IMG/VR virus record: IMGVR_UViG_2706796033_000001
Location: 12,272-76,271 of that record
Origin: a virus
Taxonomy: Duplodnaviria; Caudoviricetes
DNA: 64,000 nt
Direction: 5' to 3' (one strand)
Shown: piece after piece, positions 1-64,000 of the stretch
How positions within the stretch are numbered: position 1 is the stretch's first letter
How the letters are laid out: every line of letters begins with the position of its first letter
Position numbers and translations under genes: made by a program
The notes under the pieces: generated by a model
The model's input: only the letters and a program-made list of their open reading frames with translations
The model's database searches: none
What the model was told of the DNA's origin: nothing

Positions 1-3000
1 GGTGGCCGTGGCCTGCTTGACCTACTTAGTGATGGCACTAAGCGTCTAGCGGATTTCCTTAAGAGCGCTGAGGGGCAGCAGAAGCTTAAGGATATCTTCT
101 ACGAGGCGCGTGCTGAGTTTCAGAAGTGGCGTCCGACGTTGGAGCAGATTCCCGGCATTCTTAAGAATGTGCAGGATGCGGCTCAGCGGTGGGCCAATAT
201 GCTGTTGCCGTTCCTGAATACGGCGGCGACGTTGCTTAAGGAACATCCTGGCCTAATCCAGACGATCCTGTTTGCGTGGCTTGGGTGGCGCACGATTCAG
301 CCGATTCTGACGGGCATTAGGAGCGGGCTGGACCTGATGCGGGGCGGCTTGGACCTGGTTTCCAAGGCGTTCGGTAATGGCGATGGTGGCGTTAACGGTA
401 AGGCGTCGAAGTTTAGTGGCCTTATGGCGGTGGGTGGTCCTATCGCACTGGGTGTGAGTGCTGTGGCTTCGGTCCTGATGTACGAGTATGTGAATGCTCA
501 GCAGGAGGCCGCTGAGTCGACTGCTTACCACGCGGATATGGTCGCTCGGCTTCGTAATGAAATGGATGCGCTGTCTGGGTCGCTGACGCAGCAGGGCTTG
601 ACTGAGAAGCTGGGCCGGGCTGGCGGTTTCGTTGATCCTAACGAGACGGACGCTAAGCCGCGTGACTTGCCGGGGTTGGCTCAGAGTGAGTTCAACATTA
701 ACCGGGAGCTGTTTGGTCAGGCGTTGACGCCGACGAATCAGGCGGCGCGTGATCAGGTTATCGGAACGACGCGTAAGGCGATCCTTGACGAGCTGAACTC
801 TAAGCCTTTGGCTGAGTTCGTCGGTGAGGATGATGCGAATTTCCTTGATCTGCTGAATAAGCAGCGTAAGCCGGAAGATCAGATCACGACTGATGTTCTA
901 GCTCGGGCGCTTACTGGTGATGCTCAGGCTCGGGAGTTGTTTGAGAAGTCTGGTGCGTCGTTCTCATTGAGCGATCTGCTTTACGGCTACAACAGTCCGT
1001 TGTCGTGGCTGCCGGGTTCGCGGAACGATGACACGCCGGGTCTGTCTCAGCGTGCTCGTGCGGGTGCGAATATCAGCCGGTTCGTGATGGACGACACTAA
1101 CCATGCGTTGCAGGTTGGGTCGGAGATTCGGTCGAACAATGAGGCTGTTACTGGTCGGGCGCAGTTCAAGCAGGGTGCTCCTAACCCGTTCGCGGGTCTT
1201 GGTAGCCCTAGTGCGTATTACGAGCCTGGTGGGCAGGGCGCGGCTGGTATCCGCGTTGATATGCCGTTTAGCGAGATTAAGCGGAACCATCCAGACCTGG
1301 TTGAGAACATTCGTAAGAATGGTGGCCGGTTCGAGGAGTTGGCTGACGGCACGGTGATCCATCTTGACGCTGACCGGGCGGGGTTGTACTTGCAGCCTGC
1401 GCCTACGGCGGCTACTGGTGGGCTGTTTAGTGGGCCGGGGACGGGTCGTAGCGATTCGATTCTGGCTCGGGTGTCTAACGGTGAGTTCATTACGCGCGCC
1501 GATGCTGTGGCTAAGTATGGGCAGGACTTCTTTCACGCTCTGAATAAGGGCGAGGTTGATCCTGCTCTGCTGCCTGGTTTCGACGGTGGCGGCATGATCT
1601 TCGCTGGTCCTTATGACCCACCACCGGCTCCTAAGCCGGACTTCGCGGGTGTGACGGCTAGTGGTGCTGCCGCGTTGCCGCCGCCGGTTGTTCGGGGGTT
1701 GCCGGATACGGGTGTGTCGGTGCCGTTGACGCCGGGGGCGCAGAGCGCTAAGGATGCTGCGGATAACTTCGGGACGCCTAAGCGGCTGCCGGATTCTGGT
1801 CTGACTCTGCCGGTGCGTAAGCCGCAGTTGAGGCCGGGGATTTCGCAGTGGTTCGGTGGCTTGTTTGGTTCAGATAAGCCTGCTGCTCCGGTGCGGGAAG
1901 CACCGCCGGGTGCGAGTGCTGATTTTGTTGATCGCATGTTCGGGCTGGCTACGGCTGGCGCGGCCATTCCAATGTCTGATCCGGCTAACCCGACGTTGTA
2001 TGACCCTGCGACGGGCAAGTTTGCTGGTCCAGCGCCAGCTCCGCGTTTCCCGCAGAAGCCAGCGACTCCGCTTAAGGCGGGGCGGGATGGTGACAAGGGT
2101 GAGGCGAGCGGGCCTAATGTGCCGCCGACTGACCCGCGTTCGCCGGGGTACGCACAGCCGAATCACGCGCTTGTGGCTACTCATGGTGGCGGTGGGTCGC
2201 CTGGGCCGGGTAATGGCATCCCTCATTTGACGGGTGCTGCGCCGGGGCCGGGGTTGACGCCTACGGTGGCTGGTCTGCCGGGTCTGGGGCTTACGCCTCA
2301 GCCGGGTATGCCGGGCAGTGTTCCGAATCCTGGTTTGACGCCGAGTGCTAATGATCCGCTGGGCTTGTCTGGTTTGCCGGACGAGTTGCAGCCGGTGAGC
2401 ATTTTCGAGCAGATCGGGGAGATTCTGCTTAGCGCGGTGTTGGGGTTCTTCGGTATTGATCCGACGTACTTCGGTATCGGTAAGCGAATCTTTACGGGCC
2501 TGACGGGCAAGGATAAGGACGACCGGGGTAAGCCTAAGGACGCTGATCCTCAGGTGCAGCAGATTATCGACGGCTATCCAACTGATCTGGGAACGCAGTA
2601 CCCATTCGTGGGGGCGCTGAATGGTACGGGTTCTCCGGCTGCGCAGCGTGCGGCGAACATGGCTGAGGTTATGGCCGGTAAGCCTTACGTGTGGGGCGGT
2701 TCGGGCCTTGACGGTACGGACTGTTCAGGTCTGGTGATGTACGTCGCTGATGCGCTTAACGGTAAGCCGTTCTCGGGCCGCACTGGTGGCACTGGCGGGT
2801 TTGCGCAGTCGATTCCGGCTAAGGGTGGCGTGATCATTAGTGATCCGTCGCAAGCGCCGCCGGGTACGTACCGGATTGGTTGGAATGCTTCGCATACGGC
2901 GGCAACGCTGCCTGATGGCCGGAACATCGAGTCGAGCACGTACGGTAAGCCGATTGCGGTTGGGTCGGGAGCTTCGGGTTACAACGATCCGCAGTTCACG

Positions 3001-3930
3001 AACTGGGCGTACTTCCCGCTGCCTAGCTATGCGAGTGGAGGGTTCCTGAGCGGTGCTGGTACGGGCCGTTCGGATTCGATGCTGGCGCGTGTCAGTAACG
3101 GTGAGTTCATCACGCGTGCGGATTCGGTGGCTAAGTACGGTCGCGGCTTCATGGAGGCGCTTAACGCGGGGCGGGTTGATCCGTCTGCGCTGCCTGGCTT
3201 CGCGCCGGGTGGTATGCCGCTGCCTCCTCCGACGCCGTTGCCGACTCCACCGGCTGCGGAGCCGCCACCTGTTGCGACGGCTGAGCCGAATGGTGCGCCG
3301 CCGCCTAGTGATCCGGCTGCGCTTGCGCCGCCGCCTGCTGAGGCCATTCCTACGGAAACGGCGGAACAGGCGCTTGGCGGGCTTGGTAGCGCGCTGTCTG
3401 GTACGGGTGCGGGGTCGAGTGGGCAGATGCCGGGGGCGGCTGCACCTGAGGGTGCGACTCCTGGTGTTGATCCTCGCTCTGTCGCTGGTCGTGCGCCGAC
3501 GAACCTTGACCACAACAATCCAGCTCTTACCAAGGGTATTCAGTCTGGGTTTACGCATGTGGGCAGCCTGATTGCCACGGCGGCGTCTATGGGCGCTGGC
3601 GCGGCTGGTGCTGCGGGCGCTCCTGGGGCTGGTGCTGCGGGGGGCGCGGCTGGTGCTGGTATTCAGGCGGGCGCGCAGATTGCGGGGCAGGTCGCTAGCG
3701 GCGCTGTCAACATTCTGTCGAGCTTGCTGGTGGGCACGCTATCTGGTGGTTCGTCACCTAACGCGTATGGCGCTCCGGTGCTGCCACAGCAGCCGCAGGG
3801 TAGCGGTCTGGGTGGTCCGGCTGTGGTTAACAACTACGGCGATATCCACACGGCTTCTTATGACCAGTTCTATCAGGGTCAGCAGAGGCGTGAAGCTCAG
3901 ACGCAGGTTCCATTCCTGCCGATGAAGTAA
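1..3930 (+). CDS. Tape measure protein, C-terminal part (5' end outside window), with NlpC/P60-like peptidoglycan hydrolase motif
   Basis: Frame is open from base 1. Long Ala/Gly-rich ORF upstream of minor tail genes. Contains GKPYVWGG..DCSGLV..H motif and two copies of GG..SG.GTGRSDS.LARVSNGEFITRAD.VAKYG. Confidence 0.9.
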   Translation, partial: GGRGLLDLLSDGTKRLADFLKSAEGQQKLKDIFYEARAEFQKWRPTLEQIPGILKNVQDAAQRWANMLLPFLNTAATLLKEHPGLIQTILFAWLGWRTIQPILTGIRSGLDLMRGGLDLVSKAFGNGDGGVNGKASKFSGLMAVGGPIALGVSAVASVLMYEYVNAQQEAAESTAYHADMVARLRNEMDALSGSLTQQGLTEKLGRAGGFVDPNETDAKPRDLPGLAQSEFNINRELFGQALTPTNQAARDQVIGTTRKAILDELNSKPLAEFVGEDDANFLDLLNKQRKPEDQITTDVLARALTGDAQARELFEKSGASFSLSDLLYGYNSPLSWLPGSRNDDTPGLSQRARAGANISRFVMDDTNHALQVGSEIRSNNEAVTGRAQFKQGAPNPFAGLGSPSAYYEPGGQGAAGIRVDMPFSEIKRNHPDLVENIRKNGGRFEELADGTVIHLDADRAGLYLQPAPTAATGGLFSGPGTGRSDSILARVSNGEFITRADAVAKYGQDFFHALNKGEVDPALLPGFDGGGMIFAGPYDPPPAPKPDFAGVTASGAAALPPPVVRGLPDTGVSVPLTPGAQSAKDAADNFGTPKRLPDSGLTLPVRKPQLRPGISQWFGGLFGSDKPAAPVREAPPGASADFVDRMFGLATAGAAIPMSDPANPTLYDPATGKFAGPAPAPRFPQKPATPLKAGRDGDKGEASGPNVPPTDPRSPGYAQPNHALVATHGGGGSPGPGNGIPHLTGAAPGPGLTPTVAGLPGLGLTPQPGMPGSVPNPGLTPSANDPLGLSGLPDELQPVSIFEQIGEILLSAVLGFFGIDPTYFGIGKRIFTGLTGKDKDDRGKPKDADPQVQQIIDGYPTDLGTQYPFVGALNGTGSPAAQRAANMAEVMAGKPYVWGGSGLDGTDCSGLVMYVADALNGKPFSGRTGGTGGFAQSIPAKGGVIISDPSQAPPGTYRIGWNASHTAATLPDGRNIESSTYGKPIAVGSGASGYNDPQFTNWAYFPLPSYASGGFLSGAGTGRSDSMLARVSNGEFITRADSVAKYGRGFMEALNAGRVDPSALPGFAPGGMPLPPPTPLPTPPAAEPPPVATAEPNGAPPPSDPAALAPPPAEAIPTETAEQALGGLGSALSGTGAGSSGQMPGAAAPEGATPGVDPRSVAGRAPTNLDHNNPALTKGIQSGFTHVGSLIATAASMGAGAAGAAGAPGAGAAGGAAGAGIQAGAQIAGQVASGAVNILSSLLVGTLSGGSSPNAYGAPVLPQQPQGSGLGGPAVVNNYGDIHTASYDQFYQGQQRREAQTQVPFLPMK

Positions 3931-3948
3931 ACACTCTAAGGACGGGTT

Positions 3949-3997
3949 AGCCCCGCTCGAATGCCGGTATTACTCCGGTGGCCGGGCGGGGCTTTCC
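3949..3997 (+). terminator. Possible terminator hairpin after tape measure
   Basis: AGCCCCGCTCG...CGGGCGGGGCT stem with a short T tail. Confidence 0.35.
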
Positions 3998-4018
3998 CGT
4001 TAGAAAGACAACTGAATA

Positions 4019-4933
4019 GTGAGCGATTACGTCAAGATTACTTTGACGGGTCGGGATGGTTCTACCTGGTGCTTGTCTGGCGCTGGCGCGGGTCGAGAAG
4101 GTGTCACCCTTTCCCCGAATGTCCAGAATCTTATTGATGCGCCGGTTAAGACCTTGTGGACGCCCGGCCCCTTCGGAGAGCAGTACGCCGGTAAGCGGGT
4201 TCGTCGGCGCGAGGTCATTTTCTCTGTCCAGGTTGGGCATGAGGGCTTTGATCCTGATACGTGGGCCACGGTCGATTCCCGTTGGCGTTGGGCCTGGGAT
4301 TACGACCAGGAATGCACGCTAACTGTCGAGACTAGCGATGGCATCCGGAACCTTAAGCTCCGGCTGCTAGAGGAACCTAAGGCGTACGGGGCTAAAGACC
4401 CGTTCCTTACGGGCGACTGCGAAGTGATGATGACGACGGTCGCTGAGTTCCCGTATTGGGTTAGTGAGCCGGACGTTTTCATCTGGAAAACGCCGAACCT
4501 TGCGGACCGCACGACGGTGTTCGTTGCCAATAACGGCGATGTGCCGGTGTGGCTGCGGTGGACGTTCACTGCGCCTGGCACGTGGACGATTCCTGATTTT
4601 TCGTGGGACAACGACATGTTTGCGCGCGGCGAAATGGACCGTGGGCGAACGTTGGTGCTGCCTGAGCTTAAGCAGGGTGAGCACATCACGGTCGATTCGG
4701 ACCCGCGTGTCCAGACGATTGTTTCCGCTAACGATTCGCCTGTTCAGCACAGGTGGAAGGGCAATGACCTTCTGTATCCGCTGATGCCGGGTAAGAGCGG
4801 TGAGATTCCGGTGGGGTTCAGGGTGAACTCGACTGCGCCGGGGTCGGAGAACGGTGGCGCTTTCAAGCTAACGGTTCCTAAGTGGTATTCGCGTCCGTGG
4901 TCGCGTCCGCATGTGATTCGGACGGTGTACTAA
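4019..4933 (+). CDS. Minor tail protein (distal tail, Dit-like)
   Basis: First gene after tape measure. Actinophage minor-tail pattern (ITLTGRDGSTW.L, N.GDVPVW.RW). Confidence 0.8.
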   Translation: MSDYVKITLTGRDGSTWCLSGAGAGREGVTLSPNVQNLIDAPVKTLWTPGPFGEQYAGKRVRRREVIFSVQVGHEGFDPDTWATVDSRWRWAWDYDQECTLTVETSDGIRNLKLRLLEEPKAYGAKDPFLTGDCEVMMTTVAEFPYWVSEPDVFIWKTPNLADRTTVFVANNGDVPVWLRWTFTAPGTWTIPDFSWDNDMFARGEMDRGRTLVLPELKQGEHITVDSDPRVQTIVSANDSPVQHRWKGNDLLYPLMPGKSGEIPVGFRVNSTAPGSENGGAFKLTVPKWYSRPWSRPHVIRTVY

Positions 4934-6667
4934 ATGTGGCAGGACAGTGACCTTTGGGAAATTGACAAGTCTTGCGATTACTACCGTGGTCGGCACGAGT
5001 CGATGCGGAAGGCGCACCCGCTAATCCGTATTTGGATTAACGATCCAGAGAATAGTCATGGCGCTGTCTGTGTCGGGCGGATCGACTTTACGGACACCAT
5101 TAAGGGTTCGTTCCCATTTAAGAACAACACGGCTACGCAGGGCGTGTTGCAGATTCGAGACGATCATTACATCGCTCTGTTCCTTAAGCGGTTGCCGCAG
5201 GATGAGCGTTATCAGAAGAACGTAATGATCACGGTGGACTTCTATGGCGGCGCTAAGCGTTGGTCGGGGTTGCTGGATAAGTGGAACATTAAGACCACTG
5301 AGGACGGCGCAAAGTATTTTGAGATGACGTTTCAGGACGATCTCACTTACTTGCAGTACCTTTTGTGCCCGCCGAATCCGTTCCTGCCGATCCCGGTATT
5401 CCAGTTCCCACGCATGTTTATGCTGGCTGGCCCTAGTAAGTGGGCTATTTCGATGCTCATTCTGCTTAACCTGCTTAGGGTTGAGGGCAACCTTTGGGAG
5501 CTGCCGGACGACCCGTTTGATCCTGAGGAGTGGGACCAGATTTTAGATTGGTCCGACTGGCAGGTTCACATTAAGGGTTCGCCGTGGCTGGTTGACGATT
5601 CGTCAATGTGGACGTTCCTGTCCGCGCGTATGAATCCGGTGGACGCGGTTATCGCTGATGCGCTGGATGACTGCCAGCTCACGATGACGTACCGCCGGAT
5701 TCTGACCGATGACGGCGAGGTCGCGGATGGCCTGATGGGCATTGCGGACGGCACTCGCGTTAAGAACGGCGCGCTGGTGTTTGAGGTTGTCGATAACTCT
5801 AACGCGCACGCTTTCGACGGCACGTTCCTGTCGGGGACGGTCATTGATGGTTTTGCGCGGTCGCTGATCACGTATGGCGGCGGCTTTGTTGAGGATGTGT
5901 TTAACCAGGTCGGGGAGGACTCGACACTGCATCCGGACGAGTATTACCAGTCTGGGTGGTTGGGCACTATCGCTAAGCAGCCGTGGTTGGTTATCCGTGA
6001 TAGTGAGTGGACGCCGATTACGTCGTCTGACATGTCGTGGGGTCCGTCTAAGAATGTTTCCGTTGTCGTGGGTGGTGATAACCCGGCGGCGGACGCCATT
6101 GCAAAGCTAGTTATTGAGACTACTGGCGCGCTTATCGGATATTTCCTGCTAGCTGGTTTCTCCGGCTTGGGCAGTATCGCGGCTGATGTGATTATGCCGT
6201 TCCTGGTGGGGACCATCGCGGCTTGGCTGCAATGGAAGAACACTGGGCGGGCTAACGCGCTCGGCTGGATGCACTACTGGGAGCTGTATCAGGCCGGTGC
6301 CGAGAATAACTCTTGGTCTCTGGCTGCGCTTAGCGCGCTTCGTGGCGGGTTCCTGGTGGGTAAGTCGGAGACGACGCATCTTGTGGCGCTGCACGATTCC
6401 TGGGCTATCCCTGGCCTGCATTTCGATATCGGTCACCGGATCGGTACGACGGTGGATTCGCCGGGTGTGCAGGACATTGTTTGGGTCAACCAGGTCGAGG
6501 AAATGGTTGCGGAGTGGGATAACTCCGGCGACGGGCAGCCGTACGCGTGGGTCATTAAGGCTGGTAAGTCGCAGCGGAACATGAGTGTCGGTGAGCGATT
6601 GGCTCGGCTTTCAAAGAAGTTCCTAGATGCAATTAACAACGTTGGCGTTCACCTTGTTCAGGGTTAA
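4934..6667 (+). CDS. Minor tail protein (baseplate hub-like)
   Basis: 577 aa, contains LCPPNPFLP..FQFPR motif typical of the second mycobacteriophage minor tail gene. Confidence 0.8.
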   Translation: MWQDSDLWEIDKSCDYYRGRHESMRKAHPLIRIWINDPENSHGAVCVGRIDFTDTIKGSFPFKNNTATQGVLQIRDDHYIALFLKRLPQDERYQKNVMITVDFYGGAKRWSGLLDKWNIKTTEDGAKYFEMTFQDDLTYLQYLLCPPNPFLPIPVFQFPRMFMLAGPSKWAISMLILLNLLRVEGNLWELPDDPFDPEEWDQILDWSDWQVHIKGSPWLVDDSSMWTFLSARMNPVDAVIADALDDCQLTMTYRRILTDDGEVADGLMGIADGTRVKNGALVFEVVDNSNAHAFDGTFLSGTVIDGFARSLITYGGGFVEDVFNQVGEDSTLHPDEYYQSGWLGTIAKQPWLVIRDSEWTPITSSDMSWGPSKNVSVVVGGDNPAADAIAKLVIETTGALIGYFLLAGFSGLGSIAADVIMPFLVGTIAAWLQWKNTGRANALGWMHYWELYQAGAENNSWSLAALSALRGGFLVGKSETTHLVALHDSWAIPGLHFDIGHRIGTTVDSPGVQDIVWVNQVEEMVAEWDNSGDGQPYAWVIKAGKSQRNMSVGERLARLSKKFLDAINNVGVHLVQG

Positions 6668-6691
6668 GGCCAGCTTAGGGGGAGATAAGTA

Positions 6692-7189
6692 ATGCTATCG
6701 CAGAACGAATGCGACATGGAGAATCCGGAACAGTTTGCGGCGTGGGCGTTCGCTGCGGGGGTACCTGACCCTCGCGGCGAGCGTTACCCGAATCAGCCTT
6801 TGATTCCTGCTAAGTGTTTCAAGGGCTTGTCGCAGATGCTTTGGGATTTCGGTTTCCGTTGGCATGAGGATAAGCAAACGAAGTGGGTTAGTCCTCGCAC
6901 CGGGCCGACGCGCAACTTTGAGGCGTGGGGCACTACGGATATCAAGCCTGAGGACATTATCGGTGACGTTGCTCAGATGGCGGTTGAGGAGTTCCCGCAG
7001 ATTGCGGCGAAGGTCGCGGCGGTGACTCCGGAGAAGCACCAGGAGGCGCTTGAGGACGCGGCTAAGGACTTGCTTAGCAAGATCGAGCGGCTTAATGAGG
7101 CGCGGTCGCGTATGGAGAGTCGTTTGGCTGAGCGTCAGGACCGGGAGGTAACTCCGGAAACGGAGGCGGTTGATGGCGGGTCTGCCTAG
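6692..7189 (+). CDS. Minor tail protein (DUF2744-like)
   Basis: QNECDMENPEQ..AWA and LWDFGFRWH motifs; synteny. Confidence 0.7.
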   Translation: MLSQNECDMENPEQFAAWAFAAGVPDPRGERYPNQPLIPAKCFKGLSQMLWDFGFRWHEDKQTKWVSPRTGPTRNFEAWGTTDIKPEDIIGDVAQMAVEEFPQIAAKVAAVTPEKHQEALEDAAKDLLSKIERLNEARSRMESRLAERQDREVTPETEAVDGGSA

Positions 7190-8969
7190 TGGTGAAGCGG
7201 GTCTAGACGATCCCAAGTATGTAGTTCAGAACACCGTCACTGCGCTGGCGCAGCGGACGCAGGAGAACGTGGAGGCTGAGCACCGGCAGGCGATTGAGAG
7301 CGGTGGTAATCCGCTGTCTCCGGCGTTGCAGTTTTTCTTTAACACGATCATGGGCGGGTTTCAGACGCTCGGCAATTTTCTGGAAATGATCATTGAGGCC
7401 ATTACCGGCGCGGCTGGTGGCACGTTAGCCTCGCTCGCTAACTTCATGACGGGTGTGGTTACCGACATTGGTAACGCGTTGGGCTGGCTCGCTGATCTGG
7501 TGGACGATCTGTGGAATAACGCGGCGGCGGTTATCGGGTCTATCCCGCAGACGCTTGTGTCTGGGCTACAGAGCGCGCTTAACGGCATTAACAACACGAT
7601 TCAGCAGGTCATTGAAGGCATCATTGGCGCTATTCGGGGTATCCCGCTTGTGGGCGCTGGCATTGCCGATCTGGTGTCGATCCTTACGGGTTACCGCGAG
7701 GGTGTGGAGACCGACCAGATCGTTCAGCAGAACCTAACGATTTCGTCTACGAGTTCGGTGCAGCGGCAGCCCGCGTGGGCGTCTGCTTACCCAATTTCGG
7801 CGGTGACGTATCCGGCGATCCTGCATTCCGATTTCACGGTCTATGCGGAGACGGTGGGGCCTGCTACGGCGGGCACGCAGCACACGCATGAGATTCGGGG
7901 GTCGACGGACGACGCGTACGCAATCGCGCCGTTTTGGGCTTGTGAGCAGAACGGCAGCTTGGGCGGGTTCGTCACGGCGGGCGAGGATACGGTTTTCTCA
8001 AAGTTCGGCATCGTGATCTTCGCGGACACGACTCCGGTCCCTGCTGGGACGGTCTATTTCGAGGTTTACCGCGAGCAGCCTGACGGCAGTTTGGACCGGT
8101 TGACGCAGGCGGATATCTCGTCTCATATCACCGGCTCGAGTCAGCTTTTGGTGTTGCAGTGGACGGACTTTCGGATCGTGGCGCGTCGGGGTGAGCGTTA
8201 CCTACTGCGGATTAAGAACACGTCGAGTCCTAACGTTGTGCCGCGTTTGCGTGGTCTTGCGTGGGGCACTGGTGTTCCGGAGATTCAGTGGGAGACGACT
8301 ACCGCTGCCGATACGAATAAGACTTCGTACACGGCTGCGGAATCGGCTGCGATTATCTCTACGTCGGGCATCACGCCGTGGCTGATGTTGGCGGCTGAGG
8401 AAACCGATATCCCTGAGGCTCGGACGTGGGCAGACGACTTTAACCGGCCTGAGCTGGGTTACCTGTGGAATCACAACACGTCGGATAACGGCGATCTGGT
8501 CATTACCGCTAACAAGTTGTCTTACGGCGGGACGACTAACGGTTTCCAGCAGGCTTTGTATATCCATCCTTTGGCGACGGATAAGTTCAAGCTGACCGCT
8601 GAGGTTTCTAGCCTTGCGGGTACGGGCCAGGTGTATTTCATGTGTGCGTCGGGCCGTAACAACAATGTGGCTGCGGTTCTGGCGGTTGGCGCTACTGGCG
8701 TGTCAATTCAGACGTTGATCGGTACAACGGTAACGGTTCGTGCGCAGGTTCTTCGGACGAACAACGCAGGCAAGTACACGTTTACCTATGATCCAGCGTC
8801 GAAGGTCTACAACGTTCTACTTAACGATCAACCTATTGGGTTGTCGTGGACGGATAGCGCCAACTTGCTAAGCAAGGGCGTCCAGTTCCGTTATTTCCAG
8901 ATTCAGATTCAGCGCGTTAGTGGCGTTAATGGGGGGCAGGTAGACAATTGGGTGATTCAGGACAACTAA
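7170..8969 (+). CDS. Minor tail protein
   Basis: 599 aa, amphipathic N-terminus, C-terminal DDFNR lectin-like region. Confidence 0.75.
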   Translation: MMAGLPSGEAGLDDPKYVVQNTVTALAQRTQENVEAEHRQAIESGGNPLSPALQFFFNTIMGGFQTLGNFLEMIIEAITGAAGGTLASLANFMTGVVTDIGNALGWLADLVDDLWNNAAAVIGSIPQTLVSGLQSALNGINNTIQQVIEGIIGAIRGIPLVGAGIADLVSILTGYREGVETDQIVQQNLTISSTSSVQRQPAWASAYPISAVTYPAILHSDFTVYAETVGPATAGTQHTHEIRGSTDDAYAIAPFWACEQNGSLGGFVTAGEDTVFSKFGIVIFADTTPVPAGTVYFEVYREQPDGSLDRLTQADISSHITGSSQLLVLQWTDFRIVARRGERYLLRIKNTSSPNVVPRLRGLAWGTGVPEIQWETTTAADTNKTSYTAAESAAIISTSGITPWLMLAAEETDIPEARTWADDFNRPELGYLWNHNTSDNGDLVITANKLSYGGTTNGFQQALYIHPLATDKFKLTAEVSSLAGTGQVYFMCASGRNNNVAAVLAVGATGVSIQTLIGTTVTVRAQVLRTNNAGKYTFTYDPASKVYNVLLNDQPIGLSWTDSANLLSKGVQFRYFQIQIQRVSGVNGGQVDNWVIQDN

Positions 8970-8974
8970 GCAGG

Positions 8975-9145
8975 ATGGGTGTTTACGTGCCTGATAAGGG
9001 CACGCGGGCGGTCCCTGACAATGTTCGGCAGAAGCCGTCTGTTAAGAAGCCGGTCTTGTCTGCGAGTGCAGAGGTTCGTGCGCAGATTGCCGAGGCCACC
9101 CTTAAGCGCGCTAGGGCCGAGAAAGGGGGGCTAAGTGTCGCTTAA
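8975..9145 (+). CDS. Hypothetical protein
   Basis: ATG after the previous stop; overlaps the next start. Confidence 0.45.
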   Translation: MGVYVPDKGTRAVPDNVRQKPSVKKPVLSASAEVRAQIAEATLKRARAEKGGLSVA

Positions 9146-9410
9146 GAAGTTCACGCAAGACCCAGATGAAGTTTTGGACTACACGATTGATTGGTCGGAG
9201 TGGCTGGCTGAGGGTGACACGATCACCGAAGTTACGGCTACTCCGGCTTCTGGGATCACGGTTGATTCCACGTCTTTCACGGTTAGTTCTACGACGATTT
9301 GGGTTTCTGGTGGCGCTGCTGGGCAGCGGTACGACATTAGCGTGCATGTGGTTACTAATGGCGGTCGTGAGGGTGACCGGTCGATCACGATTGAGATTAA
9401 GGAGAAGTAG
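9135..9410 (+). CDS. Small virion/tail protein
   Basis: DPDEVLDYTIDWSEWL motif, in tail region. Confidence 0.65.
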   Translation: MSLKKFTQDPDEVLDYTIDWSEWLAEGDTITEVTATPASGITVDSTSFTVSSTTIWVSGGAAGQRYDISVHVVTNGGREGDRSITIEIKEK

Positions 9411-9494
9411 TGACGAACCCGGTTTTTACTCTGGTGGCTTATGCCACTGCGGAGGTCACTCCGGCTAATACACAACTAAATATGGAGGACGGTA

Positions 9495-9881
9495 ATGACG
9501 GTCGGGATTCACACGGTCAACCTGGCGAATAAGTGGCTTGGCATCCTGCGGGGTACGGCTTTCACTGCGCCTACTGGCATTTATATTCAGCTTCATAAGG
9601 GCGATCCTGGCGGGGCTGGCACGGCCAACCTTTCAGCGGTAACGACACGGGCGCTTGCGACTTTCGCGGCTCCGGCTTCTGGCGCTATCGCGCTTACGGG
9701 CACTAACCCGTCGTGGACGATGACGGCCACTGAGACGATTACGCATATCAGCGTGTGGGACGCGTCGACCAGCGGAAACTTTCTGTGGTCGGCGGTGCTG
9801 GCTGCGTCTAAGAACGTGCAGTCGGGTGACACGTTGACGCTTACTACGTGCGGGCTGTCGCTGGGCGCTTTGGCGGCTTAA
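9495..9881 (+). CDS. Minor tail protein
   Basis: GGAGG RBS; YIQLH.GDPG and ETITHISVWDA.TSGNFL motifs. Confidence 0.7.
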   Translation: MTVGIHTVNLANKWLGILRGTAFTAPTGIYIQLHKGDPGGAGTANLSAVTTRALATFAAPASGAIALTGTNPSWTMTATETITHISVWDASTSGNFLWSAVLAASKNVQSGDTLTLTTCGLSLGALAA

Positions 9882-12170
9882 ATGGCTATCGCGTTCAACG
9901 CGGCCACTGTTGGGAGCATCACCGCTTCTGGGCGGACCGCTTCTGTTACGCATACAGCTAATGGCTCTAATCGGGCCGTAATCGTTATGGTCGTCGGTGG
10001 GTGCGGGCCAAGCAATGAACAGCCTTGGGGTAATGGTGATTCCGAGGGCTTGACCTGCACCTACGGCGGTGCGGCTATGACTCTGTTGGGTCATATCGGC
10101 ACTAACGCAGGCACTTTCGGTGGCGTGGCGTTCTTTGGGATGCTTAACCCGCCTACTGGCGTGCAGAATGTCGCGTTCTCTAAGACGAACATCACGTGGT
10201 CGCTGCGAGCGGCGGCTATGTCGTATACCGGGGTGGCGAGCTTCGGGGCGGCTAGTGCCACTTACGGGACCGGCTCAGGGGCCGGGCTAGGAATGTCGGC
10301 TACGTCTGCTGCGGGCGAGGTCGTCGCACAGGCGTGGGTAACGCTCCTGGGCACAGTCACCGGCTGGGCATCTTTGCCGAGTGGCACGCAGCGGCAGATC
10401 GTTAACGCTGTCGATTCTGGCGGCGGCGCTTACGGAGTTTTCGGTGATGCACCGGGCGCGGCGTTGGTGGCGTTCAGCGGAACGCGCACGACTTCGGGTG
10501 ACCAGTATGCGGCGGCTGCGGTTCGTCTATTGCCTGCGGAGGGTGGCGAGCCGGAGAACCCTGGTGAGCTGACAACGTTTTCAGCGACGGGCGCTTATAC
10601 GTACGACATTCCGTCGTGGGCCACGCATGTCGACGTTATTGCGATTGGCGGCGGCGGCGGCGGTGCCGGTGGGGCTAATATCGGCAACGGCGATGGTCAG
10701 GGCGGTAGCGCTGGGACGTGGCAGTCGTTGACGGTTAAGCGCGGTGTTGATATCCCGTCTGGTGTCACGCAGATTACGGGCGTAGTCGGCACTGGCGGTA
10801 CGGCTGGTGGTTCAGGTAACGGTTCCGGCGGTGGCGGTAATGCGTCGACTGCCTTAGCTTCTGGGCTTAGCGTTTCGGCTGCCGGGGGTTCGGGCGGCTC
10901 GGGTACTAACCCTGCTGGCGGTAGCACAACGTACGGCAAGTCGCCGGGCAACCGGGTGTTTAACGGGCAGACCTATGCGGGTGGCGCGCAGGCGGGCACG
11001 ACGAATAACCCAAGCGGCACTGGTACGGCTGGTAATCCGCCCGGTGGTGGCGGTGAGGGTGGCGGCGGTGCCTTGTTTGGCACCGGTTCACCTGGTGGCG
11101 TTGGTGGAGCTGGCCGGGTGTTCTTCTACGCCTATCGCGTCGGTGTCGACTACGACGGTCAGGCTTCGCTCGCTTTGGCGGTGTCTACGGAGGCGTCAGC
11201 CACGCTGCGGGCTGTAGCTCAGGCGGTGTTGGCAGTCGACGTGGATTCGCCGTCTGCCGTTTCGCACGGCCAGGCCATAGAGGCGTCTCTTGACGTCTCT
11301 GCCGACCCAGACGACGTGGCCCGGTATGACGCACTGGGTGGCACCGATTTGTTCCTTGACGTGGCTTTCACGGCTTCGGGCATGAAAACCCTGAACGGAA
11401 TTGCGGTGCTGTCGCTTTCGGCGGATACATGGGCCGACGTTACGGAGTTCAGCGTGGCTGACGCGCTGTTGTCTGTGGCTGCTGATACGTCGGCGGACGT
11501 TTCGCAGTGGCAGCCGCTTAGTGGCTCGCTGGCGGTCGGGGTTATCCCTACGGGTGAAATGTCGCAGGGCCAGGACGTGGGCGCTGATCTTGAGGCCATC
11601 GTGTCGCCTACGGCGGCGATGCTTTACGAGGGCACGGTGCGGGCGAACTTGGTGGTTAACGCAACGTTCGTCGCGGTTGCGGAGCGGGACGCTCCTGTGG
11701 ACGCGGACCTGGCTGTGGTGGTGGTCGGTACGGCTGACGCTTCGTCGGGGCCGGTCGCTGGCTCGGGCCTGGCTGTGGTTGTGACGACTACGGCGGCGAT
11801 GCAGCGCACGCAGTACGTGGACGCTGACCTGTCGCTTAGTGCGCTTACGGGTGGCGAGCTGTCCGCGAGTTTCGGTATTGACGCCATTTTGGAGCTGGTC
11901 GCTAACGCGTCGGTTTACTTCGGTTCGGTACGCGAAATTGTGGTGGTTCCTTTCCATGATCGGCACGCAGTTGTGCCTGAGAATCCGCGCTTAGTGGAGG
12001 TTAGGGGCGAGTTGCGCCTAATCAAGGCTGATGGCGATTACCGCATTGTGGGTGTGCCTGAGGTTGAGCGCGTGGTTTTGGTTGGCGATTCGGATAGGTC
12101 CGTGCTGGTGGCCGCTGTCGATAGGTGGGTTCAGGTCGCGCCGGTACCTAAGGCGGTGGCGGTGAGTTAA
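9882..12170 (+). CDS. Glycine-rich minor tail/fibre protein
   Basis: IGGGGGGAGG glycine-rich domain followed by Ala/Val-rich repeats. Confidence 0.7.
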   Translation: MAIAFNAATVGSITASGRTASVTHTANGSNRAVIVMVVGGCGPSNEQPWGNGDSEGLTCTYGGAAMTLLGHIGTNAGTFGGVAFFGMLNPPTGVQNVAFSKTNITWSLRAAAMSYTGVASFGAASATYGTGSGAGLGMSATSAAGEVVAQAWVTLLGTVTGWASLPSGTQRQIVNAVDSGGGAYGVFGDAPGAALVAFSGTRTTSGDQYAAAAVRLLPAEGGEPENPGELTTFSATGAYTYDIPSWATHVDVIAIGGGGGGAGGANIGNGDGQGGSAGTWQSLTVKRGVDIPSGVTQITGVVGTGGTAGGSGNGSGGGGNASTALASGLSVSAAGGSGGSGTNPAGGSTTYGKSPGNRVFNGQTYAGGAQAGTTNNPSGTGTAGNPPGGGGEGGGGALFGTGSPGGVGGAGRVFFYAYRVGVDYDGQASLALAVSTEASATLRAVAQAVLAVDVDSPSAVSHGQAIEASLDVSADPDDVARYDALGGTDLFLDVAFTASGMKTLNGIAVLSLSADTWADVTEFSVADALLSVAADTSADVSQWQPLSGSLAVGVIPTGEMSQGQDVGADLEAIVSPTAAMLYEGTVRANLVVNATFVAVAERDAPVDADLAVVVVGTADASSGPVAGSGLAVVVTTTAAMQRTQYVDADLSLSALTGGELSASFGIDAILELVANASVYFGSVREIVVVPFHDRHAVVPENPRLVEVRGELRLIKADGDYRIVGVPEVERVVLVGDSDRSVLVAAVDRWVQVAPVPKAVAVS

Positions 12171-12201
12171 GGCCGCTTAATAACTAAATAGAGGGGGTCC
12201 A

Positions 12202-12351
12202 ATGATTATGGATCACGCGGGGGAGCCGGAGGTTCGCTGCGTTGCATGTGGCGACCGCAGTGTGGACCATCCCACTTTCAAGCACAGGGCTTGGAATTGG
12301 TTGGCGGCTTCCGAGGCTTTCGTGCGGTTTCACCTAGGGCGGGTGCTCTAG
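12202..12351 (+). CDS. Small hypothetical protein (CxxC)
   Basis: GAGGGG RBS, 49 aa MIMDHAGEPEVRCVACG..., stop abuts the next GTG. Confidence 0.45.
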   Translation: MIMDHAGEPEVRCVACGDRSVDHPTFKHRAWNWLAASEAFVRFHLGRVL

Positions 12352-13293
12352 GTGAAGCACGAGGCTGTTTTGAGCACGATTCCCATGTCGCGGGGATCGG
12401 GATTTAAGTACGAATTGCGCGGTAAGCCGGGCGACTATTGGCCGGAGTCGGGCAGCGCTTACGTGGTGTTTTACGAGTCGACGGGTGCGGTGATCGCAAC
12501 CCTTGAGGGGATTGTTAAGCCGGAGCTGTTGCTGTTTGAGGCTGAGCCGGTAGAGATTGCGTTCATTCCGCATGGTGCGGGGTTTGAGCTGTTCGTTACG
12601 CCGGATGAGACCGGTGTGCCGGTGATGGTTCGTTATGGGACGGTCACGCGGCGGGAGGTCCGGTTTCCGGATGCGCCTGCTACTGACGTTTCGGATACGG
12701 CGCTGCTGTACGTGGACGATATGCAGCGGACGATCCTTGGGCCTAGGTGGCGCAAGGTTGGCGGCAAGGCTGCGATTTACGACGATTGGATTTCGCTGCA
12801 TCCTAAGCGGGCTATTGGTCCGGACTTCATTTTCTTTGACCGGGCGTCTGTGTTGTGGTTCGCGCCGCTGAATCTGGATTCGGTAACCGTTAACGTCAAT
12901 ATCGTTAACGCGGGTGCCGGTAAGTCGACGGTTGTTCTCGCGTCGGACTACAACATGACTTCATGGCTGGGAGTCCAGTTTGAGACCGGCATTTCTAACA
13001 ACAAGTGGCACATCGTGGTCGGGCATTCGCCGCAGGGCGATGACTATGAGATTAAGGCCAGCGTTGATGCGAACTCGGACAACGGCAATAACGCGCTAAT
13101 CAAGTTCAACCACGCTGCACGGCAGATTACGGCGTTCCGGAATAACGGCACGACGCCGATCCTGACGTGGACCGACGAGACGGAATCGCTGCCGATTGGT
13201 GACGGGTTCCGCTATACGGGCTTCTCTTGGATTTCGTCACTGGCTGCTCGTGGTGCGTGTTTTTACGACTGGTGGGCTAAGGACGGTATCTAA
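12352..13293 (+). CDS. Minor tail protein (lectin-like C-terminus)
   Basis: Beta-rich 313 aa ORF directly before lysin A. Confidence 0.6.
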   Translation: MKHEAVLSTIPMSRGSGFKYELRGKPGDYWPESGSAYVVFYESTGAVIATLEGIVKPELLLFEAEPVEIAFIPHGAGFELFVTPDETGVPVMVRYGTVTRREVRFPDAPATDVSDTALLYVDDMQRTILGPRWRKVGGKAAIYDDWISLHPKRAIGPDFIFFDRASVLWFAPLNLDSVTVNVNIVNAGAGKSTVVLASDYNMTSWLGVQFETGISNNKWHIVVGHSPQGDDYEIKASVDANSDNGNNALIKFNHAARQITAFRNNGTTPILTWTDETESLPIGDGFRYTGFSWISSLAARGACFYDWWAKDGI

Positions 13294-14463
13294 GTGGCGC
13301 TACTTGGGCAGTTAACGAGTGCGTCCAGCTTTGAAGATGTAGCCGAGGCGATTATCAAAGAGGCCGTCCGGCGGGGCTATGACCGCACTGGGCAGGTCGC
13401 GGTCACTGCCGACGGCATTCAGGAGTCGTGGCTTAAGCCTGGCGTTAAGAGCGCTAACGGCAAGTGGGTTGGCATCTATCAGCAGGACACGAGTTACACG
13501 GATCGGGATAACCCGAACGCGAATATCAAGCAGTTCTTTGACCGGTTGGACGTTAAGCGTAAGAGCGCTGGTGCGTCTCCGGACATTTGGCTGAACATTT
13601 TTTGGTTACAGCAGAGGCCGGGGGAGAAGTCCGCAGCTCTGGCTTACGCGAATGGGCGTAAAGAGTACCTGACTGAGATTAAGTCGCAGACGGCTCGCGC
13701 TGAAACCTTGGTTAATAAGTATGGGGGTGAGCCTGTGCCGGATAATCGGCCCGATTTTAACGAGTATGCGATTTGGAGTCCTAACTATTCGTCTCGCGGT
13801 TCGGCTAAGCCGACGATGTTTCTGTTGCATACGCAGGAGGGGGACGGTAATGCGGACTCGCTGGCGAAGTATTTCACTCCGGCCAGCCAGGTTAGTTACC
13901 ACTACACGATCAGTAAGGGTGCGACTGACGACGGTGTGACGGTCGTTGATTGTGTCGATACTGATTACTCGTCGTGGTCGGTTGGAAATGCTAACGGCAT
14001 TTCGATCAATCTGTGCTTTGCAGGGTCGCGGGCGAGCTGGTCGCGTGAGCAGTGGCTTGCGAAGGCTGGCCGCGCTATCGACGTGGCCGCGTACTTGGCG
14101 GTGCAGGACGCACAGAAGTACGGCTTCTCACCGCTGGTGGTGCCGCCTCCGTACACGAACGGCAGGCCAGGCATTAGCGACCACAGGTGGGTCACTGACG
14201 TGTTCGGGTGGGGTTCCCACACGGACGTAGGCGCGGGCTTCCCTTGGGACGTTCTGGCGGCTTCTGTGGCGAAGTACACCGGCCAGGCGACGACGCCTAC
14301 GGAGCCGGAGTTCACCTACCCGTCGACCGACGTAATGATCCGCGAGATTTGGGAACAGTTGCGCGGGCCGAAGGGTAAGGGTTGGCCGCAGCTCGGGAAG
14401 AACGCTAAGGGCGAGAACCTGAGTTTGGTTGACGCTATTGCGGAGCTTAAGGCGGCTGCCTAA
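13294..14463 (+). CDS. lysA: Lysin A (endolysin with amidase domain)
   Basis: LLHTQEG, SYHY, SWSVGNAN..SINLCFAG, HTDVG amidase motifs; C-terminal EQLRGP.GKGWPQLG. Confidence 0.9.
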   Translation: MALLGQLTSASSFEDVAEAIIKEAVRRGYDRTGQVAVTADGIQESWLKPGVKSANGKWVGIYQQDTSYTDRDNPNANIKQFFDRLDVKRKSAGASPDIWLNIFWLQQRPGEKSAALAYANGRKEYLTEIKSQTARAETLVNKYGGEPVPDNRPDFNEYAIWSPNYSSRGSAKPTMFLLHTQEGDGNADSLAKYFTPASQVSYHYTISKGATDDGVTVVDCVDTDYSSWSVGNANGISINLCFAGSRASWSREQWLAKAGRAIDVAAYLAVQDAQKYGFSPLVVPPPYTNGRPGISDHRWVTDVFGWGSHTDVGAGFPWDVLAASVAKYTGQATTPTEPEFTYPSTDVMIREIWEQLRGPKGKGWPQLGKNAKGENLSLVDAIAELKAAA

Positions 14464-15491
14464 TGGCCGCCGGGCCGGATGGCAAGTGGATCGGTTACGG
14501 ACTGGGGGACTCTGGCATCCCGGTCCTAACCGCCCGCCAAAAGCTCAAGGGAAAGTTCTCTTACGCGAGTCACCTAAGGGAGACGACGCTTTACGACAAT
14601 GAGCTTTTGCCGGTGCTGATTGAGTACCAGCTCCGGAAAAATGTTGAGTTCGCTAAGGCCGGTAAGAAGCTTCTGCGGACGGACGGCATTCTCGATTACG
14701 CCACGCAAGTAGCGCTCGGCGTTGTTGTGCCGGTGGCGCTGGTTAAGCCGGTGCTGTTCACGGTCCACGGTACGGGCCAGCCGGTTCCTGATGGGCCGGG
14801 TCTGCCTGCCGATACCGCGCGGGCGGTGCTCGATAAGTGGGACTGGCAGCCGATTGGTAACTACCCGGCTGAGCCGTTCCCCATGTGGCCTTCGATCCTT
14901 AAGGGCGTTGCGGAGCTGCGGGACCAGATTCGTAAGGCTCTGGCGGCTAACCCTCGCCGCAAGCTGGGGTTCGCTGGCTACTCGCAGGGCGCGGTGGTCG
15001 TGTCGCTGGTGATGAAGTACGACTTCATGGCCGAGGGCGGCGAGTTCCATGCCGAGTATGAAGCGGGGCAGGTTCTCGCGGTTGTTACGTGGGGCAACCC
15101 GATGCGTGAGCGCGGTGTTCAGCACGCGGACAACTGGAAGGCGATTGCGGATGCCGACACGGAAGGCATTCTTGAGGATCGGCTAGAGGGCACTCCGGCT
15201 TTTTGGCGGGAGTATGCACACAAGGGCGATATGTACGCGGCTTGTGAGCTGACCGGTGTGCAGCGCGGCGATAACAAGCGCGCGGTGTGCAAGATCATTA
15301 TGTGGCACGACGTGCTTAAGGGTGAAAACAGTATCCTCGCGCAGATTGCGGAGCTTCTGCAAAAGCCGATTCTGTATGTGATTCCACTGTTCCAGTCTGT
15401 TGTTGACGCGGGCATGTTTTTCGCGGCGGGGGTTAACTCTCCTCACGCTTATGCGATTGAACCCGCGATTGATTACCTAAGGAGTGTTTAG
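14463..15491 (+). CDS. lysB: Lysin B (mycolylarabinogalactan esterase)
   Basis: GYSQG serine hydrolase motif, VHGTG, WGNP; follows lysin A. Confidence 0.9.
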   Translation: MAAGPDGKWIGYGLGDSGIPVLTARQKLKGKFSYASHLRETTLYDNELLPVLIEYQLRKNVEFAKAGKKLLRTDGILDYATQVALGVVVPVALVKPVLFTVHGTGQPVPDGPGLPADTARAVLDKWDWQPIGNYPAEPFPMWPSILKGVAELRDQIRKALAANPRRKLGFAGYSQGAVVVSLVMKYDFMAEGGEFHAEYEAGQVLAVVTWGNPMRERGVQHADNWKAIADADTEGILEDRLEGTPAFWREYAHKGDMYAACELTGVQRGDNKRAVCKIIMWHDVLKGENSILAQIAELLQKPILYVIPLFQSVVDAGMFFAAGVNSPHAYAIEPAIDYLRSV

Positions 15492-15493
15492 TT

Positions 15494-15970
15494 TTGTTGA
15501 TTTATGACGAGCAACTGCCGGTGTTGGATGACACGTTTGAGGGCGACGAGGTTGCGTTGCTAGCGGTGCGCGGTGGACGGGTGGATCGGAATTTCCGCCG
15601 GAACTACGCGTGGGCTAAGCACGCGGCTGATCGTGGGCAGCTAAAGAAGATCGTTGTGAAGGTCGCGGTCAATAAGGATTCGTGGGTTCACACGGTGGGT
15701 GCGGTCACGTCGGCCCTATCGGGTCAGCGGTTGCATCCTCTGGCGGCTTTCAATGTGGACGCGGACGTGCGGGATATCGGCGGCGACAGGCTAACGCAGG
15801 TATTGGAGGCGCTTAAGGAGCTGGCACCTAAGCCAGCGGCCTTTATGGCGACTGGTGCCGACGTTAAGGCTCTTGTACGGGCACAGAACGCGCAGGCGAA
15901 GAATGCGCCCAAGCCGGGGCCGAAGAGTGAAGCGAATAAGAACGTTGAGGACGTGAAGGACGGTGAGTAA
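15494..15970 (+). CDS. Hypothetical protein in lysis cassette
   Basis: ORF tightly packed between lysB and holin. Confidence 0.55.
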   Translation: MLIYDEQLPVLDDTFEGDEVALLAVRGGRVDRNFRRNYAWAKHAADRGQLKKIVVKVAVNKDSWVHTVGAVTSALSGQRLHPLAAFNVDADVRDIGGDRLTQVLEALKELAPKPAAFMATGADVKALVRAQNAQAKNAPKPGPKSEANKNVEDVKDGE

Positions 15971-16224
15971 TGAAGATTCTCGGGCACAAGCCGAGCGAGA
16001 TTCGGAAGTCAATTGCGGGGTTCGCGGCTGCCCTGTTGGTACTGCTAGTGGCGCTACCTGTGGCCGGTCTGCCGGTCGCTGTTGCGGCTGTAGTGGCGAC
16101 TGTGACGGCCTTCCTGACGGGTGTGAGCGTCTATCTCGCTAAGCCTAATGTGGCTGCGGTAATCGACGGGCTGGACATGGTTGATCCGCCGGTCGAATAC
16201 CCACCATTTATTGAGAAGTCATAG
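15970..16224 (+). CDS. Putative holin
   Basis: 84 aa, two hydrophobic segments, lysis cassette position. Confidence 0.7.
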   Translation: MKILGHKPSEIRKSIAGFAAALLVLLVALPVAGLPVAVAAVVATVTAFLTGVSVYLAKPNVAAVIDGLDMVDPPVEYPPFIEKS

Positions 16225-16226
16225 CC

Positions 16227-16649
16227 ATGCCGGAGACGGGCGAGTGGATTGGGGTGCTGGTCACTAACTGGCCTGAGCTTGCAGTGATTGCCAGCTTAGT
16301 GTTCGGCGTTTATATGATCGTTCGTTTCCTGGCGGGCACCTTCGAGTCGTTTAGTAGGGCGCTTGGGCCGGTGGGCAGGTTCCTCCGCGCTCAGCGCGCT
16401 ATTAACAAAGCTGAATCAGACGACATGCGGAAGCGGATTGCGTACCTGGATGAGCGGGTTACGCGTCTGCTTTACCGCGACCAGTGTTATTTCGCGTACG
16501 TGTTGGCTGACACGGAGTGGCATCGCAGGCATGAGCTTAAGGCGGCGGCACTTGGTTGGGTGTTTGAGCCGCACGTTTCATTCCTTGAGTTCCGCGACAC
16601 GTGGATGCGCGAGCGTGGACTAGATAAGGAATTGGAAATTTGGAAGTAA
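16227..16649 (+). CDS. Membrane protein (lysis-associated)
   Basis: N-terminal TM segment followed by coiled coil. Confidence 0.6.
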   Translation: MPETGEWIGVLVTNWPELAVIASLVFGVYMIVRFLAGTFESFSRALGPVGRFLRAQRAINKAESDDMRKRIAYLDERVTRLLYRDQCYFAYVLADTEWHRRHELKAAALGWVFEPHVSFLEFRDTWMRERGLDKELEIWK

Positions 16650-16906
16650 CGGTTTACTCACCAGCGACCGCTTGCACAAGCTGCATGGCAACGAAGCTAG
16701 CGCTTAAGGGTGCGGCTATTCCGTTTACGGCTGTCGTGGCCTCTGACGATCAGGTGGAGAAGTTTAAGGCGGATGGGCACTCGGCGTTCCCGGTCGTTGT
16801 CGTGGATTGCGGCGACGGCGCTACGTGGACGTGGAACGGTTACCGCCATGACGACATTAAGCGACTTAAGGAATTGCGGCAGGAACAGACGCCTTTGGCG
16901 GCTTAA
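16640..16906 (+). CDS. nrdH: NrdH-like glutaredoxin
   Basis: VTVYS...CTSC..TK.L, FPVVVV, W.GYR.D.I. Confidence 0.75.
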   Translation: MEVTVYSPATACTSCMATKLALKGAAIPFTAVVASDDQVEKFKADGHSAFPVVVVDCGDGATWTWNGYRHDDIKRLKELRQEQTPLAA

Positions 16907-16913
16907 ATAGACT

Positions 16914-16970
16914 CGGGCACTCGCGCTCCCCTCTTTCCCCTGGGGTTGAGCGCGGGTGCCCGTCTTTTTG
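16914..16970 (+). terminator. Intrinsic terminator ending the late operon
   Basis: CGGGCAC.CGCGCTC...GAGCGCG.GTGCCCG stem + TCTTTTT, at a junction of convergent genes. Confidence 0.75.
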
Positions 16971-16975
16971 TGTTT

Positions 16976-17320
16976 CTAGCAGTATCCGCAGTCGCAGTCG
17001 TCGGGTGACCGGCTGGATATGACCATCACGGCACCCTCAGGCTCCGACTCGATGTTGTCGAACTTGGCGGGCGGGAACTTGCCGTAAATGCCGTCCTCGA
17101 ATCCGGCCAGGGTCCGCTGGTGCTGCCAGTCGGCCCGCTCGATTAGCGCCCGGTCCCGCTTGGCCCGTTCTGCCGCCTGTGCGTCCATATGGCGAGTGAT
17201 CTTGCGTGCGATGAGGTAAGCCAGCCAGACAAGCGTTACGCCCAGCAGAAGCGGCCACACAACCTTGACCACAAGCACTACCACCACGGCGATAGTCAGC
17301 CAGACGGCGAACTCACTCAT
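16976..17320 (-). CDS. Membrane protein
   Basis: Hydrophobic N-terminus; ADWQH...G.YGKFPP motif common in mycobacteriophage immunity-region genes. Confidence 0.65.
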   Translation of the reverse strand: MSEFAVWLTIAVVVVLVVKVVWPLLLGVTLVWLAYLIARKITRHMDAQAAERAKRDRALIERADWQHQRTLAGFEDGIYGKFPPAKFDNIESEPEGAVMVISSRSPDDCDCGYC

Positions 17321-17658
17321 GTACCTATGCTCCCTGTCGCGTATATGGAGGACTCGTACTCGGGGCAGTAGTAGGCGACCGCGCCGCTAAGGATGCCGAC
17401 CGCCAATGCCTTGTCCCCTAAGAGGCTGGTGTCGTCGGCCAGGATTTCCCGCCACGATGAGCCGTCCGCCAGTTGAGCGCACCGCGACTGCGCGATGGGC
17501 ACTGCCATGTTGCAGTTAACGTTGCGCCCGGTCTGCCCGGCCACGTAGGTGCAGAACTCGTAGTCGTCCTGCGGAGCGGCTGCCGCGTGCGGGGCGGCTA
17601 GACCGCTGAGCGCAAGGGCCGCAAGCCCCACAAGCGCGCGTGCGTGTCGATTAACCAT
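17317..17658 (-). CDS. Secreted DUF732-like protein
   Basis: Signal peptide ending AAA-PQDD, C..L..G, AVAYYCP. Confidence 0.7.
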   Translation of the reverse strand: MVNRHARALVGLAALALSGLAAPHAAAAPQDDYEFCTYVAGQTGRNVNCNMAVPIAQSRCAQLADGSSWREILADDTSLLGDKALAVGILSGAVAYYCPEYESSIYATGSIGT

Positions 17659-18344
17659 TGGTCGATCTTGTCTCGGTTAGGTTCGTCTGGCAAGGAGGTC
17701 GTAGCTTCGGCGCGCTGGATCATGTCGCGCCAGTCCCGAATGTCCTCTAGCACCTGTTCCTGGGGAACCTCGCCGTTGCGGATGCTCAGCAGGTAGTCCC
17801 GCCTGAGTTCCATCATGGGCATCTGCATGTTCTGCGTGACCAGCATTTCGTGGCCCTGCATAAGCAGACGGAGCGCATGGAACGCGGCCTTAGTGTCGTA
17901 GCCGTGCGCCTCAATCAGCTCGGGCCGGTTGGTGCGCGGGGCGCGTTCACCGGTCAGCCGGGCTGCCATTGAGTCTGCGTATCCCATGTGCCGCGCAGCG
18001 AGCCGCTTGCTAAGGAACATGTGCCGGTTATCTTGCAACCCGATAAAGTCGGGGAAGATCAGGTTAGGCGTAAACAGCAGGGTCATAACCGTAGGGTTTC
18101 CCTGGCAAACAAGACTCACATATTTACGCAGACCGTAAAACTGGGTCTCAGAGTCTCCGGCCTCACTCTTAACACCTTCGGGCTTATCCCGCCTCCGCAC
18201 GGCCCCCACCTGCGGCTTAAGGCCGATTAGCGCCTCCGGCGGGTCGGCATAGACGCCGATGTAGTCATGGTCGGAGTCCTCACGGTTTAGGCCGTGGGCA
18301 AACGATCCAATCTCGCCAATGATCAATGGCCGAATCTCAGCCAT
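17598..18344 (-). CDS. Pol-beta superfamily nucleotidyltransferase (RNA-repair-associated family)
   Basis: GS.AHGL...DSDHD..GVY, GNP...LLF, GYDTK.A.H.LRL motifs. Confidence 0.8.
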   Translation of the reverse strand: MAEIRPLIIGEIGSFAHGLNREDSDHDYIGVYADPPEALIGLKPQVGAVRRRDKPEGVKSEAGDSETQFYGLRKYVSLVCQGNPTVMTLLFTPNLIFPDFIGLQDNRHMFLSKRLAARHMGYADSMAARLTGERAPRTNRPELIEAHGYDTKAAFHALRLLMQGHEMLVTQNMQMPMMELRRDYLLSIRNGEVPQEQVLEDIRDWRDMIQRAEATTSLPDEPNRDKIDQWLIDTHARLWGLRPLRSAV

Positions 18345-18427
18345 GCTTCCCCCTAAACAAAGCTAGCCCCGGCGGGCGCTCCCCCTCCCAAGAGAGCGGC
18401 CAGCCGGGGCCAGCGGTCTTGTTGCCG

Positions 18428-18892
18428 TTAAGACGACTCCCCGGCTGCCGAAAACTGCGGGTCGTCTTTCTTCTGTGCCGGTGCAGCTTTCTTAGCTGGT
18501 GCGGCCTTTTTGGCTGGTGCAGCCGCTTTGATTTCGTCACCGGTAGGCGACCCTGCGGCTTTCCATTCCCGAACGATCTGCGCGGAGACGCGGCCACGGT
18601 CGGACACTTCGTGCCCGTTGAGCTGCGCCCACTTGCGAACGTCTGCGAGCGGCAGGCCCGGCTCTCCACCAGAGAACGTGTTTTTGCTGCTAGAGCGCTT
18701 GCGACCGGTTTCCTTGCCGACGCGCGAGGCCACTTCCAGCCACTTCTCCATGTCCTTGTCGAACTGCTTAGCGTTCTTCTCGGACAAGTCCAAGTGGTAG
18801 TTGACTCCTCCGACGCCGAAGTCACGCTCTACCTCAGCTTCAAGCTCCGGCTCGTAGTCATCGAACAGCGTGACGGTTACCCGTTTACCCAT
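18428..18892 (-). CDS. lsr2: Lsr2-like DNA-bridging protein
   Basis: V.VTLFDD, YHLDLS.KNA, VRKWA..NG.EVSDRGRV; C-terminal AAPAKK repeats. Confidence 0.9.
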   Translation of the reverse strand: MGKRVTVTLFDDYEPELEAEVERDFGVGGVNYHLDLSEKNAKQFDKDMEKWLEVASRVGKETGRKRSSSKNTFSGGEPGLPLADVRKWAQLNGHEVSDRGRVSAQIVREWKAAGSPTGDEIKAAAPAKKAAPAKKAAPAQKKDDPQFSAAGESS

Positions 18893-18937
18893 TTCGGTAT
18901 CCTCCCGGTTTCGTTGTTTCGGGTATGTGGTGCGTAC

Positions 18938-18967
18938 ACAGTAAGCATGTTATCCGGCCTTAGTCAA
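18938..18967 (-). promoter_or_regulatory. SigA-like promoter for the lsr2 cassette
   Basis: Minus strand TTGACT-18 bp-TACTGT. Confidence 0.5.
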
Positions 18968-19087
18968 ACGTTTCTTTTGATTCTCTAGGTAGATAGCCGC
19001 TCTGCGCAGTAACACCGGGTCGTCCTTACCACAGAAGCCGTAGCTGGTCGCGGGCCGGTCGCAGTCGAAGTGTCCACATTCCTCCAC
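18950..19087 (-). pseudogene. 45-aa remnant of an endonuclease VII/HNH-type gene (internal deletion)
   Basis: Translates VEECGHFDCDRPATSYGFCGKDDPVLLRRAAIYLENQKKRLTKAG with an AGGAG RBS. Looks like an N-terminal Zn-knuckle fused directly to an EndoVII-like C-terminal helix. Confidence 0.45.
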
Positions 19088-19373
19088 GCGCGTGTCTCCT
19101 ACCGGACTTTAGTGAGCTACTAGATTCTTTTATTTTTTAATAACCACATCTTCAAGGTGACGTTTCGGAGGTTGTTTCTTTTTCGTTGCGTTTGTCGGGA
19201 ACGGTACTAACCCCCCTCCCCCTATGGATGATTCATGCCCGCACCGCCAGATCGGAAGTAATAGAAGCGCCCCTCAGGAAAGTCTTAGGATTCTCTTACC
19301 GCTCAAGTGTTGCGCGAGAGTGTCCGCAGGTGTAAGTGCCGCAGCGCTCCGACCAGCGCCGATCCGGCTCTTA

Positions 19374-19569
19374 GTTGATACTTTTGTTGATACCTGGCGG
19401 CAAAACACCCTCTGACCTGGGGTTTCTTAACTTCACCAGCGGATTAAAAGCCCGTAGATACACCCCCTGCACACGCTGGTGTAGGGTGTCAAACATGCAG
19501 CTAAGGCGGGTTTAGAGTCTCTAGATGACTCTAGATAACTCACCCGTAGTTGATACCTGTAGTTGATAC
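19374..19569. other. attP: attP: core resembling the tRNA-Lys(UUU) anticodon arm, flanked by arm-type repeats
   Basis: Minus strand 19436-19457 CTACGGGCTTTTAATCCGCTGG; GTTGATAC at 19374, 19386, 19549, 19562; directly upstream of int. Confidence 0.75.
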
Positions 19570-19593
19570 CTGGGCACCGCGAGGGGGCGAAAC

Positions 19594-20895
19594 GTGGCCG
19601 ATGAGCCAGCGAAAAATAAGAGGCGCGCGAGGGGTGATGGAGGGCTGTACCAAGACGCCAAAGGGTTGTATGTCGGCGTCGTCTGGATCACCGGTCCGGA
19701 CGGCAAAAAGAAGCAGAAGCGAGTCGCCAGCAAGAGCAAAGCGGAGGCTGCCGCGAAGCTGAACAAACTGCGCGCGGACGTGCTGGCCGGTCGGGTCGGA
19801 ACCACGCCGGGGAAGGTCCGGACGGTAGGTGAGTGGTTGGACTACTGGCTGACCGTTAAGAAGCGTGAGGTTCGCCCGAAGTCGTACAGCAGTTACGAGA
19901 GCACCGCGCGGTTGTACCTCAAGCCTCATATCGGTCATATCCGGCTGGACAAGCTGACGGTCGCTCAGGTGCGCTCTACGCTCTCGGCGCTACAGGACGG
20001 TAGTGGTGACACCACGGCGTCGACGCGGAACGCTGAGAAGGCGTACCAGGCGCTAAACAACGCCCTCAAGCAAGCGGTCAACGAGTCCGCGATTCACCGC
20101 AACGTGTGCGATGCGATCAAAAAGCCGAAGCACCGAAAGCAACAGCGCGGCGCATTCGAGAAGAACGCGGCGGTCCACATCCTGCGGACGGCGGCCAAGC
20201 GCGACGACGAGAACGACCCTAAGCGGCCTAAGCTCGCGTCCCGGTGGGCGGCGGCGTTCATGACGGGCGCGCGGCAGGCTGAGCTGATCGGCTTGGAGTG
20301 GGATCGGGTCGACACCGAGAACGGCGTGCTGGATATCTCGTGGCAGTTGCAACGGCTCTCGTATGAGCACGGTTGCGGGGAACCTAAGGACGGTACGTAT
20401 CCGTGCGGCAAGGCGCGCGTCGGGTACTGCCCAGAAAAGAAGTTTGTGCCGCCACCCGGCTTTGAGTATCGGCACTGCCACCGGTCCCTGTTCTGGACGC
20501 GGCCTAAGACGTACTCCGGCGAGCGGATCGTTCCAATGGCTCCGCTACTCGCTGAGTCGCTTAAGGTGCATTCCCGGCTCGATACAGACCCGAATCCGTA
20601 CGGGCTGGTGTGGCATCACCGCGACGGTAGGCCGTTAAGCCAGGAGGACGATAACGAGCAGTGGAACATGCTGATGGCTGCGGCTGGGATTGAGAAGCTG
20701 CCACGGCAGGTGGTGTTGCATGAGGCTCGGAACACTGCGGCGACGATGCTTTTGGAGTCGGGTATCGACGCGAGGGTCATTCAGCAGATTTTGGGGCACG
20801 CGTCGATCTTGCAGACGCGCGAGTACCAGAGGGTCAGTTTGGAATTGGGAAAGAGCGCCGTCAGCAATGCGTTCGACGCTCTGCTCCCATCCTAG
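19594..20895 (+). CDS. int: Tyrosine integrase
   Basis: RARGDGGLY arm-binding N-terminus, TGARQAE (R), PKT (K), HEAR (HxxR), LGH, TREY (Y). Confidence 0.95.
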   Translation: MADEPAKNKRRARGDGGLYQDAKGLYVGVVWITGPDGKKKQKRVASKSKAEAAAKLNKLRADVLAGRVGTTPGKVRTVGEWLDYWLTVKKREVRPKSYSSYESTARLYLKPHIGHIRLDKLTVAQVRSTLSALQDGSGDTTASTRNAEKAYQALNNALKQAVNESAIHRNVCDAIKKPKHRKQQRGAFEKNAAVHILRTAAKRDDENDPKRPKLASRWAAAFMTGARQAELIGLEWDRVDTENGVLDISWQLQRLSYEHGCGEPKDGTYPCGKARVGYCPEKKFVPPPGFEYRHCHRSLFWTRPKTYSGERIVPMAPLLAESLKVHSRLDTDPNPYGLVWHHRDGRPLSQEDDNEQWNMLMAAAGIEKLPRQVVLHEARNTAATMLLESGIDARVIQQILGHASILQTREYQRVSLELGKSAVSNAFDALLPS

Positions 20896-21675
20896 TTAGA
20901 AAGCGCCGTCGAGCTGCTTAGGCGTGGGCCGGTTCTTAACCCTGCGCTTAAGCGGCTTCTCGGCGCGGATGCGCCGCCACATGTGGGCCTTAAGGTGGCG
21001 CTGCTTGCGGCTCCACGAAAGGCTCATGGTGACCATCCAGAGGGATGCTGCAATGACCGTGATTCGCCAGGGCCAGCGCCCCTCAGCTACTCCAATGGTG
21101 ATCGGCGCTGCGAGCGCTAGTCCGGTGGCGATCAGGTAGAGGTTGGCGATTAGCGGTGAGCGCGGATCGGTTTGACGGATGCGCCAGAACAGCCAGCAGG
21201 TGTGGGTGAGTAGCCACGCGTAGACGGCGATTGTGAGCGGCGTAATGGCCGCGTGGTCGCCAGTTACCCACAGCCCGACGATTGTCGGCGTGGTCACCGT
21301 CAAAGGGACGCCTAGGTGGCTATTGAGCAGAGCGTCCTTATACGGGCGGGTCCAGTCCATGCGTTCGATGAGTCCACCAAGGAATACCGCGTAGCCGATC
21401 ATGAGCATGATGTGACCGACGAGGAACTGTGCGGAGATATGGCTGTAACTAAACGTGTTGGGGGACAGCGGATTAAACACTGAGAGCCAGGGGGATAAGA
21501 GGGCCAATGCTGTGAGTACCAGCGCGGAGCTGGCGGTGGGGCCTGTCTCCCATCGAATGTGCCAGGTGTTTCGGCGTAGTACCTGGTTGGCGATTCCTAC
21601 AGCGATCAGCGTCCACATGAGCGCGTGGTCTACGAGGGAGGTTAGTTCGTTGGCAAGGTGGAGCTGTTCAAGCAT
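20896..21675 (-). CDS. Multi-pass membrane protein co-oriented with the repressor
   Basis: About 7 hydrophobic segments; lies between int and repressor. Confidence 0.7.
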   Translation of the reverse strand: MLEQLHLANELTSLVDHALMWTLIAVGIANQVLRRNTWHIRWETGPTASSALVLTALALLSPWLSVFNPLSPNTFSYSHISAQFLVGHIMLMIGYAVFLGGLIERMDWTRPYKDALLNSHLGVPLTVTTPTIVGLWVTGDHAAITPLTIAVYAWLLTHTCWLFWRIRQTDPRSPLIANLYLIATGLALAAPITIGVAEGRWPWRITVIAASLWMVTMSLSWSRKQRHLKAHMWRRIRAEKPLKRRVKNRPTPKQLDGAF

Positions 21676-21824
21676 AGGGTCGTGCCTTTACGGGAGGGGC
21701 TGGACTCACGTCCGGGTGGGAGGGGAAACGGCTTGTGACTCAGGCCGTTACAGGGAATGTACTGCCCTGGTTACACCGTCGTCAATGGCCGTTTTCCCGC
21801 TAGCAACCTCCCACAAAATCCGCA

Positions 21825-22205
21825 TTACAGAGGCGGAATATCGGTGCGTGCCCTGGGCCGGTTAAGTCGGCCCCTGCTCCGTCTCCTCACTGCCGTTAGC
21901 ACCGGAGGGTCCAACGGCGCGTCACCCCCGTCAGCGATGACCTCACCCTCCCGCTCAAGGAAGTCGATCAGGTCCGTCTTGGATATGTGCCCGAAGCGCA
22001 CCAGCAGATCAACCTTGTCGAGGTTGAAGTGCTCAGCGACGGCCATGAGGTTGGGGATGCTGTTCAGCACGCCCTTATCCCGCTGCTCGTAGTAGGTAGA
22101 GCGGGAGATACCGAGCGCGCTCAGGGCCTCTTGCATACGTACCTGACGTTTAAGTAGGTAGCTCACCACAACGATCAGGTCATTGTCTTCGTCTCTGGCC
22201 GACAT
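21825..22205 (-). CDS. Immunity repressor
   Basis: HTH (ALGISRSTYY); divergent from the Cro-like gene. Confidence 0.75.
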   Translation of the reverse strand: MSARDEDNDLIVVVSYLLKRQVRMQEALSALGISRSTYYEQRDKGVLNSIPNLMAVAEHFNLDKVDLLVRFGHISKTDLIDFLEREGEVIADGGDAPLDPPVLTAVRRRSRGRLNRPRARTDIPPL

Positions 22206-22216
22206 GCCGACCATCT

Positions 22217-22301
22217 TGTCCGACTGTCGGGACAAGTGTCAACCCGGCTGACCAGCAAAGACGGTCTTACACGGCTGTAATTCTGTCCGAAAAGTCGGAC
22301 A
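22217..22301. promoter_or_regulatory. Two 18-bp palindromic operators
   Basis: TGTCCGACTGTCGGGACA (22217-22234) and TGTCCGAAAAGTCGGACA (22284-22301) between repressor and cro. Confidence 0.65.
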
Positions 22302-22342
22302 AATCCCTTCCGGATCGGATCGGGCTGTGTATCGTTCTCACC

Positions 22343-22630
22343 GTGACGCCGACAACCTCCCAAACCTCAGCCCACACGATTCGCTGGATTCCCGAAGCAG
22401 TGGAGAATCTGCTGCATAACCACGACATTCTGACTCGCACTGAGCTTGCAAACGCGCTGGGTGTAGCGCGTTCCACCGTGTACCGCACGTTCGATGACGA
22501 CTGGTCCGGTGAGCCGAGCATGACGATGCTGGCGCGGATGGCGGGCCACTTCAGAGTCCCCCTTAACCGCATCGTTACCGAGCCGGGGCGGACAAACACG
22601 CGCCGCAGAAATGTCCGGTTGGCCGGATGA
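22343..22630 (+). CDS. cro: Cro-like HTH protein
   Basis: ELANALGVARSTVYR HTH, divergent from repressor. Confidence 0.75.
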   Translation: MTPTTSQTSAHTIRWIPEAVENLLHNHDILTRTELANALGVARSTVYRTFDDDWSGEPSMTMLARMAGHFRVPLNRIVTEPGRTNTRRRNVRLAG

Positions 22631-22842
22631 CCGCCAACACAGCGCTTCTGTCCGATGAGCCAGACAGGTTGCTCGTTACTCGCCCAGAAGCCGCCCGAAT
22701 CCTTGGCCTGTCCGTCCCTGAGATTGACCGGCTGCGCCACAAAGGAAAGCTGCTGGCGAAAAAGCACGGCTCAAAGGTGCTGTTCCCGATGAAAGAGCTT
22801 GAGCGTTTCGCCAATGACCTGCCTTGGGAGCTTGACCAGTGA
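22627..22842 (+). CDS. xis: Excisionase-like HTH protein
   Basis: LLVTRPEAARILGLS...L...GKL, ELERF. Confidence 0.7.
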   Translation: MTANTALLSDEPDRLLVTRPEAARILGLSVPEIDRLRHKGKLLAKKHGSKVLFPMKELERFANDLPWELDQ

Positions 22843-23201
22843 CTAGAACCCGCATTGAACCCGATGCCGAAGCTGTCGAAGAACTTAAGGCCGCGTTAGA
22901 GCGGCTAAGGAAGGACGGATGGAACCGTGGAAAGTTTCACGATGTCGCAACAGGCAAGTGCTGTGCTCTTGGGGCATTCGGCTACTCGTTTCCCACGGAG
23001 TCGCCCGGCGTTAAGTACCTCGCCTACGCAGTCCGCACCCGCAAAGGCGGGCACCCATACCCGGCAGACATGCCAGATATGTCCGTCGTCATTCGTTTCA
23101 ACGATGCACATGGCCGAAAGTGGGCAGAGGTCGAGGCCGTATTCCTCGCCGCTATCCGTTACGCGGAAGGTAAAGGCGTCTATGTCCGAGAAGGCCGTTA
23201 G
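22839..23201 (+). CDS. Hypothetical protein
   Basis: GW.RG...GKCCALGA...FND motif seen in actinophage early genes. Confidence 0.6.
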   Translation: MTRTRIEPDAEAVEELKAALERLRKDGWNRGKFHDVATGKCCALGAFGYSFPTESPGVKYLAYAVRTRKGGHPYPADMPDMSVVIRFNDAHGRKWAEVEAVFLAAIRYAEGKGVYVREGR

Positions 23202-23279
23202 GGATAACGTGCTGGCCGCTGTGTCGCTGGCTGCGTTGATCTTGCTCGGTGCCATCGTTCTTAGCGAGCTGTTCGCGGG

Positions 23280-23705
23280 GTGGCAGGCATGAGTACAGCG
23301 CCAGTACAGAAACTTGGTTCTATTGTTTCCGTATCCCCCGAAAACTCCGTAGAGTTATTAGTAGAGGGGGAGGGGATGAGAAAGTTCCGAGACGTGATCA
23401 ACGAAGCGCGAAAGGTCGCAATGTTGAATCCCCTTGGACGTAACACCGGTAAGGGTTACTTCGAGTATGGAGAGCCTTGCTGCTTCTTCGGTCACGTCTT
23501 GGAACGTCTCTTGCTCCCTAACGTTGCCAAATGGGAAATTGCCCTCTTTAACACCTACACACTTGCTGAATTGCCCTGGTCCTGTTGGGGCATTGAAGAA
23601 CCTAACGAATATCAGCGGTTGTGGATCGCTAAGGTCCAAGCCGCTGCCGATAACGGGGATTCGTGGATTATCGCTATTGCGATGGCTGACGCGACTCTCA
23701 TTTAG
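23280..23705 (+). CDS. Hypothetical protein
   Basis: PCCFFGH.L...VQ.AAD.G.SW motif. Confidence 0.55.
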   Translation: MAGMSTAPVQKLGSIVSVSPENSVELLVEGEGMRKFRDVINEARKVAMLNPLGRNTGKGYFEYGEPCCFFGHVLERLLLPNVAKWEIALFNTYTLAELPWSCWGIEEPNEYQRLWIAKVQAAADNGDSWIIAIAMADATLI

Positions 23706-23908
23706 ATTTCAGCTACGCACCTGAGGCTGGCTAAACAAATCAGCTGCACACATAAGTAATAACTGTTGACCTCTACGAAGTAACTCCGTTGCCGGAGCGT
23801 CTGTGTTCAGTGTCCAGACGGCAGAGTGGTTCGCCTGCAAGTAAGTCAGCATGAGTACGTAACCCGTTCACCGTCCTGTGCATTGGGCCTATTCGGTGAA
23901 TGGGGGTA

Positions 23909-24002
23909 GCGATACGCGGTTGGTGCCTGAGGGTGACCGCCACTGCTTTAACTGACCCGCTAGTGGTGTTAAAGCATCCAGGTTCAATTCCTGGGTATCG
24001 CA
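23909..24002 (+). ncRNA. Atypical tRNA-like RNA
   Basis: GCGATAC/GTATCGC acceptor, GCGGTT/GACCGC arm, TGCTTTAAC/GTTAAAGCA long arm, canonical T arm CCAGG-TTCAATT-CCTGG. Confidence 0.55.
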
Positions 24003-24151
24003 CTGGGCCGGGAGGTTGAGGCGCACGGCACTAACGGGCATTAGTGCTTGGGCGCGGGACGTAAGGGTGTGGCGTTCGCGCTGCCTTGTCGCGCTCCCTC
24101 CCGGCCATTCTCTTCACCACCGATCACCACATCACCACGAAAGGGCGCGCT

Positions 24152-24508
24152 ATGACAGTTATCTACTTGGGCGAACCCACCGGCCCACGACTTCGGTGCC
24201 TTAGCCGCTCAAAAGAGCGGGAGCTGGACGAATGGCTGACAGACGCGCTTAAGCATGGTGGTCCACGCGACCACGACGTTCCCGTCGACTACACCCGCGC
24301 GCTTAGCGCCTTAGCTAAGCGTCGGGGAATCCAGTTCCACTTCAACGGCGACCGGATGCGCGTACGTGGCGAAGTGGTTTTGGGGCAGAACTTGCCCGGC
24401 TGTGTTGGCGGGTCGAAACGAAAGGTCACGGTTACCGACGAACGCTCTGCTGTTACGAAACTTGGAAACCGCGTCGAACCTTGGAATATGAGGGATTGGC
24501 GTGAATGA
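24152..24508 (+). CDS. Hypothetical protein
   Basis: GAAAGG RBS + ATG. Confidence 0.5.
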   Translation: MTVIYLGEPTGPRLRCLSRSKERELDEWLTDALKHGGPRDHDVPVDYTRALSALAKRRGIQFHFNGDRMRVRGEVVLGQNLPGCVGGSKRKVTVTDERSAVTKLGNRVEPWNMRDWRE

Positions 24509-24698
24509 GTTGACACCTGGGGTACAGGCGATGTACCTTGATTACTGCAAGGAGTACGGAAAGTGGCAAAGCAGTTTTCTTGCCCGCTGGAATGTGGAGC
24601 CTCGTACAGCGAGCAATACCAGCTCCACCTTCACGAATACGCATCCGAAAAAGGCATCCTTCCGACGTGTGGTCGGGGGGCCGAACGAAAGGCGCGCT

Positions 24699-25532
24699 AT
24701 GCCGGAGGCGATCACGCTGCAAACGGACTTGAGGCAGCCTGAGAAGCTAATGCTGGCCGGGGACTGGCACGGCAATCTGCCGTGGGCGTTCAAGGCGATC
24801 CACTTCGCTAAGGCGCACGGTGCAGACACGATCCTGCACGTGGGCGACTTTGGCTGGTGGGCACCGATTGAGCGGACGTTCCAGTTCCTCGCGGAGGTCG
24901 ACAAAGAGCTTAAGGCGACCGGTATCGACCTTCTTTGGGTCGACGGTAACCACGAGGACCACGCGTTTTGGCACCAGTTCAATAAGCCGGGGTCGTATCC
25001 GCTGACCACCATGTCTTACTCAAGCATCACGCACTTGCCGCGTGGCTTCCGGTGGAAATGGTGGGGCGATACATGGATGGCGCTGGGTGGCGCTCACTCC
25101 GTGGATCGGAGCTGGGCCGTCGAGGGCCAAACCTGGTGGCCGGGCGAGTGGTTGCAGGACGACCAGCTCGAGTACGCCATGCGGCCCGGCAAGGTGGACA
25201 TAATCGTGTCGCACGACGCGCCGACCAACGTCGACATTCCCGGCATCGTGCCCGGTAAGGCGATTTACCTGCATATCGGCGGCATGAAGCGCCGCGTTCC
25301 ACAGGCCGACTTGCTTAAGGCTGAGGAGCACCGCGCTCGTATCCAGCAGGTTGTGGACGCGGTTAAACCCGTCGAGCTTTACCACGGCCATTACCACCGC
25401 GCTTACCAGTCGTTGTCGCGCCATGAGGGCGGCGGCTACACGCTGTGTCGTGGCCTGGATAAGGACGAAACCACGATGGCTCAGAACACCCATTTCATTA
25501 CGGGAGGCACGCAGGATGACGACGACGACTAA
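24699..25532 (+). CDS. Metallophosphoesterase
   Basis: GDWHG, GDFG, DGNHE, SHDAP, HGHYH motifs; frame also open from 24501. Confidence 0.9.
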   Translation: MPEAITLQTDLRQPEKLMLAGDWHGNLPWAFKAIHFAKAHGADTILHVGDFGWWAPIERTFQFLAEVDKELKATGIDLLWVDGNHEDHAFWHQFNKPGSYPLTTMSYSSITHLPRGFRWKWWGDTWMALGGAHSVDRSWAVEGQTWWPGEWLQDDQLEYAMRPGKVDIIVSHDAPTNVDIPGIVPGKAIYLHIGGMKRRVPQADLLKAEEHRARIQQVVDAVKPVELYHGHYHRAYQSLSRHEGGGYTLCRGLDKDETTMAQNTHFITGGTQDDDDD

Positions 25533-25848
25533 CCCTGAGCGTGAGGTCTGCCGGATGCCTAGCGGTGCCCTGACGATTAAGGGCACTAGCGTTTGGCTGC
25601 CGGATGATCCTGACCTTTTGGAGCGGGAGCGCCAGGAGGCCGCGCAGCGGCTTACCGACATTCTCGCGGCTAAGCGTTTCCTGCTTGAGGAGCAGGACCG
25701 GGAGTACGGCGGCGCTATCGACTTCGCTACCCGTAAGGCTAACGAGGAGTGCGGTCGCGCCAACCAGGTTCTCTACCGGGATATGTCCACCCGCGATCAG
25801 CGTTGGTGGGTCGCTTTCCTTAAGGCGGTGCGCCATGAGGGCGAGTGA
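25516..25848 (+). CDS. Hypothetical protein
   Basis: GGAGG RBS, overlapping start/stop. Confidence 0.5.
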   Translation: MTTTTNPEREVCRMPSGALTIKGTSVWLPDDPDLLERERQEAAQRLTDILAAKRFLLEEQDREYGGAIDFATRKANEECGRANQVLYRDMSTRDQRWWVAFLKAVRHEGE

Positions 25849-26042
25849 GCGGCTAGCGGAGCGCAACGACATTCTCGAAGTCATCGCTGAGATTGATTCT
25901 GAGCTGTCTGCGCTTGTCGGCATTAGGTCTTTCCGCGCGGCGCAGGAGGCGCGGGAGAAATTGGATATCCGCCGGGGTTTGGAGGCGGAACTTAACGCGC
26001 TCGGGTTTAAAGCGCCTGAGCTTGACGAAAGGTTGAAGCACC

Positions 26043-26288
26043 GTGAGGTTACTCGCAGCAGTGCTGCTACTGGCGGTGATCGTGCTGGCGGTAGTGGCAG
26101 CGGTTCAGTGGTTGCGAAACGCCGTATTGGACCGTCGCCTCAAGCGAGCTAACGACCCTTTGCAGTACCTCACCCGGAAGGAGCGCCGGGAACATGCGCG
26201 GGCGCTCGCTAAGCGCCACCTGTCCGAGGCGGATGAGGCGTATTACCAGCGCCTTAACGAAATGCTCAAAGTCACCCCGGTTCTGTAA
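26043..26288 (+). CDS. Small membrane protein
   Basis: N-terminal TM segment. Confidence 0.55.
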   Translation: MRLLAAVLLLAVIVLAVVAAVQWLRNAVLDRRLKRANDPLQYLTRKERREHARALAKRHLSEADEAYYQRLNEMLKVTPVL

Positions 26289-26325
26289 CTCAGGACCATC
26301 CTCTAAGAAAGGTAATCGCACCAAA

Positions 26326-26454
26326 ATGAAGAAGATCATGGAGTTCTTCGGTTTCACGTCGGCTGGCACGTTCATGAAGGAATGGAAGGCGCTGACCGAG
26401 ACCGATCAGGCTCAGCTCAAGGCCGGTATCGAGGACGGCTCGCTGACCTACTAA
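26326..26454 (+). CDS. Small hypothetical protein
   Basis: MKKIMEFFG...GIEDGSLTY, GAAAGG RBS. Confidence 0.55.
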   Translation: MKKIMEFFGFTSAGTFMKEWKALTETDQAQLKAGIEDGSLTY

Positions 26455-26544
26455 CTGCGCTCCCTAACTAAGCCCCTGCTAACTCCGGTTGGTGGGGGCT
26501 TAGTTGTGCGCGAAATAAACCCTTTCAGGAAAGGAATCCTTACG

Positions 26545-27504
26545 TTGAACCGTAAGAAAATCGCGGCTATTGCCGTGGCTGCGGCTGCCGTTCTGCCGGT
26601 CGTCGCATGTTCGACTTCGGTCCCGGCGGGCGTAACTGCCGTCAAGGTGGAGGACTACGCGTTTATCCCGACCGATCCGACCGTCGAGGGCTGCATGAAG
26701 CCGGAGACGAACGAGTACAACCCTATCGGCGGGTTCAAGGCGTACATGTACCCGGCCCGGCAGATCAGCTACGACGCGCTTGACGCTGAGGGCACGGAGG
26801 CTCCGGCCACTGTCGTCGTGTCGAACGCATCGGCTCCGGCTGAGCTTAAGGTGCCGGTGACGGTCACGTTCGACCTCACGTCGGACTGTGAGCTGCTTAA
26901 GCAGTTCCATCGGGACTTCGGCACGAAGTACCAGGGCTGGCTTAACGATGACGGCACCACTTCGCAGGGCTGGAAAGACCTGCTGAATTACGTCGTCGGC
27001 CAGCCGTTGCAGAACACGTTGGTGTCGATTGCGCAGAAGTACGAATGGCGCAAGATTTGGAACGACGAGGCTGTGCGCGTCGAGTTCCAGAACGCGCTGC
27101 GCGAGACGCTGCCTAAGGTGTCGCGCGACCGTACTAACGGCGTCGACTACTTCACCAACTTTCAGGTGACCGTGATGAAGCCGGACCCGGTTGACGCGAA
27201 CCTCAAGTCCGCGATCATTGCGGAACAGCAGGCCATCGCTCAGGCCAAGGCTGCCGAGGCTAAGGGTGTGGCGGACGCGAACGCTGCCGAGGCTAAGGCT
27301 AAGGCTGATGTGGCGGCGGCGACTGCGCAGACCGAGGTTGCGCGGCAGGAGGCGTTGAAGCGTCAGGCTGAGGTCAGCGGCTACCCGTCCGTTGACGACT
27401 ATCTGCGGGCGCTGGAAATCAACGCTAAGCGCGATGCGGTGAGCGCGGGTATCAATCCGTGGCCTTCGCCGATTGTGGCTGGCGTTCCGACTGCCGGTCG
27501 CTAA
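26545..27504 (+). CDS. SPFH/Band-7-like lipoprotein
   Basis: Lipobox VVAC, VPAG..AV.V, C-terminal Ala/Gln coiled coil. Confidence 0.7.
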   Translation: MNRKKIAAIAVAAAAVLPVVACSTSVPAGVTAVKVEDYAFIPTDPTVEGCMKPETNEYNPIGGFKAYMYPARQISYDALDAEGTEAPATVVVSNASAPAELKVPVTVTFDLTSDCELLKQFHRDFGTKYQGWLNDDGTTSQGWKDLLNYVVGQPLQNTLVSIAQKYEWRKIWNDEAVRVEFQNALRETLPKVSRDRTNGVDYFTNFQVTVMKPDPVDANLKSAIIAEQQAIAQAKAAEAKGVADANAAEAKAKADVAAATAQTEVARQEALKRQAEVSGYPSVDDYLRALEINAKRDAVSAGINPWPSPIVAGVPTAGR

Positions 27505-27684
27505 TGCTTAGCCGTATCAAGCCGCGTGATTGGCTTTTCCTGGCGATCTGCACCGTGGTTATAGCGACCACTGTTGCAGCCCTGCTGCTCATCGGCTAAT
27601 TGACTCTCCCTAGGTGGGGCGCGCATACCTAGGGGTGATTAACGCACGCGCATCCTAAACCCTTGAGAACTAAGGAAAAACACC

Positions 27685-28134
27685 ATGTCGAAAAAGTCTC
27701 TGTTCAAGCAACCGGGTGTCGAGCAGTTGATTCCCGGCGCAGAGCTGCCGGTCGGCGTTAAGGTCACCGGTCGCAACATGCACGCGGTGTCTCTGCTCGC
27801 GTCGGTGAGCGGCGAGACGCTGGGTCGTCGGACCATCGTTAAGTCGTACTTTGAGGCGGACGGCTCCCTGTCTCACGTCAGGCTGGTTGACGAGGACGGC
27901 ACCGTCGATATCAAGGCGGGCAGCTACATGATGCTGGGCGACGACCGCGAGACCATCGTGATTGCGAACGCGCAGGACTACGCCGCTATTAAGTCGCTGC
28001 TCCCTCTGGTTGGCGCGCTGGGGGACGTATTCTCCACTCTTGCGGCAGCTGGGGCTAAGACCGGCCTCCCCATTTTCGATAGCCTGTTTGACGGGCTGTC
28101 GGGTACCTTGCCGAACATTTTTGGCGGCGTCTAA
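27685..28134 (+). CDS. Hypothetical protein
   Basis: AAGGA RBS. Confidence 0.55.
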   Translation: MSKKSLFKQPGVEQLIPGAELPVGVKVTGRNMHAVSLLASVSGETLGRRTIVKSYFEADGSLSHVRLVDEDGTVDIKAGSYMMLGDDRETIVIANAQDYAAIKSLLPLVGALGDVFSTLAAAGAKTGLPIFDSLFDGLSGTLPNIFGGV

Positions 28135-28373
28135 TGGCGCTGTTCAAAAAGAGCGTGCCCGTCGTCGCTCCACCCAAGTCCGTAGCGTCGATTACGGCTG
28201 GGCTGAGCGATACCCTCGCTGAGCTTGAGGCTCACGCCGACGACCAGGCAGAGCAGGTTTCGTTTCAGAACATGCTCGCGGCCCAGGCGCGGAACGCCGC
28301 TAAGGCGCATGAGGTAGAGCACGACAAGGCGCGCAAGATTGCCGGGAATATCAAGGCGCTACTCGACGCGTGA
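28134..28373 (+). CDS. Hypothetical coiled-coil protein
   Basis: TAATG coupling. Confidence 0.55.
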   Translation: MALFKKSVPVVAPPKSVASITAGLSDTLAELEAHADDQAEQVSFQNMLAAQARNAAKAHEVEHDKARKIAGNIKALLDA

Positions 28374-28499
28374 TCAATTTCGTTTTGCGGAACCTGTCCG
28401 CGCTTCATTACTTCCGTAAGGAGCGCGGCAGGTTTCCCACACTCAAAGAATTTCGTGATGAAACACGATGACACTACGACTTTGCCCTAAGGAGCATTA

Positions 28500-29930
28500 A
28501 TGACGACGTTTTTGCAGAACCTAAGCGGACAGCTCAATACCACCCGCACGGAGAACGGCGATAAGGCGCACAAGTCGTCGCTTGATCCGGTGGTGGATTA
28601 CTTCGGCTTGGCGGGCGCTATGCGTGACCGTGCCGAGGCGAGCGCTGACCTGTTTGAGAAGGCGTTCAACGTTGACCCGCAGGCTGCCGTGCGGACCCTG
28701 TTTTATCTGCGTGATGTGCGCGGGGGCCAGGGGGAGCGCGACGTGTTCCGCGCTGGGCTTAAGCGCCTCTATGCCGTCGACCCGTACACGGCGATGGCCG
28801 TTACCGAGCATGTCCCGTTCTATGGGCGCTGGGATGACTTGTTCATCTTCGGGTCGCAGGTTCCGGCGGGCATCGGGGCGATCATTCGTGAGCAGTGGTC
28901 CGCCGACGTTGACGCTTACGAGCGCGGCGAGAAGGTCTCACTGCTGGCTAAGTGGCTGCCGTCCGATAAGAGCCGGTCGAACTTGGACCTGGCTATCGCG
29001 GTCCGCGAAATGCTGGGCCTGACTCAGCGCGAGTACCGCCAGACGCTTAGCGCGCTGCGGGGTCGTATCGACCTGCTTGAGCACGCGATGACGGAGGGCG
29101 TGTACGGCAACGTCGACTACGGCAAGATTCCGGCGCAGGCGCACCGCAAGCACGTTAAGGCGTTCCGGCGCAACGACGGTGAGCGGTACCAGGCGTTCCT
29201 AGACGCGGTGGACCGTGGCGAGGCCAAGGTGAACACGTCGACCCTGTACCCGTACGAGCTGTACGACATGGTTCGTAACGGTGACGCGGCTGCGGCTAAC
29301 ACGCTGTGGAACAACCTGCCTGACTACACGCGCCCCGGCCAGGACGCGATCGTTCTCGCGGACGTTTCAGGCTCGATGTGGGGTCGGCCTATGTCGGTGT
29401 CCGTGTCGCTGGCTTTGTACTTCGCAGAGCGCAACACAGGGCCGTATAAGGGCTACTTCATGACGTTCGCCTCTACGCCTGAGCTGGTGCAGGTGACCGG
29501 TAAGACGTTGAAGCAGAAGCTTCACGCTATCGAGCACTCGACTGGCTGGTGTGGGTCGACCGACTTGGAGGCCGCGTTTAAGGCGATCTTGCGGGCCGGT
29601 AAGCAGTCGGGCACCGTCCCGGCCACGCTCTACGTCGTGTCGGACATGCAGTTCAATCAGGCGCTTAACCACGCCGATCTGAGCGTGTTTGAGTCAGCCC
29701 GGCTGGACTTCAAGCGGGCGGGGCTTGAGCTGCCGCATGTCGTGTTCTGGAACGTCAACGCGCGCCACGATCAGCTCCCGGCCACGATCCTTGACGGGAA
29801 CGTGACGCTGGTGTCTGGCTTGGCGGCTACGACGTTCGGCATGGCCGTGGAGGGTAAGACCCCTCGTGAGCTGGTAGATGACGTGATCAACAGCGAGCGG
29901 TACTCGCGGATCAACGTTTACAGTTCCTAA
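28500..29930 (+). CDS. DUF2828-type Ro/TROVE-like RNA-binding protein with C-terminal vWA domain
   Basis: TENG, LFYLRDVRGGQGER, YGRWDDL, LLAKWLP; MIDAS DVSGSM...GSTD...SDMQF; VFWNV; AAGGAG RBS. Confidence 0.8.
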   Translation: MTTFLQNLSGQLNTTRTENGDKAHKSSLDPVVDYFGLAGAMRDRAEASADLFEKAFNVDPQAAVRTLFYLRDVRGGQGERDVFRAGLKRLYAVDPYTAMAVTEHVPFYGRWDDLFIFGSQVPAGIGAIIREQWSADVDAYERGEKVSLLAKWLPSDKSRSNLDLAIAVREMLGLTQREYRQTLSALRGRIDLLEHAMTEGVYGNVDYGKIPAQAHRKHVKAFRRNDGERYQAFLDAVDRGEAKVNTSTLYPYELYDMVRNGDAAAANTLWNNLPDYTRPGQDAIVLADVSGSMWGRPMSVSVSLALYFAERNTGPYKGYFMTFASTPELVQVTGKTLKQKLHAIEHSTGWCGSTDLEAAFKAILRAGKQSGTVPATLYVVSDMQFNQALNHADLSVFESARLDFKRAGLELPHVVFWNVNARHDQLPATILDGNVTLVSGLAATTFGMAVEGKTPRELVDDVINSERYSRINVYSS

Positions 29931-29969
29931 TGTTTCCGATACCGGGGACCGCCCCGGTATCTTTAAACA

Positions 29970-30229
29970 TGTGGACGCTAACAGCAACTAAAACTGTTTG
30001 CGGATAACAATAAAATGCGTCCAGTTAAAACGTGTGGACTCCTACAGCAATTACACTGCTTCCACTGTTAATGGCGAGGTCTGGGTTCGAGTCCCAGTAG
30101 CGGCCCTGTGTCGCTGTAGCTTAAGGGCAGAGCGCGTACGCAAAAAACGGAGTCCAGTAAGCGGCTGTGGTCACTAACAGCAATCCCTATGAAATCTGTT
30201 GCCAAAACTGATAATCAAATGTGACCAGT
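29970..30229 (+). ncRNA. Array of three stem-closed Y-RNA-like units (29970-30025, 30033-30158, 30166-30229)
   Basis: Each unit starts TGTGG-N4-T(A)ACAGCAA and ends with the complement of its own 5' stem + GT. Unit 2 contains a permuted tRNA. Confidence 0.7.
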
Positions 30230-30246
30230 CCTGCCGCGCCAGATCA

Positions 30247-30287
30247 GCCCCGTATCCAGTCTTAGCCGACTGGCCGGGGCTTTTTTG
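30247..30287 (+). terminator. Intrinsic terminator after the RNA array
   Basis: GCCCCG...CCAGTC/GACTGG...CGGGGC + TTTTTT. Confidence 0.7.
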
Positions 30288-30431
30288 TGCCCTAAGAAAG
30301 GATTTACATGCCTGGACCAATGTCCGCGCCGAACGGAAACGCGCTGATCACCTACAGCGCCGAGGCGCGTAAGAAAGCCGGTCGCACCGGCAAGACGGAA
30401 GCTGTGAAAGCCCGTAAGGGGGAGAAGAAGA

Positions 30432-30767
30432 ATGCGTAAGGGAATCGTCGCAGTCGTCCTCGTCGGCGCATTGTCGCTGGTCGGGTGCGCCACTCAGAAT
30501 CAGCACTGGGAGCGCGGCTGCAAGGTCCAGTCAAAGGACATGCTGTACGGCAGCAACAGCGACGGCGGCACGACGCGCACTAAGCGCATTAGCACCACAT
30601 GCGGGGCGTTCGACGTAGAGGACGCTATCGAGGTCGGCCACATGAACAGCTACGACCTGTGGGCCAAGCTCGAAGAGGGCAAGACCTACGACCTCAAAGT
30701 CGGCGGGCTGCGCAACGGGTTCCTGTCCATGTTCCCCACGGTGTTGGAGGTTAAGGATGCCGGTTAG
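30432..30767 (+). CDS. Lipoprotein
   Basis: Lipobox LVGC. Confidence 0.65.
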   Translation: MRKGIVAVVLVGALSLVGCATQNQHWERGCKVQSKDMLYGSNSDGGTTRTKRISTTCGAFDVEDAIEVGHMNSYDLWAKLEEGKTYDLKVGGLRNGFLSMFPTVLEVKDAG

Positions 30768-31056
30768 CGTTAGCGAAGCGATCCGCCGCTACCAGGAGGC
30801 GCAGGCACAGGAGCGCGGCGAGACTCTGCCGGAGAAGTTCTACCCGGTGCCTAACCGGCGCTCCATCCGCGCGCATCGCTTCGGCGGCTTCCGTGAGGGC
30901 ATGGGCACCGGTGATTCGTTCGTGTTGGTCAGGCCATACCGGTCGCGTATTCAGCGCGGCAAGTCTCGTCCTCAGCCGCGCGGGCAGATCGTTAGGCGTG
31001 GCTTTAACGATTACGTCGAAAACGGTCCGGATTCCATGCGGGGCCGCGTGCTGTGA
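30757..31056 (+). CDS. Hypothetical protein
   Basis: GGAGG RBS, overlapping genes. Confidence 0.5.
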   Translation: MPVSVSEAIRRYQEAQAQERGETLPEKFYPVPNRRSIRAHRFGGFREGMGTGDSFVLVRPYRSRIQRGKSRPQPRGQIVRRGFNDYVENGPDSMRGRVL

Positions 31057-31241
31057 TGCCGACGAAGAACCTCGTCAGCGTCCTACTTAACGACGGCCAG
31101 AAGTTCGACTTTGTGACGAAAACCCTGCCACAGGAAAGCGCGGCGGGGTCGCTGACAATCATGCTTAGCGACTCGTACCTGGTTTACGGGCCGGGCCGTT
31201 GGATTAGCTACGGAGTTAAGGAACACGATGGAGAACCCTGA
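31053..31241 (+). CDS. Hypothetical protein
   Basis: GTGA overlap. Confidence 0.45.
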   Translation: MMPTKNLVSVLLNDGQKFDFVTKTLPQESAAGSLTIMLSDSYLVYGPGRWISYGVKEHDGEP

Positions 31242-31428
31242 AATTGGCACAGTCCTCCGTAAGGACTTTGCAGAGGAGTTAGGTCCAGGCACGTTCGACC
31301 TGTACGTGTTCACCCTGCGCGGATGGGTATTTGTCGACCAATACGGCCTTCCGCAGGTCAATGTCGTCGCCCCGCGTGACAGTGACACGCGGCTGGTCCA
31401 GTTGCATCCGAAGGTTAGCGAGGATTAA
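31228..31428 (+). CDS. Hypothetical protein
   Basis: AAGGA RBS. Confidence 0.45.
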   Translation: MENPEIGTVLRKDFAEELGPGTFDLYVFTLRGWVFVDQYGLPQVNVVAPRDSDTRLVQLHPKVSED

Positions 31429-31469
31429 TCACTGATTATCAAGTAAAGCGCGACTACTGGGACCGTCCG

Positions 31470-32402
31470 ATGGTTTACCCACCGGACTTCCAGGGTCCGC
31501 TAACGGGGGAATGGCGCGAAGGTAGGGGGCGCGATGGAAAGCACAAGCGCTGGTGGTACTCCAAAGACGCCAAGGGATATAGCCGGGCGTCCGGTGCGGG
31601 CAAAGGTCTCGACACCAAGGATGGGCTTATCGACTGGGCAGCCTGTCAGGCAGCCGTTGGCATCCTCTTGGACGCCTCCGCGCGCTCAGAGGTCGCAACG
31701 CTTATCAACGAGTACGACGCCGACCCCTGGTACAAGGGAGACGACGGCGGCACCCGCTCCGGCAAAGAGCGGCTTAAAGCTGCTGTTGAGCAAGCGCGTA
31801 ACACTGCCGGTCAGCACACTGCTGCTTCTGCTGGCACTGAGTTCCATAAGCTCGGTGAGCTACGCAATAAGGGCGAAACGCCGCGCGTAATTCAGGAGCA
31901 TCTAAAGGAACCGCTGGCGAAGTACGACAAAGCGGTCGAACCTATCGAGTTCATTGACCAGGAAATGCTTATCGTTAACGACAAGCTGGAACTGTGCGGC
32001 TCGGTGGATTACCTCATGGCGCTGCCGCCAGGGATCACTACGCCGGATGGCGTTAAGCACGACAAAGAGCTTGTCGTTGTGGGCGACCTTAAGACCGGGC
32101 GTTGGGACGCTAAGCGCCCTATGGGTGTGACCTGCCAGTTGGCGGCTTATGGGACGGGTCTGCGTTACGACCAGGAGACGAATACCCGTACTCCGCTGCA
32201 TAACCAGATCAATAACAAATGGGGAGTGATGGTTCATTTCCCAATCATGACTAAGAATCCTCAGGTCAAGTTCTATTGGGTGGACCTTGAGCTGGGGTTG
32301 CAAGCGGCCTTGCTCGGTAAGCAAGTCGAGGCTATGCGCCGCGTTTTCAATTCTAAGGATTCAGAGCTTAAGGAGTTGAGCCTTGACCGTTATCAGTGGT
32401 AG
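31470..32402 (+). CDS. PD-(D/E)XK (RecB/Cas4-like) exonuclease
   Basis: AGTEFH, E..IV...LCGSVD, GDLKTG, QLAAY; sits next to ERF. Confidence 0.8.
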   Translation: MVYPPDFQGPLTGEWREGRGRDGKHKRWWYSKDAKGYSRASGAGKGLDTKDGLIDWAACQAAVGILLDASARSEVATLINEYDADPWYKGDDGGTRSGKERLKAAVEQARNTAGQHTAASAGTEFHKLGELRNKGETPRVIQEHLKEPLAKYDKAVEPIEFIDQEMLIVNDKLELCGSVDYLMALPPGITTPDGVKHDKELVVVGDLKTGRWDAKRPMGVTCQLAAYGTGLRYDQETNTRTPLHNQINNKWGVMVHFPIMTKNPQVKFYWVDLELGLQAALLGKQVEAMRRVFNSKDSELKELSLDRYQW

Positions 32403-32700
32403 CCGGGAGACCAGCTTGGCGGCTTTCGAGTCGCTGGATAAGGACTATCTGCGGGAGTCGCAGAAAGCAGTGCTTAAGGCACTGGGCCGGTTGCGTAAGG
32501 GCGGTACGGATACCGATATCGCGCGTGTTTACAACCGGTCCAAATGGGGCGCGGTCCTGCCTCAGTCGCCTTCGGGTCTGCGGACTCGTCGGTCGGAGCT
32601 GGTGAGGCAGGGGCTTGTGGTGGATACCGGCGTGCGTAAGCGGCTGGCGAGTGGTCGTCAGTCCGTGGTGTGGGCCAAGGCGAAGAACGGGGTTAAGTGA
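32383..32700 (+). CDS. Putative HTH DNA-binding protein
   Basis: SGLRTRRSELV..GLVVDTG motif. Confidence 0.55.
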   Translation: MTVISGSRETSLAAFESLDKDYLRESQKAVLKALGRLRKGGTDTDIARVYNRSKWGAVLPQSPSGLRTRRSELVRQGLVVDTGVRKRLASGRQSVVWAKAKNGVK

Positions 32701-33449
32701 CGGCTACCAAAGCGGACCTAGAGACCGCTCTCGCGGAGGCGGACGCCAAGATCGAGTCCCTTGAGGAGGAGCTTAAGAACGCTCCCAAGTGGGATAAGTC
32801 CGACACGCCTACCGTCTTTGAGGCGTGGAATCGCGTCATGCGCGACGTGCAGTTCCTTAGTAAGAACTCGCGCAACGAACAGCAGAGGTTCAACTTCCGA
32901 GGCATTGACGCGGTAATGAACGCGGTCGGCCCGGTGCTGCGTGAGCACGGCGTGATCGTTGTTCCTACGGGTGTTGAGCATGAAGCGGAGCGGTACCTGT
33001 CGAAGAGTGGCGCACAGATGTGTAACCGCACTGCCGCGATGACTTACCGGGTGTACGGACCGGCTGGCGACTATTTCGACGGGACTGCGGTCGGTGAGGC
33101 CGCAGATTCAGGCGACAAGTCGATGACTAAGGCTGAGTCGGTTGCGCTGAGGACGTTCCTGCTGCAATCGCTGATGCTGCCGACTGACGATCCGGACCCT
33201 GACGCTAGCTCACATGAGCGGGCGGTGCCGGTTCGTAGCCAGGCCGCTACGCCGCCTCCGGTTGGTAACGCGGATTCTGCTGCCGCCCGCGCCAAGCTGC
33301 GCGAGCTGGCGACCTCTAAGAACTGGGACTTGAACGGGATTGCGAACAAGTTCGCAGAGCACAACAAGGGTCGGGAGCTTAAGGACGCCACTGCCGAAGA
33401 GGTCACGGCATTTACGAACCTTCTAGAGACAGGGGCGGTGACCGTCTAA
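32697..33449 (+). CDS. ERF-family ssDNA annealing protein
   Basis: FNFRGIDAV.NAV.P, GEA.DSGDK...KA.SVA. Confidence 0.85.
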   Translation: MTATKADLETALAEADAKIESLEEELKNAPKWDKSDTPTVFEAWNRVMRDVQFLSKNSRNEQQRFNFRGIDAVMNAVGPVLREHGVIVVPTGVEHEAERYLSKSGAQMCNRTAAMTYRVYGPAGDYFDGTAVGEAADSGDKSMTKAESVALRTFLLQSLMLPTDDPDPDASSHERAVPVRSQAATPPPVGNADSAAARAKLRELATSKNWDLNGIANKFAEHNKGRELKDATAEEVTAFTNLLETGAVTV

Positions 33450-33649
33450 TGATCAACAGCACGATTGCGGGTATCCCTGTGGAGCTGGTCGACGCTCCAC
33501 AGGGCATCACCATTCCGTGTGAGCTTTGTTTCGTTAAAGAGGCTGAGTTCGCAGTAGGTTCCTACGATCACAAGCTGCTGTGCGAAGGCTGCCTTGATTA
33601 CGGGGATTCGCGCCGGTTCTGGAACTTGGAACCGAGGCAGGCTCTGTGA
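33449..33649 (+). CDS. Small Zn-finger hypothetical protein
   Basis: CELC...CEGC. Confidence 0.45.
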   Translation: MINSTIAGIPVELVDAPQGITIPCELCFVKEAEFAVGSYDHKLLCEGCLDYGDSRRFWNLEPRQAL

Positions 33650-33924
33650 GTGATGTTCTACCTGAATCTCAGGTGTTCGACGCGGACACATTCATCGGCA
33701 TTTTCCAGCCGGGCGACAGCGACCACGGCTGGCCTAACGAGCTGCAATACCTCTGGACGGCAGACCAGGCACGTACCTTGGCGCTGCTTGACGAGGTTGT
33801 CTCGGCGGGTGGAATCACTAAGCCGGTTTCAGTTGGCCCCGATAAGAGGGTTTGGGATGGGCACCACCGCGTAGCCATCGCTTTAGCGCTGCGCATTCCT
33901 TTGCCTGTCGAGTTCGTCAAGTAA
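33646..33924 (+). CDS. ParB/Srx-like domain protein
   Basis: GI..PV.V....VWDGHHRV. Confidence 0.65.
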   Translation: MSDVLPESQVFDADTFIGIFQPGDSDHGWPNELQYLWTADQARTLALLDEVVSAGGITKPVSVGPDKRVWDGHHRVAIALALRIPLPVEFVK

Positions 33925-33933
33925 GGGGGAACG

Positions 33934-34293
33934 TTGAGTGAGTACAATCCGGTCTCCGTAGAGCAGGAAATCTTAGCGACCGTTAACGATATCTCGGCAG
34001 GGATTATCACGGCGCGGGATGCTCACGAGAAAAAGCTAGAGACTGAGCGCGCCTACAAGCGTGCTTACGCTCGCGCGTTCATGGCACATAAGGGTCCGCA
34101 GACAGAGAAAAAGGTCGCGGCGAACATCGTTGAGGATGTTATGAACGCCGAGGACGAGCGGGACGCTTGGGCTGTCGCTTACGAGTACGCGAAGGACAAC
34201 AACCGGGCGCTTAGCTCAAAGCTGGACGCTATCCGGTCGGTGGGCGCTTCGGTGCGTCAGGCATACGCGAACGCTGGCCGTGGCGAGTGGTGA
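33934..34293 (+). CDS. Hypothetical coiled-coil protein
   Basis: AAGGGGG RBS, helical sequence. Confidence 0.55.
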   Translation: MSEYNPVSVEQEILATVNDISAGIITARDAHEKKLETERAYKRAYARAFMAHKGPQTEKKVAANIVEDVMNAEDERDAWAVAYEYAKDNNRALSSKLDAIRSVGASVRQAYANAGRGEW

Positions 34294-34621
34294 GAAGAAA
34301 TGCCGGGAACTGGTCTATGAGCGGGCCGACCGCTTCTGTGAGCGGTGCTGCCGCAATGGGCCAGTTTTCAGCGTTCACCACAGGTTAAAGCGGTCGCACG
34401 GCGGGCTATGGACCGCAGATAACTGCGTGCTGCTGTGCGGGACCGGCGTTCAGGGCTGCCACGGCTGGATAGAGCACAACGCTAATGCCGCGAGCGATGA
34501 GGGCTGGCATGTCCGCGCTTGGGAAATCCCGGCGCAAGTCCCGGTCCTGTATCGGGGCAATGATTGGTCACTTTTAACAGCGGAGGGTGAGCGTGTCCGA
34601 GTTTGGAAAAATCCACCGTAA
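34280..34621 (+). CDS. HNH endonuclease
   Basis: CERC...HHR..RSHGG...N...LC....CH. Confidence 0.8.
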   Translation: MASGEKKCRELVYERADRFCERCCRNGPVFSVHHRLKRSHGGLWTADNCVLLCGTGVQGCHGWIEHNANAASDEGWHVRAWEIPAQVPVLYRGNDWSLLTAEGERVRVWKNPP

Positions 34622-35273
34622 GTTCTGGGACCACCCAAAGGCTAAGCAGGCTGGCAACGCTGCGCTTGGCCTTTGGGCTAAAGCCAACGCGTGGACTCGG
34701 GATAACCGATCCGGAGGGTTCGTCCCGCGCGAGGTGGCCCTAGAGCTGGGAACACGCGACGAGGCCAATGCCCTGGTCAAGGCCGGGCTTTGGCGCAGGG
34801 TCGATAAGGACGGCGAGTTCATCGGCGTTCAGTTCAACGATTACGAGCATTGGAACGATGACGTTGAGCCGAACACTGAGGCAGGCAAGCTGGTCCGCAA
34901 GACCATTCCGGAGTCACACCCATTCGCCATTCGGCAACAGCTAGTCAAAAAGACAGCTGAGCTGCTGCGTGAGGGTATCGACCAGGAAATTATGGAGCGC
35001 GCACTTAACCTCTGGCTCGCTAAGGACTTTGGGCCGGGCATTCTGCCCAGCCTGGTCAGCGAGGCACAGAAAGAGGCGCAGCGCGCGGCCACGCTAAGGA
35101 ACACGATCACTGAGTGCCTTAAGACGGGGCAGGTTTCACCGCTTAAGGCTTACGGATACATCTTCTCGCCTCCCGTACCGCCGGATGGACTTGACGTGAA
35201 CTCGCGCCGAGCTTGGATGGATCGCGCTAAACGGGACTGGCTGAATGAACTCCGTGGAAGGGTTGCAGCTTGA
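34587..35273 (+). CDS. Putative replication initiator/helicase loader
   Basis: FWDHPK...AGNAALGLW motif, directly upstream of DnaB. Confidence 0.55.
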   Translation: MSVSEFGKIHRKFWDHPKAKQAGNAALGLWAKANAWTRDNRSGGFVPREVALELGTRDEANALVKAGLWRRVDKDGEFIGVQFNDYEHWNDDVEPNTEAGKLVRKTIPESHPFAIRQQLVKKTAELLREGIDQEIMERALNLWLAKDFGPGILPSLVSEAQKEAQRAATLRNTITECLKTGQVSPLKAYGYIFSPPVPPDGLDVNSRRAWMDRAKRDWLNELRGRVAA

Positions 35274-36535
35274 CTGAGGCACAGCCACCTAATGATCAGA
35301 CTGCCGAGCAGTGCGTTATTGGGTCGCTACTCCTGTCGTCTAAGGCGCTTAACACGCTTTCGACGTTAATTACCGCTGAGGACTTCTACCGTCCGATTCA
35401 CGCGGACATTTTCACGGCTGCGATGGCTCTGCAGGCTGCCGGTGAGGCGGTCGACGCAATGACCGTCGCTAAGGAACTCGAGACGCGCGGCCAGCTCCGC
35501 AAGATCGGCGGGGCACCGTACCTGCTGACCTGCATGGAGAACACACCTACCGCTACCAACGCTGAGGCGTACGCGCGGATGGTGCTGGACAAGGCGAAGC
35601 TGCGGCGGATGGCAGAGCTGGGCACCCGGCTTAAGCAACTGGCGTACGCGGAGACCACGACCAGTGACGACGTTGCTTGCCTGCTGGGGGAGGGTGAGAA
35701 GTTCTTCCGCCAGGAGCATGAGCCTGACGACCGGGCGCTTGGGTTCGGCAGAATGATTGAGTCCTGGGAGCACTGGCAGACGACCGCAGAGGGCTATATC
35801 AAGACGCCTTGGGAAGCGCTGAATGCGCGCCTGAATGGTGGTCTACAGCGCGGCAGGCTCTACACGATTGCGGCTAGGCCGGGCGTCGGAAAGAGTGTCG
35901 CTGCGTTGCAGCTAGCGAGCAATGCGGCCTTTTGGGGTTTCCCGTCCGCGTTCTTCACGCTGGAAATGTCGACCGACGAGGTTACGTCGCGGTTGATGGC
36001 TGCCGGGTCGAGTGTCGACTTCTCAAAGATCATGCGTAAGGACTTGGACCTTACCGACCGCGAGAAGATCGACAATTTCATTAAGTTGAACGACACCATT
36101 CCGCTACAGGTGGTGGACCGCGCAACGATCACTACAGAGCAGATCGTGGCTCACTGCCGGTCGGTCGGAAACCTAGGCGTCGTAGTCGTGGACTACCTGC
36201 AACTGGTTAAGCCGTCCGATAGCAAGGTGTCGCGCGAACAGCAGGTGTCGCACATGTCGCGGTCACTCAAGATTGCGGCGCGTGAGCTGAACGTGGCGAT
36301 GGTCCAGTGTGCCCAGTTGAATCGCGGCCCCGTTAAGGACGGTAAGCCGCGCGCTCCGACTATTGCGGACCTACGCGAGTCGGGAGCGATTGAACAGGAT
36401 AGCGACGTGGTTCTCCTGCTGCATAACGACGAGGACGACCCCGGCATTATCCAAATGATTATCGGTAAGAACCGGAACGGGAGAATGGGTGACCTTGCGC
36501 TCAATTTCGAGGGGCATTACCAGCGAATCACGTAA
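35270..36535 (+). CDS. dnaB: DnaB-like replicative helicase
   Basis: AARPGVGKS, FTLEM, DYLQL, QLNR, DLRESGAIEQDSD, KNRNG. Confidence 0.95.
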   Translation: MTEAQPPNDQTAEQCVIGSLLLSSKALNTLSTLITAEDFYRPIHADIFTAAMALQAAGEAVDAMTVAKELETRGQLRKIGGAPYLLTCMENTPTATNAEAYARMVLDKAKLRRMAELGTRLKQLAYAETTTSDDVACLLGEGEKFFRQEHEPDDRALGFGRMIESWEHWQTTAEGYIKTPWEALNARLNGGLQRGRLYTIAARPGVGKSVAALQLASNAAFWGFPSAFFTLEMSTDEVTSRLMAAGSSVDFSKIMRKDLDLTDREKIDNFIKLNDTIPLQVVDRATITTEQIVAHCRSVGNLGVVVVDYLQLVKPSDSKVSREQQVSHMSRSLKIAARELNVAMVQCAQLNRGPVKDGKPRAPTIADLRESGAIEQDSDVVLLLHNDEDDPGIIQMIIGKNRNGRMGDLALNFEGHYQRIT

Positions 36536-36551
36536 AGCCATTGAAGCGCTT

Positions 36552-36812
36552 ATGTCACCTAAGCCGCTTATGTGGCAGGACGAGGCGGCGTGCGCGGGCG
36601 ACTCACGCTTCACCGCGCGCCTTGACTGGCTAGATGCGTCCGACCTTCACGAAATGGACGCCATGTGCGGGGAATGTCCCGTATTCGAGCAGTGCAATAA
36701 GTGGGCTTCGACTCAGAATGAGGACGGCTCTCCTGCCGTCGTTGAGGTATTCGCAGCGGGTCATTGGAGGCAACCGAAATGGATGAGTACGACGACGACT
36801 ACCACGACGTAG
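36552..36812 (+). CDS. WhiB-like protein
   Basis: W..EAAC...CGECPV..QC. Confidence 0.55.
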   Translation: MSPKPLMWQDEAACAGDSRFTARLDWLDASDLHEMDAMCGECPVFEQCNKWASTQNEDGSPAVVEVFAAGHWRQPKWMSTTTTTTT

Positions 36813-36961
36813 ACGAGGAGTATCCACGTGACTAATCCAGACGACGACTATGAAAACCCAATCGGCGAAGTCCTAGACGAGGACACGGTTAGCGACCTTA
36901 GGGCTACCCACTTCGTTTACTCGATTGCCGGTCTGCTTGGAATCAAGACAGGAGCGCCCTG

Positions 36962-37825
36962 GTGGCCGTTCACCTAAAGGTCTATGCCGAGAAGCTAGGC
37001 ACTCTTAACGCTGCTGCGGAGCCGTTCAAGTTCCCCGGCGGGGAGCTGCACCTTAAGAACATCTTGCCGCCAATGGACTTTGACGGCGTGACGTGGATTG
37101 CGGACGTGCGGGGCGCTGCCACCGACGACCTGATGACAGCGCTGCTGCTGGCCGACCACGCGGCGCAACAGGGCCAGCCGTTCGTGTTGTTCCTGCCGTA
37201 CCTTCCGGCTGCTCGCGCGGACCGGGGCACGCCGTTCGGCCTGCGGGTGTACGCGGACATGATCAACAACTCTGCCTATGCGGAGCATGTCATTGTCATC
37301 GACCCGCATTCGCCAGTGGCTAACCGGCTGGTTAGGAATATCTGCCCACTTGAGCCTCTGCCGCTGCTAGACCGGGCTTTGGAGAGTCAGGGCCATTGGC
37401 GGTACGACGGCATCATTGCGCCAGACAAGGGCGCGAGGGACCGGGCCGAGGCGGTCGCTAAGAACTACGGGTTAGACCTGTATGTCGCCGAAAAGGACCG
37501 CGATTTCGTGACGGGCCAGATTTACGAAATTAAGGTGCCTAACCTGCCTAAGAGCGGTAAGTACCTGGTCGTTGACGATATCTGCGACGGTGGCCGGACA
37601 TTCCTAATGCTGGCGCACGACACGTTTCTACCCAAAGAGAACATTGATCTTTGGGTTACGCACGGCATTTTTTCCGGAGCGGCTACCAACCTCCGGAATT
37701 ACTACGGGCGCATCATGACGACCGACTCTCACCCCGGCCATAACCGGGTGGGCGTGGCTACGTCGATTGTGCCGACTTTCACGTACATGCACCAGGCGAT
37801 GGTTGAGCTTAAGGGGATAGGGTGA
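36962..37825 (+). CDS. Ribose-phosphate pyrophosphokinase-like protein (Adps-like)
   Basis: FPGGE, PYLPAARADR, DPHS, APDKGA, VVDDICDGGRTF, THG. Confidence 0.85.
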   Translation: MAVHLKVYAEKLGTLNAAAEPFKFPGGELHLKNILPPMDFDGVTWIADVRGAATDDLMTALLLADHAAQQGQPFVLFLPYLPAARADRGTPFGLRVYADMINNSAYAEHVIVIDPHSPVANRLVRNICPLEPLPLLDRALESQGHWRYDGIIAPDKGARDRAEAVAKNYGLDLYVAEKDRDFVTGQIYEIKVPNLPKSGKYLVVDDICDGGRTFLMLAHDTFLPKENIDLWVTHGIFSGAATNLRNYYGRIMTTDSHPGHNRVGVATSIVPTFTYMHQAMVELKGIG

Positions 37826-39306
37826 GCACGAAGTTCGCGCCGGTCGCGGCGCTATTCGAGACGGACGCATACAAGCTGGGCCACGTCGACCAGTACGCGC
37901 TTAGCGGGAATGTGACTCGGGTGTATTCCAACTACACCAACCGTAAGTCGCGTCTGCCGGGCGTCGATAAGGTCGTGCATTTCGGGTTGCAGGCTTACAT
38001 CGCTAAGCATCTGATGGACGCGTTTGAGCCGTTCTTTGCGGCTAGGGAGAATGAGGTTGCCGCGCTTTACGAGGAGCGTGTTGCCCAGATTCTCGGGCCG
38101 GATGCAGCTCACGCGATTGGGTCGGACCATATTCGCCAGTTGCATGGGCTGGGGTTCCTGCCGCTGCGGTTCTGCGCGGTGCCTGAGGGGACGCTAGTGC
38201 CTATCGGGGTGCCGTCGTTCACGGTGGAGAACACTCACGAGTCGTTCTACTGGCTGACCAACTACATCGAGACGGGCCTTAGCGCTGGGGTCTGGCAGGC
38301 CAGCACGTCCGCGACCATCGCTAAGCAGTACCGGCGGGTGCTTGAGGCTGCGGCCTTGCGGACCGGCGCGGACCTGGCGGGCGTCGACTGGCAGTGCCAT
38401 GACTTCTCTTACCGGGGCATGTCCTCACATGAGAGCGCGGCGGCGTCGGGCGCGGCTCACCTGTTGAGCTTCACCGGTACGGACTCGCTGGTGTCGCTGG
38501 ATTGGATCGACCGCTACTACGGCGGCGACTACGTGGCGGGGTCGGTTCCGGCTACCGAGCACTCGGTGATGTGTACCGGCATTGAGACGGTCGGGGAGCT
38601 TGAGACGTTCAAGCGGCTGCTGGACCTGTACCCGTCCGGAATCGTCAGCGTCGTGTCCGACACTTTCGATCTGTGGAAGGTGCTGACCACGTACCTGCCG
38701 ACGCTGCATAAGCAGATCGTGGGCCGGGACGGCAAGCTGGTCATTCGGCCTGACTCCGGCGATCCAGAGACCATCATTTGCGGCGACGACACGAATCCTC
38801 CGGCGTCCCCGGCGGGCATGGGCGTCCTAGGTCTGCTGTATGAGCATTTCGGCGGTAAGAAGAACGCTGGGGGGTTCATTGAGCTTGACCCGCACGTGGG
38901 TGTGATCTACGGCGACTCGATCACGCTTGAGCGCGCCGAGCGCATCACCGCGCGTATGGAGCGGCTGGGTTATGCGTCGTCCAACGTGGTGTTTGGGGTC
39001 GGGTCGTTCACGTACCAGTACAACACCCGCGACACGTTCGGGTCCGCGATGAAAGCGACGTGGGCTGAGGTCGACGGCAAGGGCTACAACCTGCTTAAGA
39101 ATCCGGTGACCGACGACGGGACCAAGAGGTCCGCTACGGGCCGGTTGGCGGTGTTGGAGAACATCTGGGGCGATCTGGCGCTCAAGCAGAACGCCTCGAT
39201 TGAGGACGAGAAGGCGAGCTTGCTCCGTCCCGTTTGGGAGAACGGAAAGTTTCTAGGCCGGCAGTCGTTTGCGCAGGTCAGGGACGTTCTAGCGCGTCAG
39301 CGGTAG
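37822..39306 (+). CDS. Nicotinamide phosphoribosyltransferase-like protein (Namat-like)
   Basis: TDAYKLGH, HDFSYRG, PATEHS, VSDT, IRPDSGDP, YGDSIT, GSFTYQ. Confidence 0.9.
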   Translation: MSTKFAPVAALFETDAYKLGHVDQYALSGNVTRVYSNYTNRKSRLPGVDKVVHFGLQAYIAKHLMDAFEPFFAARENEVAALYEERVAQILGPDAAHAIGSDHIRQLHGLGFLPLRFCAVPEGTLVPIGVPSFTVENTHESFYWLTNYIETGLSAGVWQASTSATIAKQYRRVLEAAALRTGADLAGVDWQCHDFSYRGMSSHESAAASGAAHLLSFTGTDSLVSLDWIDRYYGGDYVAGSVPATEHSVMCTGIETVGELETFKRLLDLYPSGIVSVVSDTFDLWKVLTTYLPTLHKQIVGRDGKLVIRPDSGDPETIICGDDTNPPASPAGMGVLGLLYEHFGGKKNAGGFIELDPHVGVIYGDSITLERAERITARMERLGYASSNVVFGVGSFTYQYNTRDTFGSAMKATWAEVDGKGYNLLKNPVTDDGTKRSATGRLAVLENIWGDLALKQNASIEDEKASLLRPVWENGKFLGRQSFAQVRDVLARQR

Positions 39307-39313
39307 GTGAGGG

Positions 39314-39331
39314 TGTCCGACTTTTCGGACA
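39314..39331. promoter_or_regulatory. Distal copy of the immunity-region operator
   Basis: TGTCCGACTTTTCGGACA is the exact reverse complement of 22284-22301. Confidence 0.6.
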
Positions 39332-39393
39332 CTTTCGCATGTTTCCGGAGTACATGTGTTGTACTCGAATGGCGAACGAGAAAGGAGGTCACA

Positions 39394-40320
39394 ATGACGC
39401 TGACCTTAACCGCGATGCGGGGCTATCCCGGTTCGGGTAAGTCCACTAAGGCGCGGGAGATTGCAGACGCTACCGGCGCTGTTGTTGTGTGCCGGGACGA
39501 TCTGCGGATGATGCTGCACGGCACTTATTTCTCGGGCAAGAAAGAGCTTGAGGATGAGGTAACGGTTGCGGAGCGTGCGCAGGTCAGCGCGTTCCTTAAG
39601 GCTGGTATCTCGGTCGTTGTCGACGCTACGCATTTGGAGCCGTCTTACTTGCGTAAGTGGGCGAAGATGGCGAGCCAGTACGGCGCAGAGTTCAAGCGCG
39701 TCGATATCGAGACGCCCGCTAGCTACTGCATCGTCAATGACTTCAAGCGCGGCGAGGCCGGAGACCGGACTGTCGGCGCGGAAGTGATTAACCGGATGGC
39801 TAAGCGTCACCCGATTAAGAACTGGCCGAATATCCAGGCTCCTCCGACGTTCGACCCTAAGCCGGTCGAGTGGGTGCCGGGTCTGCCGGAAGCCATCATT
39901 GTCGATATCGACGGCACGGTGGCGCACATGGCGGGCCGGTCACCCTACGACTACACGCAGGTTCACACCGACACGGTTGACGAGAATGTGCGCTGGCTGG
40001 TCAACCACATGTACGAACTGGGCGATCCTGGCTGCCGGGTGCTGTTCGTGTCGGGCCGCGACGATTCCTGCCGTGAGGCGACTGAGCAGTGGTTGTGGGA
40101 GAACGGTATCTCTTACGACGAGCTGCACATGCGGCCCACTGGCGCTAAGGACGAGCGCGGCAACAAGCTGCCGGATTACCTGGTGAAGTACGACCTGTTC
40201 AACCTGAACATTCGCGGTAAGTACAACGTCCGCTTTGTGTTGGACGACCGGGACCAGGTTGTGAATCTGTGGCGGTCACTTGGCCTTAAGTGCCTGCAAG
40301 TGCAGCCGGGGGACTTCTGA
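39394..40320 (+). CDS. pnk: Polynucleotide 5'-kinase/3'-phosphatase
   Basis: GYPGSGKST P-loop, RDDLR; HAD DIDGT, SGR, DDR; AGGAGG RBS. Confidence 0.9.
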   Translation: MTLTLTAMRGYPGSGKSTKAREIADATGAVVVCRDDLRMMLHGTYFSGKKELEDEVTVAERAQVSAFLKAGISVVVDATHLEPSYLRKWAKMASQYGAEFKRVDIETPASYCIVNDFKRGEAGDRTVGAEVINRMAKRHPIKNWPNIQAPPTFDPKPVEWVPGLPEAIIVDIDGTVAHMAGRSPYDYTQVHTDTVDENVRWLVNHMYELGDPGCRVLFVSGRDDSCREATEQWLWENGISYDELHMRPTGAKDERGNKLPDYLVKYDLFNLNIRGKYNVRFVLDDRDQVVNLWRSLGLKCLQVQPGDF

Positions 40321-40321
40321 C

Positions 40322-40522
40322 ATGGCTAAGACGTGGCAGGACGAACTTAAGGAATGGCTAGCGCGGACTGACGGCCTGGCGTTGAACCTGATCGGAGACA
40401 AAGCGCTAGCCGAAGCTCGGGAGCATATTCCATCTGTTCCTAGCGATGACTTCTGGCGCGGATACCGAGCGGCACTCAAAGACGTTGAGCAGTGGCGTAG
40501 GGCGCGGGAGGAGACCGACTAA
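40322..40522 (+). CDS. Hypothetical protein
   Basis: Coupled ORF. Confidence 0.45.
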   Translation: MAKTWQDELKEWLARTDGLALNLIGDKALAEAREHIPSVPSDDFWRGYRAALKDVEQWRRAREETD

Positions 40523-40710
40523 TGGCGGTGAGCATCACCGGCGACGGTATGGCGATTGCGCTGGATGGCGAAGTGGGACTCACCTACGACCGCAAGACCA
40601 AGGTAATTGAGATTACCGGCCTTAGCGAGCATGACCGGGTAATCCACAGGACCGCGACTGGCGGCCTCGGTTCGACCTACGACCAGATGGTTCGTATCGA
40701 ACTCAAGTAA
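40522..40710 (+). CDS. Hypothetical protein
   Basis: GGAGGAG RBS, TAATG coupling. Confidence 0.5.
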   Translation: MAVSITGDGMAIALDGEVGLTYDRKTKVIEITGLSEHDRVIHRTATGGLGSTYDQMVRIELK

Positions 40711-40869
40711 AAACTTGGATGGGTGCGTTAAAGGGCGGTTAACCCGTTCCCAAAGTGGGAAGGTACCCATGTCGCCCCAAGCCTGGCCCAAGACCCAATC
40801 GAAGCTGGCGAGGTCTGTGCTGCGCACCCATCTAACTAACTTTCCCCCTCCCCTAAACGGGGGACAGTT

Positions 40870-41283
40870 TTGGAGCACCTGCTAATAGCGCCTTTCAAAC
40901 GGCCACCAATGACCGCTAACGATCAGCGGCGCGCACATTGGGCGGTAGTCCGAAAGGCCAAGCAAGAGGTAGGGGACACGGTTTACTGGTTGGCCCGGCG
41001 GGCGGGCGTTAAGGACTTAGGTCCGTCCGTCGTGTCATTCCTGTGGTACACGCCAACCAGGCGGGCTACCGATTCCGATTCCCTCGGCCCTTTCGTCAAA
41101 GGGGCCTTAGACGGATTAGTAAGGGCTGGCGTTTGGCCTGACGACAACTCTAAGTACGTCAAACAAACGCGCATGGCAGTAACGGACTCGGATACGAAAA
41201 ATCCACGGATTGAGATAAGGATTTGGGAAGTTGGCGAAACCGGAATCGAGCTGGCGGGAGCTGGCGGCGTGCCAGTTCATTGA
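40870..41283 (+). CDS. rusA: RusA-like Holliday junction resolvase
   Basis: D.D.L....K...DGL..AGVWPDD....V. Confidence 0.75.
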   Translation: MEHLLIAPFKRPPMTANDQRRAHWAVVRKAKQEVGDTVYWLARRAGVKDLGPSVVSFLWYTPTRRATDSDSLGPFVKGALDGLVRAGVWPDDNSKYVKQTRMAVTDSDTKNPRIEIRIWEVGETGIELAGAGGVPVH

Positions 41284-41527
41284 CCCCGAACTGTTCTTCC
41301 CTAACAAGGGTGGATCGGCAGACGCGCCTAAGCGTGTGTGCAACACGATGTGTGACGTTCGGGAGCAATGCCTAGAGGCTGCGATGCGTGAAGAGTACGG
41401 CCTGAGTAAGACTCACCGGTTCGGCGTTCGCGGCGGGTTAGTGCCGAATGCGCGGTACGCGCTAGCGATAGAGCGTGGCGAATATGTCGGTAAGGATCAT
41501 TGGGCAGATTACGGAGAGGTTGCGTAA
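41231..41527 (+). CDS. whiB: WhiB family transcription factor
   Basis: AAC...DPELFFP...C...C.V...C...GVRGG. Confidence 0.85.
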   Translation: MAKPESSWRELAACQFIDPELFFPNKGGSADAPKRVCNTMCDVREQCLEAAMREEYGLSKTHRFGVRGGLVPNARYALAIERGEYVGKDHWADYGEVA

Positions 41528-41932
41528 GTGTATTCGGTTAACCAGCGCGTCGGCGTTGAAATGCGGTTCCGCGCCAATCAGATCAGCCGGGGTAATGCGT
41601 TCAGCATTCCGGTAACGAACGTGAGCGGTGTGCGGAGCAAGCTGATTCCTGAGCTGGATATTCCTGATCTGCCGGGGGCGGCTTGCAAGGGCACGGTTAC
41701 CGACGCTGACGACGACCCGTTCTTTCCTAAGGCGGGAGCTGGCGGGCGGAAGCAGGTCGCAGAGGCTCGTGTCATGTGCAACGGCTGCCCAGTCAAAAAG
41801 AAGTGCTTAGACGTGGCGCTCGAGTGGGACCGCGCTCACCCCGATTATTTCGACCGGACGCAAGGCGTTTGGGGCGGGACTACGGAAGCGGAGCGCCGGG
41901 AAATCCTTAAGGGGGAGAACAATGCTGCTTAG
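41528..41932 (+). CDS. whiB: WhiB family transcription factor
   Basis: AAC...FFP...CNGCPV..KC...GVWGGTTEAERR. Confidence 0.85.
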   Translation: MYSVNQRVGVEMRFRANQISRGNAFSIPVTNVSGVRSKLIPELDIPDLPGAACKGTVTDADDDPFFPKAGAGGRKQVAEARVMCNGCPVKKKCLDVALEWDRAHPDYFDRTQGVWGGTTEAERREILKGENNAA

Positions 41933-42152
41933 CACCACGATAAAGCTGCACTGCGGAGTCTTGGAGTACGGGTTTAACCCGGCGCATAGCTACCACCTGG
42001 TCACGGTCTCTAAGGGCTGCACCAGGGCTTTCCGCCGAGACCTGTACCGGTCGGCGGGCGAGGCCGTTAACGCGCTGGCACCGTACCGCGAGGAGAACAC
42101 AGAGGTGGCGTCTCTGATCCGCTGGCTGTCCCGCTTCCCGCACGATGCGTAG
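41922..42152 (+). CDS. Hypothetical protein
   Basis: GGAG RBS. Confidence 0.45.
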   Translation: MLLSTTIKLHCGVLEYGFNPAHSYHLVTVSKGCTRAFRRDLYRSAGEAVNALAPYREENTEVASLIRWLSRFPHDA

Positions 42153-42227
42153 GCGTAAGCACCGCCGGAACTGGCGGCGGTTCCTGTCCGACCTGTTCGA
42201 CTCATTCCTTGATGGGGTGTTCGACGT

Positions 42228-42794
42228 ATGGGACTAGCGGAACGCTGCCGTTCAGGGCGCAAGTGCGTTAGTCGCACTCCGGACGGCCCAGCCCTAGTCG
42301 CATTGCGTCCGCTGTGCGACGGCTGCATTAAGGACATTCAGAAGTGCCTAGATGAACTCCCGACCTACTCGGAACTGCTCGAAACGTATAAGGGCTACGT
42401 GCCCGGCTCGGTGGGGCAGTCGAAGGTCAGTTCATCGGCAGAGCCTAAGGCTCCGTTAAACCTGACGGTCGTTGACCTGATCGGCCAGATTCGCGCGGTG
42501 ATCCACCGGGCGGACGGCTACCAGGTGCGCGACCTAATCACGCTTACCGGTGGCCTAGAGGTAGCGCTCGATATCCGTGATGTTTATTCCAAGGCTGACG
42601 GGATTATCGGGCTGCAAAGGGTGTGGGAGCGCCGGAGGGTGCCCTGTCCCGAATGCGGGCTACCCACGTTAGGTGGGTGGGTTGGCGAGGATCGCATTTA
42701 CTGCACTAATGCGGATTGCGGGAACGTCTTAACCAAAGCCCAGTACGAAGAATATTGCGAAATGAAATCAAAGGAGAAACGTGCCAAACGCTGA
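42228..42794 (+). CDS. Zn-finger hypothetical protein
   Basis: Several CxxC pairs. Confidence 0.55.
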   Translation: MGLAERCRSGRKCVSRTPDGPALVALRPLCDGCIKDIQKCLDELPTYSELLETYKGYVPGSVGQSKVSSSAEPKAPLNLTVVDLIGQIRAVIHRADGYQVRDLITLTGGLEVALDIRDVYSKADGIIGLQRVWERRRVPCPECGLPTLGGWVGEDRIYCTNADCGNVLTKAQYEEYCEMKSKEKRAKR

Positions 42795-43176
42795 AATTCA
42801 GATTCAGGGCAACCTTACCGCTGATCCGGAATTGCGGTTCCTTGACTCTGGCGTGGCCGTCGCTCAGTTCTCGGTGGCTTCTACGCCTCGGGTTAAGAAG
42901 GGCGACGAGTGGGTGGACGGCGAGACGGTGTTCCTCCGTACGCAGGTGTGGCGGGAGCTGGCCGAAGGCGCTGCCGAGAATCTGCGTAAGGGCGATTCGG
43001 TCGTGGTGATCGGCAAGCTCAAGCAGCGGAGCTACATGAAGGACGAGAACGGCGAGAAGGTTAAGAAAACCGTCTTTGAAATCGACGGCGAGTTCGTCGG
43101 AAAGAACGTCCGCAAGCGTCGGGAGCAGGGTGGCGGCGGGTACCAGTCTGCCGCTAACGACGCTCCTGCCTGGTAA
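42781..43176 (+). CDS. ssb: Single-stranded DNA-binding protein
   Basis: GNLTADPELRF..SG.AVA.F.VASTPR, LRKGD.V.V.G.LKQRSY. Confidence 0.95.
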   Translation: MPNAEIQIQGNLTADPELRFLDSGVAVAQFSVASTPRVKKGDEWVDGETVFLRTQVWRELAEGAAENLRKGDSVVVIGKLKQRSYMKDENGEKVKKTVFEIDGEFVGKNVRKRREQGGGGYQSAANDAPAW

Positions 43177-43238
43177 GCGAAACCACCGGAGGTAGGGCTA
43201 GTTGATCCTGGCCCTATCTCCGGCCTTAAGGATACGAA

Positions 43239-43457
43239 ATGTCTCACGAGAAAACTTCCGTTGTGCTGCGAAAGATCGACAAGGCCGCGCGGGTGCGAGG
43301 TCTGACTTTCGAGATTCGACGGCCCGGCGGTAATCACACCATTTATGACTTAGACGGTCTGATGGTCACTATCCCGAATGGCTCTAAGGTCACGCGGGTT
43401 GAGGCCACTTACCGGCAATTGCAGGACAAACTTGGGAAGGGCTGGTGGCGGCAGTGA
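43239..43457 (+). CDS. HicA-like protein
   Basis: R.GGNH.IY......VTIP, LGKGWW. Confidence 0.55.
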   Translation: MSHEKTSVVLRKIDKAARVRGLTFEIRRPGGNHTIYDLDGLMVTIPNGSKVTRVEATYRQLQDKLGKGWWRQ

Positions 43458-43521
43458 CGTGGCGCAAGGTTCTTAAGGTAATCGACCGGATTTTGTGGGG
43501 TGTAGAGGGGCGGTGGGTTAA

Positions 43522-44808
43522 GTGAGCTTTGATGCTCCGGAGAACGCTAATTACGCGGCGACCATTGTTAAGTTGCCGCAGGGGGTTCTCCTAGACGGTC
43601 TGGACAACCTGGTCGGCGTGCCTATGTTCGGTTACCAGGCGCTCACCCAAAAAGAGGGCTACGAGCTGGGCGCGCTGCGCGTGCTGTTCATGGCTGAGAC
43701 TCAGCTTGACACGGAGTACGCGCGGGAAAACAACCTGTTCCGTGAGGCCACCTTGAACCGGGATGCCAGCGAGACGGGCTACCTAGAGCCGAATGCGCGC
43801 GTCAAGGCGCTCCGGCTGCGTAAGCACCAGTCGGACGCCCTGCTAATGCCGGTGGAGTCGCTGGCCTATACCGGCTACGACGTGTCGACGCTCAAGCCGG
43901 GTGACACGTTCGACAAGCTGAACGGTCACACGATCTGCCGGAAGTACGTCCCGAAGGGTAAGAAGCAGGCCACGCAGGGCCAGCCCAAGGTGCGTAAGCA
44001 GGTGGACGAGCGGCTGTTCCCGAAGCATCTGGACACGGAGCATTGGTTCCGGAATATGCACTACTTCCGCGACCCGAAGTCTGCGGTGGTGACGCAGAAG
44101 TTGCACGGTACGAGCTGGCGCGGTGGCAACGTCCCGGTTAACCGGACTAAGGGTCGGTTTGAGCGGTTCCTGAACCGTCTGGGCATTGCGACTCCGGACA
44201 CTGAGTACAAGCACGTGTTCGGCTCTCGGAATGTGGTTAAGGGCCGGTCGGAGAACAACCACTTTTACAAGGCTGACCTGTGGGCGAAGTTCGGCGAGAA
44301 GCTTGAGGGCAAGATTCCGGAGAACTTCATCATCTACGGCGAGCTGATCGGCTGGGTCAGTGAGGATGAGCCGATCCAGCGGGGCTACACGTACAACCTG
44401 CCGCCGGGGCAGTGCGAGCTTTACGTGTACCGGGTTGCGACGGTGAACCCTAAGGGTGTTATCGCGGACCTGTCATGGGAAGGTGTTAAAGACTTCTGCC
44501 GGTCGCTGGACCTTAAGACGGTCCCTGAGTTGCAGAACTTTAACAACTTCTTCGTTAACTCTGACGAGGAAGATGTGCGCGTTTCCAACTTGGGCGCTTA
44601 CTGGCTGGATAAGCGTTATGCCGACATGGATAAAGAGTGGCCGGACAAGCCGGTTCCGCTGAGTGACCGTAAGACGGTTGACGAAGGTATCTGTGTCCGT
44701 ATCGAGGGCCAGATTCCGCACGTGTTCAAGGCGAAGTCGCCTCGGTTCTTAGAGCACGAGACTAAGCAGTTGGATAAGGGAGAGGTTGACCTTGAAGCGG
44801 TGGCCTAA
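43522..44808 (+). CDS. RNA ligase (Rnl2-like)
   Basis: TQKLHGTS (motif I), GSR, IYGELIG, DEGICVR, KAKS. Confidence 0.85.
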   Translation: MSFDAPENANYAATIVKLPQGVLLDGLDNLVGVPMFGYQALTQKEGYELGALRVLFMAETQLDTEYARENNLFREATLNRDASETGYLEPNARVKALRLRKHQSDALLMPVESLAYTGYDVSTLKPGDTFDKLNGHTICRKYVPKGKKQATQGQPKVRKQVDERLFPKHLDTEHWFRNMHYFRDPKSAVVTQKLHGTSWRGGNVPVNRTKGRFERFLNRLGIATPDTEYKHVFGSRNVVKGRSENNHFYKADLWAKFGEKLEGKIPENFIIYGELIGWVSEDEPIQRGYTYNLPPGQCELYVYRVATVNPKGVIADLSWEGVKDFCRSLDLKTVPELQNFNNFFVNSDEEDVRVSNLGAYWLDKRYADMDKEWPDKPVPLSDRKTVDEGICVRIEGQIPHVFKAKSPRFLEHETKQLDKGEVDLEAVA

Positions 44809-44967
44809 GGCCATTGTCGCGGGGGCCGCAGTGCTGGCAGCTTTCGGGCTGTCGGCCTGCGGCTCTGCCGTGCCAGCCAATACATACAAGCAGAAATTGC
44901 CGGATGGACGCACCGTTCAGTGCGTTACGAGTGGGCCTGCTATTAGCTGCGATTGGAGCAATGCTAA

Positions 44968-45618
44968 GTGACAGATATTAAGGACGCATTCAAGGCTGCC
45001 AAGCTGCGGGAGGCTGAGGCTAAGGCCGATCTTGCGGTGTTGCAGACCGGCCAGGCGCAGCGGGCCGAGCGTCATTTCCTAGCGACCGACGACATGGTTC
45101 ACCAGCACTATTTCATCGGCGGCGTGGACTCTAAGAACGTCAATGAGTGCGCGCAGCACCTTGAGTTCTGGCACCGGCTGGACCCGACGTGCGACATGAA
45201 CGTTGAGATTCACTCCGGCGGTGGGTCGTGCTTGGCGGGCTTGAGCCTGTTCGACAACCTGACCCGCTACAGCTTGCGCGGCGGTGGTGGGCACAAGGTG
45301 ACCATGACTGTGCGTGGCTTGGCCGCGAGCATGGCGACGGTCCTGGTGCAGGCCGCCGACGAGCGCGTTATCGGGCCTGAGTCGTTCTTCATGGTTCACG
45401 AGCTGTCCGGTAACACGGCGGGCAAGATCGGTGAGCTTGAGGACACGATGGCGTTCTACCGGAAGCTCAATACGCGTATCGGTGAGATTTACGTCGAGCG
45501 GTCCGGTGGTAAGTGCTCTGCCGAGAAGTTCGCGGCGCTGTGGACGCGTCAGGACGTTTGGCTTAACGCTCAGGAGGCTTTCGATCTGGGCTTTGTGGAC
45601 CGGATTGAGGGGGTCTAA
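44968..45618 (+). CDS. ClpP-like protease
   Basis: IHSGGGS, GLAASMA, FMVHE, DVWL.A.EA..LGFVD. Confidence 0.9.
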   Translation: MTDIKDAFKAAKLREAEAKADLAVLQTGQAQRAERHFLATDDMVHQHYFIGGVDSKNVNECAQHLEFWHRLDPTCDMNVEIHSGGGSCLAGLSLFDNLTRYSLRGGGGHKVTMTVRGLAASMATVLVQAADERVIGPESFFMVHELSGNTAGKIGELEDTMAFYRKLNTRIGEIYVERSGGKCSAEKFAALWTRQDVWLNAQEAFDLGFVDRIEGV

Positions 45619-46053
45619 GTGGAGTACGGCATGAGCGCGGCTGACGCCGCATACAGGGACGCGGCTAAGGCTCCCACGTTGAATGGCCGTAAGGCTGAGC
45701 ACAGGGTGCAGCCGCATGAGGTGGCGAGCGCTAAGGTGCTGCCGACCACGCGGGGCGAGGGTGAGGTATTGACCCTTACCGCTGCCGAGCACAAAGCGGC
45801 GCGCAAGGCCATCGGCCAGATTCACGCGAACATGGACGTGAAGCTGCAAGCTGTGCTGGACGCCATTAACCACGTGCGGTCTAACGATCCGGTGGGGACG
45901 CTGCGTAAGAACAGCAAGGGCGTGTACGCGTTCGCATTTGAGCCGGGCAAGTGGCTGCTGATCGACGTGGATAAGCCTGCGTACAAGTCGGTGGAGACGC
46001 CTGCTGATAACGCGGCCATTCAGAACTCATGGGAGCTGGTGGTTTCCGGCTAG
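45619..46053 (+). CDS. Hypothetical protein
   Basis: Abuts the ClpP stop. Confidence 0.55.
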   Translation: MEYGMSAADAAYRDAAKAPTLNGRKAEHRVQPHEVASAKVLPTTRGEGEVLTLTAAEHKAARKAIGQIHANMDVKLQAVLDAINHVRSNDPVGTLRKNSKGVYAFAFEPGKWLLIDVDKPAYKSVETPADNAAIQNSWELVVSG

Positions 46054-46159
46054 TGGTCAATTACCTGTCGGGGTTGTTCGTGGGCGCGGTCGTTGGGGCC
46101 GCGCCCACGGTCTACCTGTTCGCCAGCGGCAAGTTCTCAATCACGCCTGAGGGGGACGA

Positions 46160-46399
46160 GTGAGCTACACATTGCTAGCAGGGTCAGCTAACGGCCTGGC
46201 CCTGGTCAGCCATCCGGACGGCGGGGTGTTCCGCTACAACTTCGGGCGTCCGGACGGCATCATCTTCTACCAGAATGCGGACCATGCTGAGGCGTTCAAC
46301 CCTGGTGAGCATCTGCTGTGGGATTACTACGGTCGCAAGTTCGACACGCTCGATGCGCTGCGGGTCTGGTGGGCTTACGAGCGGACCAGCGGTGGCTAA
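46160..46399 (+). CDS. Hypothetical protein
   Basis: GAGGGGG RBS. Confidence 0.5.
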   Translation: MSYTLLAGSANGLALVSHPDGGVFRYNFGRPDGIIFYQNADHAEAFNPGEHLLWDYYGRKFDTLDALRVWWAYERTSGG

Positions 46400-46730
46400 G
46401 TGGCCTTGGCCTAGCGACACCAAGGATGACCGGTACCGGAGGATCATTGACCACTACCGGTCAGCCCTAGCGGAGATTGACCTAGAGGCGTGCCTAGTGG
46501 TCGATAAGAAGATGGCTGAGTATGGGCAGCCGTGGGTGTCTGATAACTCGATTATCGACGTGAACGAAATGCTGAGCGCTAAGCAACTGTCTGAGCGTTT
46601 TGGCATTTCGGAGTGGGACGTGCGGAACTGGGCTAAGCGTCATCCTGACAAGATCAGGCGGCATAAGGCTGCTAACGGTCGGACGTTATTTCGCGTCGGG
46701 GACGTGCTCACTTATCACGCAACCCGCTAG
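46392..46730 (+). CDS. HTH DNA-binding protein
   Basis: WPWP..T..DR; LSAKQLSERFGIS...VRNW. Confidence 0.6.
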   Translation: MAKWPWPSDTKDDRYRRIIDHYRSALAEIDLEACLVVDKKMAEYGQPWVSDNSIIDVNEMLSAKQLSERFGISEWDVRNWAKRHPDKIRRHKAANGRTLFRVGDVLTYHATR

Positions 46731-46777
46731 GGAACTCTTGGTCATGATTTAATTAAAGAGGGGAAAGTTGTACCCAA

Positions 46778-47191
46778 ATGTGGGCTGATATTCCTATTCC
46801 AGAACTTAAGGGGTACCAGGCCAGCGACCAAGGCAAGATTCGCGGTCCTCGCAAGGAACTGTCCGAGTGGGCAGACGAGCGGGGCTGTATGCGCGTTAAA
46901 GCGGCTGGGAGGCCGTGGGCGGTACACATGCTGGTCTTGCTGACGTTCGTCGGTCCTCGGCCATCTGGGGGCGCTCCTCGGTGGCTTAATGGTGATCCCA
47001 CGGATAACCGGCTGGTGAATCTGAAATGGCACACCGAAGATGAGCCAGAAGTTCTGACGCGGGTCAATCGTTGCCGCAACGGCCACGTGTACTCACGAGA
47101 AAACACAAAGGTATGGGGTTCGGGTCACCGGGTTTGTCTGGACTGCGAGAAGGGCGTTCCTAAGGTGATTCAGCTTCCGGAAGTGATTTAG
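46778..47191 (+). CDS. NUMOD4/HNH-type protein
   Basis: W..IP...GYQASDQG.IR; VH.LV..TFVGP; NGDPTDNR..NL.W. Confidence 0.7.
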   Translation: MWADIPIPELKGYQASDQGKIRGPRKELSEWADERGCMRVKAAGRPWAVHMLVLLTFVGPRPSGGAPRWLNGDPTDNRLVNLKWHTEDEPEVLTRVNRCRNGHVYSRENTKVWGSGHRVCLDCEKGVPKVIQLPEVI

Positions 47192-47289
47192 CGCGCCCGC
47201 CTAGCCGGAAACTGGGCGGTTCTGGCTGCGCTGAGGCGGGTGTCCTGGCGAGGGGTCGGGGCACCCGCCTTTCTCTTAAAGGGGGTGCG

Positions 47290-47550
47290 GTGAGGCCATC
47301 TGACTATGCGTGGGTGGCGCTGCTTTGCGCGATTGTCGGATATGAGATTGCGGCACCACCCGGCGAGCTTCTTAGTGAAGGCTGGGACCGCTACTTGCAG
47401 AGGTTTCCGATTGGGGCGCGTGTGCTGCCGCTGGTGCTGACCTTGCATGTGATTAATGCGCTGCCTGAACGCTACGACCCGGTTCACCGGTTGTCTGTGC
47501 TGTTCGCGGCGCTTGGGGGAAAAATTGACCGATCCAAAGGAAGTGCTTGA
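47290..47550 (+). CDS. Small membrane protein
   Basis: YEI.APPGELLSE..DRY motif. Confidence 0.55.
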   Translation: MRPSDYAWVALLCAIVGYEIAAPPGELLSEGWDRYLQRFPIGARVLPLVLTLHVINALPERYDPVHRLSVLFAALGGKIDRSKGSA

Positions 47551-47932
47551 ACACCTAGAGGCCGAGAAGGCTGCTAAGGCCGTTAAGCGTGACGCTATCA
47601 ACCCGCAGCATTACAAAGATGGCTGGTCTGACGGTGCAGAGCTGATCAGCATTACTGAAAACTTGACCAGTTCGGGTGGGCAGGCTGTGCAGTACATTGC
47701 GCGCTCAACTCGACTGGATGCGAGCCGTAACAAGGGAGCCACCGCTAAGCAGTGGATTGAGGACTTGGAGAAGGCTAAGTGGTTTATCGACCGCGAGATT
47801 AAGCGACTTAAGGGGCAGAGGCCCGATCCGGCCAAGCCGATGCTCATTAACGAGTACACGGTGACGGTTCCTAGCGCGGTCGACCATATGATGACGCTGC
47901 GTGACTCGCGGCACCCTAGGGCGTTCGCGTGA
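47525..47932 (+). CDS. DUF3310-like protein
   Basis: NPQHY...YIAR...EDLEKAKWF..REI. Confidence 0.7.
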   Translation: MTDPKEVLEHLEAEKAAKAVKRDAINPQHYKDGWSDGAELISITENLTSSGGQAVQYIARSTRLDASRNKGATAKQWIEDLEKAKWFIDREIKRLKGQRPDPAKPMLINEYTVTVPSAVDHMMTLRDSRHPRAFA

Positions 47933-48711
47933 GTGCGCGCGTCCTGATCCTCGACATTGAGACGCAGCGGGCCATCGTTGAGACGTTCGGCCTGTTCAAG
48001 CAGTTCATTGGCATTGATCAGGTCCAGGTGCCTACGCGTGTGTTGTGTTGGGCGGCTAAGTGGCGCGGTGAGGATCGCGTCATGTTCAAGGCCGCTTGGG
48101 ACGATCACGACGAGGCCGCTTACCGCTCCATGATGCAAGTCATGTGGGATGCGCTGGATAGCGCCGACATTGTTGTGACGTGGAATGGTGACCGGTTCGA
48201 CCTGCAATGGCTTGAGGCTGAGTTCCTGCGCCTGGGTATGGGTCGTCCGATGCCGTATAAGTCGGTGGACTTGATTAAGACGGTGCGCCGCTGGTTTAAG
48301 GGCGGGCTGATGAGCATGAAGCTCGATTGGTCGGCCCGCATGATCCTTAAGGACCGCAAGGTTCACCACGGAGGGAGTGACCTCTGGTGGGATATTAGGC
48401 ATGGCACGCGGGCTGAGAAGCGTGCAGCTCAGAAGATTATGCGCGAGTACAACGAGCATGACGTCCGTTTGACTGGGCGGCTGTTTGAGCATCACTTGCC
48501 GTATTTGAATCTCAATCTGGCCCTGTATGAGGACACGGTTGATGACGGCGTTGAGCGTTGCGTTAAGTGCAATAGCGAGAACTTAAAGAAAGACGGCGTG
48601 AAGGCTTACGTCACTACAGCGGGCGTGTATCAGATGTACCGCTGTAAGGACTGTGGCGCGACTTCGCGCGGTAAGCGTATTCGTGGAACGACAGAATTGA
48701 GGCCGGTTTAA
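47929..48711 (+). CDS. DnaQ/RNase H-like 3'-5' exonuclease
   Basis: LDIET, TWNG.RFD, YNEHDV; C-terminal Zn ribbon. Confidence 0.85.
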   Translation: MSARVLILDIETQRAIVETFGLFKQFIGIDQVQVPTRVLCWAAKWRGEDRVMFKAAWDDHDEAAYRSMMQVMWDALDSADIVVTWNGDRFDLQWLEAEFLRLGMGRPMPYKSVDLIKTVRRWFKGGLMSMKLDWSARMILKDRKVHHGGSDLWWDIRHGTRAEKRAAQKIMREYNEHDVRLTGRLFEHHLPYLNLNLALYEDTVDDGVERCVKCNSENLKKDGVKAYVTTAGVYQMYRCKDCGATSRGKRIRGTTELRPV

Positions 48712-48894
48712 ATGAAGCCTGTTCCGCAGCCTAATAAGCTGCACCAAATGATTGTGGGCGCTCTGCTTGATAACAAGCAGGTGTATGTCCCCGCTCCTAA
48801 GGGTGTGGATGGTCCTGGTCATTGGCGGGGCACGTTGGCGAATAACGTGTCGGAGCTGAACATGGATCGCGCGGCTAAGCGGTGGCTTAAGTGA
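48712..48894 (+). CDS. Hypothetical protein
   Basis: Abuts the previous stop. Confidence 0.4.
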   Translation: MKPVPQPNKLHQMIVGALLDNKQVYVPAPKGVDGPGHWRGTLANNVSELNMDRAAKRWLK

Positions 48895-49023
48895 GTAGGG
48901 ACGCTGCGGTTCGTCGGCAGGAGTTGCGCCGGTCGAACGCAGCGGTCCCACATCGCAACCGTTACCGCGAACACAAGTCTGGAAAGGGCAAGCATGGGGA
49001 GGCCATAGCTGAGGGGGTAGCGG

Positions 49024-49446
49024 ATGCCGGGGAATTTGAGGAAGAAGGGTGGGACTGGCAAGACTGAGCGCGATTACCTTAGGGCGCGTAAGCGTGTCTT
49101 GAGGCAGTCTCAGATTTGCGCACTCCCAAGTTGCCGTCAGGCGATTGACCTCACTCTCAAGCCGATCTGCCAGTTCGTGGATACGAGCAAGTACACGGTT
49201 GAGACGGCGCACTTGATTCCTTTGGACTGTGGCCCTAATTGTCGGGAGCTTAAGCATTACCGCAAGAGCAATCCGTGGGGTCCGTCCGCTAACCACAAAA
49301 TCTCGGTGGCGTCGTTGCCGCCGGATTCACCACTGTTGGCGTCCGCTAAGAACCTCGAGCCTATGCACTTGAAGTGCAATCAGGAGCTTGGCGACGGCAA
49401 AAACGCTAAGCCTCGACATAAGGTGTCGAGAGATTGGTTCGCATAG
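49024..49446 (+). CDS. HNH endonuclease
   Basis: C...C..AID; SANH.I....NL.P.H..CN. Confidence 0.65.
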   Translation: MPGNLRKKGGTGKTERDYLRARKRVLRQSQICALPSCRQAIDLTLKPICQFVDTSKYTVETAHLIPLDCGPNCRELKHYRKSNPWGPSANHKISVASLPPDSPLLASAKNLEPMHLKCNQELGDGKNAKPRHKVSRDWFA

Positions 49447-49664
49447 TGTCGGATATTTCAGCGCCCGACGACCAGGGCAACATCATGGTCGGTGAGCTTC
49501 GCATCGTTCAGTACATAGACGGTGACGGCACCCTTAACACGATTGACTTGTCTCAGGGGCCGGGCGGCGCTGAGCTTGAGGAGCACGCGTATTCGCAGTT
49601 GCTCGATTGGGGGCACGCGTTCGCGTTGGCTCCGAAGGTTGCGGCGATCCTCGCTAATGAGTGA
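49434..49664 (+). CDS. Hypothetical protein
   Basis: Coupled ORF. Confidence 0.45.
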   Translation: MVRIVSDISAPDDQGNIMVGELRIVQYIDGDGTLNTIDLSQGPGGAELEEHAYSQLLDWGHAFALAPKVAAILANE

Positions 49665-49865
49665 GGTTTACACGTCGGAGGTTTTCGCGCGCTGTTTGGA
49701 GTGTGACGATTCGATCCGGCAGGGCGATGAGATTACTGAGTATGCGGGGGAGCTGTTTCATGCCGAGTGCGTCTAAGGTCAAGCGGCCTTGCGTGGAGTG
49801 TGGCAAGGAAGTTCCTACAGAGCGTTTCCATAAGATTTACGGACGTGGTTGGGGGAGGCTATTTC

Positions 49866-50183
49866 ATGTCGAGTGCGCGCCAGATCAAATACAACCCCTG
49901 GGGACCGCTACCTGATCTGAATGAGTGTGAGCGTGCGCTTGCGTTCTCTGGGTGGGCGTATGAGGGCGGTTACGACACGGCTGAGGCGATCTACCGGCAG
50001 AAGTTCGGTGATCTGCCGTGCTTCGCTATGGAGCCGGATGGCGGCACCTTGGCGGCGATGACGTTCCTTAAGCGGGCAATCGCGCTGATCGGTGAGGGGA
50101 AGCGGATTCGTTACCCGACCGGTGGTGACGGGCACCCGATCATTTCCGCGCTTGTGGAGGTTCCGAGTGGAGTTCAAAGCTAG
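49866..50183 (+). CDS. Hypothetical protein
   Basis: GGAGG RBS. Confidence 0.5.
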   Translation: MSSARQIKYNPWGPLPDLNECERALAFSGWAYEGGYDTAEAIYRQKFGDLPCFAMEPDGGTLAAMTFLKRAIALIGEGKRIRYPTGGDGHPIISALVEVPSGVQS

Positions 50184-50344
50184 GTGCTGCGCACCAGGAC
50201 ATGACTTGTGCGATCCGTGCTGTGTGTGTGGTGAGCCGGAGGGTATTAATGACCGGCCTGATCTTGCGCCGCCGTCGAATCCAGTTCCGTCGCGTGTGAA
50301 GCGGAAGATTCTTAATCCTTGGCCGCAGGAGAAACGCGGCTAAC

Positions 50345-50415
50345 GCTGGATTAGCTTAGTGGTCAAGCGCTGCCTTCGTAACGCAGATTCACCGGTTCGA
50401 TTCCGGTATCCAGCT
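50345..50415 (+). tRNA. tRNA-Thr(CGT)
   Basis: GCTGGAT/ATCCAGC acceptor, TTCGTAA loop, GGTTCGATTCC. Confidence 0.8.
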
Positions 50416-50602
50416 CGCAGGAAATACAACTGAATATGGGAGTAGTTATGACTGAAAAAGACCCGATCAAGGTAGCTAAGGACAAGCTTGACGTTGTGCA
50501 GGAACTTCGGGACCGCACTGCGTGGCCTAAGGCTGAGGTGCCTGAGCAGGCTAAGAAGCCCGCGAAGGTCGGTAACGCTTAGTTCGTCCCCTTCGGGGGT
50601 TT

Positions 50603-50676
50603 CTGCTTGTAGCTCAGCTTGGTAGAGCGCCCGCTTTGGGAGCGGGAGGTCGCAGGTTCAAATCCTGCTTGGCAGA
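50603..50676 (+). tRNA. tRNA-Pro(TGG)
   Basis: TAGCTCAGCTTGGTAGAGC, CCCGC-TTTGGGA-GCGGG, GGTTCAAATCC. Confidence 0.85.
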
Positions 50677-50840
50677 CGTTAGGGATTACCCCGCCTCACG
50701 GCGTGTGGCCCCTCGGTTACTGCCACCGACTGAACGGCAGCGTTGCAGATCGTATAACTGTCGTCCTGGCTGGGGTTGCGTAACACTGACCTATACCAGC
50801 TCGCTCTATGGTTCCAGGGCGTTAGGCAAAAGGGCCACAT

Positions 50841-50916
50841 AGCTCGGTAGCTCAATTGGTAGAGCAGCGGTCTCCAAAGCCGCCGGTTCCCCGTTCAAGT
50901 CGGGGCCGGGTTGCCA
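50841..50916 (+). tRNA. tRNA-Trp(CCA)
   Basis: CTCCAAA loop, GTTCAAGTC, encoded CCA. Confidence 0.9.
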
Positions 50917-51255
50917 ATGAAGTACAGGCGGTGTACTATTCTCGACATGAGATACGCCGAAGTTGAGTACCGAATCGCAGACCTGTACCGCCTACATAGG
51001 TATGACGCGTTCGCCAACCCCGATAAGGTCGGGCTTGGTCGGTGCGGCTGCGGTGAGGACATGTACTACGCCGGGCATGATCTGCATTTCGGTCGTGCGG
51101 TGGCGGCGGCGCTCAAGCTGGGTGATGAATGCCGTGCCTGCAAGGCTGAGATTTATTACCACGACGACGTTAAGCAGTGGTTCCATCGCGCCGATGTTGG
51201 CGAGCGGCCTACGTGCCGGTTTGGGGATGGCCCAGTGACGGAGCTGGTCGAATGA
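50911..51255 (+). CDS. Hypothetical Cys/His-rich protein (true start probably downstream of the tRNA)
   Basis: ORF between tRNAs. Confidence 0.4.
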   Translation: MPMKYRRCTILDMRYAEVEYRIADLYRLHRYDAFANPDKVGLGRCGCGEDMYYAGHDLHFGRAVAAALKLGDECRACKAEIYYHDDVKQWFHRADVGERPTCRFGDGPVTELVE

Positions 51256-51488
51256 GACGAGGCGACGTAAGGCGAAATTATCGGCACAGGAGGGAACACA
51301 TGAAGCGGAGTGAGCATTATGCCGAAGCGGTGCGCTTATTGGATGAGGCGAACCACGTCGGGCACACCGATGAGCTGCGCGGACTCGGGATGATGATGGC
51401 GGCGAACGCTCACGCCACACTGGCCTCGATAGAGGACTTGGCGCGCCTACAGGAGGCGGCAAACAGATTGACGTAATCGAGCAATATC

Positions 51489-51562
51489 GGCCCTCTAGCC
51501 CAATTGGTAGAGGCACAGGTTTTAGGTACCTGTCAGTGCGAGTTCGAGTCTCGCGGGGGCCA
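51489..51562 (+). tRNA. tRNA-Leu(TAG), short variable arm
   Basis: CAGGT-TTTAGGT-ACCTG, GAGTTCGAGTCTC. Confidence 0.8.
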
Positions 51563-51637
51563 CGCTTAGTAGCCTAGTGGTAAGGCAGCCGGTTGTGATC
51601 CGGTGAACCTGAGTTCGATTCTCAGCTAAAGCCACCA
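51563..51637 (+). tRNA. tRNA-His(GTG)
   Basis: GCCGG-TTGTGAT-CCGGT, GAGTTCGATTCTC, ends in CCA. Confidence 0.8.
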
Positions 51638-51711
51638 TGACCGGTAGCACAACTGGTAGTTGCGCCGCGCTCTGGACGCGGAGGTTGTTGGTTCGATCCC
51701 AGCTCGGTCAG
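51638..51711 (+). tRNA. tRNA-Gln(CTG)
   Basis: CCGCG-CTCTGGA-CGCGG, GGTTCGATCCC. Confidence 0.8.
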
Positions 51712-51782
51712 CTAGGGCAGCTCTAGCGCTAGGGCTGTCGCATTCGTCTGCTGGTGCGACGTTAAATAATAGCCAGCTCTAA

Positions 51783-51856
51783 GTGTTAGTAACCCATGTT
51801 GGCTGGGTGCCACTCTTCCAAAGTGGATTTCGCGGGTTCGATTCCTGTCTAGCACA
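51783..51856 (+). tRNA. tRNA-Gly(TCC)
   Basis: CCACT-CTTCCAA-AGTGG, GGTTCGATTCC. Confidence 0.8.
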
Positions 51857-51891
51857 CACCCACCCTGTTCTCTTGTTAGGCAGGGTCTTTA

Positions 51892-51967
51892 GCCTCGTTA
51901 GCTCAGTTGGTAGAGCTGCCGACTCTTAATCGGTAGGTCACAGGTTCAAGTCCTGTACGGGGTACCA
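51892..51967 (+). tRNA. tRNA-Lys(CTT)
   Basis: Canonical cloverleaf, CTCTTAA loop, CCA. Confidence 0.95.
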
Positions 51968-51968
51968 C

Positions 51969-52056
51969 GGAGAGTAAAGCAGCGGGGAGTCCCGCGACCA
52001 GCCTTGAAAGCTGGGAAGCCGTAATGGAGCTTGGGGATCAAGACCTCTGCTCTCCA
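51969..52056 (+). tRNA. tRNA-Ser(TGA), atypical T loop
   Basis: GGAGAG/CTCTCC acceptor, CCAGC-CTTGAAA-GCTGG, long variable arm, T loop ATCAAGA. Confidence 0.65.
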
Positions 52057-52098
52057 CTTTGAGAAACGTACTCATGCTGACTTACTTGGGGGTGGTGG

Positions 52099-52803
52099 GT
52101 GTCTGAGGTTAAGAGCATCTACGGCACCCGGTCGTCTAAGTTCTGGACGGAAGCGCCGGGCAAGATGGACATGTCCAATTTCCGGATGATTTTCCCGTCG
52201 TCTAACGAGTTCGGGTTTCCTGATCTTGCGTGTGAGACGTGGGTACCGGGTGATCTTGGGGCGTGGCATTTGCCGCGTCAACGTGAGCGTGCAGCCAAGA
52301 GTGACGGTGCTGTGCATTTCTTCATTGATGACTACCGTTTCGAGACGGCGTTTACTAGCCCAGAGCGCACGCTGCCGCGTGTTCAGGCCGTGGGTGGGGC
52401 GTTGACCCCTGATTTCAGTTGGTGGCGCTCTGTGCCGCGTGTAGCCCAGATGTGGCAGACGTATCGGTCTCGGTGGTGTGGCGCGTTCTGGCAGGCGAAT
52501 GGTGTGCGGGTGGTTCCGACGTTGAATTGGGGCGGGCCGGAGTCGTTCGACTTCTGCTTTAAGGGCATTCCGCAGGGGAATGTGGTGGCGATTTCTGCGC
52601 TTGGTGTTCGCGCTAAGGATGAGGCTGAGCCGTTCAGGCTTGGGTTCAGTGAGATGCTGGCCCAGCTCGCTCCGTCGACTGTGGTGTCTTACGGCAAGCT
52701 CCGGTTTGTTGACGACCTGGTTGACGGTGTTCCGGTTCGGGAGTATCCGACGTTTTGGGATGAGCGTCGGACTGTGGTCGGTAGGCGGCGGCGCAGTGGG
52801 TAA
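52099..52803 (+). CDS. DUF4417-like protein
   Basis: VHFFIDDYRFE, LTPDFS, YRSRW.GA.WQ.NG..V.PT..WG...SFDFCF.GIP. Confidence 0.8.
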   Translation: MSEVKSIYGTRSSKFWTEAPGKMDMSNFRMIFPSSNEFGFPDLACETWVPGDLGAWHLPRQRERAAKSDGAVHFFIDDYRFETAFTSPERTLPRVQAVGGALTPDFSWWRSVPRVAQMWQTYRSRWCGAFWQANGVRVVPTLNWGGPESFDFCFKGIPQGNVVAISALGVRAKDEAEPFRLGFSEMLAQLAPSTVVSYGKLRFVDDLVDGVPVREYPTFWDERRTVVGRRRRSG

Positions 52804-53146
52804 GCGTGGCGGTTCGGCGGGCGTTGGTGGTACGTCGCCTCGGTTGGTGACGCTGTATCACAGGACTTCCGCTAGTGCGGCGCGTGACATTGTGGATCGT
52901 GGGTTTCAGCCTCAGTATCGGCCTGGCGTGGATAAGTCTTATCGGGATGAGAACTCGCAGTATGGGTTTTTTACTAAGTCGGTTAAGGGCCAGGAGGGTT
53001 ACGGCCAGAGTGTTGTGGCTGTGCAGGTTCCGAAGTCGGCTGTTGAGCATGATCCGTGGTCGGGTCATGCTCGGGTGAAGGTTGAGGAGCTTAGAAAAGC
53101 AAACTTCCGGCACTATGAGGGTAAGCGCCGGAAGAAGCGATCTTAA
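52796..53146 (+). CDS. MGKRGG-start protein with ADP-ribosyltransferase-like LYH.T motif
   Basis: GTG overlapping the DUF4417 stop; TLYHRTS..AARDI...GF...GFFT...YG..VV.V. Confidence 0.55.
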   Translation: MGKRGGSAGVGGTSPRLVTLYHRTSASAARDIVDRGFQPQYRPGVDKSYRDENSQYGFFTKSVKGQEGYGQSVVAVQVPKSAVEHDPWSGHARVKVEELRKANFRHYEGKRRKKRS

Positions 53147-53151
53147 GTTGT

Positions 53152-53226
53152 GCCGTCATGGCTGAGTGGTTAGGCGTCGGACTGCAAATCCGGCTTATCC
53201 CAGTTCGATTCTGGGTGGCGGCTCCA
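53152..53226 (+). tRNA. tRNA-Cys(GCA)
   Basis: CGGA-CTGCAAA-TCCG, GTTCGATTC, CCA. Confidence 0.9.
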
Positions 53227-53586
53227 TTCGCAGGTATGCCCTACGGGTAGCTCTACGTAGTTGCGTAGGCACTTAGGGCATATCGCAAGGCTCCATGAGC
53301 TAGTGGCCATCGTCCCAGTCGTTCGGCTTGATGATGCCCTTACGCATGAGCCAGCCCTTGAGTTTGAAGTAGGCACCTACGGGCCACAGGAAACGGCCCA
53401 GACCGGCCCAGCCGGGTTCGATATCGTCGTGGTTGCTGCTCATTCTTCTTCCATCCAGACAACCGAGTCGGGCAGGATGCCCTGTAGGTTTTTGACGAGA
53501 CTGCTTGCCTTAGCGTGGTTAAGTCCGTCGAGGACGAACCGGTCGTCGTCTATGGCGTCTTTCATCCAGACTGCCCACATGTTTAT

Positions 53587-53659
53587 TCCTCCGTAGCTCA
53601 ATTGGCAGAGCGCGCGACTGTTAATCGCGTGGTTGGTGGTTCGAGTCCACCCGTTGGAG
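53587..53659 (+). tRNA. tRNA-Asn(GTT)
   Basis: CGCGA-CTGTTAA-TCGCG, GGTTCGAGTCC. Confidence 0.9.
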
Positions 53660-53661
53660 CT

Positions 53662-53853
53662 TTATTGGCGTTTAATCGTCACGCTGGCTGTGTGGCCGTG
53701 TTTCTCGATTTCGTGCTGTACCGCTTCGGCGGCTAGTTCACGTATGAAGGTCTTAGCGGTGAGTGGGCCGACGAGCTTAAAGTCCTCTATCCACTTGTCT
53801 AGGTCCATTGTGCAGACGAGGGTGATGAGGAATTGGCCTTTAGGGCGTTGCAT
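53662..53853 (-). CDS. Hypothetical protein
   Basis: Short leftward ORF directly downstream of tRNA-Lys(TTT). Confidence 0.4.
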   Translation of the reverse strand: MQRPKGQFLITLVCTMDLDKWIEDFKLVGPLTAKTFIRELAAEAVQHEIEKHGHTASVTIKRQ

Positions 53854-53856
53854 GGG

Positions 53857-53929
53857 TGCCCCCACAAGGGATCGAACCTTGGACCCGATGATTAAAAGTC
53901 ACCTGCTCTACCAACTGAGCTATAGGGGC
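53857..53929 (-). tRNA. tRNA-Lys(TTT), leftward
   Basis: GCCCCTATAGCTCAGTTGGTAGAGC...CTTTTAA...GGTTCGATCC...GGGGGCA; TACACT -10 at 53939-53944. Confidence 0.9.
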
Positions 53930-53954
53930 GCGGGCGATAGTGTAGCAGCCCACC

Positions 53955-54671
53955 CTAGACCGCCTTAAGGGTCATGCCCTGCACGTTCTCCGGCAGCACG
54001 ACAATCTCGTCCTCGTTGCGGCCACTGAAATATGCGATCACGTCGCTGTGGTCGACGGTGCCGGTCGCCACAGTTGCGCCAGTCTGGCTGAAGCGGGTAG
54101 CGAACCAGCGCGCCTTGGCGATGTTCAGGGTCCATGACAGCCCCTCAGCGTCCCCGTCGTCGTTGAAGCCCCGGTAGACCTCGAATGAGCTGGGCAGGCC
54201 GCACAGGGTGTTGTGGTCGCTGTTGGACATGAGAGTTTCGCGGTCCGCGACCCGCTTGGGGTCCGTTAGCCGCCGACGCCAAGCGCCACGGTTCTCCCAG
54301 ATGTTCTCCGAGTCGGTCCAGATCAATCCGAGCAGCGGCCAGTAGGCATCGTTGTTGGTGAGGCGGTCCCTGATGATTGAGAACGCGTCGAGCCGGTAAG
54401 GACGTTCGTGGAGGAACACGTAGCTTGTCCAGTTGCCGTCGCTGAGCGCCTTGCTGAGCGCTTCCCGTTTGGCTGCGTAGCAGGCGTTAGCGCGGGCGTT
54501 CTCACGTTCGGTGTGCAGCATGTTGAACACCAGGGGGTGCTTGAGCATGGGCACGCCGAGCGGGCCTTCGTTGTGGAGGTATTCGGCGAGGTCGGGGTGC
54601 AGCGGTTCAACGGGCGCGTTCAGGAGTTCGAGAATGTCGTTGATCTGCTGTTCTTTGGTGTCGTTGCTCAT
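53955..54671 (-). CDS. Hypothetical protein with ART-like R-S-ExE motifs
   Basis: VYRG, GLSWT...A.WFA, RNEDEIVV. Confidence 0.6.
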   Translation of the reverse strand: MSNDTKEQQINDILELLNAPVEPLHPDLAEYLHNEGPLGVPMLKHPLVFNMLHTERENARANACYAAKREALSKALSDGNWTSYVFLHERPYRLDAFSIIRDRLTNNDAYWPLLGLIWTDSENIWENRGAWRRRLTDPKRVADRETLMSNSDHNTLCGLPSSFEVYRGFNDDGDAEGLSWTLNIAKARWFATRFSQTGATVATGTVDHSDVIAYFSGRNEDEIVVLPENVQGMTLKAV

Positions 54672-54703
54672 GTCAGTCAGAGTACAGGCAATGTACTAGG
54701 CCG

Positions 54704-55234
54704 TCAAGCGTCGACTTTGAACTTTTCCTTAAGAGCGCTTAGCTCCGCTTCTAACTCAGCTACGCGCGCCTCAGCCTTTTCGCGCAGTGCGTGCGGGGTC
54801 CGATCCTTAGCCTTAGCGACGTAGAACACCCACTCTTGGTTGGTGTCCTTTTCGCGCAGCCGAGATTCCAGATAGTTGATATCTGCCGGGTATTGGGCGT
54901 GCCAAACCTTGGCGATGGCTACGAACTGGTCGGCCAGCCATTGGGGGAGACCTAAGCTGAACGCATTGGGGTCCAGCTCGTTAACGAACGCCTCAGTCTC
55001 AGCGGTCAGGTGGGCTTTGACCTTGGCGTACTTCTCAGCCTTCTTAGCGCTCTTGTGCCGATCCTCCGGCGGAATGCTGAGGACTAGCCGGTTCTCGGAG
55101 CGCCAGCCTTTATCGTTGCCGTCGTCCTTAATGACGGCGTTAGGCCAGGTGAGGCCGATAACGTTTATGAGCGTGCCGGTAATGTCGATAGGTAGGGGCA
55201 GCTCAATACGAATGTCCACATTTTCGTCAGTCAT
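54704..55234 (-). CDS. Hypothetical protein
   Basis: AAGGA RBS, 176 aa. Confidence 0.55.
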   Translation of the reverse strand: MTDENVDIRIELPLPIDITGTLINVIGLTWPNAVIKDDGNDKGWRSENRLVLSIPPEDRHKSAKKAEKYAKVKAHLTAETEAFVNELDPNAFSLGLPQWLADQFVAIAKVWHAQYPADINYLESRLREKDTNQEWVFYVAKAKDRTPHALREKAEARVAELEAELSALKEKFKVDA

Positions 55235-55342
55235 CAGGCAAGTCCTTAAAGCATGGGAAACAGTAGGTTAGGTAGTCCTCTTCGGAGGGCGACAGGTCTA
55301 TCTCAATGCCGCACACATCGCATTTGGTGCCAAAGTTCGCCA

Positions 55343-55513
55343 TTAGGGCCGCGCCTCGTTCAAATCCCACGGTGCGCGAGACAACCAACGTTTACCGCAG
55401 TCGCACGTCACCACTACGCCATGCTTACGTGACTTCTGCGCGGGCCACTCCACCCATGTGGGTCCGTGGTTAAGCGCAAGCTCATGCCACAAGCGTTGGA
55501 TAACGCTAATCAT
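55343..55513 (-). CDS. Hypothetical protein
   Basis: Coupled ORF, CDCG. Confidence 0.4.
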   Translation of the reverse strand: MISVIQRLWHELALNHGPTWVEWPAQKSRKHGVVVTCDCGKRWLSRAPWDLNEARP

Positions 55514-55748
55514 CTTCGTTCCACCTTTCACCCGCGTAGGTCGGGTCGAACCAGCTTGGCGGCTGGTCGGTGTCGGGGTAGCGCTTGCGGATAGCGTCGA
55601 TCTGTGGTTGCACACGTTCGACGTACAGCCGGTAGTGACGCTCGCAGCGCGGGTACGACTCGCCTGAGCCGGACAGGGACGCGTACAGGCTCACGTCCCC
55701 CTCGCAAGCTCCCAGGTCAAAGTGGTTGCGATCCACACAGTCAACCAT
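55506..55748 (-). CDS. Hypothetical protein
   Basis: YPD...PP.WFDPTYAGERW motif typical of actinophage right arms. Confidence 0.55.
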   Translation of the reverse strand: MVDCVDRNHFDLGACEGDVSLYASLSGSGESYPRCERHYRLYVERVQPQIDAIRKRYPDTDQPPSWFDPTYAGERWNEDD

Positions 55749-55776
55749 TGCGGCACCTTTCGTCACTGTGACATTT

Positions 55777-56628
55777 CTACTTCGTGAGACCGAGCTGGCG
55801 CAGCACGGCGGGTACGAACTTACCGGCCTGCGAGTTGTCGGAAATGCAGGGAATGTAAATCGAGTACGGAGGAAAGTCCTCCATGTCCTGAGCGTTGTTG
55901 ATGCACGAACCGTACCCACCCATCGGGTGAATGCCGCAAGCATCGCGCACGTCGGCATCGTGGGAGTGCATCGCGTTGAACAGATGAGCGCGCAGGAATG
56001 AGTTATGCGTCAGCGCGTACATGAACATGGACACGTCGAACGGCTCACCGGCCTTCTTAAGCCGCACTGCGGTACGGGCACGGTAATTGGTACCGAATCC
56101 ACGCACGTACATGTCGACCCAAATTTCAGCCTGCATCCCGGCGGTTTCGATGGCTTCGACCAGAGCGAACATTGCCTGGCCGTTTTCCTTAATCGCCTTA
56201 GCGCTGATCGCCCAGTTGTAAGTGATGTTAAGGATGAGCGCCACGATCTTGTTTTGGCCTGGCTCCTCGGTCGGCGTGAAGTCGACCATGCACTCAGGTT
56301 CGCCTTCCATGTAGCGCCCCATGTCGACGTAGGCACCGGCTGTGTCGTGGTACTCGTTGTACGCGGGCCGGTACAGGTCGCCAGCCAGTAGGGCCACCTT
56401 GTGTTCTGCGAGGTTGATTGCCTCAACACCAGCCTTGGGCAGGCCCTTCTGTGCGAGCTGGTCGGCCTCTTTCATGTCCTTAACGCCGTAGAACGACGGG
56501 TCGTCCATGTGCTTAGAGCGGTGGTCTTTACCTTCGCGGTTGTGGGTGAGCAAGTCATCGAATGACTCGAATGTGATAACGCTCCGCTTGAGGTTGCGTT
56601 CCTTGTCGTCGTAGCGCTGCATACGCAT
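55777..56628 (-). CDS. AAA-ATPase partner (vWA-like), paralog 2
   Basis: DTAGAYVDMGRY..GEPECM, shared with 59718-60566. Confidence 0.65.
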   Translation of the reverse strand: MRMQRYDDKERNLKRSVITFESFDDLLTHNREGKDHRSKHMDDPSFYGVKDMKEADQLAQKGLPKAGVEAINLAEHKVALLAGDLYRPAYNEYHDTAGAYVDMGRYMEGEPECMVDFTPTEEPGQNKIVALILNITYNWAISAKAIKENGQAMFALVEAIETAGMQAEIWVDMYVRGFGTNYRARTAVRLKKAGEPFDVSMFMYALTHNSFLRAHLFNAMHSHDADVRDACGIHPMGGYGSCINNAQDMEDFPPYSIYIPCISDNSQAGKFVPAVLRQLGLTK

Positions 56629-56702
56629 GGTTAAGCCACCTTAGGAATTAAAAGGAATTTGGGAAGAAGAAAGAATTAAAAAGGGTGGAGACGAACGGGG
56701 GA

Positions 56703-57077
56703 TTACTCCCCCGCCCGCTCCACCACTTCGACCACCTGATTGGGGACGGCCAGGGTGTTGCCGTCCCCGTCTGCGCCACCGGTCACCACAACCACGCCGC
56801 GCAGGCGGTCGACGCCGCGAGCGCCAGGATTGAAGCTCCACCACAGAGCTGTAGCCTGTACGTTCACCGGCTGATTCAAGATTCTACCCTCAGAGTGGAC
56901 CATGAAGGTCACGTCGAACGCTTCTGCGTCCTCGCTGGTCCAGCCATACGCGCCCTCGATGTTCCCGCCGACGATGCCTTGGAGGGTGCGGAGTTCGCTG
57001 TGGTCACGCGGAATGGTGACCGTCTCGCGGGTGCCGTCAGGGCGGAGGACTAGGGCGCTGTAGCTGTCGTTGCTCAT
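56703..57077 (-). CDS. DUF3846-like protein
   Basis: LQGIVGGNIE, EG....PVN..AT, D.L.G.VVVTG. Confidence 0.65.
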   Translation of the reverse strand: MSNDSYSALVLRPDGTRETVTIPRDHSELRTLQGIVGGNIEGAYGWTSEDAEAFDVTFMVHSEGRILNQPVNVQATALWWSFNPGARGVDRLRGVVVVTGGADGDGNTLAVPNQVVEVVERAGE

Positions 57078-57110
57078 GTCCATCACAGTACACGGCCTAT
57101 ACGGGGCGTG

Positions 57111-57344
57111 TCAACACCGATCTTCTATTGAGAGTCGCGGGTTTTTACCTGCGGCGATGTTCTGCAATGTTCCGCGCGTGAACTTAGTTGCCACTTCTAG
57201 TTCGTTATACGAATAGCCGGTTTCTTTGGCTTCGCGTATGGCGTCGTAGAGCGCCACGGTCTCAGCGACTATTGCCTCGGTGCGGGCGGCTATGGATATC
57301 AGTGTGGCGTCAGAAACCATGCTCGGAGAGTACACGCTCTCCAT
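57111..57344 (-). CDS. Small HTH-like protein
   Basis: AIREA...GYSY.EL..AT.FTR.T. Confidence 0.5.
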   Translation of the reverse strand: MESVYSPSMVSDATLISIAARTEAIVAETVALYDAIREAKETGYSYNELEVATKFTRGTLQNIAAGKNPRLSIEDRC

Positions 57345-57513
57345 CGTTAACCTCCCTTAGGCGCGCGTCGATTGCGTCGATGCGGTGCTGGTTGTGCTCT
57401 ATCTCGCGTACTAGGCGAATGCGCTCTTGTGTCAAGCGGTGACGCTCTTGTCGGAGCATGAGAGCTGCTGTGCTGTCGGGTATGTCTGGGAGAAAGCTAG
57501 GCACCCTTACCAT
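57310..57513 (-). CDS. Hypothetical coiled-coil protein
   Basis: AAGGA RBS. Confidence 0.45.
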   Translation of the reverse strand: MVRVPSFLPDIPDSTAALMLRQERHRLTQERIRLVREIEHNQHRIDAIDARLREVNDGERVLSEHGF

Positions 57514-57590
57514 TCCTTTAGCTTAAATAAGTGTGGGCGGACCTGGTTGTGTGATAACCAGACCCGCCCACTAAGTTACACCGGTTGACG

Positions 57591-57854
57591 CTAGTCCACG
57601 GCTTGTGCGAGTGCTTTAGCTAGGTGCTCGAAGTAGGGGAGCACCGGCTGGTTGCAAACGTCTAGCCTGACCAGCGTGTTCTTAATCTGCATCTGCTCGG
57701 ATGCGGACACGCCCTTGGCGACTTCTACCACGACGGCTACGGGGATCAGGTGTGTTTCCCACTGGTGGCCGGGGGTTTCGATGGTGAACGTGTGGTCTAG
57801 GTTGACACCCTTCTCGTCTAGGAATGTGTCAATCCACTTCGTGAATGCGCTCAT
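57591..57854 (-). CDS. Hypothetical protein
   Basis: W.DTFLDEKG...YF.HLAKA. Confidence 0.6.
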   Translation of the reverse strand: MSAFTKWIDTFLDEKGVNLDHTFTIETPGHQWETHLIPVAVVVEVAKGVSASEQMQIKNTLVRLDVCNQPVLPYFEHLAKALAQAVD

Positions 57855-57866
57855 GTTTGTGTGTCC

Positions 57867-58145
57867 TTAGAACAGTCGGAGGGTTTCGATCTGTACGTCG
57901 GTTGTGCCGAAGTTGTCCATTTCGTGCATACGGCTGGTCCATTCGCCGTCCTTACGCTTCTCGGCCCACTCGATGCGGCCCTCGCGGTTGAATCGCACTT
58001 CCAGCTCGAACATGCCGCCGTATCTGCCGGGCTTCTCGTAGACAACGACGTTGCCGTTGTCAAAGATCAGCTCCCAGTCGTTGGCGGCTGCCCGTTCCCG
58101 TACGAGGTCGAGCACGGCGTAGGTGTGAACGGTCTGTGTGGGCAT
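57867..58145 (-). CDS. Hypothetical protein
   Basis: GGAGG RBS. Confidence 0.55.
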   Translation of the reverse strand: MPTQTVHTYAVLDLVRERAAANDWELIFDNGNVVVYEKPGRYGGMFELEVRFNREGRIEWAEKRKDGEWTSRMHEMDNFGTTDVQIETLRLF

Positions 58146-58282
58146 GTCAGTCCTCCGGCAGCTTGACGCCGAACATCGGCGGTTGTGTTGGGTGGAATCC
58201 GATTACGGGTGTGCCGCCGCAGTAGATGGACACCATGACGACGTTCCAGATCGCTTGAGCTTGCTTCTGCCACGCCAACATG

Positions 58283-58498
58283 TCAGCTCGCCATCGCTAG
58301 CGCGTCGTCCGCTTCGGCCTCGTCCATCGCGGCCTGGACCGCGCCCTTGAGACCGAACTTGCCCTTGTTGGACGTGTCCTCGCGGGGGAGCTGCGGGTGA
58401 CGCTCGGTCGGGAAGTCGTAGGTCACGCTGCCGTCCTCGTGTTCGTACATGACGGTGTATCCGGTGGGGCTGACCCACTTGACTCGGCTGTTGCTCAT
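58283..58498 (-). CDS. Hypothetical protein
   Basis: ATG 7 nt after a -10 box. Confidence 0.5.
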   Translation of the reverse strand: MSNSRVKWVSPTGYTVMYEHEDGSVTYDFPTERHPQLPREDTSNKGKFGLKGAVQAAMDEAEADDALAMAS

Positions 58499-58557
58499 GG
58501 CAACCACCATATACGCCCTGTACTGAGTGTCAAGTTTTTTCACTAAGGGGGTTAAGC

Positions 58558-59010
58558 GTGGGTAAGCGTGGCGGTGATGGCAGCGGTAGTGGCAAGCGTG
58601 GAGGCAAGGGTGGCGACAGTGATCTAACGCCTGATAAGCGGTCTGATGTGGATGCGGTGGCTGAGAAGCACAGTGACCCGAATAAGGCTGCTGACGCGCT
58701 GGGGCTTACGGGTAGCGACAAGGAACATTTCGTGAACGGCGCTAATTCGACTGAGCGGAAGCTTGACGGTGCGGGTAGTCCTGAGGCTGCGGCTGCGAAG
58801 TTTAAGGCGGCTGTGATTGCGTATGAGCGCAAGTATGGGCGTGGTGCGGCTCAGGTGTACTCGCGTGGTGGGTACTGGTCGTTGGTGCGGTTTATCAAGA
58901 CGGTTATGGCTGTGTCGGCTACTGCTACGCAGGCGGGTAGTGCTCCTGTGTTGGCGACGGTGAATGCGGCGATGGTGGCTGCGTATTGGTTGGATCGCGC
59001 GAAGCGCTAG
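58558..59010 (+). CDS. MGKRGG-start hypothetical protein
   Basis: AAGGGGG RBS; lone rightward gene; hydrophobic C-terminus. Confidence 0.55.
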   Translation: MGKRGGDGSGSGKRGGKGGDSDLTPDKRSDVDAVAEKHSDPNKAADALGLTGSDKEHFVNGANSTERKLDGAGSPEAAAAKFKAAVIAYERKYGRGAAQVYSRGGYWSLVRFIKTVMAVSATATQAGSAPVLATVNAAMVAAYWLDRAKR

Positions 59011-59013
59011 GTT

Positions 59014-59063
59014 TCGCAATTTTCTCAATTTCACAATTTTCCAATTTTGCAATTATGCCAATT
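59014..59063. repeat. Imperfect tandem CAATT(T) repeats
   Basis: Six CAATT cores spaced about 8-9 bp apart in an otherwise GC-rich genome. Confidence 0.7.
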
Positions 59064-59329
59064 CCTCCCCTCCGGCCCCGGTCGGGCGTTGGGCCTGGTG
59101 GGGCGGTGGGGAACCGAGCAGCACCCACGGATCGGACGGCTTAGGCTTAGGTCGTCCCTGGTCAGCGGGGGCCAGGGCGGGCCGGAACCGAGCAGCACCC
59201 TCGAACAAGCGTGCGATTTGCTGAGCTTAGGATCGAACACCCGTTCGGCCCATTTACTTAGGCAAACGAACCTTTTTTAGGTCAAACCCTTAGGATTGCG
59301 AACTAGTTAGCGGGAGCCGCTAACGCGCA

Positions 59330-59665
59330 CGCGCTAGCGCTGGTCAGCGTGCCTTACGGCTAACTACGCTTAGGTTGCTTAGCGCCAGCGGCCAGGGGAC
59401 CGCACAGGGCACGCGCTAGGGGACCGGGTAAGCCACGCGGGAGCGCGGCCAGGGCAACGGGACCGGATAGGGGACCGCACGCGTGCCAGGGACCGCGCCA
59501 GCGCCAGCCATGCGACGGGACCGGTTACCTAACGCCAGGGACCGCGCCGGAATGGCCGCTAGATTCAACGCTGGCGAACGTTTAGGGACCGGCTAGGGTA
59601 AGGGGTGCTCGAGAACACGCTAGGGACGCTTAGGGAGCGCGCCAGACTAGGCACGTGCCAGGGCA
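59330..59665. repeat. Non-coding region rich in GGGACCG/GCCAGGG/CGCTAG motifs
   Basis: Many GGGACCG copies, all on the same strand. Confidence 0.6.
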
Positions 59666-59667
59666 TG

Positions 59668-59698
59668 AAAAAACGCCAGGGCACTTGCTCCCCTGGCG
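59668..59698 (-). terminator. Intrinsic terminator (leftward)
   Basis: CGCCAGGG/CCCTGGCG stem, with A6 on the + strand. Confidence 0.65.
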
Positions 59699-59717
59699 CT
59701 TAGTGGACCGGTACCGG

Positions 59718-60566
59718 CTAGCCGATACCTAGGTCACGTAAAACCTGTGCGACGGTCTCGCTTGCATCATCACCCATACGCACGGCTGGCAAGTAAACCG
59801 CTCCCTCACCGTAGGTTTCCGGAACCTTTACCGATTCTTTAACCACGTAGCCGTAGCCGCTGCCGACGTTGTACTTACGTTGTTCTCCCCTAGGGAGCGC
59901 GTGCATTGCGTTGAATTTGAGAACGCGCAGCATGGACGGGTCAGTAAACGCGTACATCACAGCTCCCATGTCTAGCGGCTGGCTGGCAGCTTTGATCTTG
60001 ACGCTAATCCGGTAATACTCGTCAATCGTGTCGAACCCGTTACGCGCTTGGTTGGTCGAATCGGTCCATAGTTCGGTCGACCGGCCCGACGTTTCAACTG
60101 CCTTGATAAGCGCCACAATCAACCGGCCCCGCTCCCGTAGTTCATCCTTACCGATACCACCGGACGCGTTGATATTGCTCACGATGGTCACGACGGGACG
60201 GGTAACGGGTACCTCGTCAAACGTGGTTTGAATCATGCACTCCGGTTCGCCGGTAACAAACCGTCCCATGTCGACGTAGGAACCGGCTGTGTCGTAGGTG
60301 CTTTGCATGTCGTATGCGCTGACCTGTCGCATAGCCGTATCGGTAAGGGACCGTGACGTGTCCAGCACCTTAACGCCATCTTCTGGCAGTCCGGCTAGTG
60401 CTTTGTCGCAAGCCTCGTTAATGCTGGCTACGCCAGAGAACTCACGGTTAGCCGCTGCGCTGCGCTTACCCATGTTGTAGTGCTTGTGTGCGCGCTGGTA
60501 TTCGGCGAACTCTGCCAGGCTGGCATAGCTGTGCTGAATAATGTTGCCCGGTTTCGTGACCTGCAT
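59718..60566 (-). CDS. AAA-ATPase partner (vWA-like), paralog 1
   Basis: Downstream of the AAA ATPase; DTAGSYVDMGRF..GEPECM; GGAGG RBS. Confidence 0.7.
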   Translation of the reverse strand: MQVTKPGNIIQHSYASLAEFAEYQRAHKHYNMGKRSAAANREFSGVASINEACDKALAGLPEDGVKVLDTSRSLTDTAMRQVSAYDMQSTYDTAGSYVDMGRFVTGEPECMIQTTFDEVPVTRPVVTIVSNINASGGIGKDELRERGRLIVALIKAVETSGRSTELWTDSTNQARNGFDTIDEYYRISVKIKAASQPLDMGAVMYAFTDPSMLRVLKFNAMHALPRGEQRKYNVGSGYGYVVKESVKVPETYGEGAVYLPAVRMGDDASETVAQVLRDLGIG

Positions 60567-60778
60567 TTTCGTTCCTCCCTGTGGCTGTGTGGTGACCTGC
60601 TACGGGTCAAGTTACAGGACACATACCGTGACGCGCAAGGTAGCGCGGCCAGGGGACGAAACCAAGCAGCTCCGTCATGGCTGGCTGGCTGGCGCTAGGC
60701 CACGCGCTAAGCAACCATTTAGGCGCAAAGCAAAGGGACCGGCTACCCGTAGGCAACCGGTCCCCTGTGGGCTAGTGG

Positions 60779-62014
60779 CTAGGCCACCTTACGCCACGTA
60801 GCTTCATCCATGCCCTTACGCAGGGACCAAGCGACTGCCTTATCCCAATCGACATTTTGCGCCAGTAGCGCGGCCATCTTCTGAGACGCACGCGGTGAGA
60901 TAACCACACCGGTCACAGCCTCACGCTTGACGTTCTCCCGCACGCGCTGCACGTAGGCAACTGCGCGCTTGGTCACGTCGACCGGAGCACCCTTAGCCAT
61001 CGCTGCGGCCATTTCAATATCCGTATCAATCTCAATTTCCATTGCAATGAAACGGTCCATGAACTCAGCGCTGAATTTTTGAGCCGCCGGGTATTCCCAC
61101 GTCGGTCCCATCCCCCACGTGTTCGTAGCGGCCAGAATGACGTGGTTCTTATTCAGCCGCACAATCTCACGGTTAGGGAGCGCCAGGAACCGGTTAGACA
61201 GGATGGAATTGAGACCGGCCAGGATACCCGCGTGCGCACGGTCAACCTCGTCGCACAGGAGAACGCCACCCTCCGGATTGGTTGCCCAATCGTAAACCGC
61301 CGTAGGCACGTATTCACCGGTAGCGGACATGTAACCCTTAAGCTCGCTCGCGGTCGACTGCAAGTGGAAATTGACCACGTAGAACTCACGGTCAAGCGCT
61401 TCTGCAACTTGCTCACAAACGTGAGTCTTACCGACACCGGGACCACCGACCAGCTGCACGTTCTCACCGCTAGCGATGGCCGCGAGAATGTCCCCAAATT
61501 GCTTGTGCGTCACGCCTTCAATTTCGCGCGTCTCGGTCTCGTTCTGCACGTAGGTACGCGTCGGATAAACGTATTCGTCCATCTTGCGCGAAATGATCGC
61601 TTCGATCTGCGTCTCGTCAAGCTGTTGCTTACCGAGCACCTTAAGCAACAGTTCGCGCAGCGCGGCCATTTCGTCAGCGTCACCCTTGCCGCTGGTCGAA
61701 ACGGTCTCGGTCCCGTTGCTCTGAGTGTTGACGGTCTCGGTAGCGGTCTCGGTCGAAACGGTCTCGGTACCGTTGCCCTGGCCGCCGGTCTCGTTACCGC
61801 TGCCGTTGGTCCCGTAGGTTTCGACGCAAACGTGCATGAACTGCGTAGGGATGGACTCACCCTGTGCGGCAGCTTTGGTCAGCGCGTTCTTAACGATCAA
61901 GTGCTCGATACCGGTCTCGTCAGCGGCAAGGTAGAACGGTCCCTCGTTTTTGCACTTGGGGCAGCCGGTGCGCAGCGTCCGCTGTGAAAGCTTGGTCAAG
62001 TTGGTAACGGTCAT
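60779..62014 (-). CDS. AAA+ ATPase (MoxR/CbbQ-like)
   Basis: GGPGVGKT Walker A, LLCDEVD Walker B, AATNT, DRF, SPRA. Confidence 0.85.
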   Translation of the reverse strand: MTVTNLTKLSQRTLRTGCPKCKNEGPFYLAADETGIEHLIVKNALTKAAAQGESIPTQFMHVCVETYGTNGSGNETGGQGNGTETVSTETATETVNTQSNGTETVSTSGKGDADEMAALRELLLKVLGKQQLDETQIEAIISRKMDEYVYPTRTYVQNETETREIEGVTHKQFGDILAAIASGENVQLVGGPGVGKTHVCEQVAEALDREFYVVNFHLQSTASELKGYMSATGEYVPTAVYDWATNPEGGVLLCDEVDRAHAGILAGLNSILSNRFLALPNREIVRLNKNHVILAATNTWGMGPTWEYPAAQKFSAEFMDRFIAMEIEIDTDIEMAAAMAKGAPVDVTKRAVAYVQRVRENVKREAVTGVVISPRASQKMAALLAQNVDWDKAVAWSLRKGMDEATWRKVA

Positions 62015-62374
62015 TTCGTGGTTCCTCTCACGGTTCCGGCTGGTTGGGCCGGTTAGGTTGTGGTGACAAGTGACAAGTTACAGCCCGTTTACTGTGTTTG
62101 CAACACGTTAGGTATATCCGTCGTAAAGTGCCTGTTCAGGCTGTGTGTCGCTGTGTGTCGCTTGTGGCGCTAGGTGGCGCTGTAGTGGGCCGGTAGCGGC
62201 TGGCTAGGCACAGCGCTAGGGGACGCGCTTAGGTGGCTTAGGTCAGCGGCCAGCCAGCGCACGACGGAGCTGCTCGGTTTCGTGCTGGCCTACGGCTAGC
62301 GCAGCGGCCAGGGCACACAAAGCAAAGAACCCGCTACCCAAACGGGTAACGGGTTCTAAGCCAGGGGAGCGCGG

Positions 62375-62605
62375 CTAGCGCGTCCCGTCGTCGTCGCTGT
62401 ACGTGTCGCAATCGTCTAGGAACACGTTACCGTCCACGTTAGTCACTGTGCAGCGCAGTACGGGAGCGCTTACAGCGTCCCCTGTAGGCCAGTGCAGCGC
62501 CAGCACGGCCAGGCCAGCACCTAGCGCCACAAGCGCGGCCAGTCGCATTACTCCGAGACGCGTAACGCTGCGTTCAATCGTGACGTTGATCTGTTGGGTA
62601 TCCAT
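62375..62605 (-). CDS. Small membrane protein
   Basis: AAGGA/AAGG RBS; TM segment. Confidence 0.5.
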   Translation of the reverse strand: MDTQQINVTIERSVTRLGVMRLAALVALGAGLAVLALHWPTGDAVSAPVLRCTVTNVDGNVFLDDCDTYSDDDGTR

Positions 62606-62684
62606 TGCCTTAGTCCTTAGGTGGTTGTGGTTGGTACGGGACCGGCCCGGCTGGCTGTGTGCCAAACCGGGCCGGTAACCCTGG

Positions 62685-63128
62685 CTAGTACCGTCCCTTA
62701 GCCGCTGCGTAGCTATTGGCGAGACGGTCGACCAAGCGCGTAGCCGTACCAATCACGTGGTTGGCCTGGCCGCGTGCGTAATCGTCGGTAGCGACTGCCA
62801 GCGCACGCTGTGCGGTCTCGATAGCCGATTCTGCGTAACCGACACGGCTAGACGCGTAAGCGCGGTCCAGTAGTCCGTTAGCGCGGTCCATGAAACGGGA
62901 GAACGCTTGCACGTTTGCGGCGGTATCCGCCCATGCGATCATTTCCGCAACGTCGTCAGCGCTAGGCATAGCGTCGTCGTCGCTGTGGTCTGCGTACTCA
63001 GTGCCGTTGTGCGGGACGCCAACGAGCTCTTTAAGTGTGGCTAGGCAGTCCGCTTGTGCGTACTGCTTAGCGCGTTCAGCCTCGATATCGGCAATGGTGT
63101 CCAGCAGGTGAGTGACGTAATCAGACAT
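62685..63128 (-). CDS. Hypothetical protein
   Basis: GGGAGG RBS. Confidence 0.55.
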   Translation of the reverse strand: MSDYVTHLLDTIADIEAERAKQYAQADCLATLKELVGVPHNGTEYADHSDDDAMPSADDVAEMIAWADTAANVQAFSRFMDRANGLLDRAYASSRVGYAESAIETAQRALAVATDDYARGQANHVIGTATRLVDRLANSYAAAKGRY

Positions 63129-63239
63129 GGTTGGTGTCCTCCCGGTAGTGGTTGTGGTGACTGACAAGCGACACGGTACGCGCGCTGTACCGAGAACGCA
63201 ACACGCGTGCGTTCTAAGGGTTAGAACCGAGCAGCTTTT

Positions 63240-63725
63240 TCACATCACAGCGCACAGCGAGCACAGCGCCAGCCGCACACACAGCCGCACAGCCGCACAG
63301 CCACGCGGCCAGGGCACACAAAACACAGCCTCACAGCCACACACAGCCGCTAACGCAGCGCGGCCACACAAAGCACTAGGGCACACAGCACAGGGGAGCA
63401 CACAGCGCCACACAGCGGCCATCCCCTTACATGCACACAGCACAGGACACACAGCGCACAGCCAGCCAGCCACACAGCGGCCAACACACAAGCACAGCGG
63501 CCAACACACAAGCGCAGCGGCCAACACACAGGGACACGCCTAAGCGCTACCCACAGGGCAACACAGCCACACCTAAGGGCACATACCTAAGCCATCCCAC
63601 AGGGACACGCTAAGCACAGCGCACAGGGACACACAGGGCGCAGCAACCCACAGCGCTAAGGCACAGCACCTAAGGGCACATAAGCGCACAGTAGCCACAG
63701 CACGACACGCCAAAAACAGACACGC
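63240..63725. repeat. Strand-skewed low-complexity CACAG/ACACA repeat tract
   Basis: T-poor + strand; many GCACAGC/ACACAGC units; GCGGCCAACACACA x3. Confidence 0.8.
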
Positions 63726-63733
63726 CGACAGGG

Positions 63734-63763
63734 TTGACACGCACCATACACGTGCTGTACCAT
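63734..63763 (+). promoter_or_regulatory. SigA-like promoter pointing toward the genome end
   Basis: TTGACA-18 bp-TACCAT with extended TG. Confidence 0.55.
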
Positions 63764-63990
63764 GCCCGGCCCTCGAGGGAGCTAATTAGCCAAGCGTGTT
63801 TGCTGACTAAGCCTAAGCCATTGTTTCGATCCTAACGACAAAACCGCAGGTCAGGGCAGGCCGGCTAAGGCCACAAGCTGTGACTAGGTTGCCTATGCAC
63901 CTTAGGTCGACCCGCCAGCAAACGCTAAAACCGCAGGTCAGAGGCTTGACCCCCCTGGGGGGTGCCTCGCGCGGCCTCGCGCGCCCCTCC

Positions 63991-64000
63991 TCGATCAGCC
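63991..64000. other. Probable cohesive end (cos) at the right genome terminus
   Basis: Window ends with TCGATCAGCC, recalled as the Cluster L 3' overhang; preceded by two AAACCGCAGGTCAG copies. Confidence 0.7.

Follow-up and report, generated by a model that had tools for sequence, protein, structure and literature searches.

A probable YrlA-class Y RNA with a permuted tRNA-like body in an RNA array downstream of a Ro-like gene of a cluster L-type mycobacteriophage

Ro60 and the Y RNAs are conserved from bacteria to humans. In the 64,000-nucleotide stretch of phage DNA analysed here (the window), a gene for a Ro-like protein is followed by three short RNA-like units, and the middle one, unit 2, contains the parts of a tRNA in a permuted order. 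The locus raises the question of whether this unit is a Y RNA, an odd tRNA gene or a remnant of tRNA genes. Its carrier is a cluster L-type mycobacteriophage with 100% identity to phage Bazzle. The tRNA-like Y RNA known as YrlA occurs in bacteria and in mycobacteriophages of the cluster C type, ET08 among them (Chen et al., 2014, PMC4201824), and has already been described in the literature as circularly permuted (bioRxiv 10.1101/312249). We conclude that unit 2 is very probably a YrlA-class Y RNA composed of a docking stem module and a circularly permuted tRNA body.

Architecture of the array and of unit 2

The features of the locus are listed in Table 1. The same three-unit array was present between the Ro-like gene and the terminator in all 16 cluster L-type loci that were read, including the window. 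Unit 2 lies on the same strand as the Ro-like gene, 105 nt downstream. The hairpin immediately following the gene was also found at this site in the relatives, and a processing site and an attenuator are its candidate roles. The terminator-like hairpin, which was missed by a consensus scan, closes the block formed by the Ro-like gene and the array. The three units would be transcribed with or just after the gene, with transcription ending at this hairpin. The RNA-repair genes of the window encode a polynucleotide kinase-phosphatase (PNKP, 39307-40320) and an RNA ligase (43522-44808), and 11 tRNAs are also present.

Table 1 Features of the Ro-like gene, the array and unit 2 (all on the + strand).
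Feature	Position	Remarks
Ro-like gene	28500..29930	476-aa protein (helical ring domain + vWA); Pfam DUF2828 + DUF7788
Perfect 10-bp hairpin	29938..29961	Just 3' of the stop codon; -19.7 kcal/mol, z -4.59
Array unit 1, short Y-like RNA	29972..30023	7-bp closing stem, AACAGCAA, variable insert; z -2.37
Unit 2 (YrlA-type RNA)	30035..30156	122 nt; 8-bp closing stem, 30035-42 with 30149-56
TACAGCAA motif	30043..30050	Immediately 3' of the 5' strand of the closing stem; putative docking signature
Anticodon-arm-like hairpin CCA-CUGUUAA-UGG	30062..30074	tRNA positions 29-41; 'V' stem-loop of Chen et al. (2014)
CG, tRNA positions 42-43	30075..30076	Pairs with CG 30135-30136 (27-28); top of the nicked anticodon stem
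Variable loop AGGU	30077..30080	Last base U48 matches D-loop A15 (Levitt pair)
T arm CUGGG-UUCGAGU-CCCAG	30081..30097	
Closed acceptor-like hairpin TAGCGGC-CCTGT-GTCGCTG	30098..30116	7 bp, two of them G-U; loop CCUGU
UA (positions 8-9), D arm GCUU-AAGGGCA-GAGC, G26	30117..30134	UA 30117-18; D arm 30119-33
Array unit 3, short Y-like RNA	30168..30227	7-bp closing stem UGGUCAC/GUGACCA, motif AACAGCAA
Intrinsic-terminator-like hairpin GCCCCG...CGGGGC, then UUUUUU	30247..30286	-30.6 kcal/mol, z -4.49

Unit 2 can be described as two modules. In module 1, the 8-bp closing stem followed by UACAGCAA would dock the RNA on the Ro60-fold protein encoded upstream. Module 2 would be a permuted tRNA body consisting of the variable loop, the T arm, the loop-closed acceptor stem and the D arm, completed by a nicked anticodon arm. 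The local hairpin (CCA 30062-64, loop CTGTTAA 30065-71, TGG 30072-74) provides 3 bp and a 7-nt loop, while two further base pairs of this arm would be formed with the strand leaving the D arm. CGAGGT (30075-80) lies between the small hairpin and the T arm. Every element that a preliminary description had assigned to 30062-30140 was found at its position, and the order of T arm, closed acceptor and D arm, described there as a YrlA-like tRNA mimic, is borne out by the sequence, by the Rfam YrlA matches and by covariation. The proposal of a tRNA opened between the D and anticodon arms was also sustained and could be refined. Since 30075-76 pairs with 30135-36, the two bases that follow the D arm and one further nucleotide, the break is, judged from pairing in the sequence, in the 5' strand of the anticodon stem between nucleotides 28 and 29.

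The predicted folding energies of unit 2 (z -0.02, not distinctive), of its core 30081-30133 (z -0.04) and of the hairpin region 30058-30080 (-2.5 kcal/mol, z +0.42) were no better than those of shuffled sequences, and support was therefore taken from comparison with relatives. In an unfitted MAFFT alignment of 11 related phage units, 92.8% of the cells were paired, versus 78.4 ± 1.5% in shuffles (0 of 500 reached 92.8%), and just 29-45% of the cells paired when the partners were slid. The T stem was 100% paired with compensatory pairs at three of five positions, and the acceptor hairpin was 98.7% paired with compensatory pairs at six of seven. The D stem and the closing stem were both 100% paired, the latter with 2 compensatory pairs. 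The small hairpin at 30062-30074 was paired in only 51.5% of the cells because it is present in some relatives only, and the acceptor-like hairpin varies widely between relatives in length and sequence. For the 27-28:42-43 pairing, at least two contiguous pairs were found in 29 of 31 parsed modules, in 13 sequence combinations, where the chance expectation with two registers tried is about 0.26 by our own arithmetic. The same positions pair by eye in the seed alignment of Chen et al. (2014) as AA/TT, GC/GT, GG/CC and AG/CT. At the Levitt pair 15:48 (A15:U48 in the window), all 18 parsed rows are complementary (A:T 8, G:C 8, T:A 2), in keeping with a potential for tRNA-like tertiary contacts. 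At the level of aligned sequences, covariation on the unfitted alignment backs every helix of the tRNA-like core as well as the closing stem.

The Ro-like protein and the docking motif

Relatives of the 28500..29930 product are named 'Ro-like RNA binding protein' in GenBank. Its AlphaFold2 model (pLDDT 84.5, pTM 0.75) retrieved Ro60/TROVE structures at all of ranks 1-13 in a Foldseek search of the PDB (E 6.9e-8 to 6.6e-5, 473-568 columns, TM 0.35-0.60). As modelled, the Ro60 fold extends from end to end of the protein, with a helical-repeat ring followed by a vWA domain. The Pfam families TROVE (PF05731) and vWA_Ro60 (PF25045) gave no match to the protein at E<=10, and the only families matching at this threshold were DUF7788, DUF2828, VWA_2 and VWA_CoxE; ET08 gp220, used for comparison, matched TROVE as well as vWA_Ro60. 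The hhalign comparison with the Ro protein of phage ET08 aligned just 31 columns at the vWA metal site with a probability of 46%, and phmmer and profile searches of the PDB sequences yielded nothing meaningful. By sequence, the protein belongs to a Ro-like family different from that of the TROVE partner of YrlA. Among the 8000 candidates listed for this DUF2828/DUF7788 family, more than 6000 proteins were at E<=0.001. Overexpression of LeBron gp53, a close homologue, was reported to be toxic (PMC13148394).

The motif of module 1 is widespread beside DUF2828 genes. CAGCAA was invariant in 19 of 19 aligned units, and ACAGCAA occurred on the gene strand versus the opposite strand 62 versus 0, 162 versus 4 and 37 versus 6 times. 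Arrays with the stem-plus-NACAGCAA signature were found at 27 of 33 viral loci and 73 of 80 genome loci. The tRNA-like module itself is found again next to DUF2828 genes in groups ranging from Actinobacteria to Saccharibacteria and Clostridia. It is dispensable for the system, because ten IMG/VR loci (L032-L038, L044, L045 and L048) whose proteins are 57-62% identical have arrays that lack it. Hairpins of at least 4 bp with a 7-nt loop were present in 107 of 156 distinct short-unit inserts versus 39 of 156 shuffled ones, and the signature of U at loop position 2 and purine at position 6 (U2/R6) was found in 40 of the 107 versus 6 of the 39. Some units of Clostridia hold whole tRNAs called by ARAGORN. 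The literature searched, mainly outside the subscription journals, contained no account of Y RNAs from cluster L phages or of RNA arrays next to DUF2828 genes.

Comparison with YrlA and with the tRNA-Asn of the phage

The Rfam YrlA model (RF02553) matched the T-acceptor-D core of the window partially, with 20.2 bits over model positions 30-81 of 114. Nine of the 11 related loci matched with 21.6-39.8 bits (best E 3.8e-6), and more distant loci gave 47.2 (L043), 28.3 (L029), 24.9 (L039), 45.7 (L130) and 44.5 bits (L065). No match reached the gathering score of 69 bits, the relatives scoring at most 47.2, and at gathering thresholds Rfam found just the 11 tRNAs in the window. The score alone does not discriminate, because the tRNA-Leu/tRNA-His junction in the genome of the phage reached 25 bits and outscored unit 2.

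The likeness to YrlA is mainly architectural. YrlA adjoins a Ro60 gene, and both are encoded by one strand (Chen et al., 2014, PMC4201824). A distance of up to about 4 kb from a Ro60 ortholog is a mark of YrlA, as are binding by Ro60, pseudouridine 55 and dihydrouridine. Unit 2 adjoins a gene whose product has the Ro60 fold in the model, is DUF2828/DUF7788 by sequence and would be at most a candidate Ro60 ortholog. The two RNAs have in common the order of variable loop, T arm, closed acceptor stem, UA and D arm, the conserved bases of the T and D loops, the covarying 15:48 pair and the terminal stem that joins the 5' and 3' ends. A structure has been described for S. Typhimurium YrlA (bioRxiv 10.1101/312249). 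The YrlA RNAs of actinobacteria and ET08 also have a small hairpin 5' of the T arm. In M. smegmatis, YrlA has an acceptor stem of 7 bp; RNase P cleavage and CCA tailing of this RNA occur in vivo, and Rsr binds it (Chen et al., 2014, PMC4201824). For the host's own YrlA, the acceptor-loop cleavage put forward for unit 2 in the preliminary description has already been demonstrated. By analogy, the acceptor stem of unit 2 would probably also be cut by RNase P and then receive a CCA end, because it has 7 bp like that of the host RNA.

Unit 2 differs from YrlA in several respects. Its partner protein is DUF2828/DUF7788 by sequence and not TROVE plus vWA_Ro60, and its score is below the Rfam threshold. 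At the 5' place where YrlA has GNCGAAN0-1G, unit 2 has NACAGCAA; the YrlA pattern had no match in 29931-30310, and the relaxed form GGCGAGG occurred only at 30073, inside the anticodon-stem/variable-loop region. The YrlA RNAs of 20 mycobacteriophages (Table S2 of Chen et al., 2014) are 159-160 nt from the Ro gene, on the upstream side by coordinates, whereas unit 2 is downstream and is the middle member of a three-unit array. In M. smegmatis, short Y RNAs (YrlB and others) stand in tandem with YrlA, and a single precursor is processed to give these RNAs (Chen et al., 2014). Units 1 and 3 may play the part of these tandem partners but, unlike them, have the stem-plus-ACAGCAA signature in common with unit 2. 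Relative to the described YrlA RNAs, the new elements are the cluster L-type phage group, the different family of the Ro-like partner, and the closing stem plus NACAGCAA in place of GNCGAA.

Parts of unit 2 closely resemble the tRNA-Asn(GUU) of the same phage (53587-53660). The words GGCAGAGCGCG and ACTGTTAAT, previously noted as common to both, are indeed present in each, as is GGTTCGAGTCC, and tRNA-Asn has ten 8-mers in common with unit 2, versus 0-2 for each of the other ten phage tRNAs. The anticodon loop, the T loop, the 3' strand of the D stem, G26 and positions 27-28 are identical. Unlike in this tRNA, the parts of unit 2 are permuted, the acceptor is closed by a loop and unrelated in sequence, and the anticodon stem, which is nicked, has only 3+2 bp. 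The Asn(GUU) anticodon, which the preliminary description regarded as kept, is not conserved: besides GUU, relatives have GGU (Zakai and Crossroads) or GAU (CELFI, Bromden, DyoEdafos and Chaser). The hairpin is absent in two subgroups (Bronvirus- and Lumosvirus-type relatives) and from 15 of 31 parsed modules altogether. In 15 of the 16 modules that bear it, U at loop position 2 and a purine at position 6 are retained while the 'anticodon' itself varies. Nor is such a hairpin foreign to canonical YrlA, as had been supposed; the seed alignment of Chen et al. (2014, PMC4201824) contains the same 3-bp/7-nt hairpin in the YrlA of M. smegmatis, Gordonia, Streptosporangium and phage ET08, where it was named the V stem-loop. 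The comparison suggests that the 'V' stem-loop is better read as a nicked anticodon arm.

Alternative readings and wider meaning

Three other readings of unit 2 were weighed. It can scarcely be a real but odd tRNA gene with a cloverleaf at about 30036-30106, although GenBank annotates a tRNA-Asn (Wilder, Gardann) or tRNA-Thr (Zakai) at the equivalent place, Rfam tRNA aligns 30038-30105 with its anticodon-loop and T-arm columns, and the 8-mers in common with tRNA-Asn would suit such a gene. The Rfam tRNA model (RF00005) gave only 15.0 bits against a gathering score of 29, with the acceptor pairs flagged as non-standard, and ARAGORN made no call at this place in the window, Wilder, Zakai, Crossroads, CELFI, Appletree2 or Snenia. 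The strand that would form the 5' side of the acceptor instead pairs perfectly with 30149-56, CELFI, Bromden and DyoEdafos have lost the putative D arm (AGCA/UGCU), and the anticodon differs between near relatives; the reading is already largely refuted. A 'tRNA with insertion', in which the closing stem is the acceptor and AGCA/UGCU the D arm, was also considered and rejected, as this D arm is not conserved beyond the closest relatives. It is slightly less far-fetched, but still highly improbable, that unit 2 is a functionless, decaying remnant of two tandem tRNA genes, with the T arm of the first and the D arm of the second. A dimeric-tRNA origin is the published model for YrlA (10.1101/312249), the YrlA model also matches a true tRNA-tRNA junction in this genome, and the resemblance to tRNA-Asn would fit. 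However, the T and D arms are separated by a closed helix whose pairing is kept through six of seven compensatory positions, the closing stem and motif are retained, and the module recurs beside DUF2828 genes in distant bacteria, as described above. In a remnant, paired and unpaired columns would also be expected to change at the same rate, contrary to what the 11-unit alignment shows.

The last reading leaves the structure of unit 2 unchanged and refines its function: the scaffold would display a decoy for host enzymes that attack or read anticodon loops, rather than an adaptor for decay or repair. The retention of U2 and purine 6 under a varying 'anticodon', the excess of 7-nt-loop hairpins and of the U2/R6 signature in the short-unit inserts, the whole tRNAs in some Clostridia units and the tRNA-repair enzymes encoded by the phage are in its favour. 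Against it, the hairpin is missing in nearly half of the parsed modules (see above), the 16 that bear it are not independent and comprise 11 distinct loops, and the A/T-rich inserts make the loop statistics weak evidence. We regard a decoy function as unlikely, if clearly more plausible than the two preceding readings.

For unit 2 as a YrlA-class Y RNA, the Ro-like protein would bind the stem-plus-motif, and the tRNA-like body would recruit or occupy a tRNA-recognising factor. The role may probably be sought in tRNA or RNA quality control, or in a tRNA-directed conflict with the host, because the same phage carries PNKP, an RNA ligase and 11 tRNAs. More tentatively, and with the balance somewhat against it, the Ro60-fold DUF2828/DUF7788 proteins and their own stem-plus-NACAGCAA RNAs may form a second Ro/Y lineage whose RNAs display tRNA parts as adaptors or decoys. 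In such a lineage, many bacterial phyla and their phages would encode these RNAs next to the protein gene, in arrays that reach about ten units. What is displayed would range from whole tRNAs and permuted tRNAs with a nicked anticodon arm to lone T arms and hairpins resembling anticodon loops, and would act in conflicts over tRNA.

The dictyostelid Class I RNAs (RF01414) have, as unit 2 does, a short terminal stem, CCUUACAGCAA directly 3' of its 5' strand and a variable remainder, and their genes are clustered (Kjellin et al., 2021, PMC7919456). RF01414 matched the 5' part of unit 2 with 18.9 bits, below its gathering score of 41.5 and using the wrong 3' partner, and gave no match at E<=10 on six other loci with many units. 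With a giant-virus-type DUF2828 protein as query, the 120 best matches included no named eukaryotic protein. The likeness is best taken as resemblance only; that the Class I RNAs are eukaryotic relatives, as the same stem and CCUUACAGCAA design might imply, is much less likely.

With unit 2 read as a YrlA-type RNA, the tRNA-Asn and tRNA-Thr annotations of several phage records are corrected, and a re-reading of the 'V' stem-loop of actinobacterial YrlA along the lines given above is suggested. The large DUF2828/DUF7788 family is now linked both with the Ro60 fold and with a particular RNA signature, and the stem-plus-motif signature could serve to annotate many small RNA genes. For bacterial Y RNAs, the locus offers a tractable case for asking what the tRNA-like part does, as the phage grows on M. 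smegmatis mc2 155, whose own YrlA undergoes tRNA-like processing.

The tRNA-like module and its conservation

The module lies in the 377-nt gap that follows the gene for the neighboring protein (ORF 28500–29930, + strand, 476 aa). All elements that the preliminary description had read as a circularly permuted tRNA-Asn were found at their coordinates, and the enclosing unit (unit 2) is the middle of three, which all start with TGTGGNC...NACAGCAA and end with ...GNCCAG. Unit 2 has ten 8-mers in common with the phage's own tRNA-Asn and 0–2 with each of the other ten tRNAs, so the noted sharing of words is real and specific. Across 29900–30320 the window matches Mycobacterium phage Bazzle with 100% identity, and matches were found in 85 phage records, every one a Mycobacterium phage. 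Those relatives that were fetched are members of the subfamily Lclasvirinae (genera Faithunavirus, Bronvirus, Lumosvirus, and Bromdenvirus).

Features of the window and of relative loci (L numbers; coordinates after the colon are local to the locus)
Feature	Position	Remark
Unit 2 (122 nt)	30035–30042 with 30149–30156	8-bp closing stem; encloses the module
Small hairpin CCA-CTGTTAA-TGG	30062–30074	seen in sequence
CGAGGT	30075–30080	seen in sequence
T arm	30081–30097	seen in sequence
Closed 7-bp acceptor-like hairpin	30098–30116	seen in sequence; followed by TA
D arm	30119–30133	seen in sequence
Nicotinate phosphoribosyltransferase (NAPRTase)-family protein	37822–39306	
Polynucleotide kinase-phosphatase	39307–40320	
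RNA ligase	43522–44808	
Cluster of 11 tRNA genes	50345–53929	
Whole normal-order tRNA inside a stem + ACAGCAA unit	L084:1238–1332	Phe (ARAGORN)
Whole normal-order tRNA inside a stem + ACAGCAA unit	L086:1136–1246	Thr (ARAGORN)
Whole normal-order tRNA inside a stem + ACAGCAA unit	L096:1264–1374	Leu (ARAGORN)
Whole normal-order tRNA inside a stem + ACAGCAA unit	L110:901–1010	Arg (ARAGORN)
Whole normal-order tRNA inside a stem + ACAGCAA unit	L128:851–949	Phe (ARAGORN)

The folding energies of unit 2 (z −0.02), the T–acceptor–D core (z −0.04), and the small hairpin (z +0.42) are uninformative on whether the module exceeds chance, and comparison with relatives decides. The three-unit array is present in 16 of 16 cluster L-type sequences examined, including the window, and each middle unit contains the T arm, closed hairpin, and D arm with sequences varying between subgroups. 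In a MAFFT alignment of 11 units, made with no fitting to structure, 92.8% of the cells are paired versus 78.4 ± 1.5% in shuffles (0 of 500 as high), and pairing drops to 29–45% when the partners are slid. The T, D, and unit closing stems are 100% paired and the acceptor-like hairpin 98.7%, with compensatory pairs at 3 of 5 (T stem) and 6 of 7 (acceptor-like hairpin) positions. Pairing of the small hairpin was found in only 51.5% of the cells; it is present in Faithunavirus-type and most Bromdenvirus-type phages and absent, among the relatives compared, from the Bronvirus type, the Lumosvirus type, and Douge. Phage Crossroads (L003:283–413) has flanks resembling the Faithunavirus type, while its acceptor-like hairpin (GNRA-closed inner helix) and D arm resemble those of Bromden (L006:321–449); this mosaic suggests that recombination between subgroups may swap module parts.

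A search with the Rfam YrlA model (RF02553), which the preliminary description had proposed, matched the T–acceptor–D core at 30080–30133 (20.2 bits; E 0.1 in a 501-base search; model positions 30–81 of 114), but this is below the gathering score of 69 bits. In the phage's own genome the module ranks second, behind the best partial match (25 bits) at a tRNA-Leu/tRNA-His junction (window 51537–51586). Homologous units in 9 of 11 related loci gave 21.6–39.8 bits (best E 3.8e-6), four of the matches covering the full model, with none in L010 and L012, and more distant loci gave 47.2, 28.3, 24.9, 45.7, and 44.5 bits; no match in the window or in the related and distant loci reached 69 bits. Because a tRNA–tRNA junction outscores the module, the family assignment rests on anatomy and context, not on score. 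The YrlA-like interpretation was right, and unit 2 is a YrlA-like RNA body of a familiar kind.

The small hairpin as a probable part of a split anticodon arm

The Asn(GUU) anticodon loop had been regarded as an unusual retention. However, the seed alignment of Chen et al. (2014) (PMC4201824, Supplementary text 1) contains an equivalent hairpin just 5' of the T arm in four YrlAs: CCA-CTTCTAA-TGG in M. smegmatis, CCA-CTCATAA-TGG in Gordonia, CGC-CTTCTAA-GCG in Streptosporangium, and CTC-ATTGAAA-GAG in phage ET08. The small hairpin is thus no departure from canonical YrlA; those authors named it the V stem-loop and equated it with the variable arm. Our parse points to a reading other than the variable arm. 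In it, the hairpin is followed by two bases, a 4–5-nt loop, and the T stem. The last base of the loop matches D-loop position 15 (tRNA numbering) in 18 of 18 rows, and the two bases pair with two bases located one base after the D stem (CG/CG in the window and AG/CT in ET08; AA/TT in M. smegmatis, GC/GT in Gordonia, and GG/CC in Streptosporangium as judged by eye in the seed alignment).

Over all loci, 31 distinct modules of this order were parsed, a few of which may be false positives. At least two contiguous inter-strand pairs occur in 29 of them, in 13 sequence combinations (estimated chance of such pairing ~0.26, allowing for the two registers tried). A hairpin ending exactly at position 41 is present in 16 modules; the loop is 7 nt long except in two cases of 8 nt, and 15 of the 16 modules, with 10 of the 11 distinct loops, carry T at loop position 2 and a purine at loop position 6. 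A hairpin ending at position 41 together with two inter-strand pairs suggests a 5-bp stem that bears an anticodon-type loop and has its break between positions 28 and 29. The remaining 15 modules build the entire anticodon stem from the two strands, as Salmonella YrlA does (bioRxiv 10.1101/312249). The "anticodon" drifts among GUU (Bazzle, Wilder, and Tourach), GGU (Zakai and Crossroads, the latter with an 8-nt loop), and GAU (CELFI, Bromden, DyoEdafos, and Chaser). An unusual retention of the Asn anticodon arm, as first claimed, is therefore not right: the hairpin also occurs in known actinobacterial YrlAs, and its anticodon varies.

GenBank records the equivalent of window ~30036–30106 as tRNA-Asn or tRNA-Thr in Wilder (L001:434–504), Zakai (L002:434–504), and Gardann. 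ARAGORN and Rfam gave no support for a tRNA there, and the entries look like a misannotated YrlA-type unit.

In many loci, short units often carry a 4–6-bp hairpin whose 7-nt loop has the form CUNNUAA (for example, L004:418–472, UUUCA-CUGUUAA-UGAAA; L007:460–514; L032:2685–2743). Hairpins of at least 4 bp with 7-nt loops were found in 107 of 156 distinct short-unit inserts versus 39 of 156 shuffled inserts, and the U2/R6 signature in 40 of the 107 versus 6 of the 39. Judged by sequence, these loops look like anticodon loops. It is possible that the anticodon-like loops act as a decoy, but the loop statistics are weak.

The Ro-like protein and the arrays beside its relatives

Pfam assigned the neighboring protein to DUF7788 (E 3.6e-30) and DUF2828 (E 3.1e-28) with weak vWA matches and gave no TROVE match even at E ≤ 10, whereas the true Ro of phage ET08 matched both TROVE and vWA_Ro60. 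Sequence methods found no connection between the DUF2828/DUF7788 protein and the Ro60/TROVE family. With an AlphaFold2 model (37 sequences; pLDDT 84.5, pTM 0.75), the best 13 Foldseek matches in the PDB were all Ro60 proteins, from Thermus phage phiLo, Xenopus, human, and Deinococcus (Rsr), with E of 6.9e-8 to 6.6e-5, 473–568 aligned columns, and TM of 0.35–0.60; vWA-only proteins ranked below them. Since these top matches are all Ro60, the predicted fold justifies the name "Ro-like RNA binding protein" that GenBank uses.

YrlA has been reported beside Ro60 in 254 bacterial species and 22 phages in a survey confined to genomes with an annotated TROVE protein (Chen et al., 2014). The phages in Table S2 of that study are Bacillus phage G, Caulobacter phage CcrColossus (three YrlAs), and a set of 20 mycobacteriophages, each of these 20 with a 552-aa Ro and a YrlA 159–160 nt away; no cluster L-type phage is among them. 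By coordinates these mycobacteriophage YrlAs lie on the upstream side of Ro, whereas unit 2 lies downstream within an array, and its partner belongs to a protein family different by sequence. Known YrlAs carry GNCGAAN0-1G, thought to contact Ro60, near the 5' end; none was found in 29931–30310, and unit 2 instead has NACAGCAA directly after the 5' strand of its terminal stem. YrlA has been likened to a circularly permuted tRNA, perhaps originating from dimeric tRNA transcripts (bioRxiv 10.1101/312249). In M. smegmatis YrlA, RNase P cuts the acceptor loop and CCA is gained in vivo (PMC4201824); as the acceptor stems of that YrlA and of unit 2 are of equal length (7 bp), it is reasonable to predict the same processing in the same host.

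Relatives of the protein were fetched as 33 IMG/VR and 80 genome loci, the latter recorded as Clostridia, Synergistota, Saccharibacteria, Myxococcota, Treponema, Actinobacteria, and others. Units were defined as NCAGCRA at most 3 nt after a strand that pairs over 7 bp or more with a partner 20–190 nt downstream. Downstream of the viral genes, 80 units were found on the gene strand versus 5 on the opposite strand; in the genome loci the numbers were 195 versus 11 upstream and 34 versus 8 downstream. Of the 33 viral loci, 27 had at least one unit downstream, and 73 of the 80 genome loci had at least one on one side or the other. The word ACAGCAA was similarly biased to the gene strand (62 versus 0, viral downstream; 162 versus 4 and 37 versus 6, genomes upstream and downstream), and a closing helix was found at 299 of 406 motif sites versus 757 of 4520 random sites.

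DUF2828-family genes are thus flanked on the gene strand by arrays of 2 to about 10 units (in the window, 29972–30023 and 30168–30227 besides unit 2; L024–L049; and L058–L137); in actinophages the arrays follow the gene, and in Clostridia-type genomes they mostly precede it. Each unit consists of a terminal stem, NACAGCAA, a variable insert, and a conserved G after the 3' strand. The inserts are short hairpins, lone T arms, YrlA-order modules, or whole tRNAs; in five Clostridia-type loci (table) the stem and ACAGCAA seem to be a handle added onto a tRNA. No tRNA-like module was found in the arrays of ten viral loci (L032–L038, L044, L045, and L048), and no array within 450 nt downstream in seven viral loci with distant proteins (27–40% identity; L050–L056). 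No Rfam family covers the array unit in the window or the further loci searched.

A low-GC viral contig (L047) has a tmRNA gene (664–1095, − strand; Rfam 72 bits) just upstream of its DUF2828 gene; its array has five units, three with tRNA-like modules, one of which has a long acceptor-stem insertion. Dictyostelium Class I RNAs, reported as unique to dictyostelids, have CCUUACAGCAA after a short terminal stem, and the 5' part of unit 2 (GGACUCCU-ACAGCAAUUA) is similar to their consensus; the match to Rfam RF01414 (window 30037–30083; 18.9 bits) falls short of the threshold and was not seen again in other loci.

Proposed function

The structure and conservation of the RNA, the fold of its neighbor, and the constant association of the RNA and protein genes are shown by these comparisons. 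If the pair works like Ro60 and Y RNA, the stem and NACAGCAA would dock the RNA on the ring protein, and the tRNA-like body would reach a tRNA-recognizing partner. The putative docking motif, the partner from another Ro60-fold family, and an array type for which no description was found distinguish the element from known YrlA. In Deinococcus and Salmonella, Y RNA tethers Ro60 to PNPase (Chen et al., 2014), and in Salmonella these genes lie in an RNA-repair operon (PMC7790460). The NAPRTase-family gene, kinase-phosphatase, RNA ligase, and 11 tRNAs of the phage resemble the means by which phages are known to counter tRNA cleavage and NAD depletion. Together, these genes would be consistent with a role in the damage and repair of tRNA during infection.
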